Virus record (IMG/VR): IMGVR_UViG_3300028610_001072
Coordinates: 1-64,000 of that record
Source of the DNA: a virus
DNA length: 64,000 nt
Reading direction: 5' to 3' (one strand)
The translations under genes were made by a program, and so were the position numbers. The number at the start of each line of letters is the position of its first letter. Position 1 is the stretch's first letter. A model generated the notes under the pieces. The model worked only from the letters and a program-made list of their open reading frames with translations. It was not told the origin of the DNA and ran no database searches. Shown here one piece after another: positions 1 through 64,000 of this stretch.

Positions 1-18
1 ATATCTGCTGTGCATCAT

Positions 19-426
19 TCATGCTGGGACCTCAAACTTTTCCAGTAATGTATTGATGGTGTCGCGCAGTCGGGTAAGTTCCTCACGATCTTGGATTGCC
101 GATACATCAGCACCTTTCCCAAGGAATAGGGCCGGGAAAATAATCTGCACATGCTCTCTTATTTTAAGTAGAGTTTGGGCAAACTCATTAGGTAAAAATC
201 TTTCCTCGCCCTTGATTACCAATAATGATTTATCCGTGAGTTCGATAGCGCTCACTTCGGCATCGCCCACCGGAAGGACAGGGGGACGGATTCCTGTACG
301 CATTTCAATGGCATCCTCTATCATTATTCTCTTCTCTATTGGCATTTCCCGGTGGATTACAACGATGGTTTTATCCGTGATCTCAATCGTGGCTATCTGC
401 TTCATTAGAATTAAATCGTTCTTCAT
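19..426 (-). CDS. Hypothetical protein with internal two-fold repeat
   Basis: 135-aa ORF with ATAGGGAA RBS; repeat IEITDKTIVVI...VGDAEVSA / IELTDKSLLVI...GKGADVSA. Confidence 0.6.
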   Translation of the reverse strand: MKNDLILMKQIATIEITDKTIVVIHREMPIEKRIMIEDAIEMRTGIRPPVLPVGDAEVSAIELTDKSLLVIKGEERFLPNEFAQTLLKIREHVQIIFPALFLGKGADVSAIQDREELTRLRDTINTLLEKFEVPA

Positions 427-434
427 ATTATTCC

Positions 435-1703
435 CTATGCTGCTTTCCCTATTTTGATGTGTGGATTAGCCTTCAGGAATTCAGCATGTTCTGCTTTTGA
501 TTTGTCGTCAACAGCGAATTCCACCCGGCCATTCTTCAGGTAGTACAGGTCAGGTATCCACTCTGACCACCGGCACCGGCAATTTGGATGCAGGGGAAGC
601 ACCGGCATTGCTTGCTCATGGTGCTCTCGATCCCGCATTTTATGGTTCTCGATCTTACGACCAGAGAGGCCACGACCAACATTACTCTTACCTACCCAAA
701 TTTCATTCTCCCAGCGTTCCGTCACCCCTCGGTATTCCTTCGAGGTTGGGTCCAGCCCTTCAGGACTCGGCGGCGGTTTGTGCGTTACCCGGTAAATCTT
801 TTTATGGACGTGGCTCTCGCAATATTGGCAGGCGTCAGCATGGCTATTCCCCAGCACATAACCGCCTTCCGGTTGACTGGCAATAAATCCATCACTGGCA
901 GACCTGTTAGCCTCAGTTATCGCCACCCGCTCCCAGTCCCGGTTTAAAACTGAATTCTCACTGAGCGCCATGTCCCGCATTAGTTTCCGAGCCAGCTCCC
1001 CTCGAGATGTCCGGTTCTGAATACCCTCGAGGATAATGTTTTGAATCTGCCCCTTCGCCCGGTTGGTTACTCCAGTGATATTCATACTGGCGTACTGGTA
1101 TGCAAACTTTATTGCATTCACCTCGATAGGATTGAGCTTCAGTAGCATGATCGCATCGCGCAGGGTCTTGGGAAGCTTCGAGAGGTCGATCTTGATTTTC
1201 TTCCCCATCAACTCTTTACCGGACAATTTGGCGGCGGTGGCTGACTGGACAATAATCTTCTGTACCTTGGCCCGGTCCACATGCAGAGCGTTCATCAATA
1301 TACCCTCGAGCCGGTTCATATCCTCATCTGAGAGCGGTTCGCCGTTGGCTTGGTACAGGACCTTGGCTTTTGATTTGATCAGCGAGAATGACCGACGCTG
1401 GTATGATTTGACCATTGTTTGGGGCAGCCCTAAATCCTTCAGGATCGCACTGATGATTCCTTTAGCATCCCACAGGGCATAGAACTCTTTTTCCAGCTCC
1501 CAGATCACCGGGTCCAGATGTGGTGCCGTGATCCGTTCACCCTTGGCCGCCTTATGCAGATCGTACTCCTGAGCATAGCCGTTCAGCTTCAATGCCTTGG
1601 ACATCTCATCTACCGCTTGGCGGCGGATTGATTCGTCAGCGGATATTAGTCGGGCTGGTATCTGGAGTTCTAACTTCATTTTCTTCTTCATCGTCTTCAT
1701 CAT
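435..1703 (-). CDS. Phage head morphogenesis protein (SPP1 gp7 / Mu gpF-like)
   Basis: Directly after portal; RVAITEANR, ACQYC and PLHPNCRCRW motifs. True start may be 1679. Confidence 0.85.
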   Translation of the reverse strand: MMKTMKKKMKLELQIPARLISADESIRRQAVDEMSKALKLNGYAQEYDLHKAAKGERITAPHLDPVIWELEKEFYALWDAKGIISAILKDLGLPQTMVKSYQRRSFSLIKSKAKVLYQANGEPLSDEDMNRLEGILMNALHVDRAKVQKIIVQSATAAKLSGKELMGKKIKIDLSKLPKTLRDAIMLLKLNPIEVNAIKFAYQYASMNITGVTNRAKGQIQNIILEGIQNRTSRGELARKLMRDMALSENSVLNRDWERVAITEANRSASDGFIASQPEGGYVLGNSHADACQYCESHVHKKIYRVTHKPPPSPEGLDPTSKEYRGVTERWENEIWVGKSNVGRGLSGRKIENHKMRDREHHEQAMPVLPLHPNCRCRWSEWIPDLYYLKNGRVEFAVDDKSKAEHAEFLKANPHIKIGKAA

Positions 1704-3684
1704 TTAGGATTGTAATAGCCACAATTGCCTTGTTGAGATTTTCATTGCCGGAGCGGCGTTCCTTACCTTGCTTGGTGGCTTTACCGTTACCGTTGGGGGA
1801 TGCCTTCTGGCCGGGTGGTAGATCACTACCCCCGCTGGGATCGGCAAACTGTTCGCCCCCTATGTAATCCCTGCCACCTTCACCATCGCCTTCCTCACCG
1901 GGGAACATTCCCATACCCATCTGCTCCTGCTGCTTAGCCTGTAGAGCTGCGGTGATGAGCTGTATGAATTGGTCATTGCTCGAGCCGGGGAGATCGTAGA
2001 TATTTATCCCTGCTATCTCCAGTTCCGCTTCCTTTTTGTCAGCGGCCACTAGCAGATCATTCATTGATTCGGTGGTAGCAAGTCCTTGGAGTTCGAGCTC
2101 TTTTTTCTTGCCTTCATCCTCGACATCCAATCCGAGAAAGGCCCATTGTAACCCCTCGATACCGGTGAGCTCTTCGACAATCATACTGCTGTTGATAATC
2201 TCTCGAAAATAGTTTAAGAAAAACCTCAGCCCTTCATCCTGTGACCGGACTACCGCGCCTTCCTCTTCGCTTTTACTGAATAACTTCTGCTTACCCAGTG
2301 TGTTTTTCTGGGATGCCAAACTGATGCTCTCCGGGGACATTCCCGCGAAGGTACACAGGATTGAGAATAGTGTTGATACCCACAGGAAATCTTCCATTTC
2401 CTTGGATGAGTCGTGGAACTTGATAAAGCTGGGCTTCACTCCCTTGGGTGTACCGAGCACTGGATATTTCCAATGATCCTTCCGCCCGGATGCCATACCC
2501 CAGATCAGCTTCCTGAAGAGTTCCATTTCTTCACGACTGAAGCCGTCTTCCGTGGCTCCCTCGATGGCGATCATTCCCTTGGGCATTGTCCCGGTACTAC
2601 GGCGGGTGTAGTTGTAGATAATACTGTCAACGATGTAGCGCAGTATCTCCAGACCTTTTTCAATGATGCTATAGCCTTGGAACTGCTCCTCGATATTGGT
2701 GGTGCCGAAGGCATGGCTCAGGATCATATTTTCATCGGTATAGCCAGCCCGGCGTTCCTTATGGCGGTCTACCTGAATATATCGGATTTCATCGATGTAC
2801 TCCATGTGTATGCCGGAATTCTCGAGAGCCTTGGTATAATCGGCTTTGTCCCAGCGCCAACTATCTACCCCTGTATTAGTCCGGTTGGTGGTTGGTACTA
2901 CATGAAAAATCGTACCGGCGTCCTGCAATACCCAGCCTAATGGCTTTCCCCGGAAGTCGAATTTTTTATCCAGACTTCCTCGTTGTCTCACGGTTTCAAT
3001 TGCAATCTTATCCAGATCGAAAAAGTCCTGATACCCATAGCATAGGAATTTTGTCAGGCTTGGCCGCTCTTCATTTGGCACGAAGAAAAACTGCCGGGCA
3101 AATACATTTTGGAACTTGGCTATGGTATCCTGCTCTTTTTTCGTAGCCTTCCGCTCAGGGTCAATGAACTCCAGCGCAAAGCCCGGTTTTTTCCCGTCGG
3201 AAGCAGTAGCGAATTCTGCCAATTGGTGATACCGGTATTGCTTGATCATCTGAGGTGCTGCGCTGGTCCCCGCCCGGCGCAATAACACTGGCTTTACCCG
3301 CTCATGGGGGAAGTCATAATTGTCCACACTATCCCGGTGAATATCCGGGTCAATCTGCATGGTCATCATCATGTTGGTGAAATTGCTGACCTGCCGTTTC
3401 AGTATCTCGTTGGATGCCTTGCCCTTCATCATCTCGTCGTACTCAGCACGGGCAGCCGGATCGGTTTTCAGTATCTGATCCAAATCGGCAATATCATCCT
3501 TATTAACCGCTAGGAATGCTTTCACTAATGGCATGGTTTGCCCGGATAGTTCAGCTCCCATTTTTTCAACGGCTGGGCCGCCACCGGCGATTAATTTCTC
3601 AGCCATATCATCAAGGGCTTGGCGGTTTGCAAATTGATCTGGGGCTTCCCAGTCTTCGCGGTCAGTCTTTGTTGTGTCATTCAT
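1636..3684 (-). CDS. Portal protein
   Basis: GYSIIE, PKGMI, KEMEDFLW...AGMSPESI, SQDEGLRFFL motifs resemble SPO1/K-like myovirus portals; position between terL and head morphogenesis; start set at ATG 3684 after GGAG RBS. Confidence 0.85.
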   Translation of the reverse strand: MNDTTKTDREDWEAPDQFANRQALDDMAEKLIAGGGPAVEKMGAELSGQTMPLVKAFLAVNKDDIADLDQILKTDPAARAEYDEMMKGKASNEILKRQVSNFTNMMMTMQIDPDIHRDSVDNYDFPHERVKPVLLRRAGTSAAPQMIKQYRYHQLAEFATASDGKKPGFALEFIDPERKATKKEQDTIAKFQNVFARQFFFVPNEERPSLTKFLCYGYQDFFDLDKIAIETVRQRGSLDKKFDFRGKPLGWVLQDAGTIFHVVPTTNRTNTGVDSWRWDKADYTKALENSGIHMEYIDEIRYIQVDRHKERRAGYTDENMILSHAFGTTNIEEQFQGYSIIEKGLEILRYIVDSIIYNYTRRSTGTMPKGMIAIEGATEDGFSREEMELFRKLIWGMASGRKDHWKYPVLGTPKGVKPSFIKFHDSSKEMEDFLWVSTLFSILCTFAGMSPESISLASQKNTLGKQKLFSKSEEEGAVVRSQDEGLRFFLNYFREIINSSMIVEELTGIEGLQWAFLGLDVEDEGKKKELELQGLATTESMNDLLVAADKKEAELEIAGINIYDLPGSSNDQFIQLITAALQAKQQEQMGMGMFPGEEGDGEGGRDYIGGEQFADPSGGSDLPPGQKASPNGNGKATKQGKERRSGNENLNKAIVAITILNDEDDEEENEVRTPDTSPTNIR

Positions 3685-3792
3685 AATTTCTCCGAAAATG
3701 CAAAAAAGTTCCGGGGACGCAGACACGCCACTTGGAACTTTTGCCGCCTGAAGTTAGATGATCTCGCGTTATTATGCCATCTCTAATTTTAC

Positions 3793-4131
3793 TCATGCCT
3801 GATTCTTTATGGCCGTTGAGAGGGCTTCTTCTACCGTATCGCCCCGGCCCCCGGATTTGATATATGATCTCACATGGTCTGTAATCACTGCCAGCAGGTT
3901 GACTGATGGTTCCTTGAAATCTTCCGGTACATCGAACTTGATTTCATAGGCTTTTACATCCTGCATGTGGGGGATCGCCTGACAGTGGAATCCCAATGTC
4001 ATAGCGCCATCCTGTTGCACCAGTGAGATCGTGACGTTGTAGCCAATCAATTTCCTGATCCGCTCCATGAATTCATAGATGTCCCAGAACTCGTTTTTGT
4101 ACTTCGGCTGCTTGGCAATCTTTTTAGCCAT
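3793..4131 (-). CDS. Hypothetical protein
   Basis: ORF with GAGGGGG RBS before ATG 4131; overlaps the stop of the upstream gene. Confidence 0.55.
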   Translation of the reverse strand: MAKKIAKQPKYKNEFWDIYEFMERIRKLIGYNVTISLVQQDGAMTLGFHCQAIPHMQDVKAYEIKFDVPEDFKEPSVNLLAVITDHVRSYIKSGGRGDTVEEALSTAIKNQA

Positions 4132-4321
4132 CTGGTCCCCCCTCTGTATCCACACCTTTCAACGGTGCGCTATACCCATCATATATCATTCTACCACCTA
4201 CTCGATAGAAGTAATGGGCGGTTTTGTTGCTGTCTATTATAATGAGATCGTAGTTCTCTGAGGTATATACCATGATAGGGGTTGCCGATTCTATTTTTTG
4301 AATTAATCTTCTCATATCCAT
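4124..4321 (-). CDS. Hypothetical protein
   Basis: 65-aa ORF tiling with neighbours. Confidence 0.45.
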   Translation of the reverse strand: MDMRRLIQKIESATPIMVYTSENYDLIIIDSNKTAHYFYRVGGRMIYDGYSAPLKGVDTEGGPDG

Positions 4322-4393
4322 TTCATATCCGGGGCCTCTCGTCCTAAAAGACCCCGGAAGACCCTATTTTATTTTCAACTCATATTGAGCTGG

Positions 4394-4867
4394 TTACGAT
4401 GCCTTTTTCTTCTGAGCCGGGATTGGGAAAATCTCGGTCTGCCTGCCAACATCCTTAAGGACGTTCTCAGCTTCTTTCATCAGCTTCAGGACCTTGAACC
4501 GGCATTCCTCAGTAATTGATTCGTGGGCCTCACCACCTGATTTGAGGTGTGGACCGTTGAGCGTCATGTGCTGGCCGCAGTTTAAGGTGATGACCGATTG
4601 GATGCTCACACCGATACCGCCATCGCTTTGATGGGATACACTGACGCCAGCCACCCTGATGCGTTTACTGTACTGATCGTCCGGCAACTCAGCATGTACC
4701 GGCACGTCAACGGCTAATGCCTTTAGGCACTTCAGGAAGGCGTTGTGTGGCACCTGTCCGCTTTTAAACGTTGCCTCGTACTTGTCATCCTCGGTGCCAT
4801 CAATAGGCATATCCCACTTGATGATTAAGCCCTTGCTGTCGTATTTGATTACTCTGTATTCTCGCAT
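4394..4867 (-). CDS. Hypothetical protein
   Basis: 157-aa ORF, TAGGGGA RBS. Confidence 0.6.
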   Translation of the reverse strand: MREYRVIKYDSKGLIIKWDMPIDGTEDDKYEATFKSGQVPHNAFLKCLKALAVDVPVHAELPDDQYSKRIRVAGVSVSHQSDGGIGVSIQSVITLNCGQHMTLNGPHLKSGGEAHESITEECRFKVLKLMKEAENVLKDVGRQTEIFPIPAQKKKAS

Positions 4868-4869
4868 GG

Positions 4870-5112
4870 TTAGTCCCCTATGGTTGGTTTTATGGTACTC
4901 TTGAACTTATCGAAAAACACTTCCGGTGATTGCCGGTAAAATTCGCACAGCCGGACAAAGGTGTCTATGGTTGGTGTGGTATCGCCATTGATGATTGTAT
5001 ATACTCCCGGCGTTGTTAGATTGGTCCCTTTGGCAATATCGTTATAGGTGTGTGCATTTGCCATTCGCAGGTCCTGCATCCGCCGCTTGAAGTATTTTTT
5101 ATTGAATTTCAT
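4870..5112 (-). CDS. XRE/Cro-family HTH transcriptional regulator
   Basis: LRMANAHTYNDIAKGTNLTTPGVYTIINGDTTPTIDTFVRLCEFY fits the HTH_XRE pattern. Confidence 0.8.
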   Translation of the reverse strand: MKFNKKYFKRRMQDLRMANAHTYNDIAKGTNLTTPGVYTIINGDTTPTIDTFVRLCEFYRQSPEVFFDKFKSTIKPTIGD

Positions 5113-5405
5113 TTCTTAACCTCGTCAGGTTCCCACCATGCTATCAGGCAGGGATACCGTTTGGTTCGTTGTACTTTCTCTTTGGCATATTTCATAATCG
5201 GGATTCCCCCGACGGTGATCTCTGTAATTGTTTTCTCTGATAAATCCCACGCATTAATTATTGTGTCCGTGAGGGTTGGGTTGGTGACTCCGTGATCCGC
5301 CAACCGTTTTAGTTTCCGCCTTCCCAGTTCCCGGTATGCCAAGACTGCCTGACTGCATCTCTCCGCTGCGATGATCGTGTGGTCGTTGACTAGGAAGAGC
5401 TTCAT
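5109..5405 (-). CDS. Hypothetical protein
   Basis: 98-aa ORF, ATGA overlap with downstream gene. Confidence 0.55.
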   Translation of the reverse strand: MKLFLVNDHTIIAAERCSQAVLAYRELGRRKLKRLADHGVTNPTLTDTIINAWDLSEKTITEITVGGIPIMKYAKEKVQRTKRYPCLIAWWEPDEVKK

Positions 5406-5606
5406 TCATTGTGGCCTCTTTATACTGTGGAGAAGATCACCTGTTAATACTATATTATTGACTCCTCTTCCTAGCTTCTGGCTTTGTCGAAAATTGTATC
5501 GCGTCATGCCGGTTGGAAACATATTATTCTCATCCATGCACTGTTCACACTGGGGAGAAAATTTCTTATGTTTTTTACAGGCCACTCGGATTACTGTGGT
5601 GCTCAT
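5406..5606 (-). CDS. Small Cys-containing hypothetical protein
   Basis: 66-aa ORF with AAGGA RBS just downstream of the tRNA. Confidence 0.45.
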   Translation of the reverse strand: MSTTVIRVACKKHKKFSPQCEQCMDENNMFPTGMTRYNFRQSQKLGRGVNNIVLTGDLLHSIKRPQ

Positions 5607-5627
5607 ATTATCGGTTCCTTATTGTTT

Positions 5628-5705
5628 TGGGGTGCAAGGGGGGAGTCGAACCCCCAATCTCTCGGGCCACAACCGAGTGGCTTTACCAATTTGCCCACAA
5701 GCACC
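5628..5705 (-). tRNA. tRNA-His (GUG)
   Basis: Minus strand folds as a cloverleaf: anticodon stem CTCGG/CCGAG with loop TTGTGGC, T-arm GGGGG-TTCGACT-CCCCC, encoded CCA, G-1 and C73 His identity elements. Confidence 0.92.
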
Positions 5706-5712
5706 ATAATTC

Positions 5713-7923
5713 TCATATTATCAGATTCCTTTTGGTTGTTACCTTGAGGTCGGCTCGGAGATCGGATTCCGTCTGCCCTAGATGCTGGTCAATATCCTGA
5801 GCAAGCTGCTCCATACCGCCGCTTATAAGTGATGTGCTCTGGGGAGTTACCTTACCGCTTCGCTCGATACCCAACTTTGCCATCCGGGAGTTGAGAGTAT
5901 TCACCCACTTGACCCAACTCTGGTAAAGCATATCCACCATTGGCTCTGACCATTTCACCTTGTACCGTGCCCTGAGCCAGATGCGCATCTCAGCATTATT
6001 GCTCGGTTTCTTCTGGTTGGTATCGACAAAATCTTTGTAGGCTATATCGAACAGGATTAGCATTTGATCCAGCTCTTTATCCACATCCTCTTCAGAGTCT
6101 TCCCCTACATCGATGCTGAGCCGCTTGCCTTGGTAGCCATACTGGCAGATCAGATTATTGCAGATCACGGTTGCGTCCCAGACATCCTTTGAACCACCAT
6201 CCGGGTGATCGATCTTGTGATTGCCCTCGAGAATGATTTGGTGCATTTCAGTTTGCAGTAGATCATGGTCCAGATACTCGACTGCATTATTCCATACCAG
6301 ATGCCGGAACAATCGCCCATAGAGTAGCTGCATTGCATTTGTGAATGATAGCCGCTCGCAATTACCCACTCCCACATCCAGCGCCTTTTGCCGGATGCTC
6401 TCTGTCTGGAAGCTGTCAAAGTGGAAGGCCCGGCTCCGGGGGAAATGATCCCGGAACATCTTCATCATAACATCTTCTACATTCATGTAGTCGATCCCCC
6501 AGCCCGGCTTCTTCGCTTCCCAAACAAGTATAATGTCGATCACCGGCCTGCAATCGATGGTGGTTTCCTTGACCTCTTCAATACCTTCCTTGGTGCGGAC
6601 ATGGTAAGTGAAGGTAGCCACGTCCCGGTCCATCTTTTCAGGGTAGCCGCCCACTATGACCAGCCGGTCCTTATTGATCGCATAGTCGCCGCCCCAGTAT
6701 CGGTCCCGATTATCTCCGACTACTTTCAGGAGCTCCAGTGCGGTGTATGGGACTCGCTTCGGCTCCCCCTTGACTACCTCGTCACGGTGGGTAATGACTT
6801 CCTTCACCTGCACCGGTGATACCAGTTTGGGATTGGCACAATCATTGATCTTGCCAAAGTGAGGCATGAAGAATCCAAATACATTCGGGGGAACTATGGC
6901 CCGCCAGCGGCGGTCGGCATCGATTGGGTCTTTCGCTCGATCCTCTTTATAGGCGGCCTTTTTCGCTTTCTGGTCCTTATTGTTGAATACATACGTTGCA
7001 TACCATGCAGTCAGCACACCGTTGACAATTTCCATCTTGTTCTCTTTCGGAGCCTTGGAATAATAGTCGAAGGTCTCCACCAACAGGTCATTCACTTCCT
7101 GCTCGGGATATGCGAACATTATGGTTAATCGGTGATGGGGATTTGTGAAGCGGGTTTTCTGGTTGGTGTAGGCAGTTTTATATTGATGAGCGGCCACTGC
7201 AAATTTGGCACTGGTATTGGCCCGGCTCGGTTCATCCTCGATGGTGATCCAGATCGTATAACCTTCAACTGATTTGGCCGTCGTATCCAAGCAGTACACC
7301 CGGATGTCTCCGTACAGGTCATTACGGTTGGGGATGATCATCTCTTTTTCTTTGATGTCCCCTTGGCCGAACTGCTTCAGCCTGAAGCCTTGGTGCTCTG
7401 CGAACCAGTTATTGCCGCTGATGGGATCGCGGGTCAACCTTATGATGTCCCCCAGCGATCTATAGAATACGTTTTTGGCCTGCTGGGCATTCACCTGTGA
7501 ATAGTTCAGGATGTCGAATGGCTCATTGTGGGCCAGTCCGAAATAACTATGTGGGTCTTCGAGGCAGCACCAGAGATATATCGCATACACTACGATCCGG
7601 GACACAGTGAAATTCTTTCCGCCACCTTGACCGATTTTCAGGATGGCCTGCTCGACTGCGAAAAACCATTTGGCTGGGTCCTTGCCGAATATCCCATTGA
7701 TGACTTTTTTCTGGGCCTCTGATAGTGATTTGGTGCCGATGAATGTTTCGATGAATTCAATAGGTCCGACGGGATCAGTGCGCCACAATCGGCCTGATCG
7801 CTCTTGGTACTCAGCCTCAGCCATACGGCCAGCTTCCCGCTCATAGAACGCCATCTCTTGCGGGAGCTCACTCGCTGATTGAGACAAGTTTGGTGAAGTA
7901 GGTGTCCTTGTTATTCCGTTCAT
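5713..7923 (-). CDS. terL: Terminase large subunit
   Basis: Walker A IGQGGGKNF, Walker B ITIEDEPSR, C-terminal nuclease KIDHPDGGSKDVWDA; upstream of portal. True start may be 7854. Confidence 0.92.
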   Translation of the reverse strand: MNGITRTPTSPNLSQSASELPQEMAFYEREAGRMAEAEYQERSGRLWRTDPVGPIEFIETFIGTKSLSEAQKKVINGIFGKDPAKWFFAVEQAILKIGQGGGKNFTVSRIVVYAIYLWCCLEDPHSYFGLAHNEPFDILNYSQVNAQQAKNVFYRSLGDIIRLTRDPISGNNWFAEHQGFRLKQFGQGDIKEKEMIIPNRNDLYGDIRVYCLDTTAKSVEGYTIWITIEDEPSRANTSAKFAVAAHQYKTAYTNQKTRFTNPHHRLTIMFAYPEQEVNDLLVETFDYYSKAPKENKMEIVNGVLTAWYATYVFNNKDQKAKKAAYKEDRAKDPIDADRRWRAIVPPNVFGFFMPHFGKINDCANPKLVSPVQVKEVITHRDEVVKGEPKRVPYTALELLKVVGDNRDRYWGGDYAINKDRLVIVGGYPEKMDRDVATFTYHVRTKEGIEEVKETTIDCRPVIDIILVWEAKKPGWGIDYMNVEDVMMKMFRDHFPRSRAFHFDSFQTESIRQKALDVGVGNCERLSFTNAMQLLYGRLFRHLVWNNAVEYLDHDLLQTEMHQIILEGNHKIDHPDGGSKDVWDATVICNNLICQYGYQGKRLSIDVGEDSEEDVDKELDQMLILFDIAYKDFVDTNQKKPSNNAEMRIWLRARYKVKWSEPMVDMLYQSWVKWVNTLNSRMAKLGIERSGKVTPQSTSLISGGMEQLAQDIDQHLGQTESDLRADLKVTTKRNLII

Positions 7924-8860
7924 TGACCCGCTTTACGATGTTTTCCATTAGCTGATTGGCGAACTCTGGGGGAATCCTAAATTCTTTATCTTTGATGGTA
8001 ATTGGCTTCCTCACTTCCTCACCCACTGTTTCAATCAGTACCCGCCACAATTCAATGTACTGATGCAGGATGTCCTGATAACTGGCCCCCTCAAATAATT
8101 TCTGTGCTCGTAGCTCCATTCTATCTGTGATCGATCCGAAGTCCCGGCGCAACTTCGCGGTGTAATCCATGTACTGTGCGACTGTGATGTCGCAATCGTC
8201 ATAGAGCTTCTGGATGTGGGCTTCCATGTACCGGGTTTTCAAGAGGTCAAGCTGGATAGCCAACACTCTGGTTCCCGCAAAGTTTTCCATCTCTCCATTG
8301 ACGCCATCTAACAAACTTCCAAAGACCAATTTATATAACTCATCATCGTGATTGATCACATGATCCTCGAATGCCTTCAGGTAGACGTTGTGCCGGAGAT
8401 CATTCGGTCCCAGCACTTTCTCGATGGCTCGCATATCGGGCCGGATGTAGGTTTCTTTCATCCGAACCACAACCTTCAGCGTCTCCAGAACCTTGCCGGT
8501 CTCCTCGTCACGGATTTCCTCAGTGCTTTCATCCCTGAGAGTGACAACATGCCCCGAGAGGAGTTTGCCCAATCCATCCAGTGCCTTGATCATCTCCCCT
8601 TGGAATGCCCGCTCTTTAACCTTTTGGTGAGCGATACGCGCACGCGCAACAACGTCGCTAAGTTCGCTATACCTCTCAATCCATCTATAAAAAGTGGATC
8701 GGTGGACATTAAGCGCCTTATGACAGTCTTCTACCCGCCCTGTGTCAAATATAATATTTTCAACTGTTTGAAGCATCGACGGGTTGTAGGATACCCGTGA
8801 TTTGCGCGGTTTTGTTTTCGCTGGCAGCGACTTCTTACGACTTTTCGGTTTTTTTACCAT
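7868..8860 (-). CDS. Putative terminase small subunit (N-terminal HTH)
   Basis: Immediately upstream of terL; HTH VEDCHKALNVHRSTFYRWIERYSELSDVV. Confidence 0.7.
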   Translation of the reverse strand: MVKKPKSRKKSLPAKTKPRKSRVSYNPSMLQTVENIIFDTGRVEDCHKALNVHRSTFYRWIERYSELSDVVARARIAHQKVKERAFQGEMIKALDGLGKLLSGHVVTLRDESTEEIRDEETGKVLETLKVVVRMKETYIRPDMRAIEKVLGPNDLRHNVYLKAFEDHVINHDDELYKLVFGSLLDGVNGEMENFAGTRVLAIQLDLLKTRYMEAHIQKLYDDCDITVAQYMDYTAKLRRDFGSITDRMELRAQKLFEGASYQDILHQYIELWRVLIETVGEEVRKPITIKDKEFRIPPEFANQLMENIVKRVNERNNKDTYFTKLVSISE

Positions 8861-8908
8861 AGTCCCTATTCTCGGTATCGGATATTAACCAACAAGTCGC
8901 TTTAGTGC

Positions 8909-8945
8909 AAAAAAAAAGGGTGAGGCCGCTAAGCCCCACCCTTTT
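8909..8945 (-). terminator. Rho-independent terminator
   Basis: Minus strand AAAAGGGTGGGGC-loop-GCCTCACCC followed by T9; ends the accessory transcript before terS. Confidence 0.85.
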
Positions 8946-8961
8946 CGGTGGTAATCTGGAG

Positions 8962-9138
8962 TCAATCCCTCATCCCTTGCGGGGGTGCTGCTGACTGCCG
9001 GGTCCGTTTGCCGGTGTGTTGTTCGCCATCCTTATGACTGGCCTTTTCCTCAGACTGATCGCTGGATTCGTCTCCAGAGTCACTACCTTCGCCGTCAGTT
9101 TCCGATTCAGTAGTCTCGGTTTTTTCCTCATCGCTCAT
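8962..9138 (-). CDS. Small acidic protein (58 aa; below ORF-track cut-off)
   Basis: Manual translation MSDEEKTETTESETDGEGSDSGDESSDQSEEKASHKDGEQHTGKRTRQSAAPPQGMRD; AAAGGA RBS. Confidence 0.55.
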   Translation of the reverse strand: MSDEEKTETTESETDGEGSDSGDESSDQSEEKASHKDGEQHTGKRTRQSAAPPQGMRD

Positions 9139-9176
9139 GGTATGATCCTTTCCTGTTTACGTTGACTGAGCGTTCA

Positions 9177-9428
9177 CTAGGTTGGCATATCAGGGGTATG
9201 CACTGTGGAAGGATGCTCGGCTTGCCATTGTTCCATCGCAGTGGCCTGTCTGATACAGGCTCCTATCATAGCATCACTTGCCCCTTGCTTGGCGGCTTGG
9301 TTTGCATATTCCCTCACTGCGTTAGGTGCCGCAGGGTCCTGCCCCCTGATTAAGAATACAGGCTCGTCTTCCGGGATGATATTCTCCGGGTCCTGTATCC
9401 TGTTGTAATCCTCTCTGGCATGTTTCAC
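9177..9428 (-). CDS. Small conserved-type phage protein (DEPVFLIRGQD motif)
   Basis: 83-aa ORF, GTG start with AAAGGA RBS; DEPVFxxRxQDxxA motif recalled from other phage proteins. Confidence 0.6.
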   Translation of the reverse strand: MKHAREDYNRIQDPENIIPEDEPVFLIRGQDPAAPNAVREYANQAAKQGASDAMIGACIRQATAMEQWQAEHPSTVHTPDMPT

Positions 9429-9443
9429 GTCGATCCTTTCTTA

Positions 9444-9776
9444 TTAACGTTGACTGGTGTTCATTAAACTCTTCTTCGATAAAATCTCTTCCACTTCCTG
9501 ATATGTTTTCGACTTCCGGCATGGCCTGCATGTTACCTGATCGAGATCGCTTAATTTCTCTGGCTCTCCCTTATCAGCTATTGATTCCCCGAAATCCATA
9601 TCGTCTGCAATTAGAGCCGATGCACAGGAGTCTCTGCCACAGCCGGTGATCCCCCCAATATTGAATAATTTACTCTCTTTTAGGGTATCAACCAGATGAT
9701 ACTTGGACATATCCGGCATCATGCCATACTTCATGCGGCCAGCCCATGCGATTATATAGAATCTTGGCTCATCCAT
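9444..9776 (-). CDS. Hypothetical Cys-containing protein
   Basis: 110 aa; TGCG and VTCRPC motifs; overlaps upstream stop. Confidence 0.55.
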   Translation of the reverse strand: MDEPRFYIIAWAGRMKYGMMPDMSKYHLVDTLKESKLFNIGGITGCGRDSCASALIADDMDFGESIADKGEPEKLSDLDQVTCRPCRKSKTYQEVEEILSKKSLMNTSQR

Positions 9777-10155
9777 TTTTCTGCCACCACATTAATGATT
9801 CTTCAGCCTTGGTTAATGCCAGTGCTCGCTCTCTGGTAGCGATCAATCTCCGTTCATCCTCTGAGAATGTTACAGCCTCTTGTATTTCATTCATCCGGGC
9901 GATCACTTTTTTAAGCAGGTCCTCTGGCTCTTCCCGGCCAACTATGGTGTTGATGAATGTCATCGCCCGCTTATTGATCGCCTCGTATGCAGGGCCGTCC
10001 AATAATGTCAGCAAGACCTTCAGATGATCCGCTGCTATTTTTGACACACCCGCCAGTTCAGCAATATCAAGCACCTCTGATAATTGAACCAGTGCTTCGT
10101 TGGCTATTTTAATAAACTCCCATTGGTCATTGATTAATTGTCGTGGCTTTTCCAT
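9769..10155 (-). CDS. Tad1/Acb2-like helical-hairpin protein, paralog 2
   Basis: EDLLKKVIARMNEIQ...RERALALTKAEESLMWW resembles the Tad1 C-terminal hairpin as recalled (DLLxIVxDRLxxFQ...RENAxALTHxEEALMW). Confidence 0.55.
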   Translation of the reverse strand: MEKPRQLINDQWEFIKIANEALVQLSEVLDIAELAGVSKIAADHLKVLLTLLDGPAYEAINKRAMTFINTIVGREEPEDLLKKVIARMNEIQEAVTFSEDERRLIATRERALALTKAEESLMWWQKNG

Positions 10156-10547
10156 TATTTACCCAGTCCTTTCTCCAGCCAGAGTAATGATTCTTCAGCC
10201 TTGGTGATCGCTATTGCCCGCTCTCTCAGGCCCTTCTCCCTCTCTGGAATATCTGCTAGTGTGAGCTGTGAGGCGTTCATTGCGATGGCCTGATCTTTAT
10301 TCAACCGTGCAATTATATTTTCGAGCAACTGCTCTGGCTGTTCCTTCCCATAAACCATATTGACATATTCCAATGCACGGGCCGCGAGGATTGTATATCT
10401 CTCCCCGTGTAGTAGACTGCTCAGGGCTTCCCATTTGAAAGCCTGTTGCATTTCATCGTGATCCATTGAGACTATCGCGGTGTGTGTATCCTGAATCTCA
10501 CGGATCAGTTGATGCAGGTCATTGATAATGTCTCGGGGGTCTTCCAT
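10155..10547 (-). CDS. Tad1/Acb2-like helical-hairpin protein, paralog 1
   Basis: EQLLENIIARLNKDQ...RERAIAITKAEESLLWL; aligns full-length with 9769..10155; TAGGAG RBS. Confidence 0.55.
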   Translation of the reverse strand: MEDPRDIINDLHQLIREIQDTHTAIVSMDHDEMQQAFKWEALSSLLHGERYTILAARALEYVNMVYGKEQPEQLLENIIARLNKDQAIAMNASQLTLADIPEREKGLRERAIAITKAEESLLWLEKGLGK

Positions 10548-10571
10548 GCTATTTCTCCTATTTAACTTGAC

Positions 10572-12331
10572 TGGGCTTCAACTACCTAATTTTATTCGCT
10601 TAGTACAAATGGGTTTCTATGGAATATTGGCTCGCTGTCAAATGTTGGTTTTCTTCTTGATTCCGGCTCACTTATCTCCTTTGGTTTGCTAAACTAGAAG
10701 TGGCTCACTTTGCGATTTGGGGTTGCTATCGATTTATGGTTCGCTGATGGTTGTTGGGTTCCTTAAAATCTATGGCTCACTCCCTTTAAATGGGTTACTA
10801 GGTTCGATTGGTACGCTATATATTATCGGGTTGCTTTTCTATGTATGGCTCGCTGATTACATTCGGGTTGCTCGATCATTCCGGCTCGCTGCTCTATATC
10901 GGGCTTCTAACTTTGCACGACTCACTTAACATCAATGGGTTTCTATTGATTACAGGTCCACTTGAGTTCATTTGGATTGCTTTGATGCTTTGATTCATTT
11001 GGTCACTTTGGATTGCTATATGTTATCGGTTCACTCATTTTGTTTGGTTTGCTTTCCGCCCGTTGGTTCACTCAAATACTTACGGGTTGCTCTCTGCCTT
11101 CGGTACACTCCACTAATATGGATTCCTTAAATCTTACGGTTCGCTGATATTTATTGGGTTGCTCATTTTACACGGCTCACTCAACTTATATGGATTCCTT
11201 AAACCTTACGGTTCGTTGTAGATCACTGGGATTCTCTTTCTGCCTGACTCGCTTTAAAATGATGGGTTCCTTGACCTTTCTGGCTCGCTACAATCGGATG
11301 GATTCCTTGATCGTGCTGGCTCACTTGTATTTTTTGGGTTGCTATTCCGGCTTGATTCACTTCTGCTTATTGGGTTGCTATTCATCAATGGTTCACTAAT
11401 AGGTAACGGGGCTACTTTTCATTTCCGGTTCACTCAATACTTACGGGTTACTTTCATGTGTTGGTTCACTTGTATGGAATGGATTCCTTTCATAGTCTGG
11501 TACACTGGACATGGCCGGGTTCCTCAGATTCATTGGCTCGCTACCATCGCAAGGGTTTCTTATCAAAATTGACTCACTTGGTTCCATTGGATTTCTCAAA
11601 ACATTTGGTACGCTGTTCGTTCTCGGATTTCTCAATATGACTGGCACACTTCCTTTTGTTGGATTACTGGGATCATGTGATTCGCTACTGTTTATTGGTA
11701 TCCTTATCTGTTATTGGCCCGCTAAACTAATCTGGATTCCTTTGACCTATCGGCCCACTTGCTGGAAACGGGTTGCTGGACTCTATCTCGGTACACTTCA
11801 TGGATTCGGGTTCCTATCCGATATTGGTTCGCCTTTAATACTATGGATTGCTTCTCTTGTTTGGCGCACTTCGTTTAGCATGGATTCCTGACACTACTTT
11901 GATCCGTTTGTTTTCAACGGGTTACTACCGAAGGGTGGCCCGCTTTAACGTTGTGGTTTTCTTAATGTTGTTGACTCACTTTAAGTTGTCGTTGTAATTG
12001 CATACCTTGATTCACTTCTCATCAATGGTTTCCTTGATGGGTATGGTTCGCTTTTAACTCCGGGTTACTTGGTTCCTTGGCTCACTCAACGATACTGGAT
12101 TCCTTGTCATAGTTGGTTCGCTACTTATTACCGGGTTGCTTGATTCGATTGACTCACTTATTCAAAACCGGGTTACTATTTAACGATGGTACGCTGTGCG
12201 TGTTTGGGTTTCTTTTTGACTACGCATCTTACTGGCTCGCTGTTGTTGATTGGGCTACTCAATTCAGTTGGCTCGCTGGCTTCAGTCGGGTTTCTTGTAC
12301 TTTCCGGCCCGCTGAACATTAATGGATGACT
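10572..12331 (-). ncRNA. TIGR-like dual-repeat guide RNA array (~48 units, 36-nt period)
   Basis: Plus strand parses as YGGYTCRCT-N9-YGGRTTNCT-N9 repeated ~48 times (minus-strand sense AGYGARCCR-N9-AGNAAYCCR-N9) with variable spacers; no continuous ORF; directly downstream of a Nop-domain gene. Strand inferred from flanking genes. Confidence 0.9.
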
Positions 12332-12335
12332 TTGA

Positions 12336-12458
12336 TTAATCAGCGTTGCTATTTTTTCGGTTTCGCCGTGCCTTGATCCATCCATAGACTATCACAAGCA
12401 CTCCCGCGATCCATCCAATAATAGGCCCAATAATTAGTTCATGGTGGAGAAATGTCAT
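12336..12458 (-). CDS. 40-aa single-pass membrane micro-protein
   Basis: Manual translation MTFLHHELIIGPIIGWIAGVLVIVYGWIKARRNRKNSNAD; ATGA overlap with the stop of 12455..13351; hydrophobic segment then basic tail. Confidence 0.6.
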   Translation of the reverse strand: MTFLHHELIIGPIIGWIAGVLVIVYGWIKARRNRKNSNAD

Positions 12459-13351
12459 CCTACCTTCCGGTGCTCATCCAATCCCAGTTTCTCAACATGG
12501 TAAGGCTTCGATACCGGCAGACCTTCCAACTGTCTCCACTTAACATAGAGATCAATCAGGAATATCTTCACCATCTTGCGGATCGCCATCGCATGACGGT
12601 GCCCCGGCTTCTCCTCTTCACCATAAACCGGATGACTCTCCAGCCGGTGCTTCTCATTCTCATAGATGTCGGCATATATCGAGCCGGTTCTCAGGAATGA
12701 TGGCCCCAACACACCAATCAATTTAGTCTTTAACAATGGGTTGAAGGTGATCGAATTGCGCTTGGCGGGTTTTTTGTTCTTATCTATATAATCCACTTCA
12801 ACCAAGTGGTTTTTGGTGCGATTGCGTCCCTTACCATCGGGAACTGTGCAACGCTTGGGATCGGTTGCCACATCAAGACCGGCATAAGCCCATAACGATG
12901 ATGGATAATCAGCCTTGTAGATGTCGAACTCACTGATAATGATGGCCCCCATTGCCGGACCAACCCCCACAACCTTTTCCAAGAACTTGGTCCAGAGGGG
13001 GAAAGCTACCAATTCCTTTCCCAGTCCCCGGAACTGGCGCTCTTCCTGCTTCAGCAGGTCAAGGTAATGCCCTATAAGTGTCATCTCTGAGTCTGTGGAG
13101 ATTATGCCCTCGCCTTCCGGGTCCAGTGTGACCACGCCGTCCGTGATCCGGGTATATTCCTTGCGGAGCTTCCCCAGCAGACTTTGCTTTTTCTTATCAG
13201 ACAGGTCTTTTTCCTTGGTGCCGGGATCAATCCCCAGCTTCACTTTAAAATTACCAACCAGCCTATTTCCCATCTGGATGCGTAACTCCTGAATGTCATA
13301 GGTCCCTCTGACCATTGACCTTAATAATTCCCAACTTCTTCCACGTTTCAT
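12455..13351 (-). CDS. tasA: TasA-like stand-alone Nop/IS110-type RNA-binding protein (no RuvC/HNH)
   Basis: N-terminal coiled coil (YDIQELRIQMGNRL), VVGVGPAMGAIIISEFDI...SSLWAYAGL (IS110 Transposase_20/Nop motif), HRHAMAIRKMVKIFL; no DEDD domain, no SG catalytic loop; adjacent 36-nt array; CAGGAG RBS. Confidence 0.85.
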   Translation of the reverse strand: MKRGRSWELLRSMVRGTYDIQELRIQMGNRLVGNFKVKLGIDPGTKEKDLSDKKKQSLLGKLRKEYTRITDGVVTLDPEGEGIISTDSEMTLIGHYLDLLKQEERQFRGLGKELVAFPLWTKFLEKVVGVGPAMGAIIISEFDIYKADYPSSLWAYAGLDVATDPKRCTVPDGKGRNRTKNHLVEVDYIDKNKKPAKRNSITFNPLLKTKLIGVLGPSFLRTGSIYADIYENEKHRLESHPVYGEEEKPGHRHAMAIRKMVKIFLIDLYVKWRQLEGLPVSKPYHVEKLGLDEHRKVG

Positions 13352-13378
13352 CGGTATTCTCCTGTTTTGTTGTTTGCT

Positions 13379-13561
13379 TCAAATTTTTCCTCTCCCGATA
13401 CAGGTGGGACATGCTAACTCTTTTCCGTCCCGCTTGATTGAGCGATCCCCCTTGCACTCCGGGCATATCTTGGTTGGCCGATGCTCTCCCAGCATTTCAT
13501 CAACCTCAGTCTGCATTTCGTCAAGTTGCCGCTGGAGCCTGTCGAGATGGGATTCGCTCAT
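13379..13561 (-). CDS. Small protein with DnaJ-type zinc finger
   Basis: CPECKGD...CPTCIGRG. Confidence 0.6.
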   Translation of the reverse strand: MSESHLDRLQRQLDEMQTEVDEMLGEHRPTKICPECKGDRSIKRDGKELACPTCIGRGKI

Positions 13562-13564
13562 TTC

Positions 13565-13750
13565 TTATTGCTTCACTATGTATAATGTAATCGAGGACCC
13601 AAATATATACAGGACCACGGCACCAAAAATGTAGGGCAGGTCCGTGTACCACGGCTTCCCTAATTCTACCGCTACTCCCATTATCCAAATCAGGTATGGT
13701 ACGAAAACTGCTACTACTGCTCGCTCCATGAAATTCATACGGCGCTCCAA
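13565..13750 (-). CDS. Small two-TM membrane protein
   Basis: Two hydrophobic stretches in 61 aa. Confidence 0.5.
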   Translation of the reverse strand: MERRMNFMERAVVAVFVPYLIWIMGVAVELGKPWYTDLPYIFGAVVLYIFGSSITLYIVKQ

Positions 13751-13752
13751 TT

Positions 13753-14100
13753 TTAATTAATACTGCTGTACCGCCATTCCCACTTATGAGCCATATCCCA
13801 CCACGGACCTTCGCCGCCAGTTCGCTCGGTGATGATTAAATCATCGCCGTAGAGGCCAGTTGTGGCCTGATCATCAACCTTGGAGATTTTGGTTCTCCTG
13901 TCCCGAAGGATGATACACCTGTCTGCATCAGGTTTTTTCAGGACGCTGTGCCAAGGGGCATCGTGCCATTTACCCCCGCCTCTCAATTCCTGATTGTTCT
14001 CCCAGTATTGAGCCTTGTGGCATCGGGTACATTGCCTTTGCATTGCAGCGTCCCTTGAGAATTCCATCCACTTGTGCTTGACTATACATAACCATTTCAT
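13753..14100 (-). CDS. Hypothetical protein, DUF1660-like N-terminus
   Basis: LCIVKHKW...CTRC motif. Confidence 0.5.
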   Translation of the reverse strand: MKWLCIVKHKWMEFSRDAAMQRQCTRCHKAQYWENNQELRGGGKWHDAPWHSVLKKPDADRCIILRDRRTKISKVDDQATTGLYGDDLIITERTGGEGPWWDMAHKWEWRYSSIN

Positions 14101-14630
14101 TGTCCGATACCTTCCTTCACTGTTGCGATCCTCTTCAATGTAAGTTTGTCATGCTCCAGATAATAGCCGTGCAGCTCTTCAATCTCCGTCAGCAACTCGA
14201 GCAACGTGGTGATGTCCGCCTGCTGGCTTTCAATCTTCGTCGCCTGTGTCTGGGAATACTCCGGGAGTACCAGTTCCCCTATCTTATTGACCATCCATTC
14301 CCAAGGATTAGCCTGTGCTGCGGTCTCGTCAAATATATCCATGACCTTCTTTTTCAGACCAACCTGACCGCCCTTGGTCAGCATCTCTTCCAGTGCCACA
14401 CCCTTCCGGCCCAACTCAATTGTTTCGGCCATCTCGGTCATTGCATGTTGGTAGATGTCAGCTTGGATACCGGCTTTCACGAAGTCTGCTCTTGGCACGT
14501 TAAATATTGTTGTCTCAATGGCTTCCATGAGTATCCGCCCTACCTCAGCGGCTATGTGGTCACTTTGGGCTGGCAATTTCAGATTTCCCATTTTGTACCT
14601 CGTTTTTGTTGCGGAGAACTGTCTCCGCAT
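14097..14630 (-). CDS. Hypothetical protein
   Basis: 177-aa ORF, ATGA overlap with downstream gene. Confidence 0.55.
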   Translation of the reverse strand: MRRQFSATKTRYKMGNLKLPAQSDHIAAEVGRILMEAIETTIFNVPRADFVKAGIQADIYQHAMTEMAETIELGRKGVALEEMLTKGGQVGLKKKVMDIFDETAAQANPWEWMVNKIGELVLPEYSQTQATKIESQQADITTLLELLTEIEELHGYYLEHDKLTLKRIATVKEGIGQ

Positions 14631-14837
14631 TTTTTATATCCCGTGATATTCGCAATCGCCGCCGCATTCTTGAATGTTTTCCCTTGGCAACAATTAACCG
14701 TTCCCCCAAAATAGATCGACATAGAGGACTGATTGTATCTTTAGCAAGTGACCCCTCGATTATCAGTATTATTTCCTGCTCAATGATTATCATCTGCTTT
14801 TATCCTCTTCCCACCCCCCCCCTCAGCAGCTACGTGA

Positions 14838-15095
14838 TCACTTTGCTGGGGGAGTTTGAGATTCATTGGATGATTCTCCGCCTAGCATTAGAACATTGGG
14901 CTTGATGCCTGTCATTTTCGCATAGTCCATTTCCAATTTGAGGGTGGAAATAACCTTTCCGGTCGCATTGGTGATGGCATTGATCGCTGCTGGTGAGGTT
15001 TTGCCACTCCGTAGATTCTCGATTTCCTCAAGTAGAATACTGCGCAGATCGTTGATTGTTTTGACTTCCTGTACTTTAACTTCGTTGTCAGGCAT
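14838..15095 (-). CDS. Small helical phage protein
   Basis: Start at ATG 15095 after GGGAGG; INDLRSILLEEIENLRSG...AITNATGKVIST. Confidence 0.6.
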   Translation of the reverse strand: MPDNEVKVQEVKTINDLRSILLEEIENLRSGKTSPAAINAITNATGKVISTLKLEMDYAKMTGIKPNVLMLGGESSNESQTPPAK

Positions 15096-15756
15096 TGTGT
15101 GCCTCCCTTGCTTCTCGTTTAAGCTGCGTGTGCAGCATTTGAATCTCAACTAATTCGTCAGGGACTTCAGACCTCTTTAGTGTGGTGTGCCTAGTAAGAA
15201 TACCCCTCGCACTGGTTGTCCCTTTGGGGTACATCCTCATCGCTATTGTCCTACACGGTATAGAGCAGTATTTCCCCCTATCTTTCTGCTTTCCCAGCCC
15301 ACTAACGGACCACCTTCTCCAAAAGAATTGACCACAAATTTGACAATTCCCCCTGACAAGCGTGGGTTGCTCTGGTGCGCATTTAGCACATTTGGGTGAG
15401 CAGTATATTCTCTTGTCAATTCCATATCTAATACCTTTTGTAATATTTCTTATTGGTCCACCACACCGCAGGCACCGAAACGCTGCGATCTTTTTATCAA
15501 TTACCGCCATTTGACACTCTCGAGAACAATGCGTTGCAGTGTAGCTGTTTGATCTTAGTTCAGGTGTATCGGCATGACGACCGCAATTACTACAACGCCA
15601 AGCGTTTCTCCGAGCGCCTAATCCCTTCCTTCTACATGCTATCGAGCAGTATTTGGTAGTCGCAACAATGGCTGGGTTTACTCGGAAGGCGATCCCACAC
15701 TGGATACAAATTTTATTCGGTGGTTTCACGATGTACAACACGGTGCTTGAGGGCAT
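15088..15756 (-). CDS. Multi-zinc-finger protein (repeated CxxC...Y/HCSxxC)
   Basis: Four CxxC ... CSxxC modules (YCSIAC, HCSREC, YCSPKC, YCSIPC); no HNH motif visible. Confidence 0.7.
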   Translation of the reverse strand: MPSSTVLYIVKPPNKICIQCGIAFRVNPAIVATTKYCSIACRRKGLGARRNAWRCSNCGRHADTPELRSNSYTATHCSRECQMAVIDKKIAAFRCLRCGGPIRNITKGIRYGIDKRIYCSPKCAKCAPEQPTLVRGNCQICGQFFWRRWSVSGLGKQKDRGKYCSIPCRTIAMRMYPKGTTSARGILTRHTTLKRSEVPDELVEIQMLHTQLKREAREAHNA

Positions 15757-15772
15757 GCAGTACGGCCCATAC

Positions 15773-16180
15773 TTATCCCTTTACCTCACACCATTGTTCG
15801 CCGTCCCATTCCCAGCCGTTAGTCACTACCCAAGCATAAGGCATGATCCACGGCTCTTTAAATAATATCTCTGCAATTATTGTCTGGTAGGGAAATCTGC
15901 CATTGGCGGTCTCGTCCCATCCAATGAACTTCGAGTATATTCCGATTAATACCTTGCCGAATATATGCCATTCATTTATCGGCTCTGGTAATTTCGCGGC
16001 ATGGTTGCGATCCGTCGTCCAATCGAATTCATGGGCCACCGCTCCCTTGCATACTTCGCAGATCATTACCTCGGGATCATTCTTATCCCAATCTACTGGA
16101 CCGGGTTCACACTCGCATATTGTGTATCCGAGTATCTTGGCGATCTGGAGATTAATCTGCTGCGGTGTCGGCCATTTCAT
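15773..16180 (-). CDS. Hypothetical phage protein
   Basis: INLQIAKILGY...DWTTD pattern; start set at ATG 16180. Confidence 0.5.
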   Translation of the reverse strand: MKWPTPQQINLQIAKILGYTICECEPGPVDWDKNDPEVMICEVCKGAVAHEFDWTTDRNHAAKLPEPINEWHIFGKVLIGIYSKFIGWDETANGRFPYQTIIAEILFKEPWIMPYAWVVTNGWEWDGEQWCEVKG

Positions 16181-16182
16181 TG

Positions 16183-17720
16183 TTATCTCACTCTCTTGTA
16201 TTCGTACATTGTCCAACCAGCCTTCATTAATTCGCTTGCGGTAGCTACAAATTCGTGCAAGTTATCCTTGTTGAAAATGAACTCGGGGGAACTCTTCTGT
16301 ATCTCAGTAGTCCATAGTTGCTTTTCATCCGGCCCATACGATACTAATATCCCCTGACTGTTATGTAGCCCGTAAAGCGTGTCCACTGCTGGAGTTGCCA
16401 TTGTTTACCACCTTCCCTTTATCGATGAACATAGGGCAATCATTCAGCCCCCTGTAAAATTTATCCCAGTTCCGATGCTCACTCAGCGGCGGTGTGCTCC
16501 TGTAGCAATTCTCCTGAAGGTGACAGGCTTCCGCTAAGCAGCCGGTGATATTCGCCAGTGATCTATGCTTTACTTCGGCCACGGTGAGTTATTCCTTTTG
16601 ATTTCACCCTCGCAATCGAGTCCATCCTGTGCAGCTTTCGCTCCCAATTGAACCAGCCTGTAAATTCCTGCCATAATCATACTCCCTTATTGTTAATCGC
16701 TCTGGGTGAATGTCCTCAAAGCAGACGTACTCCCATATCTCCGGTCCCGCCGATCTGTTTTCATTATTGGATGATGCCATGTCTCGGTTTTACAATGATG
16801 GCACCAGACTACTCTGCATTCGGTGGGATGTTCAGCTATAAACTTGCTCCCAAAGTTGTGGCACCACTCACAGAGCCATGAAGTTATTGTCGTCCTGCGC
16901 TCCTCTGGTGGATCGATTGCCGCAATCTTGATGTCGTCTCTACTGCACACAAAATCCTTCATTTCCCGCGCTCTCCGATCTATGTACCGGCGGTAGGGGC
17001 TGTATTCCATGAAATACTGCGGATCACAGCCTTCCCGGATCGGTACGATGCGATCCCTGCCGGTGCGCTTTGTCATCATCCGCCTGACTGGCATCTCAGT
17101 CTCCGGGTCCCAGTTCTCTATGACATCACCCATCGATGAAAATCTGCTGACCCCTGATTTCATATCAGTACAGTGCCTGCACAGTCGCTTGTTGGCATAG
17201 CCTGCTGATCCCTTATTCGTTACCCGATGACCACACTCCAGAGTATCCACAATATTGAATGCACCAGCGGATGTGCGCTCTGGTCGGTAGGTCCGTGTGC
17301 TGACTACTTTTCTAAGCATTTCGGTGCCCCTTATAGGTCGTTGCCGTTGATGATGTTCCAAGTTATCTGCAACTCTCTGAGAGCTGCCCGCGCTTTTTCG
17401 GTATCGCAAAATGATGATACCATCTCCCCCTTGATCTGACTCATCCGGGATTCAATATGTTTCTTGGTCCTGTCCATAAGTTCCAACTGGCCCTCGTTAT
17501 GAACCTGCGCCATAGTTCTGTGCGGCTCATCGCCCGGCAGTGAAGTGATTCGACCTGTCTCTGCCAGTTCCATAACCGGCTTAATTTCGTTCATCGTATC
17601 TTTATAGAATTGATCCCCCACTGGGCCTAATGGACCCTTCTGGGATGCAACAGCAACCTTATCAATGAGGCCACTGATTATCTGACCCACGGCCAGCACT
17701 GTTTTGTTATTTTTTTCCAT
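16183..17720 (-). other. Cluster of small hypothetical CDSs (16183..16401, 16361..16582, 16693..17319, 17331..17720)
   Basis: Co-oriented ORFs, mostly tiling, with RBSs; several Cys-rich; no family recognised. Confidence 0.5.
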
Positions 17721-17752
17721 GCTAAAACTCCTCTAAGGTCAACAGATTAATC

Positions 17753-18508
17753 TTATTTCTCTTCCGGTTCCAGTTTCCGCGATACCATCATGTAGGTGAT
17801 CACCCATACCCAGTTGTTCAACTCCCACGGGTAGCCACGCTTCGCATTGATGATGTCCCATAATATTTTGTAATGAAATACATAGGTGTACGCTCCCTGC
17901 GGTTCATCCGAGTGCATCACTTTGTCAATATGCCCCCTGTGTTTGACTCCCTCAGCTTTGGCCTGCTCTTCAGTAATATCCTGAATCCGCTGGACATCAA
18001 TATTGACAGTCTCTAGTTCCAACCTGCTTGCCCACCTTGGCATAAACATCGGTGGCCGCCAGCGGCCTATAAGCTTGCCATTGGACTGGCGCTTCCAATC
18101 CTCATCAGTGTTCGCACGGTAGAATACTGGCGTACCTTCAGGCACCATCGATGGGGGGTAGTGATTGTAACCGTCCTCAAAGGCGAAGGTCTCTTTTACC
18201 CAGAGTCTGTCGCCAATATCTCCGTAGGGACACCTGACTGTATAGGTCCCCTTATCCCCCAGAAATATAAATTGTGCTTTCCCCCTGACTACAATTGGGG
18301 GGCCGAATATTTCAGACAGGTCCACATCTTCCGGTAATGGGAATCGTGCCTTGCCAGTCTTCATGTGGCCGCATTCCTTGCACTTCCCTATTTCCTTTAT
18401 CCCCTTGATGGTGATCACCCGGCGGGTCTGGGTCTTCTGGATACTGGTGTCAGGTTCCATAGTATCCCGCACACTTTTGGCGGTCATTGTGATTGGATAT
18501 TCAGCCAT
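17753..18508 (-). CDS. ASCH/PUA-like phage protein
   Basis: KTQTRR, CPYGxxGDRLWVKETF, WRPPMFMPRWASR, RIQDITEEQAKAEG, WVWVI motifs of a common phage family. Confidence 0.7.
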   Translation of the reverse strand: MAEYPITMTAKSVRDTMEPDTSIQKTQTRRVITIKGIKEIGKCKECGHMKTGKARFPLPEDVDLSEIFGPPIVVRGKAQFIFLGDKGTYTVRCPYGDIGDRLWVKETFAFEDGYNHYPPSMVPEGTPVFYRANTDEDWKRQSNGKLIGRWRPPMFMPRWASRLELETVNIDVQRIQDITEEQAKAEGVKHRGHIDKVMHSDEPQGAYTYVFHYKILWDIINAKRGYPWELNNWVWVITYMMVSRKLEPEEK

Positions 18509-19942
18509 TGATTCGGTCCCGCTTTGGGTCCAGCCACGGTAGCTGATACCGGGTTCTCAGGTCGTTACATATCAGCAGGATATTCATCTCATCACTGCCC
18601 GGCTCCGCATTGACTACCTCGGGATTGTGCTTTTCCATGTAACTCAGGACAGCCCTGACTTTTGTGCGAAGTTTTTCCGCATTTAATCGAGTATCCACCC
18701 GCTTTTTGTAACCAACGGCCCGGCTTAGGAAGTTAGATAATTGGGTGCTCTCCCTGACCGCTTCAGATAAGAATGCCAGTCCTATATTGGTCCCCAGCCA
18801 TTGAATGATCGTGGCAGCTACTTTGGCATCGCGCTGGGTTGGCTCGGGGATTAGGTATTTGAGAAATCCGTACTTACCATTATCCGTATTCCTTTTGACC
18901 CAGTGATGTGCAAGCGTTATCTCGGATTCATTGCGGAGATTATCCGACAGGCGATGGTCGTCATAGCCCTTATGTTCGAGGAATCGCCGGGTAGATTTTA
19001 ACTCCCCCGGTGCCTTCGCCGGTGTCCAAGTATCTTCCTTGTCCGGGTAATTGCCGGGATAGTGAGTCTCCGTATCCGTCTCGAAGTATTTGAATCGCTT
19101 GGCATTATAGATCGCAAATACTGGTCTCCCGGCCCCCTGAATCTTGAGCCATACCCTTTGTCCGTCAGCGGGTTGGTCGGTTGACAGGTTGAAGTATTGA
19201 GCTTTATACAGTTGCTTGAACCGGCGAATGATCTCGCGGACGACCTCTCCCAATGCTTTTGTGGCAGCAATGTTCAGCTTGTCCTGTAGCAGCTTAGTTA
19301 GTGTTTTGGTTTTCATTGAAATATCCTCCCATAGATATTTGATTCGCAATCAGTCGTTAAAAGATTCTATGATCCGTTGGTATTCTCCCGCCGCCGGGCA
19401 TAGTCATCTGCGAACATCCCCTTGGGGAATTTGAGTTCGCTCTGATGGCCGGGATATTCCTTCCCGCACCACGTACATACTCCATCGAGCACCAGTCGCC
19501 CTTCGCAGTCGTCTTCGGTGCATTCACTGGCAATACCAAAATCTATCATCTCATTGGCGAATAGATACGGGACCGGTCCCGGTATCGGAGTCGGGGGATT
19601 GTTGCAGCCCCAGTGACCATCAGTGTTGGCATGTGCCCACCGGCCCGGCTTTTTGGATATGCCTGATAGTACCCCATCCTGATCCAGTATGGCCGGGGAA
19701 TTATCCTTGCAGTATCCACATACGATCTGGGATGAGGCTGGTTTACCGCCGTGGTACTGCACATATTTCGTGAGCTCCAGGAGCCGCCTTTCGATAAACA
19801 TCAGGGCTATGATATGCGCCCCCTGGATTTGACCCGGATCGTCTGTGAACCATAAGTTCGTTCTGAGTTTGTGCAGGAGAAGCTGGATTCTATCCTGTGC
19901 CTCATGGTATTGCTCGGCCATTAGCTGAGTGGGTGATGTCAT
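18501..19942 (-). other. Two hypothetical CDSs (18501..19349, 19367..19942)
   Basis: Long co-oriented ORFs tiling with neighbours. Confidence 0.55.
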
Positions 19943-20448
19943 TAGATCGTTTCTCCTGTCTGGCGTAGGTCCGAGATAAGCCCCTGCCATTTACCCCTTT
20001 TCTGTCCATCAGGTACAAACGCCGTTGCATAGGGTGGTGCCAGTGCGGTTATTCTCCCGAATACCGGGAGCCTGACGGTTTCACCATTCTCAAATGTCGG
20101 CGGGGTAGCTGGTTCCTGCTTAACAGCCTTCGGTTTGGCCTTCCGTTTGGCCTTCGGCTTGTTGGCATCGAGCAGCTTCACCAGTCGGCACTTACGATCT
20201 GACCACTGGCATTTTTTGCTACCAACTTTCTCCAGTATGCCCGCTTTGATCATCTCAGAGATTCGCGGCTGGGCTAATGCGCGATGGTGATGACTGCCAA
20301 ATAATTTCTCGGCGGCTTCCCGGTCAGTATAGGTGCCACCCTTGATGAACAATCCCAATACCACTTTTTCGCGGGCCTCTTTATCAAGGTCCTTATAGGC
20401 TTCTAGGGAGTTCTCATCCATCTGTTGATTGGGTCTCTTGGTAGACAT
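19942..20448 (-). CDS. Winged-HTH DNA-binding protein
   Basis: TDREAAEKL...AQPRISEMIKAGILEKVGSKKC. Confidence 0.6.
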   Translation of the reverse strand: MSTKRPNQQMDENSLEAYKDLDKEAREKVVLGLFIKGGTYTDREAAEKLFGSHHHRALAQPRISEMIKAGILEKVGSKKCQWSDRKCRLVKLLDANKPKAKRKAKPKAVKQEPATPPTFENGETVRLPVFGRITALAPPYATAFVPDGQKRGKWQGLISDLRQTGETI

Positions 20449-20449
20449 A

Positions 20450-21614
20450 TCACTCCCCCGAATCTGATGGCGCTGGTGCTAGATTGAACGCCGCATCCTC
20501 GAACTCATGGATAGTGACCCCGATACTGCGGCTGGGATCATTCTCATCCACCAGTTGTTTGGTGAATGTGGTCTTCCCGCCGGGTGGAGCCTTGGCAGTT
20601 ATCTGTTGTGGAACTGATGACTCGATGATGCTCACTTCCCTCGCGCCCTTCAGCACGATCTTGGAGTTGCCCACCGTGAGATGAATATCAAATACCTTAT
20701 TCATGTGATTTCCCTATTTTATTGATTTACCTTACTTGATGGATCAGTTTCTTGAATAGCTCCATTTCCAATCGGCTCCGACGATTGGGTAGGACTCATT
20801 TTGAATGTCCGTTCCTGAGTTTGAAGGTTGTCCGGGCATGGAAATTTTCGATCTCCCGAGCAGCGATTTCATTATCCATTTCGATGTAGATAGTATCCCC
20901 CAGCTTATAACCCACGAAGCCCTGTACCGAAACTGGAATGGATTCGTCGTCGGAGTCATCGTCTCTGACCTGAAGTTCCCCCCACTGGCGGCCAAGGCGC
21001 AGACCTTCCTGACTTACGATTTCCTTCAGGGTCTCAACTTGTGATATGACAATCTCCCGCAGGTCTCCCATTGGTGCAATTTCCTGCCACTCCTCAAGTC
21101 GGGTGATCATCTTATCGTAACTGTCCAGCCGAATAAGCGACAATAATCCCATGACCTTTTTCATGCGCTCGCTGTCCAGCCTGATCCCCCCGGCGGCCAG
21201 TGCAGTCATTAATCTGGCTTCGTGAGGAGAAATATTCTTCTCCTCACAGTATTTCTGGAAGTTCCCCATCATTCTATTTATCTCCCCCTAACGAGATAGT
21301 AGCTGGTACTATATCAGGTTGATATTCGCGCCGTTGGTACGGTCAGAAATTTTCTTCTCATACCCCTTGACTTCATTGCCCATGAACTCGATCAGCTTTT
21401 CGTAGTATTCTTCTTCAGTGAAGATACCTTTCTCGATCAGTAACGCCACCAGTGCGCCTTGATCGGACATAACGGTATTGATGCCGGTACGCATACTCTT
21501 CGCCGTGGTGGAACTATGATCATGGGTCATCATTATCGCAACCCCGGCCTGCATCCCATGAGCTAGCTTCAGGTACTCTTTCCGTAACTGATCGACTGTT
21601 TTTTTCTTCGCCAT
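20450..21614 (-). other. Three hypothetical CDSs (20450..20704, 20796..21272, 21309..21614)
   Basis: Co-oriented ORFs with AGGGA/GGAG RBSs. Confidence 0.55.
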
Positions 21615-21652
21615 CGGTTTTATCTCCTGTAATTAACTTTTAAGTGAATTAT

Positions 21653-21708
21653 GGCTCACCCATGAGCCGCAAATACTAATTACCTACTAATAAATACTAA
21701 ATTAGTAT
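21653..21708. promoter_or_regulatory. Putative operator: TACTAA direct repeats plus palindrome
   Basis: TACTAA at 21674, 21685 and 21695, inverted TTAGTA at 21702; ATACTAA-A-TTAGTAT palindrome; GGCTCA-ccca-TGAGCC hairpin; AT-rich intergenic gap. Confidence 0.45.
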
Positions 21709-21709
21709 A

Positions 21710-23698
21710 TCACCTGCTGTAAATCGCTCTGAGGGTCTTGGCCTCATGGATCGCCTTGTAGAATTCGACCCGCCAGTCTGCCTCAATATCGTGATCGACC
21801 GTCTTCGTGTTCTGCCCCATCAGGTAGGCCCCATCATAGCATTCATCGAGGGCTTCATCCAGATTGTTCCGGCCAGTCGTCGTAAGGATACCGTACTGCA
21901 CCAGATCGTTCCTCAATCCTTCGATACCTTCCCGGCCACCCGCGCCAGCAAATCCTTTGCGGACACCATCGACTATCAACCGGCGTACACAAATTGCAAT
22001 GATGTCGAATATCCGGGGATTCTCATCCCGGATAGTGTTTAGGTCTGCGCTCAGTTCCTCGATCCCTTGGTTCATGCGGATCAACTCCAGTTGGTCCATT
22101 ACGAATCCGGCGGTTTCTTTCTCGCGTTCAGTTACTTCGGATGTTCCGGTCATTTTCTCCATCTCCTAGTTCGATTGTTGTGTTTCTGAATCCCAGTAGC
22201 TGGAGATGCTGCCCGGCTTTCGGGTCCGGCTTGAATCCCAGCTCTCTCAAAGTCATTGTCACCAAAGGTTCTTGTGGTAAATCTCCTACATACTCCGAGC
22301 AGGCCACGGATTTATCAGTGACCTTCCGCCGGTGCCAGCGGGTAATGATGCAGCCCTGCTCACTGGCAAATACACAGTCCCCGCAAGTCTTCCCGGCCAC
22401 ATCGAAATTGAGCTGATCATTGATTCTCATGCTCGAACTTCCTTATAGGCTTGATCCCAAAGTTGTTTATTTCTACCCCCTATACCTCGGCCTGCACTTG
22501 CTGCTTTCGACAGAACCCACCTGGGGCCATATTCCTCTGCCATTAATTCCTCGAACCTAAGTCTGGTGGCTTCATCATTCCCCGCGACCACCTCATAAGC
22601 CTCTACTTCGATTGGGATTCGTGGGTCCATTGCGAGTAGCTTTGCCACAAATTCTTCGTTACTCTCTGAGAATACTAATGCTTGGGCGAGAGTGTCAACG
22701 TCGTTTTTGTTCATTCCCTAACCGCCCCCCTGCTGTTTGTACTTCCAGTTTTTCAGATAGAGATTGCCCTCAGTATCACATCTCATTATGCTAAAGTCCA
22801 GCCATGCCCCATTGCCGGGCAGCGAGCCAGTCTGTACCCATGCCGCTTTGTCAGCCAAGTGGAGCACATACGGGTGAGGTAGTTCTTCCCAACCCTTCAG
22901 GATGGTGTACTTGTTGATGTCCATCTCCATGATGACATCTAAGCAGCCCAGTAAATCCTGATACTTACTCATGTGACTTCCTGACTGATGGTATATTCGT
23001 GTTTGGCCGCCCAGACCAGTGCCTTGTGCTGATCCTTGAAAGCTGGCGAGCACTCCAATGGTCCACCGGTGATCCCCGCTGCTTTATCCTGCATGACTCC
23101 AATGGTGTAGACATCGATGATCCCGGTTTTTTGACTATTGGTTATCGGGAGACCAGTCTCAGGATCGATTTTATACCGCTTATCGAAAGTGATGTCGTGA
23201 AGTATCTCCACCCCCCACTCTTCCAGTACCATCTTGCCCTGATCACTAAGCTGGCTCATCATCATCCTTTTCCATAGCAATGGAGTATTTCAGTTTGATG
23301 GCCTCTTTATCCAATGTTTTCGCTTTCGCCTTCATATCTGTGACCCGCTTGACCACTTCTCGGTTCTCGGGGGTATTCAGCGCCAGTTGCTTGCCACTCT
23401 CTCTGCTACGCTTTTTCTTTGTATCGATAGTCCAGTATTCGCCACCCTCGGTTTGTGAGGTCACGGTTACAATTTTAAATGCCTGTTCGCGGAAATTGGG
23501 ATTGGTGAGAATGATTGCCTCAAAGCGGTCAAATTCCTTTTCAACCTTGATGAACTTATCGATGCGCTTCCGCACGTCCTTGATTTTCTCCCTGCCGTAG
23601 ATGGGATTTTTGGCACCTGCTAATTCGCATTCCCATTGCTCGGTATTATCCTGATACCAGACCTCGACTCCCTTATATTCATGATTACCTATTCTCAT
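21710..23698 (-). other. Cluster of small hypothetical CDSs (21710..22162, 22128..22430, 22427..22714, 22718..22972, 22969..23280, 23246..23698)
   Basis: Overlapping or abutting co-oriented ORFs. Confidence 0.55.
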
Positions 23699-24176
23699 CG
23701 CTTTCCCCTATGATTGATTTTAGCAGTTCTGGGTGATCCCTCCCCGGACCTATGCGCTTCAGCTTTGCAGCGGTTTCATGCCCGATGTCGGTATGATTAT
23801 TGCCGCTGATCTTGGCTATCTTACTGTAGCCATGATCCTGTATAAATTTTATTATATAGTAGAGCGGGGTATCATCCAGCGATGGCTGCATGACAACATC
23901 TTCAAAATTTAGTTTATCGCCATCAATATCCTTCAGGCCGGTCCAGTTCTCAATCCCAATTCCCATGTATCGCTTGGCATGTTCTGCGAGATGATGCTCC
24001 AGCAACCATGCGGCCTGTCGCATACACCCGCTCCACCAGCGATAGGTTTGGATTAGATTTGTTTCCCGCTGCTTATCAGGGGCATCGCTGGAAAACTTGA
24101 CGTTCCCTGCATGGATCATATCTGCCGTTTCTTCAATGTCGTCGGCATACTGCTTCAATATCTCAATCGTGTTCAT
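23685..24176 (-). CDS. YopX-like domain protein
   Basis: WTGLKDIDGDKLNFEDVV...IG...HPELL matches the YopX pattern. Confidence 0.6.
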   Translation of the reverse strand: MNTIEILKQYADDIEETADMIHAGNVKFSSDAPDKQRETNLIQTYRWWSGCMRQAAWLLEHHLAEHAKRYMGIGIENWTGLKDIDGDKLNFEDVVMQPSLDDTPLYYIIKFIQDHGYSKIAKISGNNHTDIGHETAAKLKRIGPGRDHPELLKSIIGESDENR

Positions 24177-26049
24177 CGCTTTCCCCTATGTTAGTTTTGC
24201 CGGTCCCCAGTAGGTTCGCACCACCTGTATCGATTAAGGCTTGGAAAGAATCGCTATCCCCAGTAACTCGGACCATGAGCTCAATCAGATTCCGCATACC
24301 CTCTCTGAGATTGGTGAAATAATCCTCTCGCTCCTGTGTCCATTCCATCCAGCGGTATTTACCATCGCTGTAGCCAAACTGCCTGTCCCCACGGGGATTA
24401 CCACCCTCAACATAATGTGTATAATCGTGCTGGCCTGTGTATTCATTATTCATAGGGCCGCCGTATGTGTAGGGTTGGGTATAAGTCACCAGACTGCCAT
24501 ACTCCTGCCGCTCACATATAATAAAATCGAGACTTACTTCGTCCAATCTCTCATGCTCATAATGGTTGCTATCCTTACCCCTGCTGTATTTGAATATATA
24601 GAGGATGACTTTGGTTATCTGAGGTTTCTCCAGTAGGAATGCCCCAAAATAGAGCTCCGCTTTTTCGATGACAGCTTTCTCGATCTCACCAACAAGAGCT
24701 GGCTCGCGGGTATGTATTGATCTAACCGAGATGCCGCCCATCAATTCCGCGATCTCTGGGTTGGTTGGCTTGAAGTCCTTCCACTCTTCCGGTGCAGCGA
24801 TGTAGAAGAGCTTGCTCTTGGGACTATACATCAGGTGGGTTTCCCATACTGTATGCTCAGGGATTTCTTTGCCCTCGTCACCCTTGAATTTTGGAAGGAT
24901 GTCCACTTTGCGAATTTTAGCCATTGATGTCCCCTACCTTGATATTGCCCAAACTATAGTAACCATTGCCACCTGCTATCAGCTTCCCCTCTGCGAGCAT
25001 GGTATCCACTACGACCTCATCGATCACGGTATTCTTACCCAGTCGAAATCTTGTGCCTTGTATCGAGCGTAACTTGGCTCCCCGTGCCATGCGGCGGATC
25101 ACCAGACTTTGCTGATACTCAAAACGGGACGATTTGCTCATCTGCCCTACCTTCTGTTTTTAACCATTCATTGTAGATTAGGATATTGCGCCCTTCCTCT
25201 GCTGTGGCGTTGATCGGATCGAATGTTGTTGGATCGTAAGTAGCTGGATCGAATGCCGGTGGTTTCGTCTCATCAGGCTCCTCAATCGTCTCAGGTCTGT
25301 CATCCACTGGGTCATCGATAGGGGCCTTCGTATCAACCGTATCGGTTTTATCCCGGTACTTCTTTTTCAGTAGATATACATTACCCCCGCTGTCGATCCT
25401 CAATGATGATAGCGCCACCCACTTATTGATTGCCCCTCTGGCCGTGATCATTACCCTGTCACCTTCCACCGCATCGATGCAGGGCCTATTCATCTTGAAC
25501 ATCGCCTCGAGCAATGTGTAATTATCCCGCTCCTCGTCGGTGATCTCCTTGGCAAGCTTCAGGAAGAGGCTGTACTTCATTGCCATTGCTCCGGCTTGGT
25601 ATCAGACGCTGGGCAGAGAGTATGCTTCCCCACCGTCTTGGCATGTTTATGAAGTTTTCCCTCTTTACTGACCCGAATCGCCCTCAGACATTGTGAGCAG
25701 ATCACCCGGTTTAAATTCAGTCTCTTATGGCTCGTTGTCAGATGGTTCATACTTCGGTCCCTCGATAGTCATACAATCCTGATACCGGATCGGTTAGCTC
25801 ATAGATATGATGCAGGGTTTCACGCTCCTCTGATTGCTGATTGGCATCACGGATGAAAATTTCATCGGCATATTCCCCCTCGCAAAATATATCGAAGGAT
25901 ATAGTTGTATATTTGCCCAACATTATGGAGGCAGCCTTACCGGGACACGCTCTCCCTGTTATACCGTCAAGGGGACCATGTACGAAATGGAAATATTTCC
26001 CATGACAGGTCTCGAGGGTGTAGGTGCCTTCTTCACATAAGCTCATCAA
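24163..26049 (-). other. Cluster of hypothetical CDSs (24163..24924, 24917..25141, 25119..25586, 25577..25750, 25747..26049)
   Basis: Tiling ORFs; 25577..25750 (57 aa, CSQC...H...C) found manually. Confidence 0.55.
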
Positions 26050-26696
26050 AATATCCCTATCTGGTTGCCGCTGGATTCATTCGGCATTACCTCTTTCTCA
26101 GTACCCTTAAACTTTTTCTGAGCCTCGTCGAATTCCATTACTTTTTTGGCTACGCATAGCAACCGGGCTGCATTATTGGGTCCCACAAATAGGGGGTGGT
26201 ATGCCACGGCTTCCATACCGTTTTCATTGTAGGCCGGTATCTGAATGATGTGCATGATCATACACAATCCGCCTATCTCCAATACCTTGGCCGCTTCGCG
26301 TTGAATCCGCATCGGTCTCGGTAGGTGATCGCCATGCTCCGTCCACTCGCTGGAGTAGCCTGCATTGTACGGCGGGTCAGCCATGATAATATCATACTGG
26401 GAGTCAGTGGGTAAACTATCATAGTGGCATACAATATCTGCCCCCGTCTCATAGCGAATGTCCGTGGTGATGGCTCCATACTTTTCCTTCAGCTCCCCGG
26501 ACCCGGAGAACATCTCCAGTATGCGTTGGCCCTCGAGCGGGTAATGAGCGTTCAGGTAGGAAATGAACCTACCCGGATACCGTTGCTTCTGGCCGGTGCT
26601 GGGACTGGGACCAGTGGCGAAGGGTGTCACGTCCAGATCATTGAAGTAGAACTTCTGAATCCCGTTCACTACCTCGGCATGAATGTTTTCCATCAT
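26046..26696 (-). CDS. DNA amino-methyltransferase (N6-adenine/N4-cytosine)
   Basis: SAM-binding LEMFSGSG followed by catalytic DPPY. Confidence 0.8.
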   Translation of the reverse strand: MMENIHAEVVNGIQKFYFNDLDVTPFATGPSPSTGQKQRYPGRFISYLNAHYPLEGQRILEMFSGSGELKEKYGAITTDIRYETGADIVCHYDSLPTDSQYDIIMADPPYNAGYSSEWTEHGDHLPRPMRIQREAAKVLEIGGLCMIMHIIQIPAYNENGMEAVAYHPLFVGPNNAARLLCVAKKVMEFDEAQKKFKGTEKEVMPNESSGNQIGIF

Positions 26697-27022
26697 TGCT
26701 TGGTAAACCCCCTATGCTTACCGCAACCGTCTTCGGTACTGACTCTCGGCCAGCCGGAAATCTCTTCCAATTTAGTCGGCGTTGTCTGCGCCACAATGCT
26801 CACCGTCGGGGGATTGATGCGGCATTGCTTGACTGTCCCATTATCCCGGTAGGCAAAAACGCAGTTGCCACAGGACCTGCCATGCGGCTCGAATTCATAC
26901 TGGCCTATAGCCTTCAGTATCGCAGTAATTACTAAGAGCTCTGACCGTATCTCCGCGATCCCATTTGAGATGGCTGACCACCATGTCTTGATCGACGGCC
27001 ATTGTTTTTTGTGAAATTTCAT
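26693..27022 (-). CDS. Cys-rich hypothetical phage protein
   Basis: CGNC...CRINPP...WPRV...CGKH. Confidence 0.6.
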   Translation of the reverse strand: MKFHKKQWPSIKTWWSAISNGIAEIRSELLVITAILKAIGQYEFEPHGRSCGNCVFAYRDNGTVKQCRINPPTVSIVAQTTPTKLEEISGWPRVSTEDGCGKHRGFTKQ

Positions 27023-27777
27023 AATATTGTTCCTTTGGTTAAGTCTCTGATCGCAGCTTCTACGTCCGGGCTGAGAGCATCCTTATGCCCTTCCGGGTCT
27101 CCAATTTGAATGTGGCCGCCCCGCATTCCAATCTTGATCCCTGCAATAATATCATTGGTGTATCCGTCCGGGGGCCGCTTCATTGTCAGTACCCTTTTCA
27201 CGTACTCCACAGAACTATGATCAATTATCCACTGGCATTCCATTTCATTTAATCGGTAGTCCAGATTCAGTATCCGGGGGATGTCCTGAAATATGAAGAA
27301 CGGCTTGAAGGTATCCTCATATCTATAGAACCGCAGCAGGTACTCGCGCTTCGTTGACTGCTCCACCAGCATTTGTAGCATCTGGGCGTACTTAATCAGC
27401 CTTTCTACTCCCCACTCGCTGAGAGCGTAGTCATCCAGTGTCAGCCCCCCTTCCATCAGGCTCTTGAAATAACTGTCCTCTGGGGGATGAACCTTATACC
27501 AGCGGTACATACTGCACAGGATCGCTACGGGATCGCGCAATAGAATATTGATGTTAGCCCCTATCGGGTACTGTGTTGGCTTTGTCATCTCTGGTAGATC
27601 GGGAATATTGATGTTATGAAATCCGAAATGTGTAACCTTGACCCAGTATCGCAACCAGCTCCAGCCTACCGGACTGGCCGTTCCGATGTACTGCGTCAGG
27701 AATAATATCAGCAGAAGTTCCAGCCGATTTTTCCCGCTCTTGGGATAGGAGAGTAGGATATTTCTCATTTTAATCAC
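27019..27777 (-). CDS. Sulfotransferase-domain protein
   Basis: SYPKSG (5'-PSB loop), VKVTH, LLRDPVAILCS (3'-PB), RYED. Confidence 0.7.
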   Translation of the reverse strand: MIKMRNILLSYPKSGKNRLELLLILFLTQYIGTASPVGWSWLRYWVKVTHFGFHNINIPDLPEMTKPTQYPIGANINILLRDPVAILCSMYRWYKVHPPEDSYFKSLMEGGLTLDDYALSEWGVERLIKYAQMLQMLVEQSTKREYLLRFYRYEDTFKPFFIFQDIPRILNLDYRLNEMECQWIIDHSSVEYVKRVLTMKRPPDGYTNDIIAGIKIGMRGGHIQIGDPEGHKDALSPDVEAAIRDLTKGTIL

Positions 27778-29105
27778 CTCTTTCCTAGTGTTGCTGTATG
27801 GACTTCATAGATTTTTCTTTTTAGTTTTTGCGCACTGCCTTTGCCAAATAATTCATTGGCAGCATTTGTCACACTATCTAAGTACATGTCACGCCCCTGA
27901 AGTTCTAATATAGCCTGTTTTGATTCACCGTCACGAAATCCACGATTATACTCTTTTTTACAGTTTTTACACATCTCTCAAGCCTTTCCTAGTGCCGCTA
28001 TTCATGCCATACAAGTCCACAACTATTACATCCCATTTGATAGCCATCCATTTCTGGTAGCCCCCTACTGGCATCTGCTTCCTGAAATCCGCCCCCATGC
28101 ATTTCTACGTCAATGCTCCCACATTCACATTTCGGGCCTTTCGGGCTTTTAACCAAGGCTCTCAATCGTTCAATCTCCTGCTGTGCTGCGGATAGTTCAG
28201 TTTGGAGTTGAGTTTTTGTTGGACGCAATATTTTAACAAGCCCATCACGAACTGAGATATTATACAATACCGAATATTTAGAATAGAAAAGATTTAAGGC
28301 TTCGTCTATTTTTTTGATTTTTTCTGCTCTGTCGTTCATTTTGACTGCCCCATTTTTAATGGCTTAGGCATGACCATTCTTCCTTCGGTGTGGTGACATA
28401 TTTGTCGCTGGGCCAGTGACAGAATTGTCACCAGTTTTTCCCCGTAATTTGTCGAGGTTAGATACTGTCTTATCCACAGTATCCACAATCTTTTCAACAT
28501 CCTCTGGTTCAACCGGCTCAACCTCTCCAGATTTGATGTCCTTGGGAGCTGGTACTGCTTTCATTCTGACACCTCATGGGGGTAGTTTGTTTCTTTTAAT
28601 TTTCTCTCGATGGTATGGCTGCTTTTTTTCCCTATCTGAAATTGGTCCTTCCAAGTTAATTTGAATGAAGGATGTAGAAACCAAGTGAGCCACATACGAA
28701 TTACGTCCCACCAATTGTCGGGATATATGAAAATTGATTCGTAGTCTTCATTGTAATAATATTTCATATTATCTGTACCTTTTTTATCCTGCATCTCCAG
28801 ACTGGCAGGGTTTTAAATTTGATCTTCATTCCCAGTGGCAGGCGTTTGGATAGCTGCTCGGTTAGAAATTTGACATCCTTGGGTCTTGCGCTGATCATTA
28901 TAGTGAACTTCTCACCTTCCCCGGTATGGTCAATCACTCCAGCCCTGTTCCATGCCAGCATTGCTGATTTGATGTCCCCTAGTTTCTTGAATGCCAGCCC
29001 GCTGTAGGGGCAGACAAACTCCATAACCCTACAATAATCCTGCGCCTCTGGGTGGTAATATATGCACCCTGCTTCACCGCAGGGATCGTGATTCAGATGC
29101 TCCAT
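27774..29105 (-). other. Cluster of small hypothetical CDSs (27774..27974, 27998..28339, 28364..28564, 28561..28794, 28764..29105)
   Basis: Co-oriented short ORFs in a visibly AT-richer stretch. Confidence 0.45.
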
Positions 29106-29144
29106 AATGGCCTCGTCATTTTCAATTTGAATAGCTTCATGTTT

Positions 29145-29804
29145 TTACCTATCAGGGGGATTTCCATCCTCGACCTCTACTTTGATTGTTTTCAGAAACT
29201 TGACCCGTGCATTGAATACATCGCCGTAGGTTTTTCGGATAGCCCACTTTTTCCAGCCTGCATATTTCTGGGCGGCATATTTCCATGCCTGATGCTCGCT
29301 GTACTTCTTATCGATGAACCATTTCCGGTGATGCTCGAACAGGAACAGGGTCAGGTCTGCTGCATACTCGAAATCGTTCTCCAGTAGGTCGATCACCGTG
29401 GCATCATCCCAGTCTTCCAGATCGCCAAGGTCAGCATTCTTTCGGAGCTTCTGGCGGATGTGATTAGCTGTGCCAAGTGACATACCGAATTCCCCGTAGG
29501 ATGGCTCACCGTGATCCTCTTTCAATCCCAGAGATGATTCCATCCATGCCAGCCCGGCCAGTGTATGGCCGCGCCTTGGGTCCTGCTGCTCGCCATACCT
29601 GATACATCGGCGGGCGAATTCCTTCTGCTCATCGGTGGCCCACTTATCCCACTCCTGCATTGGAGTTAAGATAGCAGCTATTTTATCCTTGGCAAGCAGG
29701 AGCTGCACTTTCAACAGCGCCACTCCGACTGTACCAAGATATATGAATGTTGATCTCTTCAAAATATTACCTCGTCTGATTACCCTATCTATGAAAGTAC
29801 GCAT
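29145..29804 (-). CDS. Lysozyme-like / SLT transglycosylase-domain protein
   Basis: LAGLAWMESSLG (catalytic ES), YGEFGM, AQKYAG; hydrophobic N-terminal segment. Confidence 0.55.
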   Translation of the reverse strand: MRTFIDRVIRRGNILKRSTFIYLGTVGVALLKVQLLLAKDKIAAILTPMQEWDKWATDEQKEFARRCIRYGEQQDPRRGHTLAGLAWMESSLGLKEDHGEPSYGEFGMSLGTANHIRQKLRKNADLGDLEDWDDATVIDLLENDFEYAADLTLFLFEHHRKWFIDKKYSEHQAWKYAAQKYAGWKKWAIRKTYGDVFNARVKFLKTIKVEVEDGNPPDR

Positions 29805-30525
29805 TGGTCCTTTGGCCCCTTGGTTGCTTCACAATGCACCAGTTACTCTCGATCTTCTTCAGGTTAGCCATGAGGGTGGCTTTTCGTGGAATAGTTGTCA
29901 GGCGGGATTGGTGGTGCTCTTCAATAAGATGCGATATGATCTGGCCGATCTCGCACCCCGGATGAGCTTCGATATATTTCTTGACGATTTCGATCATCTC
30001 TTTATAAGGGGTAAAATATCCACCCCCTTTTGTTCCAGCATTAGAGTAATTGGAAGTTAAACGATGATTGTCCGTAATCAAGGGAAGAATGGTCTTTTTT
30101 ATATATTTGTGATGGCCTCGTTGTATCACGGGGGGGACCACTTGATCAATGTTGTCGTCCTGCATAAAAACCTCGAATACTCCAACCTTGTAATCGCGGC
30201 AGACCTGTATGGCGAACTCCCGATCATCACTGCGGATCACATGATTGAAGACAGGATGGCGGCGGGCGGAAATCGCAACGCTAGAGCAGTGGACATATCT
30301 CCGGTTCCTAACAGCTTGCCGGATCACCGTCATGCTTAGGTTCTTTTTGAGTTCGATCCCATGTAGGAGAGGTCCCTTCATCCCTATGATGTCCACAATC
30401 GGGGACCCCATTCCACCCATCCGCACTTCTTGAAATATCTCGTTCTCCTGCTGCTCCAGAAACTGAACCACCAAGGGGGCAAGGTCCGCTTCAGTGAATA
30501 TGCCAATTTTAGGTTCGGACATCAT
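29785..30525 (-). CDS. PD-(D/E)XK-type nuclease-like protein (DUF2161-like)
   Basis: EADL...QEV...VDII...IELK...IRQA; NAGTKGG..TPY. Confidence 0.6.
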   Translation of the reverse strand: MMSEPKIGIFTEADLAPLVVQFLEQQENEIFQEVRMGGMGSPIVDIIGMKGPLLHGIELKKNLSMTVIRQAVRNRRYVHCSSVAISARRHPVFNHVIRSDDREFAIQVCRDYKVGVFEVFMQDDNIDQVVPPVIQRGHHKYIKKTILPLITDNHRLTSNYSNAGTKGGGYFTPYKEMIEIVKKYIEAHPGCEIGQIISHLIEEHHQSRLTTIPRKATLMANLKKIESNWCIVKQPRGQRTNAYFHR

Positions 30526-31707
30526 TGAATTCGCTGTCATCGACATAAAAATTATCCCGGTCCATATTTTGCATCATACCCATCATTATGTGCTCGTAGC
30601 GTTCCACCCCCTTGATGGTAGAGAATGGTGCCGTGACTGGCACTATCTGGACCGTTTCCCCATCCATAGATTTTACCAGTAGGCTGGGGACTTGAGGATC
30701 GCGGACCCGCTTCCCATTCTCACAATGAGGACAGTCCGATTCCGGTGCCAGCGCCTTGCTCGTCACATTGCAATCACGACTTGAGCAGTTCGTGAAGTGA
30801 TTGTTATCATTTGTCATGTGTTATTCTTCCTTACTTTTGCAACCGCTCTTACCATCTCGGGGGTCACGATTTCTGCCATCGTTGACCGCAGTTGTTTTGA
30901 TATTTCTCCCTTTGAATGATTCGGCTCCAGTATCGCATAGGCATTCATTATAACGATGGGACACTCCAGCAACATCAGCCTGACCGATCCCATTGAATTA
31001 CAGGTATGGCACACCCGGCGGCAGATGAAGGGAAAGCGGGATTGCAGCCATGCCCTAGTACCCACGACGCTGACATTGCCATGCACCGGCACCCCTATCG
31101 GGCCGGATGAAATATCAGCCATCTCAGGCATCGATGACCCCTAGATGCTTGGCAAGTGTTTCGACGCTCTTAGCAAGTATTGGGCAGCCGTAGTTATAGA
31201 TATGTCGAATGTCAAGGTCCATGTCACGGCCTGCTGCTGGGCCGATGTAGACTTTCTTTTCCCCCTCGGGATTGGTAAAGCAAACTATCCCGAAGCTGCC
31301 GTCCTGTATTGAATGTATCCAGACCACTTCATCGATCTTGGCTTGGTTGATATGTGTTATCATGGTCGTCTTAACCTTATTTTAGTTGCTATAGCTCTAA
31401 TTATTAGCCGGATTTTTTTTCGGCCATGAGCCTTCAGCCGTTCTCTTTCTTCCATTAAGTAGTTATGCTGGTTATACCTGTGGATTAGTGCGTCCATTAG
31501 TTCATCCGGGCAATCACTGAATACTGCCACGGCTTGACAATTCGTGTTGCCAACTGTCCCCGGCCCCCGGAGTACCATACTCTCAGTTTTTTGCCTGCGT
31601 GCAATCCAGCCGGGGCTACCCTTTTCAATCCGATCATCCCGGCGACGGGTTGCCCTGTTGGGGGAGTAGTGGCTCCGCTGAATGTGTTTCGGTAGTTCGC
31701 GTTTCAT
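30509..31707 (-). other. Four hypothetical CDSs (30509..30817, 30814..31131, 31124..31363, 31360..31707)
   Basis: Overlapping co-oriented ORFs. Confidence 0.55.
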
Positions 31708-32123
31708 AATTGGACCTCAATCTCGGTTGGTAGTTTCCACAGTCCCTGCTTCCCCAGAACGGGTATTGGCACATCGAGCTTGCGGATATTTTTAAATTTC
31801 CATGCGTACCGACCTTCCATCCACTCACCCACCATTTTCTCGGTATCATTCATCTCCATGATCATTCGGTGGGTCATTTCGAGGCAGTTGACTATTTCTA
31901 CGACGCCCACAACAGCCCCCAGCGGTAGGTCCTCGACCTTCAGGTCCGGGGCCACGATAGCCGTCTGGGCTGCATTCATGTAATAGCTGTGAAAACTATG
32001 TTTCCCGGCTGCATGAATAGCCAGCGGGCCAGTGTGGTTAGTGAACCAGTACCGAGTCTCATATTGCTTAATCCCCATTGCCACCAGAGTAGCCCACGGC
32101 TGCCATAATGTTATTGCGTACAT
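31704..32123 (-). CDS. ASCH domain protein
   Basis: AITLWQPWATLVAMGIKQYETR...LAIHAA...GKQGLW. Confidence 0.85.
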   Translation of the reverse strand: MYAITLWQPWATLVAMGIKQYETRYWFTNHTGPLAIHAAGKHSFHSYYMNAAQTAIVAPDLKVEDLPLGAVVGVVEIVNCLEMTHRMIMEMNDTEKMVGEWMEGRYAWKFKNIRKLDVPIPVLGKQGLWKLPTEIEVQL

Positions 32124-32295
32124 TTGTTTTCGTCTCCATTGATGTCCAGTTGCCCCTTTTTGGAGGATTTTTTCCTGAAGTCCTTCCGAATCTTCTTCAG
32201 TTTCTCCGTCAGGGTGATATGGGTTAGCGCCACCTCTTCATCGTGGTTTGGCGCTCGATCCATTTTCAGATATTCAAGAAATTGGGTCCCACGCA

Positions 32296-33312
32296 TTAGC
32301 TTCCATCCTCTTCTTCGTCGTCGTCAGTGCCATAGCCCATTTCTTCCATCGCTTCTTTCATGCTGGCCTTGTACTCCCGCTCCTGATCCTGAGCTGCTTC
32401 CCACTCATCAGGATCAGTTATCTCCGAAACGGCGTCCATGATTATTTCGCTCATGGTTGTTGGGGGAAGTGCATCCAGCTCCCATGACCTGCTGCCATAC
32501 TCTTCGATATATGCTGCTCTCCTGCTGTCGCTCATCTTGGCCGGGTCTGATGGTGGATTCAGTTCGTTGATCTGATCCATGCTTAGGGCAATCCGCCTGA
32601 AGTGCCAGTGCTCATGTAAATAATATCCCTCATGCCCCAGAAATAGATCGAGCCGCTTGGAGATGTCATCGCTCATATCCATCCCGGACGGATCGTGGTC
32701 TCCCATGTGGAAGATGTACGGCACCTGATCATTTTCCATGTGCTCACGCATTCGCTCCGCTGCTTTCCACATTGCTGACTGGGATGAATACCCCCTGCAT
32801 GAAAAGTACGGTACATCGAGTGCTCGGCATGTCGGCTTGATCACACCAGTCAGAGCGTCTTTCTCGATCCAGATTTCTGGCCTGTGCTGCTGGTCTTTCC
32901 ACCAGTCAGTATGAAATTGGTCATAGGCGATCTGCATCAAATCGGCGGGATCATCCCAGCTATGCTTCCACTCCAGTTTTCGGGTGATGTCTTCCATCAA
33001 TTCCCAGTCGATCTCGCCAGCCAGTCGGGCATCATTCACTATTCCGCCCATCCACTTATAATTCGGATCGGCATTTTTCGTGCTCGCTGGGTCCTCACCC
33101 TTTGGGTCTCTGCGCCACTTGCCGCTTGGCAATCGGCTCCATCTGCGATCTTCAGGGAATAGGTCTCTGGCGACAAACTGGTAGTAGAGCTGTCTCAGGG
33201 TCATATTCGGAAATCCCTGTGCTTTATACTCATTTAGAATACCGACCGCTTCACCGATGATATACTGATGTACGGCGGTGAATTCTTTATCTATGTATGC
33301 GATGTATGGCAT
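32296..33312 (-). CDS. Spo11/Topo VI-A-like protein (winged helix plus Toprim)
   Basis: TLRQLYY (putative catalytic Tyr), EIWIEKDAL, RGYSS, GDHDPSG (DxD). Confidence 0.75.
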   Translation of the reverse strand: MPYIAYIDKEFTAVHQYIIGEAVGILNEYKAQGFPNMTLRQLYYQFVARDLFPEDRRWSRLPSGKWRRDPKGEDPASTKNADPNYKWMGGIVNDARLAGEIDWELMEDITRKLEWKHSWDDPADLMQIAYDQFHTDWWKDQQHRPEIWIEKDALTGVIKPTCRALDVPYFSCRGYSSQSAMWKAAERMREHMENDQVPYIFHMGDHDPSGMDMSDDISKRLDLFLGHEGYYLHEHWHFRRIALSMDQINELNPPSDPAKMSDSRRAAYIEEYGSRSWELDALPPTTMSEIIMDAVSEITDPDEWEAAQDQEREYKASMKEAMEEMGYGTDDDEEEDGS

Positions 33313-33737
33313 TATTGCAGCTCCTCGAAATAGCTGGCCTGCTCTTCGACACTCACCTGCACCTCGATGTCATCCGCTCCACATTTCATACATTTGACGG
33401 TGGTGGATATATCGGCCCCGTAGAACATTTTCATGTACCGGGAATTTTTAATCGGCTTCCCGTGACGGTCCTTGTCCTGCAACCGACTATCGAGTGTGGC
33501 CGAAGTATCCTGAATCTCAAATTCCAATTCATCATCGTCCTCAGAATCCCGGCAGTCGTGCTCGATTTCTTTTTCATATTCGATATTGGCTTCCTTCAGC
33601 TCGCCGCCGCATTCGGCACAATCCAGCACTACCCGGACCTCGCCAGTCAAGTGACCGTCCACAATATCCTCGCTGGTGATCTCAGGCTCAACATCCTCAC
33701 CATAGGATACGAATTTCATACAGTCTCCACATCTCAT
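33312..33737 (-). CDS. Acidic Cys-rich (zinc ribbon) hypothetical protein
   Basis: CGDC, CAEC and CMKC motifs. Confidence 0.6.
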   Translation of the reverse strand: MRCGDCMKFVSYGEDVEPEITSEDIVDGHLTGEVRVVLDCAECGGELKEANIEYEKEIEHDCRDSEDDDELEFEIQDTSATLDSRLQDKDRHGKPIKNSRYMKMFYGADISTTVKCMKCGADDIEVQVSVEEQASYFEELQ

Positions 33738-34035
33738 TGTTTAGTCCCTTTCCCTATTATCTGAAAAGACTCGATATAGATTTTGGCCTAGCTCATATTT
33801 GGATTTATTTAAAGTCATCAGATTTTCATTCTCCTATAAAATATTGTGTCTGTGATAATACCGTGAAATGCTCCTACGGTAAGTACAAGAGCGGCGATAT
33901 TGAGTAGGTGCCAATGAAACCGGATAACCAGCATCCAAAAAACACCACTTACAAATATCACGCCCAGTGAGTACCAATAATACGAAAATAATCTTATGAT
34001 CCAGTGTACTTTTGGGTCATCAATATACATTTCCA

Positions 34036-34839
34036 TCAGAATGTCCTCTTTTCCCATTGGTGGTCCCGCAGCAGCGCCAAATATGCTTCCAACTCGTAGT
34101 GACCATATTGCGCCAGTACAAAATGTCTCTTTACGTTCCCCCAATTAGACCCGGCCAGTAGGCACACAATCCTATCGTGTATCTTGTAGGCGAGATGGTA
34201 GATTATCCCGCACTTGGGAGTATCGGTACTGAGTATGCGCCAGTCGAAAGCAGTTTCTATTCTTACTCCTGTCAGCACGATTTTATAGTTCTTCAACATT
34301 TCAACAACCTCTATATCCTCCAGTATATACAAATCCTCAAACGTCATCTCGAAATTATCTCCGTCCAGCCAGCGCATACGCTTGATCTGGTCCCACAGCT
34401 CCCACTGAACAATATCGGTATCTCGGAAGCCTTCGCCAATATTCAGGAATAAGGTTCGGTCTCCCCTGTCAAATATCCCAAAATTTTCTTGCACTAACTT
34501 AAAATTCACTAATTCAGCACGGCTCATATCGTCATGTAAGGTGAGGGTTATTCCGTCGGCAATGTTCAAAACATCGAACAGATCACCATTGAATAGAGTA
34601 GTGTGAAAATATATTCTCGAACTGGGATTAATCGTTCGCAAAGAGCCAATGAGCGATTTTAGTTTATCAGGGTCCAGAAGAGGCTCCCCCCCTGTAATTA
34701 CATAAGTGCCGTAACTGGGTATGCTGCCCGGCCCGGATATTATATTGGCCTGCTCAACAACCGATGGATATTGATTTATACAGTAGTTGCAATTACGGTG
34801 GCAATCCATAGTTATAATAATCCTTGCTATTGCTTTCAT
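34036..34839 (-). CDS. Radical SAM protein
   Basis: CHRNCNYC (CxxxCxxC) and ITGGEPLL. Confidence 0.85.
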   Translation of the reverse strand: MKAIARIIITMDCHRNCNYCINQYPSVVEQANIISGPGSIPSYGTYVITGGEPLLDPDKLKSLIGSLRTINPSSRIYFHTTLFNGDLFDVLNIADGITLTLHDDMSRAELVNFKLVQENFGIFDRGDRTLFLNIGEGFRDTDIVQWELWDQIKRMRWLDGDNFEMTFEDLYILEDIEVVEMLKNYKIVLTGVRIETAFDWRILSTDTPKCGIIYHLAYKIHDRIVCLLAGSNWGNVKRHFVLAQYGHYELEAYLALLRDHQWEKRTF

Positions 34840-34986
34840 TTCAACAATCTCTTAATTATGTTACCCGAGTGAATGGCGAAAAGTGAGCCGGGAAAACCGA
34901 AGGCCAGAGTTGCAGTAAGGTGTTCCAGCCCCAGACACGCCTGTTTCCCGTAGGTTTCCCCGGCGAAGTTTTCAGAATGAATGACC

Positions 34987-35550
34987 TCATCGCGGAAGGC
35001 CCATTTGATTGCGCTTCGACGGCGGAACAACTCCCATCCCCAGCAAATCGAAAACGCTTTTTTCCGTCGGTGTTGGCATTTTTTCCACCGGATTGCCGTT
35101 AGCGTCCAGCCGATGAAGATGCCCCTCGACTCCCTTGTACCCCCACTTTCTCCAACGTTTGCCCATGAACTGCGAGAATTCTGATGACCCGGTGCGGATC
35201 ATGTAGATGAATCCCCAATTATCATGCCCGGCCATAAATAGATCGAGCTGAACCTTTTCTTTCAACATAAATTGGGTGTACTTCCCTGTACCGGGATCAC
35301 CTTTGAGAATTTCCGCGCCCGCATCAGAGAGCACTTTTGCAAAGCCCTTTACCCGGATCATTTTTTTATCAAAAAGACCGTTAGAGATTTCGGTTTCCAT
35401 TGGGATGCAAACAATCTCAATATCCCCCACCCGTGAGCACCTACGGCGGACTGAACCGGCTATTTGAATCTTATCGCAGAACGGCTTCAGTAATTCCACA
35501 TACCGGTCGGCAATATTCTTTGCCATAATAAAATTGATCCGCTTTTTCAT
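34987..35550 (-). CDS. Minimal X-family (Pol beta-like) nucleotidyltransferase/DNA polymerase
   Basis: IAGSVRR...GDIEIV, QLDLF, RTGS, TEKSVFDLLGM...PPSKR; start set at 35550. Confidence 0.8.
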   Translation of the reverse strand: MKKRINFIMAKNIADRYVELLKPFCDKIQIAGSVRRRCSRVGDIEIVCIPMETEISNGLFDKKMIRVKGFAKVLSDAGAEILKGDPGTGKYTQFMLKEKVQLDLFMAGHDNWGFIYMIRTGSSEFSQFMGKRWRKWGYKGVEGHLHRLDANGNPVEKMPTPTEKSVFDLLGMGVVPPSKRNQMGLPR

Positions 35551-36235
35551 CACCCTTTGCCTTTCATCCAACAATTTGCATGGATCGTAAAAAATGCCTC
35601 GACTAAATCTTGTGATTCCGTATCAGTGACCATATGGCCTTCCGGGAAAGCAGCATCACCCTTGCAGATTATGCATACCAATTCCCGGCCTTGGCGTTGT
35701 ATCCATAATGACAATTCTCGATATAATTCTTCTGTTGGGTAGCCCATTTTCCCAGATGGGGTATTCCCAATAAGCCAACCGTCTTCCTCTGGAGTTGAAT
35801 GCGGTTTGGGACAGATACAGACCTCGAAATATTCTTCGTGATCCTCACAATATGGCATCCCATCCTTGAGCGGTAGATGCTCCGGTTCCTTGATTGGATG
35901 AGGGCAGCCCATTACAACTTTCATGCCTGCTGCCCTTCCTCAACTAATCGCTTCCGGCGTCTAACCGTGCGGTAACGCTCTTCAATGAAGTGTATTAGGA
36001 ACATCCAATCCTTATATCTCATGGTCTCGAGGTCCTTACCGGGGTCAGTGACCAGAGTTTGTAGCAGATTCCCTAGTGATTCTTCACCAAGGCCCTGCGG
36101 GTAGGGAGCTTTCCACTGTTCTAAAAGATCAGCAAAATATTCTCTGGTCCGTTCCTTGATTGGCGTTATTGTAATTGCTGGGGGATGTGGGACACTCATA
36201 CATATTCTCCGTGGTAAGATAGCTCCCGGACACAT
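35550..36235 (-). other. Two hypothetical CDSs (35550..35924, 35921..36235)
   Basis: Coupled ORFs, first is Cys-rich. Confidence 0.5.
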
Positions 36236-36319
36236 TCATCATAGGTCCCTGTGTAAATACAATTACTAAAGATGTACGCTGAATATGTACCGTTTGAATT
36301 GCGGGTTATTCTCACGGCC

Positions 36320-36958
36320 TTAGTCATTGGATTGCTCCTGAATTTTTTGATCCAGCTTCAACCGGCGGCCTCTCCAGCAGCCTATCCCGATGGCATCTGA
36401 TTCGTCATTATTTTTCTCCTCAAGCTTTAGATTGAAGATGGTATTCACAATGTTCCGGGTAACTGATTTGCGCTGCTTACCCTTCCATATCTGAGCACTC
36501 ACAAATTCAATTTGCTCAACGCATCCCACCAGTGAGGCGGCGATAATTCCTACGGCAAAATTATTCTGCCCCAATGATTTTTTTGTCATCGACTTACCAG
36601 AGCGCCTGCTCACATTTCGGTCGTAACTAAATCCCTCTGGCTTCTCGATAATCACCACATCGATTCGGCGGGCCTGAATAACAGCTTCGTGCTGCTTACT
36701 ATATGGCTGCTCGGCTGGATCAACATCTATCATCGGCGGTTTTTCCGGGAAATCCTGATTGTTCCGCTTGATGAGCTCCAAGAGAAGTTCCTTAATCTCA
36801 AATACCCGCTCAGCATCACCCTTCATTTTCGTGCGAAGAGTCCCTGATCCCAGTAGACCTTCCCCTCGATCAATATCCTGCTCAGTGTCCAGCACTGCCC
36901 AGCCTATATTGTTTATGGATGCGTCAATTGCCAGAATTCTCATTATTTCGATCCTCAT
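36320..36958 (-). CDS. RuvC-like Holliday junction resolvase
   Basis: ILAIDASINNIGWAV, VIIEKP, WKG, NDESDAIGIG. Confidence 0.8.
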   Translation of the reverse strand: MRIEIMRILAIDASINNIGWAVLDTEQDIDRGEGLLGSGTLRTKMKGDAERVFEIKELLLELIKRNNQDFPEKPPMIDVDPAEQPYSKQHEAVIQARRIDVVIIEKPEGFSYDRNVSRRSGKSMTKKSLGQNNFAVGIIAASLVGCVEQIEFVSAQIWKGKQRKSVTRNIVNTIFNLKLEEKNNDESDAIGIGCWRGRRLKLDQKIQEQSND

Positions 36959-37883
36959 TTACTTTTTTGATCAATACTTTCAATACCGTCCCAATCTGAT
37001 CTCGAGACATATCTTTATCCTTACACTCAAGGACAGTACGGGTCACATCATATCGTGGGCTTGGATGATCCTCACAGAAATTGACTGGCATTTGCATTTG
37101 TTCATCAATCCTATCGTGCTCCTCGACCTTGACCACATTAACCTGCTCGATACAACCAAGGCAGGCATAGAATCTGGATTTCTTTTCCGGCATGATCATC
37201 GCCACATACTCGTCGATCTTCTTCCAATGGAAAAAACTCGACATGGACTTAACCCGCCCATCAGGCGGATGGTCCTCTGTGCGCTTCAGGAACTCCCCAC
37301 AGGCTTTGACGGTGATAGCCATGCCTAGCCTTTGGATCGTTGCAGTGATGTCGCTCTTGTAGCTTCCAGAGGCCGATTTGGGCAATTTGAATGCCTTGTG
37401 CATTATAACCCAGACTTCCTGAAATTCTTCGTCTCCACTCTTCGTCTTTTTTGTGTCTTCTGTAGTGTCTATATTAGAGGGTGACGTATCTGTCACTGCT
37501 CCAGTGACATTTTTGTCACCACCCGATGACAAATTTGTCTCCGCCCCGGTGACTTTTTTATCACTCTTACGGTGAAACTTCTTCGATTTGTGGATAACTA
37601 TGGTCAGCCCATGATGGGTATTGCGGGTGTGGATATAATCTCCATCGCGCAGAATATCCAAGTATCGCAGATACTGGCGTCTGGTGATGGGCAGCTCTTT
37701 TTCAAAGGTCTTGTACGTGACTGGCGTTCCACCAAGCACGTAGCCGTTGCCATTCTCTTCCTTGGTTACTTTGTCAATCAGCATACCAAACAACCAGATG
37801 GCGTTGCCCATCTTTTTCCAGTGCTTCGCCTTGAATAATCCACTCCAGATTAACAAGGGAAACGAGTCATCCGTTGAGGTCAT
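36924..37883 (-). CDS. Phage replication initiator (N-terminal wHTH)
   Basis: HWKKMGNAIWLF...ITRRQYLRYLDILRDGDYI; internal iterons; start set at 37883. Confidence 0.7.
   Translation of the reverse strand: MTSTDDSFPLLIWSGLFKAKHWKKMGNAIWLFGMLIDKVTKEENGNGYVLGGTPVTYKTFEKELPITRRQYLRYLDILRDGDYIHTRNTHHGLTIVIHKSKKFHRKSDKKVTGAETNLSSGGDKNVTGAVTDTSPSNIDTTEDTKKTKSGDEEFQEVWVIMHKAFKLPKSASGSYKSDITATIQRLGMAITVKACGEFLKRTEDHPPDGRVKSMSSFFHWKKIDEYVAMIMPEKKSRFYACLGCIEQVNVVKVEEHDRIDEQMQMPVNFCEDHPSPRYDVTRTVLECKDKDMSRDQIGTVLKVLIKKVNEDRNNENSGN
37481..37564. repeat. Four 16-bp palindromic iterons, putative replication origin
   Basis: GTGACGTATCTGTCAC (37481), GTGACATTTTTGTCAC (37504), ATGACAAATTTGTCTC (37526), GTGACTTTTTTATCAC (37549); 22-23 bp spacing. 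Confidence 0.75.
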
Positions 37884-37940
37884 AGGGACCCCCCAAGGGG
37901 ACGAGCCAGCCGGACCCACCCCCATTGTTTAAGCAGCTTA

Positions 37941-40900
37941 TCATAGAATCTCTACGGCTGCTCCACCATCGACGGATATTACATGGATTGTGGTGTCAGC
38001 CACTTCCTGCAATACCGGGACATGGGTGATGTAGAAGAACTGGCCGAACTCAGCTCCCAGCTTCTCAATCATGCGGCGGGCCAGCAATAGATTGGGTGGA
38101 TCAAATGCCCCCCAGCCCTCGTCGAATATGCAGTGATTGATTGTTACGCCGGTGGCTTCGGCCTGAATCTTTGCCATAGCCGCCCTGAGTGAATAGCCGA
38201 TGGCTACCCGTTGGAAGCCGGACGCTTCGCTCAGTGGATGATTACCACGATCATCATTGAACGTGATCACGACTTCATCCTTTTCCTTCCCGTCTTGAGT
38301 ATCCTTAATTGGATCGATCTTGACCCGCAATGCTGAATCGAATCCTTCATCCACACATAGGAACTCATTAGCGAATTCCGCGAAACGTGGCAGGGATTTC
38401 TCCATCAGCAAATAAGGTATCCCATCCCGGCTGACTGCGGCCAAGTAATGTACGAAAGCGTTGATCCGGGACAGCCCTGATCTGTTGGTCTCTTCCAGCC
38501 CCCCAAGGTCAGCTCGAATTCCATCCAGTCGCTCGAGGCTCTGCTTCAGTGCTCCAATTTGACCAACCACACTATCGCGCTGAGTTTCAATACTCGTAAT
38601 GTTGGTGCTCAGGCTATCCACGGAGAGCGATAGGGTAGCTGTATCCACGGCTTCACCCATCGCTGCCAACTTGGAAATTACCTGAGCGAGATCGGTGTTC
38701 AGCTTATTCAGGTTGGATTGGGCATTCTTCAATTCGGTATCGGCCACAAGGACCTTTGCCTGAACATCATCCCAATTCTGCTCTTTCTCTTTATTGAGAT
38801 CGAAGCGCAACGTCAAAATCTCGGTTTTGGCAGTGTCGTACTGGGTTTGGTTGATCTCATGGGTAGTCTGCCGGGCATTGATCTGCTCAGTCAGTTCAGT
38901 GATCTCGGTATCAACCTTAGCCTTGGCATTAGCCTGTTGCTTGATGACCCGATCATTTTCGGAATGATCAGGGGGGTTGGCTACCAAATCATCATGGGTC
39001 TGCTTTAATGTGACCATTTCAGCTTTGGCCTCGTTGGCATTCTTCAGCAGCTTGCATTCGCTCTGGATGTCCATGCCAATACAGGGGACCTCAGCGGTTA
39101 GTGCAGCGGTCTCTTCAGCCCCTATAACAGCAAGGTTCGCCGCACTGACTTGATTCCGATGCTGCTCATCGGCGTTATTTTTCTGATTTTGAATGGCATC
39201 GATACCCCCTTGGTGATTCGTGGATGCGGTCTGAAGGCCATTGCGTTGGGTGAGCAGGGTAGTCTGTTCGGTGCTGAACTCCTGCATCAAGTTGGCTAGC
39301 TCAGTTTGAAGTTCCTGTTGAGTATCGTGCTTGGATTGGAGATCGGCTTGCCGCTGGATACCAGCAGTGACCTGATCCTTTTTTGATAGGATGCTGGTCA
39401 GGCTGACAATCGATGTTGAGGTTGTCCCGACTGATCCTTCGAGTTCTGCTTTCTGGGTCTCCAGTGCAGTGCGATCATCCGTGATCTTTCGAGCGTCATC
39501 TATCTTGCGCTGAGCTTTAGTCCGTTGGGTACGCAGGGTTTCGATTTGCTCAACCTTTTGATCCTTGGACTCACCGAGCTGGGTCATTGATTTCCTGATG
39601 TCGGCTTCCTGCTCCAACTCAGTTTGCAGGTTCTCCATTTTCATGGTGACATTTTCATAATCACCACGGAGAGCCTTCAACTGATTCTCAGCGGCTTTGC
39701 GCCGAAGATCAAAGGCAGTGAAGTTCATAGCTTCTTGAAGAGTTTCCTTCATCTCAGATGGTGATAGGCCACACAGGCGATCAATATCCTGCTGTGATCC
39801 AAATCGGGTTGACCGATACATATTGTAGCTGCCTACCAGTTTCTCAAGAGATATTTGGGTTTCTTTGGAATCGCCCTCATTCATTGGTTCCCAGCTCTCA
39901 CCAACTTTCTTACTGAGGGTGATCACGCTGCTGGCTTTCTCCCCCGTCTTATCCAGCTTTAAGGTTCGACTGGCCCGGTACTGCACAGCCGTCTCGTTCT
40001 GCTCACTGGCTGTAAACCAACTCGTTACCACTGTATCTGTGCAGCCAAGCCGGACAGCCGTATTGAGCTGGCTCCCCTTGCGGAGTTTCTTCCAGTTGAC
40101 AAAACGTTCCAGTTCAGCCACCTGCGATTTACCGACGTGGTTGAGGCCGGTGATGCAGATAATGCTGCCCAGCTCATCAAAGTTGATGTCCACATCGATC
40201 AGCGGCTTGAAATTCACCCCCTTGATTCGCTGGAGCTTATAGTTGACCCCCTGAAGTTGATGGAGCACATCTGGGGGAATGTTGGCGGCCACTGCCTGAT
40301 TGATCTCTTTCATCAGTGGGAGACTGGCCGCTCGATCCTCGTCCAGCTCTGACCATATTGTGAGCATGTCATCCATGCCGCCTTCGGCGTTCAGTTTTTC
40401 TGCCCGGATGCGGATTGGGTCCACGGTATCAACCATTACCTTATGACTGTGGACTTCGCGCTTATCCAGCATTCCCTCAATCATCGGGATGTCTATCAAG
40501 CTGCGCCGCTCGCTGGCGATTTCGATCCGTACCCGGACCTTGGCATCCTTGATTGCAATTGGCTCGATGGCCTTGAATACCACATCCACCGGGTCAACAT
40601 TGAGATCGCTGAAACTTTCCTTGGGAACTTCCACCGTCAACATCTGGTGGGCCACCGGGATTTCAACAGGCACATGCTGCCCGGCTACGAGGTCCCAGAG
40701 CTCGAAACTGGGGATCATCTTTTCCTGTCCGAAAGTCATGGGTGCCGGTGCGCCGCTGTAGACTATTGATCCTACGCTCTGGCGCTTATGCAGATGGCCG
40801 TACATCACAGCATCAAAGTGATCACCTATCCAGTGCCGGTCGATGACCAGATCATTCTCAGCCGTGAGGACTTTCTCGCTATCGGCCACACCGCCGTTGA

Positions 40901-41462
40901 CCGTGCCATGCCCTACCAAGATCGGTATCTTGCCATTTGCCTTGAGTTCACCGGCCTCGACAGAGATTGCCAGTAAGATAGCTTCCATCTTTTTGGTCAG
41001 CTCTGCATCAACGTTGCGGGGTTCCACTTCATCGGTCTTCGCCAGATAAAGGTATTTGGACGGATGAGGCAAGGTGAAAAATCGTACATCTGGTAATTCA
41101 GGGCTAACAAGTAGCCCCGGCTTTGAACTTATCAATAGCCGATCATGCAGTGTTGGTACATCCGTTTTTAATCGCGCCAGTAGCCCCGTCACGGCATCAA
41201 CCCGGTCATAGCGGTTAGATAGGTCGTGATTGCCCGGTATTACGATTGTAGGGGCAATCTCAGCACATCTGAGTACGCTCTCACGGATAATCAGAGCTTC
41301 CTGTGGGGATATGATTCCCCGCTTCATTATCAGATCGCCAGCTATTACAATGGCTTCTGGTTTGATGTCCTCAGCCTGTGCGACTATGAAGTCGATGGCG
41401 GGACCAATTACGTCGGCCAAGGCATCGGTAAAATGCCAGTCAGCCGTATGTAGTATTCTCAT
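37941..41462 (-). CDS. Mre11-Rad50 (SbcD-SbcC) fusion nuclease/ATPase
   Basis: N-terminal phosphoesterase ADWH, AGD, GNHD, GHLH; Walker A GLNHVGKS; long coiled coil; signature ASGFQR; Walker B IFDEG; H-loop ITH. Confidence 0.9.
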   Translation of the reverse strand: MRILHTADWHFTDALADVIGPAIDFIVAQAEDIKPEAIVIAGDLIMKRGIISPQEALIIRESVLRCAEIAPTIVIPGNHDLSNRYDRVDAVTGLLARLKTDVPTLHDRLLISSKPGLLVSPELPDVRFFTLPHPSKYLYLAKTDEVEPRNVDAELTKKMEAILLAISVEAGELKANGKIPILVGHGTVNGGVADSEKVLTAENDLVIDRHWIGDHFDAVMYGHLHKRQSVGSIVYSGAPAPMTFGQEKMIPSFELWDLVAGQHVPVEIPVAHQMLTVEVPKESFSDLNVDPVDVVFKAIEPIAIKDAKVRVRIEIASERRSLIDIPMIEGMLDKREVHSHKVMVDTVDPIRIRAEKLNAEGGMDDMLTIWSELDEDRAASLPLMKEINQAVAANIPPDVLHQLQGVNYKLQRIKGVNFKPLIDVDINFDELGSIICITGLNHVGKSQVAELERFVNWKKLRKGSQLNTAVRLGCTDTVVTSWFTASEQNETAVQYRASRTLKLDKTGEKASSVITLSKKVGESWEPMNEGDSKETQISLEKLVGSYNMYRSTRFGSQQDIDRLCGLSPSEMKETLQEAMNFTAFDLRRKAAENQLKALRGDYENVTMKMENLQTELEQEADIRKSMTQLGESKDQKVEQIETLRTQRTKAQRKIDDARKITDDRTALETQKAELEGSVGTTSTSIVSLTSILSKKDQVTAGIQRQADLQSKHDTQQELQTELANLMQEFSTEQTTLLTQRNGLQTASTNHQGGIDAIQNQKNNADEQHRNQVSAANLAVIGAEETAALTAEVPCIGMDIQSECKLLKNANEAKAEMVTLKQTHDDLVANPPDHSENDRVIKQQANAKAKVDTEITELTEQINARQTTHEINQTQYDTAKTEILTLRFDLNKEKEQNWDDVQAKVLVADTELKNAQSNLNKLNTDLAQVISKLAAMGEAVDTATLSLSVDSLSTNITSIETQRDSVVGQIGALKQSLERLDGIRADLGGLEETNRSGLSRINAFVHYLAAVSRDGIPYLLMEKSLPRFAEFANEFLCVDEGFDSALRVKIDPIKDTQDGKEKDEVVITFNDDRGNHPLSEASGFQRVAIGYSLRAAMAKIQAEATGVTINHCIFDEGWGAFDPPNLLLARRMIEKLGAEFGQFFYITHVPVLQEVADTTIHVISVDGGAAVEIL

Positions 41463-41474
41463 GGTTCGCAGTCC

Positions 41475-42605
41475 TTAGTGTGGTAGCCCGTCGGGCTTTG
41501 GTTGGTCGTATGCCCACATCAGATTTTTCACCTGATCCTCACCGCTTCGCTTCTCCCAGTTAGCGACTTCGATAATGAGCACTTCATCGGTCCCTTTGGC
41601 CTTGAGCTGACGCGATTCAATCAGATGCTCCATTTGCCTGAAACGGGCCGTTATGTCCATTTCCTTACATTGCAGCTCGAACTCTTTCCGCAGGTCATCA
41701 GCATTAGGTTGGGTTATATCATCATTATTAGACTCTGGGGAGTCATCGAAATCGGCATTAATAACACCCGGCATCCCACTGGGGGGATTGTCGCCAGCGG
41801 GATAGGTCATCCCGGTTGCATGTGACCCTGCGGCAATTACCTCAGCGCGGGTTTTAGGGTCGGCGGCCAGCTCTTCTACATTCCTGTCGATCCGGGCAAC
41901 CACGAAGGGCTTTTCCAGCTCTGCTTTAGTGTACCACGGCTTCAGGTTTGTGATCTGGCGGACCAGTCGATTTTTCGCGCCGGTCTCAGCTAACTGGAGA
42001 CCATGCTTCCGCATCTCGATCTCTCGAGCACGGCATTTTCGCTCGATGTGTACTTTAGCTTCGGCGTCGGTGAACGGTGTTAGCTTCCGCTTGGTTTTGG
42101 GGCCGCTCCATGTACCCAGATTTTTAGCCTCATGCTGCTGGGTCAGGTTCTCAAACATCTCTTCGACGTAGGCGCGGACATCAATACTCTTGGTGCCTGA
42201 TACTTCCATCTTGCTGCCATCAGGTTTTGTCACCCGCCCAACAATAAGATACTCGAAGTAGTCCCGGTCAGACCGGTCATCCTTGCGCCCGCTCTTTTCA
42301 GGAACGGAGTCAATGCCCATTGCGAACCAGAGTTTATCCAATGCGGTTTTGGTGGGCGAGAGCTTATCAACCCATGTCTTTTTGCCCCCTATTGTTACTT
42401 CGGTTCTCCCAAGGGTAAAAACTTCTTGAGCGTCGGGGTCCGAGTTGATCACTACGGTTTCGACTGTCAGCTTACTAAATCGCTGGACGCTCTCCACCAT
42501 TGTTTTGGAAGGTAGTAATGGGTTGTATTTGTCGATGGGATATTTGGTATCGAAATCGCTCACTGATACAAGTGCAGTCGAGATCGATGGTGTTTCTGTT
42601 GTCAT
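41475..42605 (-). CDS. Putative recombination (single-strand annealing-like) protein
   Basis: Directly upstream of the SbcCD fusion; AETGAKNRLVR motif and acidic linker; function inferred from context only. Confidence 0.45.
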   Translation of the reverse strand: MTTETPSISTALVSVSDFDTKYPIDKYNPLLPSKTMVESVQRFSKLTVETVVINSDPDAQEVFTLGRTEVTIGGKKTWVDKLSPTKTALDKLWFAMGIDSVPEKSGRKDDRSDRDYFEYLIVGRVTKPDGSKMEVSGTKSIDVRAYVEEMFENLTQQHEAKNLGTWSGPKTKRKLTPFTDAEAKVHIERKCRAREIEMRKHGLQLAETGAKNRLVRQITNLKPWYTKAELEKPFVVARIDRNVEELAADPKTRAEVIAAGSHATGMTYPAGDNPPSGMPGVINADFDDSPESNNDDITQPNADDLRKEFELQCKEMDITARFRQMEHLIESRQLKAKGTDEVLIIEVANWEKRSGEDQVKNLMWAYDQPKPDGLPH

Positions 42606-42713
42606 TTGATTCTCCAGACGGTTGTTATTAAATCTGTTCTAACACCCTATACATCCAACATTCCCAGAGCCTACAAACGAGACTGTGTGAACGAGAATTC
42701 CCATTATAGGGAG

Positions 42714-42902
42714 CTATTGCGGTGATTTCCCCCTTAAGCTTTTCATTCGCTTGTGCTTCTGAATATGCCCCTTAACCCCCCGGCGGATTTCCGCTGAAAG
42801 AGTTCGCTCTCCCTCGGTAGCCATCTGCCGGAGATAGGTAATATCATCATCATCAAATCTTACAGGAATGGGGGACGTTTTGGACTTTTCCACATTTGGC
42901 AT
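42714..42902 (-). CDS. Ribbon-helix-helix (Arc/CopG-like) regulator
   Basis: PIPVRFDDDDITYLRQMATEGERTLSAEIRRGV; ATG 42902 after GGAG. Confidence 0.7.
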   Translation of the reverse strand: MPNVEKSKTSPIPVRFDDDDITYLRQMATEGERTLSAEIRRGVKGHIQKHKRMKSLRGKSPQ

Positions 42903-42933
42903 AATATCTCCATTGGTGTATAACAGCGTATAA

Positions 42934-42963
42934 AATCTATATACCACTCCGGTATTTATGCAA
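42934..42963 (-). promoter_or_regulatory. Putative sigma70-type promoter for the leftward early operon
   Basis: TTGCAT-N18-TAGATT on the minus strand with AT-rich upstream element. Confidence 0.45.
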
Positions 42964-42991
42964 GCATTATTTTTATTTAATTTGATCCTCG

Positions 42992-43318
42992 ATGGAGCTG
43001 CCTGCCATATTCTCAACCCTTGAATTATCACCAGCAATCACTACGCTCCCCCCGGATTTTAATCCCCTCGATACCGTGAAACATCTGGCTGCACTGATGG
43101 ATACAGCTAAGGCTAACTATCGGCGGCTATCAATGGAATACCACCCGGATAGGGGGGGGGATATTGAGGCTATGAAGCGGTTGAATGAAGCTTATGAACA
43201 GGTACAGAAACTGCGGATCGCCCCCCGGCAGATGCCGGTTGTATCAATCGTTATCGACGCCAGTGGCATGAGTGTTCACACCGCCACATCGACCGCTACC
43301 AGCGGTTGGTCTTTCTAA
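42992..43318 (+). CDS. J-domain (DnaJ-like) protein
   Basis: KANYRRLSMEYHPDRGGDIEAMKRLNEAYEQV, including the HPD motif. Confidence 0.85.
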   Translation: MELPAIFSTLELSPAITTLPPDFNPLDTVKHLAALMDTAKANYRRLSMEYHPDRGGDIEAMKRLNEAYEQVQKLRIAPRQMPVVSIVIDASGMSVHTATSTATSGWSF

Positions 43319-43321
43319 AGC

Positions 43322-43368
43322 AAGACCCCCGACAACAGAGCATAGGGATCTCCGTCACCGGGGGCTTA
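43322..43368. terminator. Stem-loop between convergent genes
   Basis: AAGACCCCCG...CGGGGGCTT outer stem; no long U-tract. Confidence 0.35.
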
Positions 43369-43421
43369 TGGGACTCAACCAGCATACAGTTCCAAGGGCA
43401 TTGCCAGCGTCCCACTTTTAA

Positions 43422-43985
43422 TTAATAGTCTTCTTCAGGCTCCGTAAACAGCCAGTCCAGTTCGTTCAGCACAAACGGTTCGAGCCGTGGTTTGTCCTCT
43501 ACAAGATCGCTGGCGCTGGGGTTGTTCTTATCTCCCTTCACAACCGTTGCCGGAAGAGCACTGAGTATATCTTCAAGGCTGAATTGCAGGATGCCGGTGA
43601 GTGTGACTTCCTGCTTTAGACCCTCTTCGCTGTATTCGGTTAGCTTCAGCATCTTCTCGTCGTAATTGTCGTCACCCTTCCTAATCTCATACCCATTCGG
43701 GCCGGGTGTGCCACCCAAATCCTTGATGAATTTGCTGACGGCTTCATTATACTTCTCAACCTCAGCCTTAACCTTTCCCAGTGCCTTGGATATGCGGTAG
43801 GTCATCTTTATAGTCAGCGGCTTTTCAGCTAAATAATTCAGTGCTCCGAAACTTGTGATGAGTTGTTTTATTGTCAATACCACCTCTTCACCGCCGCTTT
43901 TTTTGGCATCCGTTTTCTCGGCTTCAATTTTTTCCTTCCGAGTAGTGGTTTTTCCGTTGGTCTCTTCTTCGCTTTTGGTCCCCAT
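43422..43985 (-). CDS. Hypothetical protein downstream of tail fibre genes
   Basis: 187-aa ORF; LTIKMTYRISKALGKV helical pattern. Confidence 0.6.
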   Translation of the reverse strand: MGTKSEEETNGKTTTRKEKIEAEKTDAKKSGGEEVVLTIKQLITSFGALNYLAEKPLTIKMTYRISKALGKVKAEVEKYNEAVSKFIKDLGGTPGPNGYEIRKGDDNYDEKMLKLTEYSEEGLKQEVTLTGILQFSLEDILSALPATVVKGDKNNPSASDLVEDKPRLEPFVLNELDWLFTEPEEDY

Positions 43986-44022
43986 TGGTTAGTCCCTTTT
44001 TATTCGTGTATTACTGGACGGC

Positions 44023-44295
44023 CTATCCGTTCTTTAATAATTCCGCTGCTTCTGCTATGGCTTCGCGCTCAGCCCTGTTCATGTATTCTGGTTGTGCAAA
44101 TACAGCCTCCAAAAGTTCATCCTCATTTGTCACCAGTGGGTTGGCCAACATTCGAGGCATTTCAGATTTAACTAATCTTTTTTTGCACTTGTTTGCCTTA
44201 CCGTCTAGGGCTAGTTGAATCCAACTCTCCACACTAATAACCTCATGTGCCATCACTTTATAATTTAAGTCTGAAATTTTTACTATAATTTGCAT
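44023..44295 (-). CDS. Tail fibre-associated small protein
   Basis: Immediately after the fibre gene; AT-rich like the fibre tip. Confidence 0.55.
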   Translation of the reverse strand: MQIIVKISDLNYKVMAHEVISVESWIQLALDGKANKCKKRLVKSEMPRMLANPLVTNEDELLEAVFAQPEYMNRAEREAIAEAAELLKNG

Positions 44296-44304
44296 TGTAT
44301 TTCC

Positions 44305-47300
44305 TTACGTTGCCAAAAACCCTGAGAAAACTGTGGTTTGATTGCTTGTCACTCCAACAATATCTGATTGCGGTAATCCACCACTTTGATAAAACTCAAC
44401 AAATGCTGTATCACCATCATCCATTTCAGTGGTAACGCTAATATTGGCAGTGAATTGAGCAAGGTCTGCTGTAAAATTTGGATCAATTATCCACTGGTAT
44501 CTACGTTTTGTTGTAGTAATATAGATTCTATAATTTGAAGCACCAGTATCAAGAGAATCAATACGAACAGCAGTATTAAGTTGATACTTCCCGTCAACTG
44601 GCGCAGTAAATATGTCCGTACCATTATTATAATCACCACCTTGGTCAAATACTTCAGTATTAAATTCTACTGGATGGTATGTATTTACCGATTTATTAGA
44701 GTCTGTGACACTATTGTAGGCCAAAAACGCTGGATTTAGTGGTAGCGTCCTCTCACCATCCGTAGTTATTTGCTCAAGTAATGTTCCACCACTTGTCCTG
44801 AGTTGGAACGGGTCGTCGATCTTTAATTCAACAGCAATATATCCACCTTGGGCAACATACGGATGGTGCAAGCCCCAAGCATTACCCGGCCCCATGAACC
44901 CTTCATTTGCGCCCTCGTCTGGTACTGTATAGCTGTTGAATGTAGCATTGTATCCATTCATAGAAACGTGGGCATTATTGGGGATGTACGGATGCGTGTG
45001 ACTGTTTTTGGATGTAGAGGTATTGGCAACAAGATCAATCTCTGTTGGCGTAGAAGCAAGCGAGTCACCAGCAATCCTCAGACTGCCAACAGAAGCCTGC
45101 CCGTTAATCGCTGCTGCGCCAGCACAAAGGATGCTGGCAAAGTCGCCAACACCAGCCGAAGTGATCCCATAGGTCGAGGCATTTCCAACGTACAATCCAC
45201 CCTTGAGCCATAAATCACCAAGAGTACCCGTAAGCTGTGCCAGAGCAGTCGTGGCGTTCATAAAAACAAAGCCACGCGCTGTACCAGATTTCATGCGGAA
45301 ATACATATTATAGTCAGCAGTGTTCGTGATGTACCCGCCCCAAGTGCCGTTACCGTCGGCACTCATATGAATGGAATAATCGTCGCTATTCCAAAATCTA
45401 TACCCAGCTCCGTCGGCTCCTCTGGTACGCACTTCGTTAAGGTCGTATATATCGTAACCATCCATGTCGATAGAGCCAGCCATCGTACCGCCAGATAGGG
45501 GCAGGTATCCATGATCATGATTTCCACGCGCTACTTGAGTTGACCCAGCACCTATTCCAAGACTAATAAATCCTGAACTATTCCTGCCAACCACGGCATT
45601 GATGCCAATAGCTAATGCTGAATAAGGCCCAGTGCTACCTGCATTTCGTAATCCTATAGTATATGCGCCGCCTGTATGGGAAGTAACCTGATGACTGCTC
45701 GGGACTCTTGCATCAGATAATCTGGCGTCATCTCCCTCACAAACCTTACCTGTAGTTGAACCGAAATCCGCAGATATAGTACCGACGCCTATGATGGGAC
45801 TTGGCGATGCGATAATTCCTGTCCCTGCTCCTACTGAGGTTACTGTTCCGCCACCAGCAGTTAATGAGACCCACGCTGAATCTAATAAAGCTTCTATTTT
45901 ATCAGGTGTGCCAGCAGTATATCTCATCGCGCCATTAACATTCGCTCCTGCTGTGCCCCCTAATATAAGGTGCCGAGTAACATATAAGTCCTCTTGGAAA
46001 AGTGAATCGCCTCGGAATGTTTTGATCGCCCAATTATCCCCTGAAGCACCAGCCGCTATTGGAGCATCAGCATATACCGCAACATTCTCTCCTGACCCAG
46101 AGTTTAGCGAATGAAACCACCCACCATATCCATGCGAGGTTGAACTATTATTTTGAATGGTAGATGAGCCATAGAATGCGTATCTCCACTTCGCATAATT
46201 GTCCAGATCGGCACTACTGTAAGAAGCACTCACTACCGTTGTTGACCCAGTTGTATTTGTAAAGGCATTACTAAAGACCGCTGTATTACCTCGGGTGGCA
46301 TTGTAAGCATATATATACCCCCCATAAATATTCGTGTAATGGTTGGCATCAAGAGGATTACGAATTTTCATACCAGAGTTTCCACTGCCCTCAATGTTTT
46401 CATCAATTATAACCACTTCCCCATCGTCATCGTAAAAGATAAGATTATTACCTGCGCCCCCCATTTCAATCCTCTGAAGAGAGGCGGCGGTCTTAAATAT
46501 CCCCCCCTGAATAACATTACTCGCTGTTGCTATGAAGGTCCCGTCCAGTGTGAAGTCACCCTTCATGTAGAACTCGTCGTCTGCCCCTTCACTTGTGTTC
46601 GGATGATTATTCCAGTTGATAAAGCTGGTACTATTCCCGAGAAACATGCGCGGATCGCTGGGGTAAAATACTTCAAATCCTGAACCGAGTGTGGTTATGA
46701 GAGCTGCGTTGGTGTTGTTTAGTGACATTCCTATCGGTGGAGAACCTGAAACGCTTGCCATATAACCAGTATTTATTGTCCAGCCAGTCGGACCGCCTAT
46801 ATATCCTGTGTCAGCCGTGAGATCGCCGCGAATTATCAATCCATCCGTGGGATTGTATTTCAGATACTTGGTTGATTCCCCGATGGCGATCCCATACCTA
46901 ACATTGGTTTCCCCTAAAAATCCCTTGGTATTACCAATTCGGACCCGAGTGGTCAGGACTGACTGTGGCGCACCGGCATGAGTGAAAATATCTATGTAGG
47001 GAGCATTGGTCCGATCCGCCGTCAGGATGATTCCACCTTGTCCCGATATTCCATAATCTGCAATGGCCGTGCCAATGGTGAATGTGTGCGCTGCCCCAGC
47101 TACCCACGTTGCGGTATAGTTGTAATGGGTGCCGCCTGTTAATGTCCCAGCCCCCGGTGTGAACCAGACTTCATTTGTCCCGTCATCCATAACGCAGAAT
47201 GATGCCGATCCCAATGGGTTGCTGCCGCTGGGTGGCTTCGTAACCTTGAGGTTGAATGTACCTGAGCCAGTAGTTACTGCATTTGCAAATAATTCCCCTG

Positions 47301-48744
47301 CTGAAACTGCTATAACCTGAGTACCACGGGTGACGGCCATCTCCTGAAATACAAACATCTGCGCGGCTATGTTGCCGCGAACCACAGTATTGTTGAACTC
47401 TGAATTACCGGCACCATCAATCTCCCAGCCTGTAGACCCGGAGACAAAATCTTCCATCCCTATGACTTTGCCAGCACCATCGATCTTGATTCGGTTCGAG
47501 GTTGCCCCCACATATATTAGGCCAAGGAAGTTCCCCGTTGTCGCTGTGAGCACTCCGCCCATTGTGACATTGAATGGAGCACTGCCTATGGCGGTGGCTC
47601 CAGCCCAGATTCCAGCCCCAGCCTTCATCTGGACCCTTGTGGCATCTGCTCCCGCATAAATTCCCTCAGTTGGGTCTAGGGTCATCCCTGCGGCACTTAG
47701 AACACTCCCTGACCATGTGAGTCCCGCCCCCATGCTAAAGCGGCCTGAAGCATCTGCGTAGAAGCCTGTATCGGCATTCCCGTAGTTACCAGCTCCCGCA
47801 TAAATCGCTGTTGTAGCTTCTGCTGCGGTTCCAATGATTGTGATCTTGTTGCTATGGGACCCAACTGTCAAGGTCCCTAAGATGTATCCGGTGGTGGCCG
47901 TCAGTACCCCTGAAATCTCTACGCCGGTGGCATGGAGCGTACCATCCTTTTCTACTGCGTAGGCTGCCAGTGTGGGATCAGTCTTGTGGCCGATCCACTG
48001 CCGGTAGCTGGCATGGGTTGCATCCATCCGAACAACATCATTGCCCGCCTGATCTCCCAGTATGATGTAACCAGCACTATTTAGTTCTGCATTGTTTTTC
48101 GACAGGCTTGAGGGGTTTGCGTCCCAGCCGGATAGAGTTGCCAGCGATACTGCCTGACTGTCTACCCAGTTGGCATGTTGATACCCGGTATCTTCGTTGC
48201 TTCCGCCGACACCATTGAAATAGGCATAGACCTTGATCGTGACATAATTATCCGCTGGTATCTTGATTGAGAAGTCCCGTGCTGCACTGTCAATCTTCCG
48301 GGATGGTGATGTGCCCGAAATCGCTTGGCTTGAACTTGCTCCATGTTCCCACCTGACCACAAATCCTTGATGTTTGTTCGTGGCGTCCGGTGTATAGGTC
48401 CATTGGATATAAGCATCTGACTCGATCCGGGTAATAACGTGAGTGATGGGAGCGGCCCCGTCGCCAAACGTACCAGATGGGGGAGTGTCATTAAGGAATT
48501 GTTCGCTGGACTCGAACTCTGACATATCCACGATCTCGATGCCGTAAATATCATCAGAATCAATAGTGTTCCGCCCGGAGAATAGAACGTTATATTTCCC
48601 TGTACCCGGCTCGACAAACTCCCAGTAGCCATCGGCTATCGAATGAGTTGTGTTAATCGTTGCGCCGGTGGTGAAATCCACCAGTGCAACAGCCACACCG
48701 GACAGGCCGCGAATATAGCCGCTAATATTCTCCCGCTGGGTCAC
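44305..48744 (-). CDS. Long tail fibre / receptor-binding protein with C-terminal C1q-like domain
   Basis: 1479 aa, G/T/S-rich beta repeats; C-terminal PAFLAY...FTAPVDGKYQL...GDTAFV...FSGFL. Confidence 0.85.
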   Translation of the reverse strand: MTQRENISGYIRGLSGVAVALVDFTTGATINTTHSIADGYWEFVEPGTGKYNVLFSGRNTIDSDDIYGIEIVDMSEFESSEQFLNDTPPSGTFGDGAAPITHVITRIESDAYIQWTYTPDATNKHQGFVVRWEHGASSSQAISGTSPSRKIDSAARDFSIKIPADNYVTIKVYAYFNGVGGSNEDTGYQHANWVDSQAVSLATLSGWDANPSSLSKNNAELNSAGYIILGDQAGNDVVRMDATHASYRQWIGHKTDPTLAAYAVEKDGTLHATGVEISGVLTATTGYILGTLTVGSHSNKITIIGTAAEATTAIYAGAGNYGNADTGFYADASGRFSMGAGLTWSGSVLSAAGMTLDPTEGIYAGADATRVQMKAGAGIWAGATAIGSAPFNVTMGGVLTATTGNFLGLIYVGATSNRIKIDGAGKVIGMEDFVSGSTGWEIDGAGNSEFNNTVVRGNIAAQMFVFQEMAVTRGTQVIAVSAGELFANAVTTGSGTFNLKVTKPPSGSNPLGSASFCVMDDGTNEVWFTPGAGTLTGGTHYNYTATWVAGAAHTFTIGTAIADYGISGQGGIILTADRTNAPYIDIFTHAGAPQSVLTTRVRIGNTKGFLGETNVRYGIAIGESTKYLKYNPTDGLIIRGDLTADTGYIGGPTGWTINTGYMASVSGSPPIGMSLNNTNAALITTLGSGFEVFYPSDPRMFLGNSTSFINWNNHPNTSEGADDEFYMKGDFTLDGTFIATASNVIQGGIFKTAASLQRIEMGGAGNNLIFYDDDGEVVIIDENIEGSGNSGMKIRNPLDANHYTNIYGGYIYAYNATRGNTAVFSNAFTNTTGSTTVVSASYSSADLDNYAKWRYAFYGSSTIQNNSSTSHGYGGWFHSLNSGSGENVAVYADAPIAAGASGDNWAIKTFRGDSLFQEDLYVTRHLILGGTAGANVNGAMRYTAGTPDKIEALLDSAWVSLTAGGGTVTSVGAGTGIIASPSPIIGVGTISADFGSTTGKVCEGDDARLSDARVPSSHQVTSHTGGAYTIGLRNAGSTGPYSALAIGINAVVGRNSSGFISLGIGAGSTQVARGNHDHGYLPLSGGTMAGSIDMDGYDIYDLNEVRTRGADGAGYRFWNSDDYSIHMSADGNGTWGGYITNTADYNMYFRMKSGTARGFVFMNATTALAQLTGTLGDLWLKGGLYVGNASTYGITSAGVGDFASILCAGAAAINGQASVGSLRIAGDSLASTPTEIDLVANTSTSKNSHTHPYIPNNAHVSMNGYNATFNSYTVPDEGANEGFMGPGNAWGLHHPYVAQGGYIAVELKIDDPFQLRTSGGTLLEQITTDGERTLPLNPAFLAYNSVTDSNKSVNTYHPVEFNTEVFDQGGDYNNGTDIFTAPVDGKYQLNTAVRIDSLDTGASNYRIYITTTKRRYQWIIDPNFTADLAQFTANISVTTEMDDGDTAFVEFYQSGGLPQSDIVGVTSNQTTVFSGFLAT

Positions 48745-48746
48745 TA

Positions 48747-49145
48747 TTACACTCCGCCAAGATCGATAAATACCGTGGCATCAGCGCCGGTTGTATCATG
48801 GGAATTATTTGTGAGTTTGATCGATGTTATATCGGTATCCACCAACATGAACTGAGTCCCAGTCATGGTGATCTCACCGCCGCCATCATTGATCAATAGT
48901 TCAATCGTGGCATCTGTCTCGGTATAGGTCGTTGGAAACACCGCCTTGATATACAGGAACTTGACTGTAGTGATCCCACCCAGACCTACTACGACATTAG
49001 CGCCAGCCTTTGCCAGTACAATGTCGGTCTTCAGGGGCATGGTCAGACCGGTCATGGCAATCGAGTAACTGCCTTGCAACCGTACATCACCAAGCTCGGC
49101 CCCTTCGGCTTCCATTGAATAGTTGATTTTTCCTATATTTTTCAT
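48747..49145 (-). CDS. Virion structural protein
   Basis: Beta-rich ORF within the tail operon. Confidence 0.6.
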   Translation of the reverse strand: MKNIGKINYSMEAEGAELGDVRLQGSYSIAMTGLTMPLKTDIVLAKAGANVVVGLGGITTVKFLYIKAVFPTTYTETDATIELLINDGGGEITMTGTQFMLVDTDITSIKLTNNSHDTTGADATVFIDLGGV

Positions 49146-49157
49146 CCCTACAGCTCC

Positions 49158-51149
49158 TTATAAATTCGCACCTTGGTTACTAAATTGTACTGGGGCCTCT
49201 GTGAGTCCTTCAGCATAGATAATGAACAGGTCTGCCGTGAAGGCCGCTTGGACCGAGCCTGACTCGGCAGAATCATAACAATCGACTGTTACAAATCCAG
49301 CAGTGAACTCTGCCGTGGTCATTTCTACCTCAGCTTGCCCTGTTGCATTAAAGGTAATGTTCACGGATCCCGCTTCAGCATTATCACGATATATCCTGAC
49401 CAGTCCCCGTGCGGAGTCGTTCCGGGCGAAAGTTTTGACATCTATCGCCAGCTTGACGATCTTGGCTGAGTTAGGCAGATATACCTGTTTCTGATACCGA
49501 GCCACCTTGCCGTCATCCGTTGCATCGACACTGAGGTCCGGTGCTGGCAATACCTTTTCATTCGAGCGGATTATCGTACCACCGGCAATTGCGGACCCTT
49601 CGACTTCATTGGATACACTGTTATTCGCCCGGCGAATCCTAACCCGGATACCTACCTCTGTTCCGGGTGATGTCGTAACAACGAATTCGCTATTGCTGGT
49701 TGAACCTACTTGGCTACTTCCCCAACGTGGCCGCTTCCCGTCAAAAGCCCAGCAATATTCAAATGCTGTGATCACTTCAGTCAGGTCCGCCCAGTCAACC
49801 AACACACCATCCGTAACAGGGGTCATGGTGATCAATGGCATGAGTACGCTATCATTGGCGTCATCATCCGAGCCTGCCCAGATGTTCCCCAGATTGGTGA
49901 ATGCACTGGTGTTCTGGCTCAGGGAGTTATCCTTCGCCGCCACATACACATCATATTTGTCACCTATAGGAACTACAATCTTGACCTGAAGCTCGCTGAG
50001 GGAAGTATCGAAGCCCTGCAAGGTGTATTCCTGCGGATCGGCATTTGCTACCGTTGTTCCGTTTCGATACGTCAGCACTAGCTGGATAATGTACTCCCTG
50101 ATCCCTGACGCATCGGTAACAGCTTCCCAGCGGGGAATGATGTTGACCGTATTGTTTGAAACTCCCAGCCCTGCATTTATGATCTGCTCTTGGGTCAGGC
50201 TGACCAGCACAGGGGCTGGTGGTGGAGTTATGTCGATCTGGCGCTGTCCCTTCAGTTTCAAAATAATATCGCCCCGCTTATCTATGATAGTCAGGGTCCC
50301 GCCGGTATTGCTGACCTGTGCCAGCCATAGTTCGTGCTGGTCGGCATCATTGATTGGACCCACTGAAGAGAGCTGGACAGTGATATTGTAGGAGTCGTCT
50401 CTCCGGGTGTATTCGGTGTCGCCCCCTGTAGGATAGCCACCTTCAAAGTTCCCAGTGACACTTTCCACACTGGCATATTCAATGATCACATCGTAATTGG
50501 CCGAGTCAGCGGGGATCGTATAGCCGCTGCCACCATTATAGGTATGTGGATATGCTCCCTCGCTCAGACCGAATATCTCATTGGTGGCATCGAGACTGGC
50601 GGGAGCCACGAATTCAACTTCCGAGCTGCCGCCGGTAGTAGCTGACTTCACTAAGATGTAGTCCCCGGATGTTATGGGATTACCTACTGAGTCTGCCCTG
50701 AATGCTATTGTCCCAAATCCAGCAGCATTGATAGCCGCTACTATTTCATCGATGGTGGTGGCCGCCGGGGTAGCTCCCCGGCAATCAATTTCGGCAGCTC
50801 CGGCGTCATCTACATCAATCTTGACATTGTAATTTGTCGAGAGGTCGATGGGACTAGATAAGTCAACTGTTCCGATGTATTCACCGCTGGCCGAATCATC
50901 TACTGCGAGATAGAGCCGCTGCCCAAATTTGTCGTATCCAACTCCGGCCTTGACATTAATCACTCCGCCACCGGCATCGACCACCTGAAGGTCAGTATCC
51001 GCCAATGAATCAATGATCAAGCCGCCTTCTGTTGACATAATATCGACCAAGCGATCTGTCACGGCATCCGATGTTAAATCCCGATGAGTCTTGAAAACAT
51101 TATCGGTTAGCCCTGTTGGGAATAATGCTGATGGTATCTTGCCGCTCAT
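49158..51149 (-). CDS. Baseplate/tail structural protein with FN3-like domains
   Basis: DITPPPAP...WEAVTDASGIREY...YDVYVAAKDNS..N.S. Confidence 0.65.
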   Translation of the reverse strand: MSGKIPSALFPTGLTDNVFKTHRDLTSDAVTDRLVDIMSTEGGLIIDSLADTDLQVVDAGGGVINVKAGVGYDKFGQRLYLAVDDSASGEYIGTVDLSSPIDLSTNYNVKIDVDDAGAAEIDCRGATPAATTIDEIVAAINAAGFGTIAFRADSVGNPITSGDYILVKSATTGGSSEVEFVAPASLDATNEIFGLSEGAYPHTYNGGSGYTIPADSANYDVIIEYASVESVTGNFEGGYPTGGDTEYTRRDDSYNITVQLSSVGPINDADQHELWLAQVSNTGGTLTIIDKRGDIILKLKGQRQIDITPPPAPVLVSLTQEQIINAGLGVSNNTVNIIPRWEAVTDASGIREYIIQLVLTYRNGTTVANADPQEYTLQGFDTSLSELQVKIVVPIGDKYDVYVAAKDNSLSQNTSAFTNLGNIWAGSDDDANDSVLMPLITMTPVTDGVLVDWADLTEVITAFEYCWAFDGKRPRWGSSQVGSTSNSEFVVTTSPGTEVGIRVRIRRANNSVSNEVEGSAIAGGTIIRSNEKVLPAPDLSVDATDDGKVARYQKQVYLPNSAKIVKLAIDVKTFARNDSARGLVRIYRDNAEAGSVNITFNATGQAEVEMTTAEFTAGFVTVDCYDSAESGSVQAAFTADLFIIYAEGLTEAPVQFSNQGANL

Positions 51150-51164
51150 TGTTCTAATCCTTTA

Positions 51165-52472
51165 TTAATGTTGCTGATCCGGGCTGTAATCAATTTTAAG
51201 GACAACTGCGTAACGGGAGCCGTTTGCAGTGGCCTGTTTCCCAATCATTAAATCTCCAGAAGTTGAGTCTGCCCAAATATACAAATAATCATCTCCGGCA
51301 GAGGGCCTGAATCTCCAGCCCGGCAAAGTGCCTGCGCCTGATCTTCCACTCTCTGAATAAAATAGCCCGACAGCTAAATCGGCATCCGGTGTAACATCTT
51401 TTATCCCTGTTACTATATTATTATCCTCTGCACCCCCCGGAATGCCCTTGGCTACGTCTGCGCCATCCTCTTTCATTCTGCCTAAGATGGTTATCATTCG
51501 ATCTCGCCAGTTAATCGAATCATCCAATGTAATAGCGTTTGTATCATTCGCCATCGCTTGGTCGGCCCATATCGTCCCACCGCCGTAGAGGTCCGGGTCT
51601 GGGGAGTCCCCCTGATTTAATGTGGATGTGCGGTGCCGGACGTTATCATTGATTGGAATCTTGCCCGCTTCAGCAGCCTCATTGGAATCAACAAGCTTCC
51701 CGGCCAGAGTTACTGAAATCTTTCCCGCTGCGCCTATTGTTGAAAGCTGGGGAATGTTCAGATTACCTGTCCCCACTTCCATGCCAAGTAAGGACGTATC
51801 TAACTGTCCTGCCGATGACCCTAACTCGGGAATATCTCCAGCCACTTGGCCTACATCACGGCCATCTACCGAGTCGGCATCCTTGCCAGTCAAAGTAGCT
51901 GGTATATTAGAGAGCGGAAGATCACCACTTGCATCGAGGATGGGAACATTCCCCGCTTCTGCACCTGCATGTCTTCCATCAACTTTATCGGCATTCAAAT
52001 TCGTGACTACCGGCTTGGCCGCATCAACTGACTGGCTGCTGTTGTCGGTTAGTATAGTGCCGGAACTATCCGCCTTGGCCGCCAGTGCTGCCCCGAGTTC
52101 CTGAATAGCTGCTTCAACATCCGTGCCGGAGATGTATGCACCGGCATCGACAATGGATACTTGTGCCGCTGCCATGCTATGCGGATCGGCCACACTATCA
52201 GCATGATCCTGTAGAGCTGTATAGCCGTGCTGGAATACCGCCTTGAAGACTCCCCCCACATAGACCTCGTATATGCCTTGAGGAAGAGCTGCTACCCCCC
52301 CAGCGGTTTCAATTTTATAATAACCTGTGGCCCCTATTTCAGTTGTTGCAATGGCACCCCCCGGATAGGCATTTCCGTGCAAAACAAGTTCCACGGTTTC
52401 CCCGGTATCCAATCCGCCGGTGGAAAGGTCTATCAGTGGCAGGACTAAATTTGGTGACGCTAAAGTACCCAT
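51165..52472 (-). CDS. Tail fibre-like protein
   Basis: NADKVDG / DADSVDG repeats typical of fibre shafts. Confidence 0.65.
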   Translation of the reverse strand: MGTLASPNLVLPLIDLSTGGLDTGETVELVLHGNAYPGGAIATTEIGATGYYKIETAGGVAALPQGIYEVYVGGVFKAVFQHGYTALQDHADSVADPHSMAAAQVSIVDAGAYISGTDVEAAIQELGAALAAKADSSGTILTDNSSQSVDAAKPVVTNLNADKVDGRHAGAEAGNVPILDASGDLPLSNIPATLTGKDADSVDGRDVGQVAGDIPELGSSAGQLDTSLLGMEVGTGNLNIPQLSTIGAAGKISVTLAGKLVDSNEAAEAGKIPINDNVRHRTSTLNQGDSPDPDLYGGGTIWADQAMANDTNAITLDDSINWRDRMITILGRMKEDGADVAKGIPGGAEDNNIVTGIKDVTPDADLAVGLFYSESGRSGAGTLPGWRFRPSAGDDYLYIWADSTSGDLMIGKQATANGSRYAVVLKIDYSPDQQH

Positions 52473-52483
52473 TTTCTACCTCT

Positions 52484-53473
52484 CTAATTGCCGATAGTCG
52501 GCAGTATTGTAATTGCTTTCTCAGCTTCGCCATAGCGTTGCTGGGTAGCCGTCAAGCCCTTCAGGATGAAACTCCTGAAAATATAATGATTAAAACTGCG
52601 ATAAGTGGTCATTGTCAGGGTCAGCCTGAATTGGGCATATTGCTCCAGTTGCACTCCCTGTACCCATTGGTTCCGCTGGTACGGAGTCCATGCGTTCCAA
52701 GCTACTTCATCCGATGAAAACCGGACCTCGATCAGCACATCATGGTCTAAATCCCATGCTGCATAATCAGCCCAATCTACCAACCATTGATAGTTTGCGT
52801 AAGTGGCTCCCAGATCGATATTCCCAAAGGTGTATACTGGACTTTCATTCTCGGGGATTAGGGTGTTTTTATCATTGATAAAGCCCGTATTGGTAATCGT
52901 GAATGTTACGCCATCGAGCAGGTTTGCGTCCCTGATTGACTCATAGCCCCCACTCGCTCCATAAGCATCAATGGAGTCGATCCCCGCCTGAACATGCAGG
53001 GGCATTATTGCGCTCAATTGCGCCTCGAGAGATGCTTCCGTTCCGGGAGTATCATTCCAAAATTGAATCCATTCTGATCCCACACCGCCTAAAGCCCAAC
53101 CGGTTCCAAGCCCTGATACCCCCAGTACAAATCTCATCTTCTGATTGTACGGAGTAACCTGTGCTATCTCCCGCCCTTCCCTTTCCAATCCCGCCTGTGT
53201 GCCACGTTCCTGATGGGTCTTAATGGCATTCATTATGCGAATGCCCATGATCTTATCAGTATCGTTGTAATGGCGTACAAGGCCGTAATCTGCCGCAAGG
53301 GCATCCAACATCGAGGGATTGCCGTTTTCGATGGCAAGCCCGTCTTTGAACGTATCTGTGTCCAGATTAAGCTGATCTATCGCGGCTCCAATTGGGCCTA
53401 GCAGACTATCAAGGCGGGTGCCCCGGGTGATGAATGCCGGTAGTTTCGCTTTGATGTTGTCCAGTGTGCTCAT
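52484..53473 (-). CDS. Baseplate wedge protein (P2 gpI-like)
   Basis: Follows baseplate J; LDALAADYGL...RGTQAG...MPLHV. Confidence 0.7.
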   Translation of the reverse strand: MSTLDNIKAKLPAFITRGTRLDSLLGPIGAAIDQLNLDTDTFKDGLAIENGNPSMLDALAADYGLVRHYNDTDKIMGIRIMNAIKTHQERGTQAGLEREGREIAQVTPYNQKMRFVLGVSGLGTGWALGGVGSEWIQFWNDTPGTEASLEAQLSAIMPLHVQAGIDSIDAYGASGGYESIRDANLLDGVTFTITNTGFINDKNTLIPENESPVYTFGNIDLGATYANYQWLVDWADYAAWDLDHDVLIEVRFSSDEVAWNAWTPYQRNQWVQGVQLEQYAQFRLTLTMTTYRSFNHYIFRSFILKGLTATQQRYGEAEKAITILPTIGN

Positions 53474-54543
53474 TACCAGTCCGTTATCTGTAGTGATGAA
53501 AAGCTGGGAAGTGAGTAATCACCAACAGTGATATTTGTCGAGGGACTGAATGCTGTTAGTGATACTTCATCCACGCCTAGAGTTGATCCCACTAATGAGT
53601 ATAGGTCGGTCCAGTCAAGGTCGGTCCCCCAATCCCACTCCCTGTAGTCGAGATATAATCTGAGGTTCTTGGTAATCTTGCTGGTGACTTCTACCAACTC
53701 ATATCCCGAAGCACGGCGCACCTGAGCAACGAGGGTGATGGCCGCCCAGACAATATTTGCACAAACTATCACTACTCCCAGTGGGGCCTTGCTCTGAATA
53801 TAGTTTGCAATCTGGTCAAGGTCCGATGTCGTGAATAGTCCGGCGTTGGCCTTTACCAGATGAACCACGATTGTTTTATCGCTATAAGTTGGGTGTCCGT
53901 ACTGGGGTCTCGCTCGGATTACATCATCGCGGGCTTCCAATGCCCATGCTTCGTAACTGGCCTCAATCCCCTGAGATATTGTCGCCAACTGAATGATCGC
54001 CCGATTGCGGAGCTGTTCGTCAGCCTCAGCATTGTAGCCGCCGTCTGTGGGAGCAGCATTGCTTACGGCGGTCAAGCCGCTTACCTCGTCCACCATGACA
54101 GAAATTTCTCCGGCATTCACATTCCCTATCTCTCCTGCAACCGCTGCCTCAATATCCACGTCCACCCGCCCTATGGCCGGTACTGTGTCTCCCTCTGTAG
54201 TAACAAATCCAATCCCGTCAGGAGTTGCCAATTTCATGCCTGATGGAATCGCTGTTGTACTGGTGCCGGAAAAAGTTACAACCTTAGCTGCTTTCGTGGC
54301 CCCCCGCCGTATTATTGATCGAGGAGCTACCGCTGTATCGAGATCGGTCCCACTGGCATAGATGATCCGAGCTGAGCGATAGACCTTGTAGAGATTGTAG
54401 TACACTTGGGCCAGTATCGCTGCAATTGAATTATAGATACTTCGCATTACCCCCCCCTGATTGAAATCGGTGAGGTCTGAATTATTATTCCGCGCCCACT
54501 GGATCATATCAGCGAGAATTTGTTTGCGTGTTTTGATTATCAT
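53473..54543 (-). CDS. Baseplate J-like protein
   Basis: TDFNQGGVMR, ASGTDLD, GGYNAEADEQLRNR. Confidence 0.9.
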   Translation of the reverse strand: MIIKTRKQILADMIQWARNNNSDLTDFNQGGVMRSIYNSIAAILAQVYYNLYKVYRSARIIYASGTDLDTAVAPRSIIRRGATKAAKVVTFSGTSTTAIPSGMKLATPDGIGFVTTEGDTVPAIGRVDVDIEAAVAGEIGNVNAGEISVMVDEVSGLTAVSNAAPTDGGYNAEADEQLRNRAIIQLATISQGIEASYEAWALEARDDVIRARPQYGHPTYSDKTIVVHLVKANAGLFTTSDLDQIANYIQSKAPLGVVIVCANIVWAAITLVAQVRRASGYELVEVTSKITKNLRLYLDYREWDWGTDLDWTDLYSLVGSTLGVDEVSLTAFSPSTNITVGDYSLPSFSSLQITDW

Positions 54544-55790
54544 GTCAACCTCAGACTTGCCTCTAAGTCAGCCTCTGTTAAATGGTTCACGGGTGTAACC
54601 TGATATTTCACCTTGAAGGCATCCTGCTCCCTTATTGCAGTAATCCCTGTAACGGATGCAATTCGAGGGTTGGTCATTAATGCCCGTTTTATTTCTGTTG
54701 AAATCATCTCCCCCGCTATCCGGGGAACGGCTCCGTTGCTTATCTGTAGAATCCTGTTGCCATACTCCGGGTCTTCGGGGATCGCTCCCGCCGGTGTTTG
54801 GATAATATTGTCGAGTGATTGGAATAAGTTGGCTGTGTGCTGGTTGAGAACCAGATCGCCGCCTTGAACTTCGAGATCGTTGGTCAGGTCCCGCCCCAGA
54901 ACCTTAACCCCGCTCTGTGAATCCAGCACAAAATTATTTGCCAGCCTCGCGTTGTTTGTTGGTTCTGAATAGGGTATCGAGAGCTCGCGTCCGTTCCAGT
55001 CGTCTGCAAATATATCTGATGGAGTCAGGTCGTTGAATTCCATGATTAGCGGAGCTTTATCTGCATCTCCTAATTCTCTTTGGGCCACTCGTTCTAATGA
55101 CTCCCCGGTGCGGATAAATACTTTTTTCACCGGCACTTCGATCTTGTTTGTATTGCTATCGGTGGCCGTCCGGTAATATGCCGGTATGTTGAATAAGGTC
55201 TCAAGTTCCAGCCGGAGATTGTCCAGTATATTGAGCAGTCCATATAGGTTAGTCGTCGCCGGTGTTGCCCGTGTCTGAAGGCTCAGCCTACGTGCGCCGG
55301 TTATGTCGGGATTAAGTTCGGCTCCAGTGCGGTGCGCCCATGCCAGTAGGTCTTCTGTTCGACTTTCCCTACTGTCAAATTCCGCATTGGTATCCTTGAC
55401 CTGATTGTCCACAAAATTGTATATGTTCCTCACCAATTTCAGGGCTTGGGTGATATTATCCATCGATGTAGCTACCCTGCGAAGAGCTTTGCGGGTCTCC
55501 TCAATTACCGTCGAGTGCCGGGGGGGATTAGTTGTCCCAAACAGAGCTTGATCATCGAATGGATTCAGCGATCCCGGTGTCTCAAATATGTTAATTAAAT
55601 CCCTGAAGAGCTCCCCGCTGCCATAGGCATGAATATCTTTTTCAGCATCTCTAATCTTGAGCAGCAGGACTTGTAATTGAATGAATCGTTTCCTGACTCC
55701 TGCTCGGACAATAGTAGCTGCAAAATTGTTAGAGCGAATCGGGTCACGGCTTTCCATCTCTTTAGTGATCTCAATCTCGAGAAAATTCAT
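54540..55790 (-). CDS. Baseplate protein with LysM-like and gp25/W-like domains
   Basis: GESLERVAQRELGDA...FNDL (LysM-like); TPAGAIPEDPEYG...NPRIASV (gp25-like). Confidence 0.75.
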   Translation of the reverse strand: MNFLEIEITKEMESRDPIRSNNFAATIVRAGVRKRFIQLQVLLLKIRDAEKDIHAYGSGELFRDLINIFETPGSLNPFDDQALFGTTNPPRHSTVIEETRKALRRVATSMDNITQALKLVRNIYNFVDNQVKDTNAEFDSRESRTEDLLAWAHRTGAELNPDITGARRLSLQTRATPATTNLYGLLNILDNLRLELETLFNIPAYYRTATDSNTNKIEVPVKKVFIRTGESLERVAQRELGDADKAPLIMEFNDLTPSDIFADDWNGRELSIPYSEPTNNARLANNFVLDSQSGVKVLGRDLTNDLEVQGGDLVLNQHTANLFQSLDNIIQTPAGAIPEDPEYGNRILQISNGAVPRIAGEMISTEIKRALMTNPRIASVTGITAIREQDAFKVKYQVTPVNHLTEADLEASLRLT

Positions 55791-56395
55791 AAGACTACAT
55801 TCCCTAGATTGTTGATTGTATTCGAGACGGTTTGCGTTACCTGCTCAACCACGCTCCCAAGTATTACATCCTCGAGAGGGCTGCCTGTGATGGGACGCAG
55901 AACGGTTGACTTAACCGTATAGGTCCAGAGCATGTTTCTGGATATGCTCTCCCCCAGTGACATGCTTATCAATTCGACCTCGAGGAAATGCTGTGACACA
56001 TGGCTCATCAACCAAACTTCCGGTAATTCCCCGTCGTCATCCCTCTCATGGGATAAATCGACCAGCCATTCCAGAAACTGTATCCAGCCAAATCCGTTAT
56101 ATAGCCCCCCGTTAAAATAGCCCTTCGTGTTATATCCGAAGGTTCCACTTATATCGAAAGGACTGGGGGCCGGGCCAAAGTCATCCACCCAACCGCCTTC
56201 CTGAGTAGATGTTACGGTTGTTAAATATTGCTTGAGATATGTCAGTGTCTCAGGCATTACCGGGAACTGCATGATGACTGGCGTTGCTATCCCGAGTATC
56301 TTCTTCCACACTATCAGCGATAGCATATTCGGCGGCTGTCGCTCGTTCACACCGTAGACCAGTGGCGGCAAGAGGGGCATTACGATACCTCGCAA
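55787..56395 (-). CDS. Baseplate/tail tube initiator-like protein
   Basis: FPVMPETL...TQEGGWVDDFG...ISGTFG; position in the baseplate cluster. Confidence 0.6.
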   Translation of the reverse strand: MRGIVMPLLPPLVYGVNERQPPNMLSLIVWKKILGIATPVIMQFPVMPETLTYLKQYLTTVTSTQEGGWVDDFGPAPSPFDISGTFGYNTKGYFNGGLYNGFGWIQFLEWLVDLSHERDDDGELPEVWLMSHVSQHFLEVELISMSLGESISRNMLWTYTVKSTVLRPITGSPLEDVILGSVVEQVTQTVSNTINNLGNVVL

Positions 56396-56601
56396 TCAAT
56401 TGTTTTTAAATTCTTCGTCACTACTATCTGCCCTGTAGCATTCGTAACCACTTCACCCGCTGGGACCTTTACCTCGAGATTGACTTTTAGATAATCTACA
56501 ATGGCCCCTGCCATGAGTTCTATTGCGTCATCTTGGTTGTCCGGCTTGCCCGCCATCGCGGTAAGCATCGCACTTTTTAATCCGTCCTTCGAGATACCCA
56601 T
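56380..56601 (-). CDS. Small baseplate-associated protein
   Basis: 73-aa ORF after the spike gene. Confidence 0.55.
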   Translation of the reverse strand: MGISKDGLKSAMLTAMAGKPDNQDDAIELMAGAIVDYLKVNLEVKVPAGEVVTNATGQIVVTKNLKTIDCEVS

Positions 56602-56602
56602 C

Positions 56603-57277
56603 TCATGCCTTCACGTTTTTATTCCCAATGGAATGCTTGGCCCCTGTAATTATGCAGACAGGCAGATTATTCACCAACAACTTTGTCAAGTTATCCCCGA
56701 GCTCGACAGTAGCGCCATCTACTTTCGCGGTGCCTTTGGCAACGGCACTTATATCACCATCGGCTGTTGCCGAGATATTCCCCTTGGCCGTCACCGTTGC
56801 GCTCCCATCCGTACCCACATACACATTCCCATCTGATATGATGGTTGTATCACCGGCGGCCTCGATGTTGATCTTACCCTCTTTCCCCTGAGCTTTTATG
56901 TTCAGGCTTCCCAATTCCCCCGATAGGGTGAGGGTTAAGTTGCCGTTGGTATCAGTATGCACCTCAATCTTGCCTGTCACTTCAGTAAGGATACCCTTAT
57001 CATCTCTCGGACCAACTTCGTGGATCAGATGAATGTCGTCTCGCTCTGAACCTTCAATCCGGGGATCGCCGTGGAGCAGTACCTTGTCGAGCACTACCGG
57101 ATTGTCGTTGCTCTCGATGTATCCAACCAGCACATAATCGCCCGGCTGGAGATTCCAATACACCCGGCCAGCAATTTTCACATCAGGGATTATCTCACTG
57201 GTGGATCGGAACTCAATATCAACGCTATGATGAGCTGGGTTGACCTTTACGACTTTGGCATCTCGGAGCACTATCAA
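56603..57277 (-). CDS. Baseplate central spike (gpV-like)
   Basis: N-terminal OB-like (PGDYVLVGY), beta-helix repeats, C-terminal CIITGAKH. Confidence 0.75.
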   Translation of the reverse strand: MIVLRDAKVVKVNPAHHSVDIEFRSTSEIIPDVKIAGRVYWNLQPGDYVLVGYIESNDNPVVLDKVLLHGDPRIEGSERDDIHLIHEVGPRDDKGILTEVTGKIEVHTDTNGNLTLTLSGELGSLNIKAQGKEGKINIEAAGDTTIISDGNVYVGTDGSATVTAKGNISATADGDISAVAKGTAKVDGATVELGDNLTKLLVNNLPVCIITGAKHSIGNKNVKA

Positions 57278-58650
57278 ATTCCTTTCAGGAAGTTCATTCC
57301 GGCCTCGTAGAGATTATCGCGGGTGTCCCGCCGCAATCCCCTACTGATGGCAACATTGGTGGTGAAGGGCTGGCCGAAAGCCCAATTATTGCTGACCCCT
57401 GTAACGTAAAATTCTGTATTCAGGTCCTCACGGAAAATCCTATCACCGGCTCGAATGTTTGAGTTGCCCATTAAGGTCATCGAGCCACCTTCCATTCGGT
57501 GATTATCCCTATTCCAGAGATACAGCTTATTCCGATAATACTCATACCGTTCCAGTGATCCGTCGGTGGTTTTACCGTCTCCCACAATAGGGATATAATT
57601 CAGGCTAACCTGATTATCTCTGGTGCCAATTTCTTTTACCAGCGGGGAGTCAATCAGCGGATGGAACGTGGCATATTCCGCATCCGCCCCTGTAAACTTA
57701 TCCGATGAGAGGACCGCAAACACTGAGTAGGCATTGCCATGATCTCTTGATATGCGCTCTTCCCGGATGTCACTGGGGTTGATCACATGAAACGCACTGC
57801 CCCCAATCCAGTTTTTGGTGTCGTGCCAACTGCTGATTCGGGATTCGCCCAGCGCACTTTCCGCACTTTCGGGGTCCTTTTTTCCGTGGCTGAATGGTGT
57901 CGGTCTGGACCTCAGTACCAATTTCCCATCCCTCGAATCTGTCCACAACTCGTTGAATGGTTCTTGGATATACGTTTTGAAATAATCCCATACGCTACCG
58001 GCGTAAGGACTAATTCCCCGTGCAAATATTTTCTCGTCTTTACGGACAAATAACTCGCTGCCAACATCGAGGAAATCCTCTGCTGTTTTCCCCCCGTACA
58101 GCTCCATGCTGAACATAGGCAGATGGGTATATATTTCTATGATGGCTTCATAAGGCGGCTTCTCTGCGAAGTTGAGTAATATCTGCCCCTGCTGAAGTAG
58201 TAGATTTCGATGTGCCAGATCATCGGATAGCCCCAGTGCATTGGTGAAATACTTGATCAGGTCGAATTCCCAGATGGCCGATAATGACCTGCCGGTGATC
58301 TGCACCCCCCGCTTAACGTTCTTGGTCCCCACGACCGTACTTTTCTCCACCTTGTCAACGATCCCGATCATCGTGGTGGTGCCTTCCTCTAATTCGATCT
58401 CCACCACATCTAACGGATGGATCGTATCGTAGTAGTACGACTCTACATCGCTGGGGGGAACCTTATAATAGACCAGTTCGATGCTGAAGGTTCCTGATGC
58501 CGCTCCCATCTTGTTATCGGTCATAATCCTAATAACATCCTTCATGGGAAACTTGGTAATTGCTGGATTGCTGCCAATGCCAAATGATCGCTCTTTCTTC
58601 GTGTGAAAAAGCAAATATGGGCTGGGCCGTCTTTTGGTATAATTTGCCAT
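57274..58650 (-). CDS. Baseplate hub protein
   Basis: Between tape measure and spike; GTFSIEL, PFNELW, RPTPF, GNSNIRAG, FYVTGVSNNW. Confidence 0.75.
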   Translation of the reverse strand: MANYTKRRPSPYLLFHTKKERSFGIGSNPAITKFPMKDVIRIMTDNKMGAASGTFSIELVYYKVPPSDVESYYYDTIHPLDVVEIELEEGTTTMIGIVDKVEKSTVVGTKNVKRGVQITGRSLSAIWEFDLIKYFTNALGLSDDLAHRNLLLQQGQILLNFAEKPPYEAIIEIYTHLPMFSMELYGGKTAEDFLDVGSELFVRKDEKIFARGISPYAGSVWDYFKTYIQEPFNELWTDSRDGKLVLRSRPTPFSHGKKDPESAESALGESRISSWHDTKNWIGGSAFHVINPSDIREERISRDHGNAYSVFAVLSSDKFTGADAEYATFHPLIDSPLVKEIGTRDNQVSLNYIPIVGDGKTTDGSLERYEYYRNKLYLWNRDNHRMEGGSMTLMGNSNIRAGDRIFREDLNTEFYVTGVSNNWAFGQPFTTNVAISRGLRRDTRDNLYEAGMNFLKGI

Positions 58651-58656
58651 TATAAA

Positions 58657-60393
58657 TTACCGAGGCGGATACATTAACTTTCTTTTGGTTGTTGCATCAT
58701 CACGGGGAATATCGTACTGTGATAATATCGACTTCGCTGCTTCCGAGCCAAGACCCATTTCCGCAATTGCCAGTGCTCCCCGCAGGAATAGTTCATTGGC
58801 TTTTTCAAATGCCAGTGCTGCAACTTCGATTTTTCCAATCTCGGTAGCAACTGCCCGCATCTGAACCTCGAATCCGGTAGCGCCTCGCATCTCTTCAACT
58901 CGCTTTGCAAAGTCTATTGGGAGTCCCTGATCGCTCATATCACCGAGCATTTTCCCGCCTAGAGATTTCCTTAATTCCAGCCAACTATTAATACCTTTGT
59001 CTGGATTATACAACGCTGAAATTGGTATCCCTCGACCGAGGCCACCAGTCCATTGATTCAGCAACATAGCTTGGCTGTAAGGATCATCTCCCCCCAGTTC
59101 CCCAGCTATCGCAAAAAATTCTTCCAGTAGTCGCGGGTCCTGTAACCCCTGTTCCTGTAACGCCATCACTTGCCCTATGGAATAATTCCCCGCTCCCTCT
59201 GTCCGGTCCAGTATCCTTCGAGCTGCTTGAAAGCCCATGCCGCCGCCGGTGATCGCCTGATTGAAACTGGTCAACTGCTGCATACCTCGTTGACCTTGGA
59301 ATGGAGTCCCCAGAGTCCCAAGCCTACCGGCGTAACGCCCCATTAAGCCTGAGTCAGCGGTGACTGAGGTTCGCATCACCGTTTCTGTGAGGGTCATCAC
59401 CCCTTGCAGAAATTCCGGCAAGCGGCCCTGCCCTATCCCGGAGCGGACCCCTTCAATGATGGCTTCTTGGAGTCGCCCGAGCGGAATTGGGTCCCTGCGA
59501 TAGCCAGTCATTCCCATCCGGCCAGCAAACTCAACTCCCACCCCTTTATCGATCCCCAAACTTTGAGCCACGTTAACCACATCGTCCATCACGGTGCCAT
59601 GCAATCGCTGACCAGTGAGGCGGATGTAGGATTGCTCCAGTCCGCTCATCTCCTGCAAGGTGGTTGCCGTCAGCATTGCCACTGCTTCAAACTCTTCGCG
59701 GAATGCAGCAGCATCACCCCCCAGCCTTCCAGTCATCGCTGCAATCTGCATCAGGTCGGGAGCGATCTGCTTGAAAGCGTCTTTCCCCTCGACCATCCCT
59801 GAAATAAGTTTATATGCCCCAAAACCTACCAGCCCGGCACCGGCTCCCACCCCCAGCTTAGCGAGGGTCCCCATCCCGGCCATCTTCCCTGTCACCCTGC
59901 TGGCGAACCTGCCCAATCCTGCTTGAGCCATGCTTCGGCCACCGGCCCCACGAATTCCCATTCCAGTGAGATCAGACAATAAATCAGGTGCGGCGGGGTC
60001 TCCGAATCCCTGCTCGGATGCCCACTCTTTTCGGTATGCTTCGCCTTGGACTGAGGTAGTGGTATCAGAGATGTGCTCCTTCCTCAGTTGGTGCATTTCC
60101 TTGTCGATCCGGGCCTGAGCAAATTTGCTACTGGTCCGTTTGCGTTGGTATGCAAGATCGGCCATCCTGTCCTGATGACCTACAGACTCCAAGCGGCTCA
60201 TTAGAGCTATCTGCTCACGGATGTATTGGTTTTGCTTCTTTAGACTATCAGGATGTTGCTGCTCAGCTTCCCGTCGAACTTCATTGAAGTGACCCCAACC
60301 CGCATTCATCTGCCCCAGTGCCGCGATATGCTCTCGCATACCCTCGCCGCCGGTGGTCTTGGCATCTATAGTGATTCCTATGCGGTTTTCCAA
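58657..60393 (-). CDS. Tail tape measure protein
   Basis: Ala/Gly-rich helical 578-aa ORF after the tail chaperones. Confidence 0.7.
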   Translation of the reverse strand: MENRIGITIDAKTTGGEGMREHIAALGQMNAGWGHFNEVRREAEQQHPDSLKKQNQYIREQIALMSRLESVGHQDRMADLAYQRKRTSSKFAQARIDKEMHQLRKEHISDTTTSVQGEAYRKEWASEQGFGDPAAPDLLSDLTGMGIRGAGGRSMAQAGLGRFASRVTGKMAGMGTLAKLGVGAGAGLVGFGAYKLISGMVEGKDAFKQIAPDLMQIAAMTGRLGGDAAAFREEFEAVAMLTATTLQEMSGLEQSYIRLTGQRLHGTVMDDVVNVAQSLGIDKGVGVEFAGRMGMTGYRRDPIPLGRLQEAIIEGVRSGIGQGRLPEFLQGVMTLTETVMRTSVTADSGLMGRYAGRLGTLGTPFQGQRGMQQLTSFNQAITGGGMGFQAARRILDRTEGAGNYSIGQVMALQEQGLQDPRLLEEFFAIAGELGGDDPYSQAMLLNQWTGGLGRGIPISALYNPDKGINSWLELRKSLGGKMLGDMSDQGLPIDFAKRVEEMRGATGFEVQMRAVATEIGKIEVAALAFEKANELFLRGALAIAEMGLGSEAAKSILSQYDIPRDDATTKRKLMYPPR

Positions 60394-60412
60394 ACCTCAA
60401 TTCCTTTCAATC

Positions 60413-60796
60413 TTATTTCAGGTGGCTGGGAAGCTCAATACCGAGTTCGTTTTTCACGGTCTGAGCAAAATCATCATCGCGGTATTCGGTCTGATCGGAT
60501 TCCTTTCCGGGAATCGTCATTTCAGCGCCGCATCGCGGGCAGAGGTCGTCCGAGCCGGGATGAGGCGGCCCCTCATACTTACAATCTTCACAATGCGGTA
60601 TGAGAGCCTTGCGTTGTTCCTCGACCCGACGGTCTAATTCCTGATGAATATAGAATTCTTGGTGAATTCCTTCATCAGTCATATCCAAATAGCGTTGGTC
60701 GGTTGGGGGGAAATTGTATTTTCTCCTGAACCAAATCCGAGTAAAGTCTTTATCTAGGAGCGATAATGCCTCAGCTTTGATCCTTTCCCTCTCCAT
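60413..60796 (-). CDS. Tail assembly chaperone (second ORF)
   Basis: WFRRKYNFPPTDQRYLDMT; between chaperone and tape measure. Confidence 0.65.
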   Translation of the reverse strand: MERERIKAEALSLLDKDFTRIWFRRKYNFPPTDQRYLDMTDEGIHQEFYIHQELDRRVEEQRKALIPHCEDCKYEGPPHPGSDDLCPRCGAEMTIPGKESDQTEYRDDDFAQTVKNELGIELPSHLK

Positions 60797-61133
60797 CGCC
60801 GGAGTCTGGATCGGTAGATTTCTCTTTCCTGAGAAACAACCCGGACTTTACAGTCCATTCCTTCCATAACTCATCAAACTGATCGGATTGCAAGGACTCG
60901 ACGCCTTCAAAATCCTCCGGCGCTTTAACCAATCGACCTTCCATCTCACTGGTTCTGAGCAGATTAAATGCTGCATTTACTTCTGTCGTATTTGGCGACT
61001 GCATCATCTGGCCGTACATGCCATTTGAGATAGTCGCCCTATGAACCGCGATCTGGTTTTGTTCTCCAATAGTGAGGATATTTTTGAAGGTGAATCCTCC
61101 AAATGATACCTTCACTGTCGTAGTTTTATCCAT
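60771..61133 (-). CDS. Tail assembly chaperone
   Basis: Directly downstream of the tube gene. Confidence 0.65.
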   Translation of the reverse strand: MDKTTTVKVSFGGFTFKNILTIGEQNQIAVHRATISNGMYGQMMQSPNTTEVNAAFNLLRTSEMEGRLVKAPEDFEGVESLQSDQFDELWKEWTVKSGLFLRKEKSTDPDSGDGEGKDQS

Positions 61134-61160
61134 TTTATTTTTCCCTATGTGGATAATTTA

Positions 61161-61595
61161 CTATGGTGAATTTACTGGCTCACCATACATACCTGAACCG
61201 CTCCGCTGAGTGATCGCATTCTCCCCTACCGTTAGGCTGAGGTTGCCAACCTTGCAGCCGGAAATGGTTGCAATATTCTCACCTGTGTACTTGTCCTCGA
61301 TAACAATAATAAATCCCTCTTGTGTGAGGATATATTTCACTATGTCCTTGACGGTTTTACCCGCCCGTGGCCCAAATTTGAGGTCCGCGACAGTGCTCTC
61401 AGTCAGCACAAGTGATGTGAAATTGAAGTTGCCAGAGAACCGAAGAGCCACGATCTCAAAGGGTTCCATTTGCCCGATGGCATAGGCCCCTTGAAGCCCA
61501 TAGTCTTCATTCTCGGTGATGGTGCTCATCACACCAACTTTGGTGCCCCCGAAGAACACCAAGACTCTGGCACCGTGTACTACTTTTTTACTCAT
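61161..61595 (-). CDS. Tail tube protein
   Basis: 144 aa after sheath; DYGLQGAYAIGQMEPFEIV. Confidence 0.85.
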   Translation of the reverse strand: MSKKVVHGARVLVFFGGTKVGVMSTITENEDYGLQGAYAIGQMEPFEIVALRFSGNFNFTSLVLTESTVADLKFGPRAGKTVKDIVKYILTQEGFIIVIEDKYTGENIATISGCKVGNLSLTVGENAITQRSGSGMYGEPVNSP

Positions 61596-61622
61596 GAGTA
61601 TAGTCTCCTAATTTTGGGCTAA

Positions 61623-63347
61623 TTACAGGACCGCGACGGTCTCAATTAAGAAGAAATTGAATGGATTATTTAGCCTGATTGGAACCTTCACGCTCCAGCC
61701 ATCATCCAATCTGGTAGCCGCCACCGGCTCCCATGCTGGCAAGGGATTATCTGGATCAGAATCATCTCCTGCTAATACACCCTCGGCTTCCTTGGCCTTG
61801 CAGTGGGCTTCGACGAATCCAATTATGGTTGCCCGGCCTACCCCAACCGTCCCGCCAACGAATTCTCTAGCAGCGGCGACTTCCAGCTCTTTATTGAACT
61901 GTCCCGCAGATCGCATTAACGAAATCTCCGGGGATGACTGACTAGCCACATCCCACAAGTTCAGATTGTTCTGGAGAGTATTCACCCCTTGGGTGATCAC
62001 CAGCCCAACACTTTCCATATTCTTCGGAGAAATCGCACCGGCACGAATCAATGTTTCCCGTTGTGCTTTGCTGAATTCGTATTGCAATCCCTGAGCACTG
62101 AAGACCTTCAGGGTTAATGGCTCCTGTACCGGCAGCCCCGCTGCCAGTCCCGCACATTTTGCGGCAAAGAATTTGGGAGCGATGGCTTCTGCTCCTGATC
62201 CGTCATCCGCAAAGTCATCAATCCCACAGGCCACCAATGCCCCGTAGGCAGTATTCATCACTGCCGCTGCCGCTGCCGTTACTGAAACTGATAATGCGGC
62301 TGTGGCCTGAGTGACAAGGCCGAAAAATCCCATACGGAAAAAGGTATTCGACTGGCAATGGGCTGTGACCAAGGCATGATCTGCTGCTGTCTCTGAATCG
62401 ATCCAGATGACCTGACAGTTTGCCTCTTCAATCAGGGTCAGAGCAGCGGTGATTGCTGATGTATCCATCGCAGGGGATGTCCCGCCTGCAAGTAAGGCCC
62501 ACGTAGCCTGTGTAGTAAGCTGAGTCCCATCGACGACTACCGTACCGTCCACGTATGCACTGAGGCTATCCAGAGCATGTTTGGCGATATTCGGATAAGC
62601 TTCCAAGTTCACCGCAGCGGTTTTCACGTCCGCCGCCGCCAGAGTGTTCAGGAAGATACTGGTCAATGTGCCGGTGCCTGATGGTGCAAGACCGAAAATC
62701 GTACATTCCCAATCCGCCAAGGCATCGATAATCGCTACCAGTTTCGAGATGGTATTGTAATCTGACTGGGTGAGATCATAATCGAATTCGACCTCGTCTG
62801 TGGCCGTGGCCCCAGACGCCCCGATTATATGATCCCCTGCTGTGACCTCAATATCTGCCAAGGTTGCGGCCCCGACATATTGAATCGTCATCGCCAGATC
62901 AAGGTTATCAAAAACCTCAAGGTCGTCGGCATAGGCCACGGAGATTTTTGTTGAGTTGGCTGTGGTTCCATCTTCGATTTTAATCTTGATGCTATTAACC
63001 CACAGACCATAATCTTTTGATACTATTTTACCGCTGGTAGCATCATGCTCAGCGGTCGTTGCTGTTTGAGCACGGACAAATCCGCAATAGGGCGCTCCGT
63101 TATGCTGGGGAGAGGGGTTAAAAATATACCCCATCGCCCGCAAGGCGTCACCGCCTCTGAGCACATCTTTTGCACCCGGTTTATCGGTGAACCAGTGAAT
63201 TTCGCTGGGTGCTCCCCCCTCGCTTTCACCAATTACGATCACCCTGCCCGTAGCCAACGGATTGGCTTTGGGTGTGACCCCGACAGTAATTTTGCTTGCT
63301 GCCTGTGGCTCAACCAGAATTCTGTTGTCAAATTTCTGTTGGCTCAT
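61623..63347 (-). CDS. Contractile tail sheath protein
   Basis: IGESEGGAP...LRGGDAL, SKDYG, EPLTLK, ITQGVNT; resembles SPO1/K-like sheaths. Confidence 0.9.
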   Translation of the reverse strand: MSQQKFDNRILVEPQAASKITVGVTPKANPLATGRVIVIGESEGGAPSEIHWFTDKPGAKDVLRGGDALRAMGYIFNPSPQHNGAPYCGFVRAQTATTAEHDATSGKIVSKDYGLWVNSIKIKIEDGTTANSTKISVAYADDLEVFDNLDLAMTIQYVGAATLADIEVTAGDHIIGASGATATDEVEFDYDLTQSDYNTISKLVAIIDALADWECTIFGLAPSGTGTLTSIFLNTLAAADVKTAAVNLEAYPNIAKHALDSLSAYVDGTVVVDGTQLTTQATWALLAGGTSPAMDTSAITAALTLIEEANCQVIWIDSETAADHALVTAHCQSNTFFRMGFFGLVTQATAALSVSVTAAAAAVMNTAYGALVACGIDDFADDGSGAEAIAPKFFAAKCAGLAAGLPVQEPLTLKVFSAQGLQYEFSKAQRETLIRAGAISPKNMESVGLVITQGVNTLQNNLNLWDVASQSSPEISLMRSAGQFNKELEVAAAREFVGGTVGVGRATIIGFVEAHCKAKEAEGVLAGDDSDPDNPLPAWEPVAATRLDDGWSVKVPIRLNNPFNFFLIETVAVL

Positions 63348-63357
63348 AATTCGCTCC

Positions 63358-63633
63358 TTATGACTTTAAGTATTCCTCAATAAGTTTTTCCCAGTCGCCA
63401 AAGGTCCGGGAACGTAGCGGCTCTTGTTTGGCCGTCTTCATCCAGACTCTAAATCCCTGCTCGAGCACGAATGTAATATCATCACGCTTGGCATTTTCCT
63501 TATACTCAGAAAACGAAATCAACTGCAAAGGTTTCTGCTCCGGCTTTTCCTTTGGGGCTGTTTTTTTGGCTTCAGCCTTTGGGGTATCGGATGCTGCCTC
63601 TGGAGTAATATCCTGCTGCTCATTTTTTGCCAT
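63358..63633 (-). CDS. Hypothetical virion-associated protein
   Basis: 91-aa ORF upstream of sheath. Confidence 0.55.
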   Translation of the reverse strand: MAKNEQQDITPEAASDTPKAEAKKTAPKEKPEQKPLQLISFSEYKENAKRDDITFVLEQGFRVWMKTAKQEPLRSRTFGDWEKLIEEYLKS

Positions 63634-63644
63634 TGGTTTTGTCC

Positions 63645-63992
63645 CTAGTTCTGAGGCTCGCCCTTACCTTCCAGCCATGATGCAAGGTTGGGCTGCAATG
63701 TGACCTCTGAGGAGATGGCGCAGGAAAGCATCATCATGCCCCCTACTTGGACCCTATCCCTCACCGCCTCATTTATCACATCGCCCTCAATTAAAATTTC
63801 TACCCATTCCATATCACCGCCCTCTCCACGTATGCAATATTGGCGGATGAACTCTTTTGATTCTCGGAACATCTTGGTGATCGTGTCCCGACGTATCGAG
63901 TTGGGGTCTTCCCAGACCACCTGAATATTATCCATCTCCAGCTCGCCGTAGGTATTCTTTAGGTCTGCTTCGAGCTGCCTGAAATAACCCAT
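63645..63992 (-). CDS. Neck/tail completion-region protein (possibly truncated by the window edge)
   Basis: Frame stays open to the window end; upstream of sheath. Confidence 0.5.
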   Translation of the reverse strand: MGYFRQLEADLKNTYGELEMDNIQVVWEDPNSIRRDTITKMFRESKEFIRQYCIRGEGGDMEWVEILIEGDVINEAVRDRVQVGGMMMLSCAISSEVTLQPNLASWLEGKGEPQN

Positions 63993-64000
63993 GTACTGAT

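Follow-up and report, generated by a model that had tools for sequence, protein, structure and literature searches.

A nuclease-free TasA protein with a dual-repeat TIGR array of about 48 units in a complete myovirus-type phage genome

TIGR-Tas systems, including the TasA kind, were published in 2025-2026, and as compact, PAM-free RNA-guided DNA binders they are of current interest for biology and engineering. Published TIGR arrays hold about 16 guides on average (65,635 tigRNAs in 4,126 arrays), and a rho-independent terminator after the array is described as 'typical', not obligatory (PMC12045711). For the dual-repeat FpTasA, publication covers only the binding of 36-nt RNAs. MbTasA was reported to bind DNA and to repress transcription reversibly (Xu et al. 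2026, 10.64898/2026.09.09.750476), and binding of target DNA was shown for PlTasA, the guides of which are stem-loops, not dual repeats. Among the Tas proteins with a nuclease, TaTasR has a synthetic tigRNA1 of the form AGCCA-UGCAAGCCC-UGAAACCCA-UUGCCUUAG-UGCG (Faure Table S3), with the same C3-G6 pair as the locus described below and the G4/A5 cut, and its target oligos (Faure) have the geometry of spacer A plus reverse-complement spacer B. [quoted passage not shown]

Here, we describe a locus found in a window of 64,000 nucleotides (positions 1 to 64,000 of IMG/VR record IMGVR_UViG_3300028610_001072). It belongs to the published TIGR-Tas family and combines a nuclease-free TasA with a dual-repeat array. 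The locus is a good specimen of its kind, with a complete, terminally redundant phage genome, about 48 distinct guides in one uninterrupted array, and an effector devoid of a nuclease. We consider it very probable that it serves a virulent-type myovirus as a dual-repeat TIGR-TasA system, in which guides would be processed and DNA sites bound and blocked.

The phage genome and the TasA protein

The record is a complete genome of 101.5 kb with direct terminal repeats and myovirus-type genes, in agreement with the phage origin proposed in a sequence-only reading of the locus. It probably originates from a DNA subsurface metagenome (a single run, and none of RNA, is listed with the phage sequence), and megablast of positions 1-25000 of the window against named phages gave no match. 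tasA and the array are on the strand that carries nearly all phage genes, and the locus has the early/replication genes on one side and the packaging genes on the other (Table 1).

The same reading had pointed to a gene upstream of the array, in the same orientation, as encoding a Nop protein of TIGR-Tas type with an IS110/Nop motif and no nuclease domain, and each of these claims held. The gene has the ribosome-binding site AGGAGAA 8 nt upstream, and its product carries the motif GVGPAMGAIIISEFD...LWAYAGL. The protein scored 115.8 bits against the NCBIfam profile NF052498 (TIGR_Tas_endo; cutoff 100), with profile positions 1-215 of 215 covered, and phmmer against the PDB retrieved TaTasR (9mty, 2.3e-16) and TasH (5e-9). 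When an AF2 model (pLDDT 86) was used in Foldseek, the best ten matches were all TasH or TasR. VIA-align superposed residues 2-298 on TasR and TasH with Z 18.7-20.8, and these residues mapped to 63-304 of TasH and 111-317 of TasR, downstream of their nuclease domains. Neither the structure alignment nor the homologues indicated a fusion of the Nop module to a RuvC or HNH domain, and the TasA homologues begin at the same N-terminus, without the zinc-ribbon part encoded upstream in the phage. Since the N-terminal RuvC or HNH part is absent, we assigned the protein to TasA.

Sequence alignment placed Y284 of TasA at the catalytic Y289 of SpTasH. Y284, K288, and H294 were invariant across 43 homologues, and Y284 and H294 are putative processing residues. 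H294 lies 10 residues past Y284, versus 7 in SpTasH, and falls in a low-confidence part of the model; given the different spacing, its equivalence to SpTasH H296 is tentative.

An IS110-family transposase was considered and rejected. That family was taken as having an N-terminal DEDD (RuvC-like) domain, a C-terminal Ser-containing domain, and one bridge RNA. The protein scored 18.2 bits with the NCBIfam profile transpos_IS110 (cutoff 140) and matched Pfam Transposase_20 weakly at residues 123-161; only residues 123-322 of IS621 were superposed, and the guides form a 48-unit array. CRISPR-Cas, for which we required repeats of 25-36 nt, spacers of similar size, and cas genes, was also rejected: the locus has two alternating kinds of 9-nt repeats with 9-nt spacers, and no cas-like family was found among 20 neighbouring and large proteins scanned.

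Two small ORFs flank tasA. The 60-aa ORF shares the tasA frame, with a TGA between them. Neither an HNH motif nor any other nuclease motif was found in it, and the homologues have no such extension; a split TasH, with this ORF as a detached HNH domain, was rejected on these grounds. The 40-aa ORF shares an ATGA with tasA, its start codon overlapping the stop of that gene, and its three final codons run into unit 0 of the array. As this ORF is absent from relatives, its status as a real gene is uncertain.

Table 1 Features of the tasA locus and its surroundings, with positions in the window
Feature	Position	Strand	Remarks
tasA; 298 aa, coiled coil and Nop domain, nuclease-less	12455..13351	-	Profile, phmmer, structure comparison
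Dual-repeat TIGR array	10592..12344	-	Autocorrelation, 18-nt walk, spacer lengths, relative L120
Unit 0: GCTG / ATTAATCAA / AGTCATCCA / TTAATGTTC / AGCG	12310..12344	-	Leader-proximal; conserved in L120
5'-truncated edge of unit 0, GCTG	12344-12341	-	
Terminal 3'-truncated edge repeat AGCGAATAA	10592..10600	-	5' half intact, as described for TIGR arrays (PMC12045711)
40-aa ORF, one hydrophobic helix	12336..12458	-	Putative gene, uncertain
60-aa ORF, coiled coil and DnaJ-like CxxCxGxG zinc ribbon	13379..13561	-	Just upstream of tasA
HNH endonuclease gene	15088-15756		1.7 kb upstream; matches an ordinary phage homing-endonuclease family; not adjacent

Anatomy of the array and covariation of its edge repeats

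Autocorrelation of positions 10570-12335, for which peaks at 18 and 36 nt had been predicted, gave peaks at both lags (0.394 and 0.453, respectively) as well as at 54 and 72. The background over lags 1-120 was 0.274 ± 0.036, and three control regions never exceeded 0.295. An 18-nt walk on the minus strand resolved 48 edge repeats AGYGARCCR, from 12313 down to 10600-10592, alternating with 48 loop repeats AGNAAYCCR (12331 to 10618). They are the reverse complements of the repeats YGGYTCRCT and YGGRTTNCT, separated by spacers of about 9 nt, that had been read on the plus strand. The earlier count of about 48 repeats of the first type and about 47 guides was upheld as 48 edge repeats and 47 full units, and a leader-proximal 48th unit was added. 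[quoted passage not shown] The ribosome-binding site and ATG (10547) of the next gene, which starts 45 nt downstream, come after this terminal repeat.

For a dual-repeat TIGR-Tas system, we expected two distinct alternating repeats of 8-12 nt with spacers of about 9 nt, a 5' box D (xG) and a 3' box C (CCA) in both repeats, with a G and a C able to pair, and an extra pair, supported by covariation, that joins successive edge repeats on the processed tigRNA. The repeats compared with those of TaTasR are AGCG/AGCCA (edge) and AGAAACCCA (loop). AG at the 5' end and CCR at the 3' end are common to both kinds. G2 was present in 45 of the 48 edge and 47 of the 48 loop repeats, position 7 was C, or U in 11 edges, and position 2 was able to pair with position 7 in 47/48 edge and 48/48 loop repeats. 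The spacers were 9 nt long in 80 of 96 cases and otherwise 8, 10, or 11 nt, with one of 19 nt. Units of exactly 36 nt made up 34 of the 47, and the other 13 were 34, 37, 38, or 46 nt long. These off-length units, together with a badly degenerate loop repeat at 11998, suggest that some units may not work. All spacer pairs were distinct except one, as units 31 and 33 are diverged duplicates with 15 of 18 spacer positions equal. The absence of a continuous ORF, also claimed before, was evident from 17-50 stop codons in each reading frame; the longest open stretch on the gene strand was 89 codons.

The minus strand showed no terminator-like site after the array or between tasA, the array, and the next genes, and the array is therefore probably co-transcribed with tasA. 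Elsewhere in the 101.5-kb genome, there were no further such arrays or scattered guide units. An Rfam search matched no family, and Tandem Repeats Finder did not detect the array because its units are too divergent.

In all 47 units (permutation p < 1e-4), the base at position 6 of the edge repeat is paired with that at position 3 of the following edge repeat, the closing pairs being 23 U-A, 22 C-G, and 2 U-G. This neighbour pair had the top mutual information among 703 column pairs; pairing within the same repeat (36/48) and with the reverse neighbour (37/47) was at chance level. The covarying bases lie 33 nt apart and their relation is directional, with G-U accepted and A-C never. Since the only intermediates of the closing pair are U-G, never A-C, and 11 edges have U7 opposite G2, the minus strand is favoured as the RNA strand. 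The neighbour covariation thus fixes the RNA strand, the identity of the edge repeat, and the cut window, which is predicted to be G4/A5 as in TaTasR. This directional neighbour covariation of the edge repeat is what is new here, and it provides a test that yields RNA strand, edge repeat, and cut window without RNA-seq. Furthermore, the closing pair is kept in 47/47 units though it is polymorphic (C-G or U-A), which points to continued RNA-level selection on each unit and argues that essentially all units are under selection.

Among related viral loci, about 73 of 80 have a 36-nt periodic array beside tas. The AG....CCR arrays found in them are all co-oriented with tas, the array starts 14-32 nt past tas in most relatives, and rare variant closing pairs also follow the neighbour rule. 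Unit-by-unit comparison was made with one relative, L120, which is 81% identical; other relatives are at 75%, 66%, and 63% identity. L120 has an array of about 2 units. Its unit 0 spacers are 17/18 identical to those of the phage and the next unit has diverged; in the orthologous unit 1, the closing pair has switched from G-C to A-U by two changes. The array length and the 2-unit array of this relative are notable; 48 units against 2, with the first unit conserved, show that array size changes quickly. Two cultured relatives were also noticed, Ralstonia phage phiRSL1, whose 231-kb genome carries ORF034 and an array of about 37 units, and a chromosomal locus of Sporomusa aerivorans DSM 13326, and these would permit target hunting with a known host.

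The C-G and U-A types of closing pair are randomly interspersed along the array, and on the basis of a runs test (25 runs against an expected 24.4) we rejected the idea that the mixture arose when two arrays fused. Within a unit, the closing-pair type is linked to the final base of spacer B, with 30 nt of unrelated spacer in between, and across the G4/A5 junction of the same edge repeat the two are independent. Linkage within units, independence across the junction, and random interspersion would fit a reading in which the tigRNA-sized unit, cut at G4/A5, is a module of array evolution, which we regard as unlikely. If the pattern reflects more than RNA-level selection, whole cassettes would be inserted, lost, or exchanged at the processing site as TIGR arrays grow and shrink, and this would be the first handle on the mechanism of spacer acquisition. 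The 48 units here against about 2 in L120, with only the leader-proximal unit conserved, would fit such cassettes.

Proposed mechanism, target searches, and alternative readings

We propose that transcription of the array yields a long precursor, probably one that includes tasA. A TasA dimer would bind each unit via the AG (box D) and CCR (box C) common to edge and loop repeats, and the precursor would be cut between G4 and A5 of each edge, probably by the Tyr/His dyad of TasA (Y284, H294). The predicted products are about 48 tigRNAs, mostly of 36 nt, composed of 5'-ARCCR, spacer A, AGNAAYCCR, spacer B, and AGYG-3', each closed by the G2-C7 pair and a unit-specific R6-Y3 pair. The RNP would bind an 18-bp DNA site consisting of spacer A and then reverse-complement spacer B, with one spacer for each strand. 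As TasA has no nuclease, the RNP would block transcription or replication at the site instead of cutting it. We infer processing by TasA, DNA binding, and repression by analogy with the characterized Tas proteins. The sequence-only reading had likewise suggested guided DNA binding with no cutting and perhaps repression, in line with the results for MbTasA (Xu et al. 2026).

In all target searches, the two spacer-pair phases and the two geometries served as internal controls. In the 101.5-kb genome of the phage itself, searched at 0-4 mismatches, there was no site at ≤2 mismatches, and the controls gave sites with 3-4 mismatches equally often. The published geometry with gaps of 0-4 nt gave 1 match in this genome versus 0-2 in the controls. 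Comparisons of the guides with 743 kb of Tas-related viral loci and with 151 kb of kin phages (found via the tail sheath, 53-78% identity), and of 293 guides of relatives with the phage genome, were at chance level. Two exact 18-mer scans of IMG/VR returned 1 and 0 matches. The conserved unit 0 target had 14 matches in IMG/VR, collapsing to about 7 independent ones; because nearly all were in AT-rich phages (27-38% GC) and mostly in a coding-like context, they look like chance. When 8 of the 17 guides of Sporomusa aerivorans were compared with its own 6.5-Mb genome, one site with a single mismatch was found, within an NlpC/P60 gene (p about 0.08, allowing for the eight tests), and reversed patterns gave two-mismatch sites just as often. 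At ≤1 mismatch, about 0.01 sites per guide are expected by chance in a genome of 6.5 Mb. The absence of sites from the phage's own genome suggests that the guides are directed at other DNA, namely host or competing elements.

It may be asked whether the guides instead act on sites of partial complementarity in the phage genome and thereby regulate its genes, as a timing switch or in superinfection control. Transcription can be repressed by TasA proteins, the locus lies between early/replication and packaging genes, and TaTasR acted on a site with 9/9 and 6/9 spacer matches, so imperfect sites are bindable. However, own-genome sites at ≤2 mismatches were absent except for one at control frequency, out-of-phase spacer pairs and the wrong geometry gave just as many sites with 3-4 mismatches, unit 0 had no own-genome site at ≤3 mismatches, and the conserved promoter modules of the phage were neither matched nor near the locus. 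We consider self-regulation very unlikely. Recruitment by TasA, as a guide-binding module, of a separate phage or host nuclease or other effector, with cleavage or another modification as the outcome, seems quite unlikely. ParB-like partners are sometimes operonic with TasA loci (Faure et al.; PMC12045711), but no ParB-like gene was found among ten neighbours scanned. The HNH endonuclease gene 1.7 kb upstream would be a candidate partner, but it matches an ordinary phage homing-endonuclease family and is not adjacent, and the zinc-ribbon ORF has no nuclease motif and no counterpart at the N-termini of the relatives. In addition, the array closely follows tas in most relatives, where an unsystematic look revealed no conserved neighbour.

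The remaining two readings concern the nature of the array. The 13 units of non-canonical length, the several degenerate repeats, the diverged duplicates 31 and 33, and the 81%-identical relative that manages with about 2 units could all be expected of a decaying relic, in which only a few guides work and all other units are neutral repeats multiplied through slippage. Such decay is nevertheless highly improbable, since the polymorphic closing pair is kept in 47/47 units, the box positions G2, C7 (U in 11 edges), and C8 are retained in 45-48 of the 48 edge and of the 48 loop repeats, and all spacer pairs but one pair are distinct. A translated repeat protein or an iteron field (a replication origin or centromere-like site) could likewise show regularity, as iteron fields can be regular and the 18/36-nt period is a multiple of three. 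The probability of this is practically negligible: a protein conflicts with the stop codons in every frame, the directional covariation 33 nt apart, accepting G-U and not A-C, is a signature of RNA pairing and not of iterons, and the same kind of array stands beside tas homologues in most of the related viral loci.

Comparison with known systems

The closest described system is FpTIGR of Flavonifractor plautii (Faure et al. 2025, Science; PMC12045711). It shares with the present locus a solo protein of coiled coil and Nop domain borne by a phage, an adjacent array with two alternating short repeats, 9-nt spacers, and 36-nt units, and the 5'-truncated first and 3'-truncated last edge repeats. 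The differences from such dual-repeat TIGR-TasA loci are the about 48 units here versus 'most often 5 to 15' (PMC12045711), with an array about three times the published mean, the lack of a terminator, and a closing pair that is polymorphic within a single array.

A Nop-type domain with a coiled coil is also shared with the bridge-RNA recombinase IS621 (PDB 8WT6, Z 14) and the archaeal box C/D protein Nop5 (Z about 8). Unlike these, TasA has neither a DEDD/RuvC-like catalytic domain nor a fibrillarin-binding N-terminal domain, and its guides form a tandem array instead of a single bridge RNA or snoRNA.

The best structural match was SpTasH of Salicola phage CGphi29 (PDB 9W03, 9W04, 21KL; Z 20-21 over about 220 residues), which differs from the phage system by its 8-nt spacers and by an HNH nuclease at the N-terminus (residues 1-62). 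TaTasR (PDB 9MTY), from a Thermoproteota archaeon, has the same fold of coiled coil and Nop domain (Z 18.7, rmsd 2.2 Å, 193 residues) and nearly the same repeats, with UGCG/AGCCA as the edge and UGAAACCCA as the loop. The extra C3-G6 pair is common to both, whereas box D is AG here and UG in TaTasR. TasR cuts DNA with an N-terminal RuvC nuclease (residues 1-110), and TasA begins where the coiled coil of TasR starts. In this respect, the phage protein resembles MbTasA and PlTasA (10.64898/2026.09.09.750476; 10.64898/2026.08.11.744272), nuclease-less binders whose behaviour is that proposed here for the phage TasA.

A TasA protein and its neighbouring genes

The NCBIfam model NF052498 ('TIGR-Tas system RNA-guided endonuclease') matched P0001, the tasA product, over its full profile at 115.8 bits (curated cutoff, 100), and Pfam gave a weak Transposase_20 stretch alone, located at the GVGP...AYAGL motif. 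IS110 membership was rejected, as the NCBIfam IS110 model scored only 18 bits versus the 140 required. Among solved structures, the best sequence matches were TaTasR, a RuvC-bearing archaeal relative (9mty, 2.3e-16), and SpTasH, an HNH-bearing phage relative (5e-9). An AlphaFold model built from 43 homologues (pLDDT 86, pTM 0.80) was used for a Foldseek search, in which the top ten matches were all TasH or TasR, followed by the IS621 recombinase and Nop5. In VIA-align, residues 2-298 were aligned with TasH 63-304 (Z 20.8), TasR 111-317 (Z 18.7), IS621 123-322 (Z 14), and Nop5 (Z about 8). Therefore, P0001 in its entirety matches the coiled-coil and Nop part located after the nuclease domain of TasH, TasR, and IS110, and itself has no such domain. 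We concluded that P0001 is a TasA. The sequence-only reading had called it a nuclease-less Nop-domain protein and proposed an HMM and structure comparison; its claim held, since the TIGR-Tas model was passed, the IS110 model failed, and TasH and TasR were the closest folds, with Nop5 weaker.

Tyr284 near the C-terminus aligned with Y289 of SpTasH, which is catalytic (PMC13421893), and Y284, K288, and H294 were invariant among the 43 homologues. A Y/H self-processing loop has been reported for dual-repeat systems, and the C-terminal sequence of P0001 is consistent with such a loop, H294 being only a putative equivalent of H296.

The 60-aa ORF upstream of tasA consists of a coiled coil and a DnaJ-like CxxCxGxG zinc ribbon. 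It was rejected as a separately encoded nuclease piece: the HNH motif is absent, and the closest TasA homologues share the P0001 N-terminus without this ORF. The 40-aa ORF begins with an ATG that shares bases with the tasA stop codon (ATGA), and the final three codons of this ORF overlap guide unit 0. This ORF is missing from L120, a metagenome contig in which tas reads 31 codons further, and from relatives whose arrays begin 14-32 nt past tas. The two ~130-aa genes gave weak, sub-threshold matches to the Pfam Acb2/Tad1 hairpin domain (E 1e-3 and 9e-3; 19.7 and 16.6 bits versus a cutoff of 27). From these matches, the pair may be anti-defence sponge paralogues, in which case the TIGR locus would adjoin counter-defence genes.

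Features of the TIGR locus, its surroundings, and two relatives
Feature	Record	Coordinates	Strand	Remarks
tasA (P0001)	window	12455-13351	minus	298 aa; AGGAGAA ribosome-binding site upstream
60-aa ORF	window	13379-13561		just upstream of tasA, same frame, one TGA between
40-aa ORF	window	12336-12458	minus	one hydrophobic helix and basic tail
Unit 0	window	12344-12310	minus	GCTG-ATTAATCAA-AGTCATCCA-TTAATGTTC-AGCG; 5'-truncated edge
~130-aa gene	window	10155-10547	minus	directly downstream of array
~130-aa gene	window	9769-10155	minus	directly downstream of array
tRNA-His (GTG)	window	5628-5704	minus	between portal-side genes and the 736-aa protein's gene
phiRSL1 tas/array locus	L082	about 5030-6330		record 14275-15575
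Sporomusa aerivorans array	L094	3320-3977		17 units, upstream of gene
Sporomusa aerivorans tas	L094	4001-4879

The window covers the initial 64 kb of a 101,523-bp IMG/VR virus record with direct terminal repeats (measured at ~144 bp), rated complete, and the sole public run holding it is a subsurface metagenome. Almost all phage genes lie on one strand, and they include those for a tail sheath, baseplate, portal, tail lysin, SbcCD-like nuclease, and small-terminase-like protein; the TIGR locus has replication-type genes to one side and the packaging module to the other. A conserved promoter-like module, CGTTCACACAGTCTC-N-TTGGATGTATAGTAT, was observed upstream of gene runs on the minus strand of the whole genome (42693, 82275, 84479, 86973, and 89002). 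No copy was found near the TIGR locus, and only that at 42693 falls within the window.

Array anatomy and edge-repeat covariation

Base identity within 10570-12335 was 0.453 at lag 36 and 0.394 at lag 18, versus 0.274 +/- 0.036 across lags 1-120, and it never exceeded 0.295 in three control regions of equal length. Of 140 crude gene calls genome-wide, 119 lie on the minus strand, and the array was read on that strand. An 18-nt walk identified 48 edge repeats (AGYGARCCR), the first at 12313 and the last a truncated AGCGAATAA at 10600-10592, alternating with 48 loop repeats (AGNAAYCCR), from 12331 to 10618. The spacers were mostly 9 nt long (80/96), the remainder being 8, 10, or 11 nt, plus one of 19 nt. 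Division at the midpoint of each edge repeat gave 47 units, of which 34 were 36 nt, nine were 37 nt, two were 38 nt, and one each was 34 and 46 nt. Every one of the six frames contained 17-50 stop codons, and open runs on the gene strand reached 89 codons at most. The 18- and 36-nt period, the ~48 A-type repeats and ~47 guides, and the lack of a continuous ORF claimed from the sequence alone were thus all recovered, and the two consensus repeats proposed there are the reverse complements of AGYGARCCR and AGNAAYCCR.

Neither a second array of the same kind nor an isolated guide unit was found elsewhere in the genome. The last edge repeat retains its 5' half alone, a 3' truncation described for TIGR arrays (PMC12045711). 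No terminator was found after the array; the ribosome-binding site and ATG (10547) of the next gene follow 45 nt past its end. Unit 3 (12232-12214) has the 19-nt spacer A (gtaagatgcgtagtcaaaa), apparently owing to a 10-nt insertion, and still keeps its closing pair. The sole clear paralogous pair of the array is units 31 and 33 (11217-11110), at a distance of 72 nt; these diverged duplicates share their loop variant and 15 of 18 spacer positions. Units 24 and 34 have nearly the same spacer B (taagtattg vs taagtatttg) and different spacers A.

Edge and loop repeats alike have AG at the start and CCR at the end, which correspond to the boxes D and C described by Faure et al. (UG and CCA in TaTasR). 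The synthetic TaTasR tigRNA1 is AGCCA-UGCAAGCCC-UGAAACCCA-UUGCCUUAG-UGCG (Faure et al., Table S3); therefore, the TaTasR edge repeat is UGCG/AGCCA and its loop repeat UGAAACCCA; they differ from AGCG/AGCCA and AGAAACCCA of this array only at the first base. The C3 of a TaTasR edge repeat forms a pair with G6 of the edge repeat before it. Since both closing positions are polymorphic here (Y3, R6), this pairing was testable inside one array. Position 6 of each edge repeat paired with position 3 of the next in all 47 units (23 U-A, 22 C-G, 2 U-G; permutation p < 1e-4), and this pair ranked first by mutual information among 703 column pairs. Pairing within the same repeat (36/48) and with the reverse neighbour (37/47) was at chance. 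The intermediates were U-G alone, never A-C, and U7 faced G2 in 11 edge repeats. At the sequence level, these results identify the minus strand as the RNA strand, AGYGARCCR as the edge repeat, and the A-rich AGNAAYCCR as the loop repeat. They likewise show that a functional unit starts with the 3' half of an edge repeat and ends with the 5' half of the following one, that the predicted cut falls between edge positions 3 and 6 (by homology with TaTasR, probably between G4 and A5), and that essentially every unit, including those of odd length, remains under RNA-level selection. In relatives, the closing pair is mostly fixed (C-G in most arrays, U-A in some), and rare variants follow the same neighbour rule.

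The last base of spacer B was linked to the closing pair (C10/T6/A6/G0 in G-C units; A16/G7/C1/T1 in A-U units). In relatives, this position is purine-rich irrespective of the closing pair. The G-C and A-U units were randomly interspersed along the array (25 runs versus 24.4 expected). One possibility for this link is that arrays grow and shrink by whole tigRNA-sized units inserted, lost or exchanged at the predicted G4-A5 cut site.

Relatives of the locus

P0001 matched 1,696 proteins at E <= 1e-5, and relatives were encoded on 196 viral contigs. Only 20 of 185,579 species genomes had a relative, scattered across unrelated phyla and mostly on short MAG contigs; this TasA clade is essentially viral. 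Among 80 of the viral contigs, a 36-nt periodic tract adjoined tas in ~73. The AG....CCR arrays of these loci were all co-oriented with tas and had 7-29 units per single array; the published mean for dual-repeat arrays is ~16 units each. With the same detector, their longest contiguous tract was 1,512 nt versus 1,872 nt here.

The closest relative examined was L120 (1.3 kb), whose TasA is 81% identical to P0001. It shares unit 0, whose spacers agree at 17 of 18 positions and whose loop repeat differs at two positions only, both free. In its unit 1, the spacers have diverged and the closing pair has changed from G-C to A-U through two changes. Therefore, the conserved guide is the leader-proximal one. 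The L120 array ends after ~2 units, before a converging gene, so that array size differs ~20-fold between close relatives.

Six homologues of 57-66% identity (P0005-P0010) contain a ~30-residue Cys-rich insertion, GVPCxxDCxKxxCxKRGxH..., within the Nop domain, which is probably a zinc-binding module; it is absent from P0001 and its 75-81% relatives. In the cultured jumbo Ralstonia phage phiRSL1 (AB366653.2), the TasA homologue ORF034 (32% identity; RefSeq label 'transposase') is followed by an unannotated 1.4-kb gap holding an 18/36-nt periodic AG..CC array of ~37 units, which goes unmentioned in the main text of Faure et al. As its host is known, phiRSL1 would be a tractable model. The complete genome of Sporomusa aerivorans DSM 13326 (chromosome 2402538-2411416) encodes a 43%-identical TasA, and its array has two near-duplicate units, ATATTGCAA/AACTTTTTT and GTATTGCAA/AACTTTTTT.

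Guide targets and comparison with known systems

Target geometry was taken from the TaTasR oligonucleotides (Faure et al.), in which spacer A, followed by spacer B in reverse complement, is read along one DNA strand. The controls were spacer pairs taken out of phase and searches using the wrong geometry. Guide matches showed no excess over controls in the phage's own genome (gaps of 0-4 nt), in 743 kb of Tas-related loci, or in 151 kb of kin phages. Relatives' guides showed no match excess against this phage, and exact IMG/VR scans gave chance-like match numbers. For S. aerivorans, the sole relative with a complete host genome, eight of 17 guides were searched; the one 1-mismatch site obtained, within an NlpC/P60 peptidoglycan hydrolase gene (4102234, L104), did not reach significance once the eight tests were taken into account. 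In base composition, the spacers of the phage array are AT-rich (33% G+C versus 49% for the genome) with 58% purines, and across 30 arrays spacer G+C tracks that of the flanking DNA (r = 0.68) at ~10 points lower. This composition is compatible with targets in host-like DNA biased to AT-rich segments, and equally compatible with shared mutational pressure combined with an unwinding constraint.

With its observed anatomy, family membership, and RNA-level constraints, the locus is best read as a bona fide dual-repeat TIGR-TasA system. As to processing, binding, and purpose, we infer that the array would yield ~48 distinct tigRNAs, that these would guide a nuclease-free TasA dimer to 18-bp sites outside the phage's own DNA, and that bound TasA would block rather than cut at the target. 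PlTasA has been shown to bind DNA, and MbTasA to bind DNA and repress transcription (Xu et al. 2026). Systems of the TIGR-TasA kind are already published (Faure et al. 2025; Xu et al. 2026) and present in NCBI annotation models; what rises above routine here is the array length, the within-array covariation test, and the contrast with the 2-unit relative.

Follow-up and report, generated by a model that had tools for sequence, protein, structure and literature searches.

A 47-unit array beside a phage tasA gene is most probably the guide repertoire of a dual-repeat TIGR-TasA system

What is encoded by a long row of short, paired and variable segments in a phage genome, and which DNA would these segments address? 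The question is raised by a 64,000-nt stretch (the window; positions 1 to 64,000 of the IMG/VR virus record IMGVR_UViG_3300028610_001072) of a 101,523-base phage record with 49% GC. The initial annotation placed at 10601-12322 a series of units, each carrying two ~9-nt, mostly AT-rich variable segments, and proposed that these spacers keep a record of targets, such as host promoters or defence genes, competing phages, or this genome. Our analysis indicates with high probability that the region holds the guides of a dual-repeat TIGR-TasA system encoded by the phage. TIGR-TasA was first described in 2025 as an RNA-guided DNA binder (PMC12045711), and the natural targets and role of TIGR-Tas are a stated open question of the field (PMC12045711; bioRxiv 10.64898/2026.09.09.750476).

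Because every gene of the window is encoded on the minus strand, the array was parsed on that strand. It contains 96 repeats of 8 nt whose starts are 18 nt apart, and two repeat types, referred to as edge and loop, alternate without exception. The edge repeat reads AG-Y-G-[A/T/G]-R-[C/T]-C (AGYGNRYC in short form), and the loop repeat reads AG-N-A-A-Y-C-C (AGNAAYCC). The first two bases are AG in both types (38-41 of about 40), and the last two are CC, followed by a purine. This purine is the nucleotide behind each repeat; A accounts for 27-28 and G for 11-12 of about 40 repeats per kind. The gap after a repeat is exactly 10 nt in 81 of the 96 cases and 11 nt in another 11. The nine spacer positions behind the purine hold 0.02-0.48 bits each in position-specific composition. 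Hence, every 36-nt unit has two 9-nt variable segments, and its order is edge half, spacer A, loop, spacer B, edge half. The spacers have 33% GC versus 49% for the genome, which bears out the earlier description of paired AT-rich segments for 47 units; the coordinates given for the region were correct to within about 10 nt. The array and its unusual parts are as follows.

10593..12313, minus strand: dual-repeat array of TIGR type with 48 edge repeats, 47-48 loop repeats and 47 complete units, delimited by parse, composition, covariation and shuffles.
12314..12331, minus strand: leading partial unit before the first full edge, made of a degenerate loop-like repeat (AGTCATCC) and one spacer, from the parse.
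12214..12241, minus strand: edge of unit 3 with an aberrant 20-nt spacer A (10-nt insertion), from the parse.
[quoted passage not shown]
11110..11217, minus strand: units 31-33, of which 31 and 33 are diverged duplicates (72-nt repeat, 74% identity).

The first full edge begins at 12313; at the other end, a last edge truncated to AGCGAATA runs to 10593, about 45 nt ahead of the ATG of the next gene. The pattern of an edge, ten nucleotides and a loop occurs 38 times in the window, always on the minus strand and within 10611-12313; shuffled sequences have 1.9 +/- 1.5 such patterns, and none of 100 shuffles reaches 38. The array has a period of 36/37 nt, and the region 10300-12700 contains a 1.7-kb stretch not spanned by any ORF, the 1-nt length differences between units breaking any reading frame in the array. 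A scan of 9500-13500 returned no Rfam family, and blastn found nothing similar to the region among 50,697 phage records.

The processed RNA of known TIGR systems is cut in the middle of the edge repeat, and one extra base pair joins its two edge halves (Faure et al., 2025; PMC12045711). As the edges of the present array are heterogeneous, it can test this claim internally. In all 47 units, a base pair joins position 3 of the downstream edge and position 6 of the upstream one (adjacent edges; Fisher P = 2e-11). The pairs comprise 22 C:G, 23 U:A, and two U:G, and C:A never occurs. The same two positions inside a single edge are independent of each other (36/48 pairable, P = 1). The covariation hence reflects a constraint on the minus-strand RNA; it sets the unit from mid-edge to mid-edge and identifies the edge repeat. 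Strand, register and edge assignment are fixed by it, and the choice between edge and loop, which had been left ambiguous, is thereby resolved.

The array is not intact throughout. Its damage comprises the spacer of unit 3, the loop of unit 9 and the degenerate repeats at the 5' end, and the guide of unit 3 is probably non-functional or altered. Units 31 and 33, which differ by 1 nt in spacer A and by 2 nt in spacer B, represent the only clear duplication within the array. A small ORF adjoins the 5' end.

12336..12458, minus strand: 40-aa hydrophobic ORF whose ATG overlaps the tasA stop codon (ATGA), from the ORF list and reading of the sequence.

The 3' end of this ORF overlaps the degenerate repeat-like 8-mers AGCAACGC and AGTCATCC, and its product has no family match in NCBIfam. 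Since the arrays of relatives begin 10-30 nt past tas, the ORF may be decayed array sequence instead of a gene, and its gene status is uncertain.

The gene directly upstream, on the same strand, encodes the protein partner.

12455..13351, minus strand: tasA, encoding a nuclease-less TIGR-associated Nop-domain protein of 298 aa, assigned by NCBIfam, PDB, AF2 and Foldseek comparisons.

The public gene call starts at M13 and yields 286 aa. The protein scores 115.8 bits against the NCBIfam family NF052498, 'TIGR-Tas system RNA-guided endonuclease' (cutoff 100), and its sequence matches in the PDB are TaTasR (9mty) and SpTasH (21kl). With a profile, TasR 9mty is found at an E value of 1.5e-22 and TasH at 1.7e-15; the aligned part of TaTasR is solely residues 145-307, past the RuvC domain. 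The AF2 model built with 40 homologues has a pLDDT of 82 and is all-helical aside from one β-hairpin. Foldseek places TasR and TasH at the top, followed by IS621 and then Nop5; the TM scores to TasR/TasH folds are 0.57-0.63, and the probability is 1.00 for both 9mty and 9w04. No Pfam nuclease family was found in the protein. The single β-hairpin of the model, the profile alignment past RuvC and this negative result together indicate that neither RuvC nor HNH is present; the protein is TasA, the nuclease-less form. Near its C-terminus, Y284 and H294 are invariant in the 40 homologues. According to the residue offsets in the phmmer alignment with 21kl, Y284 corresponds to Y289 in SpTasH, whose Tyr/His dyad Y289/H296 processes pre-tigRNA (PMC13421893). 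H294 lies past the aligned stretch and is the likely counterpart of H296. The family of this TasA has 1696 homologues, and the closest Tas relatives share 81%, 75% and 66% identity with it. In IMG/VR, a search with the single protein returned nothing, and relatives were found by a search with the TasA alignment.

For comparison we used 98 related viral and MAG loci, a set separate from the arrays of the three closest Tas relatives. Arrays of the same AG....CC type adjoin tas at 35 of these 98 loci and are always on the tas strand; the longest one parsed has 29 units.

The locus was compared with four groups of known systems. The closest are the dual-repeat TIGR-TasA systems of FpTasA from Flavonifractor plautii (Faure et al., 2025; PMC12045711) and MbTasA (Xu et al., 2026; bioRxiv 10.64898/2026.09.09.750476). 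Like them, the present system is carried by a phage and has a solo Nop-domain protein lacking a nuclease, apparently with the same C-terminal Tyr/His dyad. Like theirs, its array has co-oriented 36-nt units of edge, 9-nt spacer A, loop and 9-nt spacer B, with box C/D-like flanks and an edge closing pair. Features that characterise TIGR-Tas members are found here: a co-oriented adjacent array of ~36-nt units with two repeats and two ~9-nt spacers, a Tas protein with a Nop-type RNA-binding domain, a box D-like start and a box C-like end common to edge and loop, and an extra base pair between adjacent edges (47/47). Three differences are apparent. The first is length, as 5-15 units are most frequent among dual-repeat arrays in Faure et al. 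(PMC12045711), and the mean in Xu et al. is ~16 units when their 65,635 tigRNAs are divided by their 4,126 arrays (our division; bioRxiv 10.64898/2026.09.09.750476). The second concerns the boxes: box D is AG and box C is CC-purine here, versus UG...CCA in characterised TasR arrays. The AG-type version is known here from sequence, and differing box letters are permitted if edge and loop co-vary (PMC12045711). The third is that C:G and U:A closing pairs occur near 50:50 within one array.

TaTasR and SpTasH (PDB 9mty, 9w03, 9w04, 21kl) are the best matches to the Nop and coiled-coil parts, and they share the tigRNA architecture and the correspondence of Y284 with Y289. They differ in having an N-terminal RuvC or HNH domain and in cutting both strands; for the phage TasA, which lacks such a domain, binding only is expected. 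IS110/IS621 bridge-RNA recombinases and the box C/D Nop5 RNPs of archaea have a homologous RNA-binding Nop-type domain (Foldseek ranks 12-25, and a weak NCBIfam match to IS110), and guides made of two short segments. In contrast to these, the present system is free of DEDD/Tnp domains, fibrillarin/L7Ae partners and signs of mobility, and where IS110/IS621 use one bridge RNA, the phage TasA has many tandem guides. CRISPR arrays likewise are repeat-spacer arrays beside an effector gene, are processed to unit guides and also occur on phages. The present array differs in its two alternating 8-9-nt repeats, its split 9+9-nt spacers, and the absence of a PAM, of Cas1/Cas2 and of known acquisition. 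No Cas family was found among the neighbours (10 ORFs searched against Pfam and PHROGs, and 10 more against PHROGs only). A CRISPR-Cas identity, for which one repeat of 25-36 nt, contiguous spacers and cas genes would be expected, is rejected by the two alternating 8-nt repeats, the split 9-nt spacers and the lack of a Cas match.

The array is located 1.7 kb from the small-terminase gene. Sister phages share the small terminase (31-56% identity) and a terminase-like gene (61-73%), and at the syntenic position they have unrelated DNA with neither tas nor array (window 8900-13400 compared with L112, L113, L117 and L118). Hence, the TIGR-TasA module is an accessory, variable island beside the packaging genes. 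No tas was present on contigs retrieved via the tail protein (L107-L110), and neither tas nor array on those retrieved via the terminase-like protein (L111-L126). The surroundings have three further features.

9769-10547 of the window, minus strand: two ~130-aa paralogues just downstream of the array.
5713-7923 of the window, minus strand: 736-aa terminase-like protein past the small terminase; its relatives carry PF27249.
5628-5704 of the window, minus strand: phage tRNA-His (GTG anticodon), just downstream of the terminase-like gene.

The paralogues resemble the Acb2/Tad1 hairpin domain weakly and below threshold (E values of 1e-3 and 9e-3), and may be anti-defence sponges. Insertions of HNH or intein-like type (PF13392, PF14890) interrupt some relatives of the 736-aa protein, and three relatives are labelled as Candidatus Neomarinimicrobiota MAG proteins, which weakly hints at this lineage as the host. 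No cultured relative of the phage was found. The homologues of its tail lysin are all metagenomic proteins.

We propose the following mechanism, in which processing, opposite-strand pairing and repression are adopted from the literature on relatives. Gene order suggests that the array is co-transcribed with tasA from the minus strand; it is the gene order from which this transcription unit is derived, as no promoter-like or terminator-like site was seen in the tasA-array interval or at the array end (minus strand). In one search of sequencing runs, no RNA run was among those listed, and the only match was a DNA run of a subsurface metagenome, which may be the source of the phage. TasA would bind the transcript at the two ends of each repeat, the box D-like AG and the box C-like CC-purine, and cut inside each edge repeat, probably by its own conserved Tyr/His dyad. 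The expected products are 47 different 36-nt tigRNAs, the ends of each being closed by one base pair between a pyrimidine of the 3' edge half and a purine of the 5' edge half. A TasA dimer with one tigRNA would then recognise an 18-bp DNA site that needs no flanking motif. As TasA has no nuclease domain, the predicted outcome is binding only, by which transcription or replication would be blocked with no cleavage; TasA is reported as an RNA-guided repressor (bioRxiv 10.64898/2026.09.09.750476).

The geometry of the site can be derived from published work. In the TIGR-Tas rule, spacer A is complementary to one strand and spacer B to the adjoining segment of the opposite strand, no PAM is needed, and processing yields 36-nt guides (PMC12045711). 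Each cut is made 5' of the base that pairs with spacer nucleotide 5; the break has 3' overhangs of 8 nt, and the half-sites may be separated by gaps of 0-2 bp (PMC12045711). Of the two possible orders, only the one in which spacer B is followed by the reverse complement of A, [B][rc A], produces a 3' overhang of 8 nt; the other leads to 5' overhangs. From this overhang and the 'C-5 rule' we infer that the top strand of a target would read [B][rc A]; the two spacers would pair on opposite strands, each with the 3' half of its strand, and gaps of 0-2 bp would be tolerated. Given this rule and the family features described above, the two halves of a unit almost certainly form one ~18-bp, motif-free guide that reads opposite strands, as had been proposed for this locus. 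That reading is the already published TIGR mechanism and is not new. The literature also confirms the accompanying point that searches with contiguous spacers would miss such sites.

Both [B][rc A] and the opposite order, [rc A][B], were searched wherever possible. With the array masked, the 101,523-base record was searched with the 47 true pairs and 600 shuffled pairs. The best matches have a mean of 3.77 mismatches for true and 3.88 for shuffled pairs, and no unit has a site with fewer than two. Relaxed matching in the own genome, by central cores of 6+6 and 7+7 or by counting sites with 3-4 mismatches, gave no unit in excess and no dispersed motif. Across the 98 related loci (1.23 Mb), the match distributions of true and shuffled pairs are the same. 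Family-wide, matches with at most one mismatch exist for 1.6% of 381 units from relatives versus 1.1% of shuffled ones (1.33 Mb, own and each other's loci). The opposite order, and an alternative register combining spacer B of unit i with spacer A of unit i+1, likewise equal shuffled pairs in the own genome and all loci. Exact scans of IMG/VR with three GC-richer units returned two hits each, which is the chance level; the opposite order, scanned for two of the three, returned zero and two hits. None of the hit contigs has a site for a second unit. A metagenome scan with unit 22 gave no match. Hence, the enrichment of paired matches over shuffled controls by which the initial annotation would have recognised targets is absent from the phage, the related viral loci and IMG/VR. 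As the sites are absent from the phage, we infer that the targets are external to it, most likely in the host chromosome or in competing mobile elements. Xu et al. (2026) give unsearchable host and co-occurring DNA as a limitation for the whole family (bioRxiv 10.64898/2026.09.09.750476).

A relative allows a search of a complete host chromosome. Sporomusa aerivorans DSM 13326 carries, in a prophage of its complete chromosome, a TasA 43% identical to the phage protein, encoded beside an integrase and a CI-like repressor. The 14 distinct guides of this prophage were compared with the complete 6.5-Mb genome. Two of the guides (L092 9733-9804) match the host chromosome at 17 of 18 positions, at the following sites.

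L127 5001-5018 and L128 5001-5018: chromosomal sites of the two Sporomusa guides.

One site is in the intergenic region of codY and flgB, at 65-82 nt ahead of the start of flgB, presumably in the promoter region of the flgB-flgC-fliE-fliF operon. The other is inside a gene for a cell-wall hydrolase with NlpC/P60 and PG_binding_1 domains. Shuffled pairs searched in 1.6 Mb of the genome give an expectation of 0.29 such matches genome-wide (P about 0.035), and matches with at most two mismatches number 16 versus about 10 expected. Both mismatches fall at position 5 of spacer A, where a mismatch is disruptive in TasH. The upstream regions of flgB in two other genomes with related arrays have no match to their own guides. 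The association with the flgB promoter is post hoc, and we take the Sporomusa matches as a weak lead only. They are the sole hint that the 47 phage guides might form a multiplex programme for silencing host promoters and envelope or motility genes and not rival elements, a reading that we regard as unlikely.

Spacer GC is below that of the own locus in 31 of 33 related arrays, with a mean difference of -8 points (P = 4e-9); the difference between spacers and locus is -16 points for the phage array. Spacers A and B are both 57-59% purine, and the value is about 58% across the family. Double-stranded sites sampled at random cannot yield a purine bias in both halves. The AT-rich, purine-rich spacers suggest selection for easily melted sites or for hybrids of purine RNA with pyrimidine DNA. 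Within a unit, the purine contents of A and B are anticorrelated (r = -0.28, P = 0.054 for the 47-unit array; r = -0.10, P = 0.041 for 381 units of relatives), weakly pointing in the direction expected if the halves read opposite strands of one skewed site. Spacer A has no palindromic or direct-repeat relation to spacer B within a unit. Codon-frame coherence across the halves is lacking in every geometry and gap (z <= 1.9), and so there is no evidence for coding targets.

Another reading is of an array that is kept structurally while its spacers drift, aimed at nothing now and being raw material or a remnant. Consistent with such drift, the DNA searched has no enrichment of paired matches, both spacers share the A>T and G>C skews of the phage coding strand, and some units are damaged, as described above. 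In addition, no adaptation machinery is known for TIGR arrays (PMC12045711); calling the spacers a 'record', as in the initial annotation, assumes CRISPR-like acquisition. However, the closing pair is maintained in 47 of 47 units by compensatory change and all family-invariant residues of TasA are retained, which argues that the RNPs are under selection. Moreover, the 94 spacers resemble each other only at chance level (17 pairs at most two mismatches apart versus 15.3 +/- 3.8 by chance), different from what recent duplication and drift would produce, and reuse of half-spacers is at chance level save for units 31 and 33. The DNA searched also left out the host. We consider drift quite improbable, and prefer the reading of a guide array with external targets.

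Regulation of the phage's own genome, either as a temporal switch acting on its own promoters or through an operator-like dispersed motif, would suit proteins of the TasA family, which repress (bioRxiv 10.64898/2026.09.09.750476). It is at odds with the search of the whole record, in which sites below two mismatches are absent, near matches are as frequent as with shuffled pairs, and the few sites with three mismatches are scattered with no common motif. As regulation by near-perfect pairing it is largely refuted and very unlikely overall, and we dropped the own genome from the proposed targets at up to two mismatches. That the repeats act as DNA, in the manner of iterons, centromere or packaging-related repeats, would fit the nearby small-terminase gene and the regular 18-bp spacing, but it is disfavoured and hardly credible, as the covariation is strand-specific, RNA-like (U:G accepted, C:A never) and between adjacent repeats, a cognate tas adjoins the array here as at 35 of the 98 related loci, and the array is missing from sister phages that have the same terminase genes.

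The probable guide array of a TIGR-TasA system described here adds a well-annotated member to the family, unusually long and with an unusually informative closing-pair polymorphism; it is no new kind of system. The searches provide a clean negative: the phage is not itself a target of its TasA. The locus is a good test case, having 47 guides (among the larger repertoires), a long 101.5-kb record and a register fixed by compensatory changes. Its 47 defined 18-bp queries, together with the shuffled-pair control, are ready for a search of the host or of the source community. If the guides do silence host genes, they would provide the first natural targets and a biological role for TIGR-TasA.
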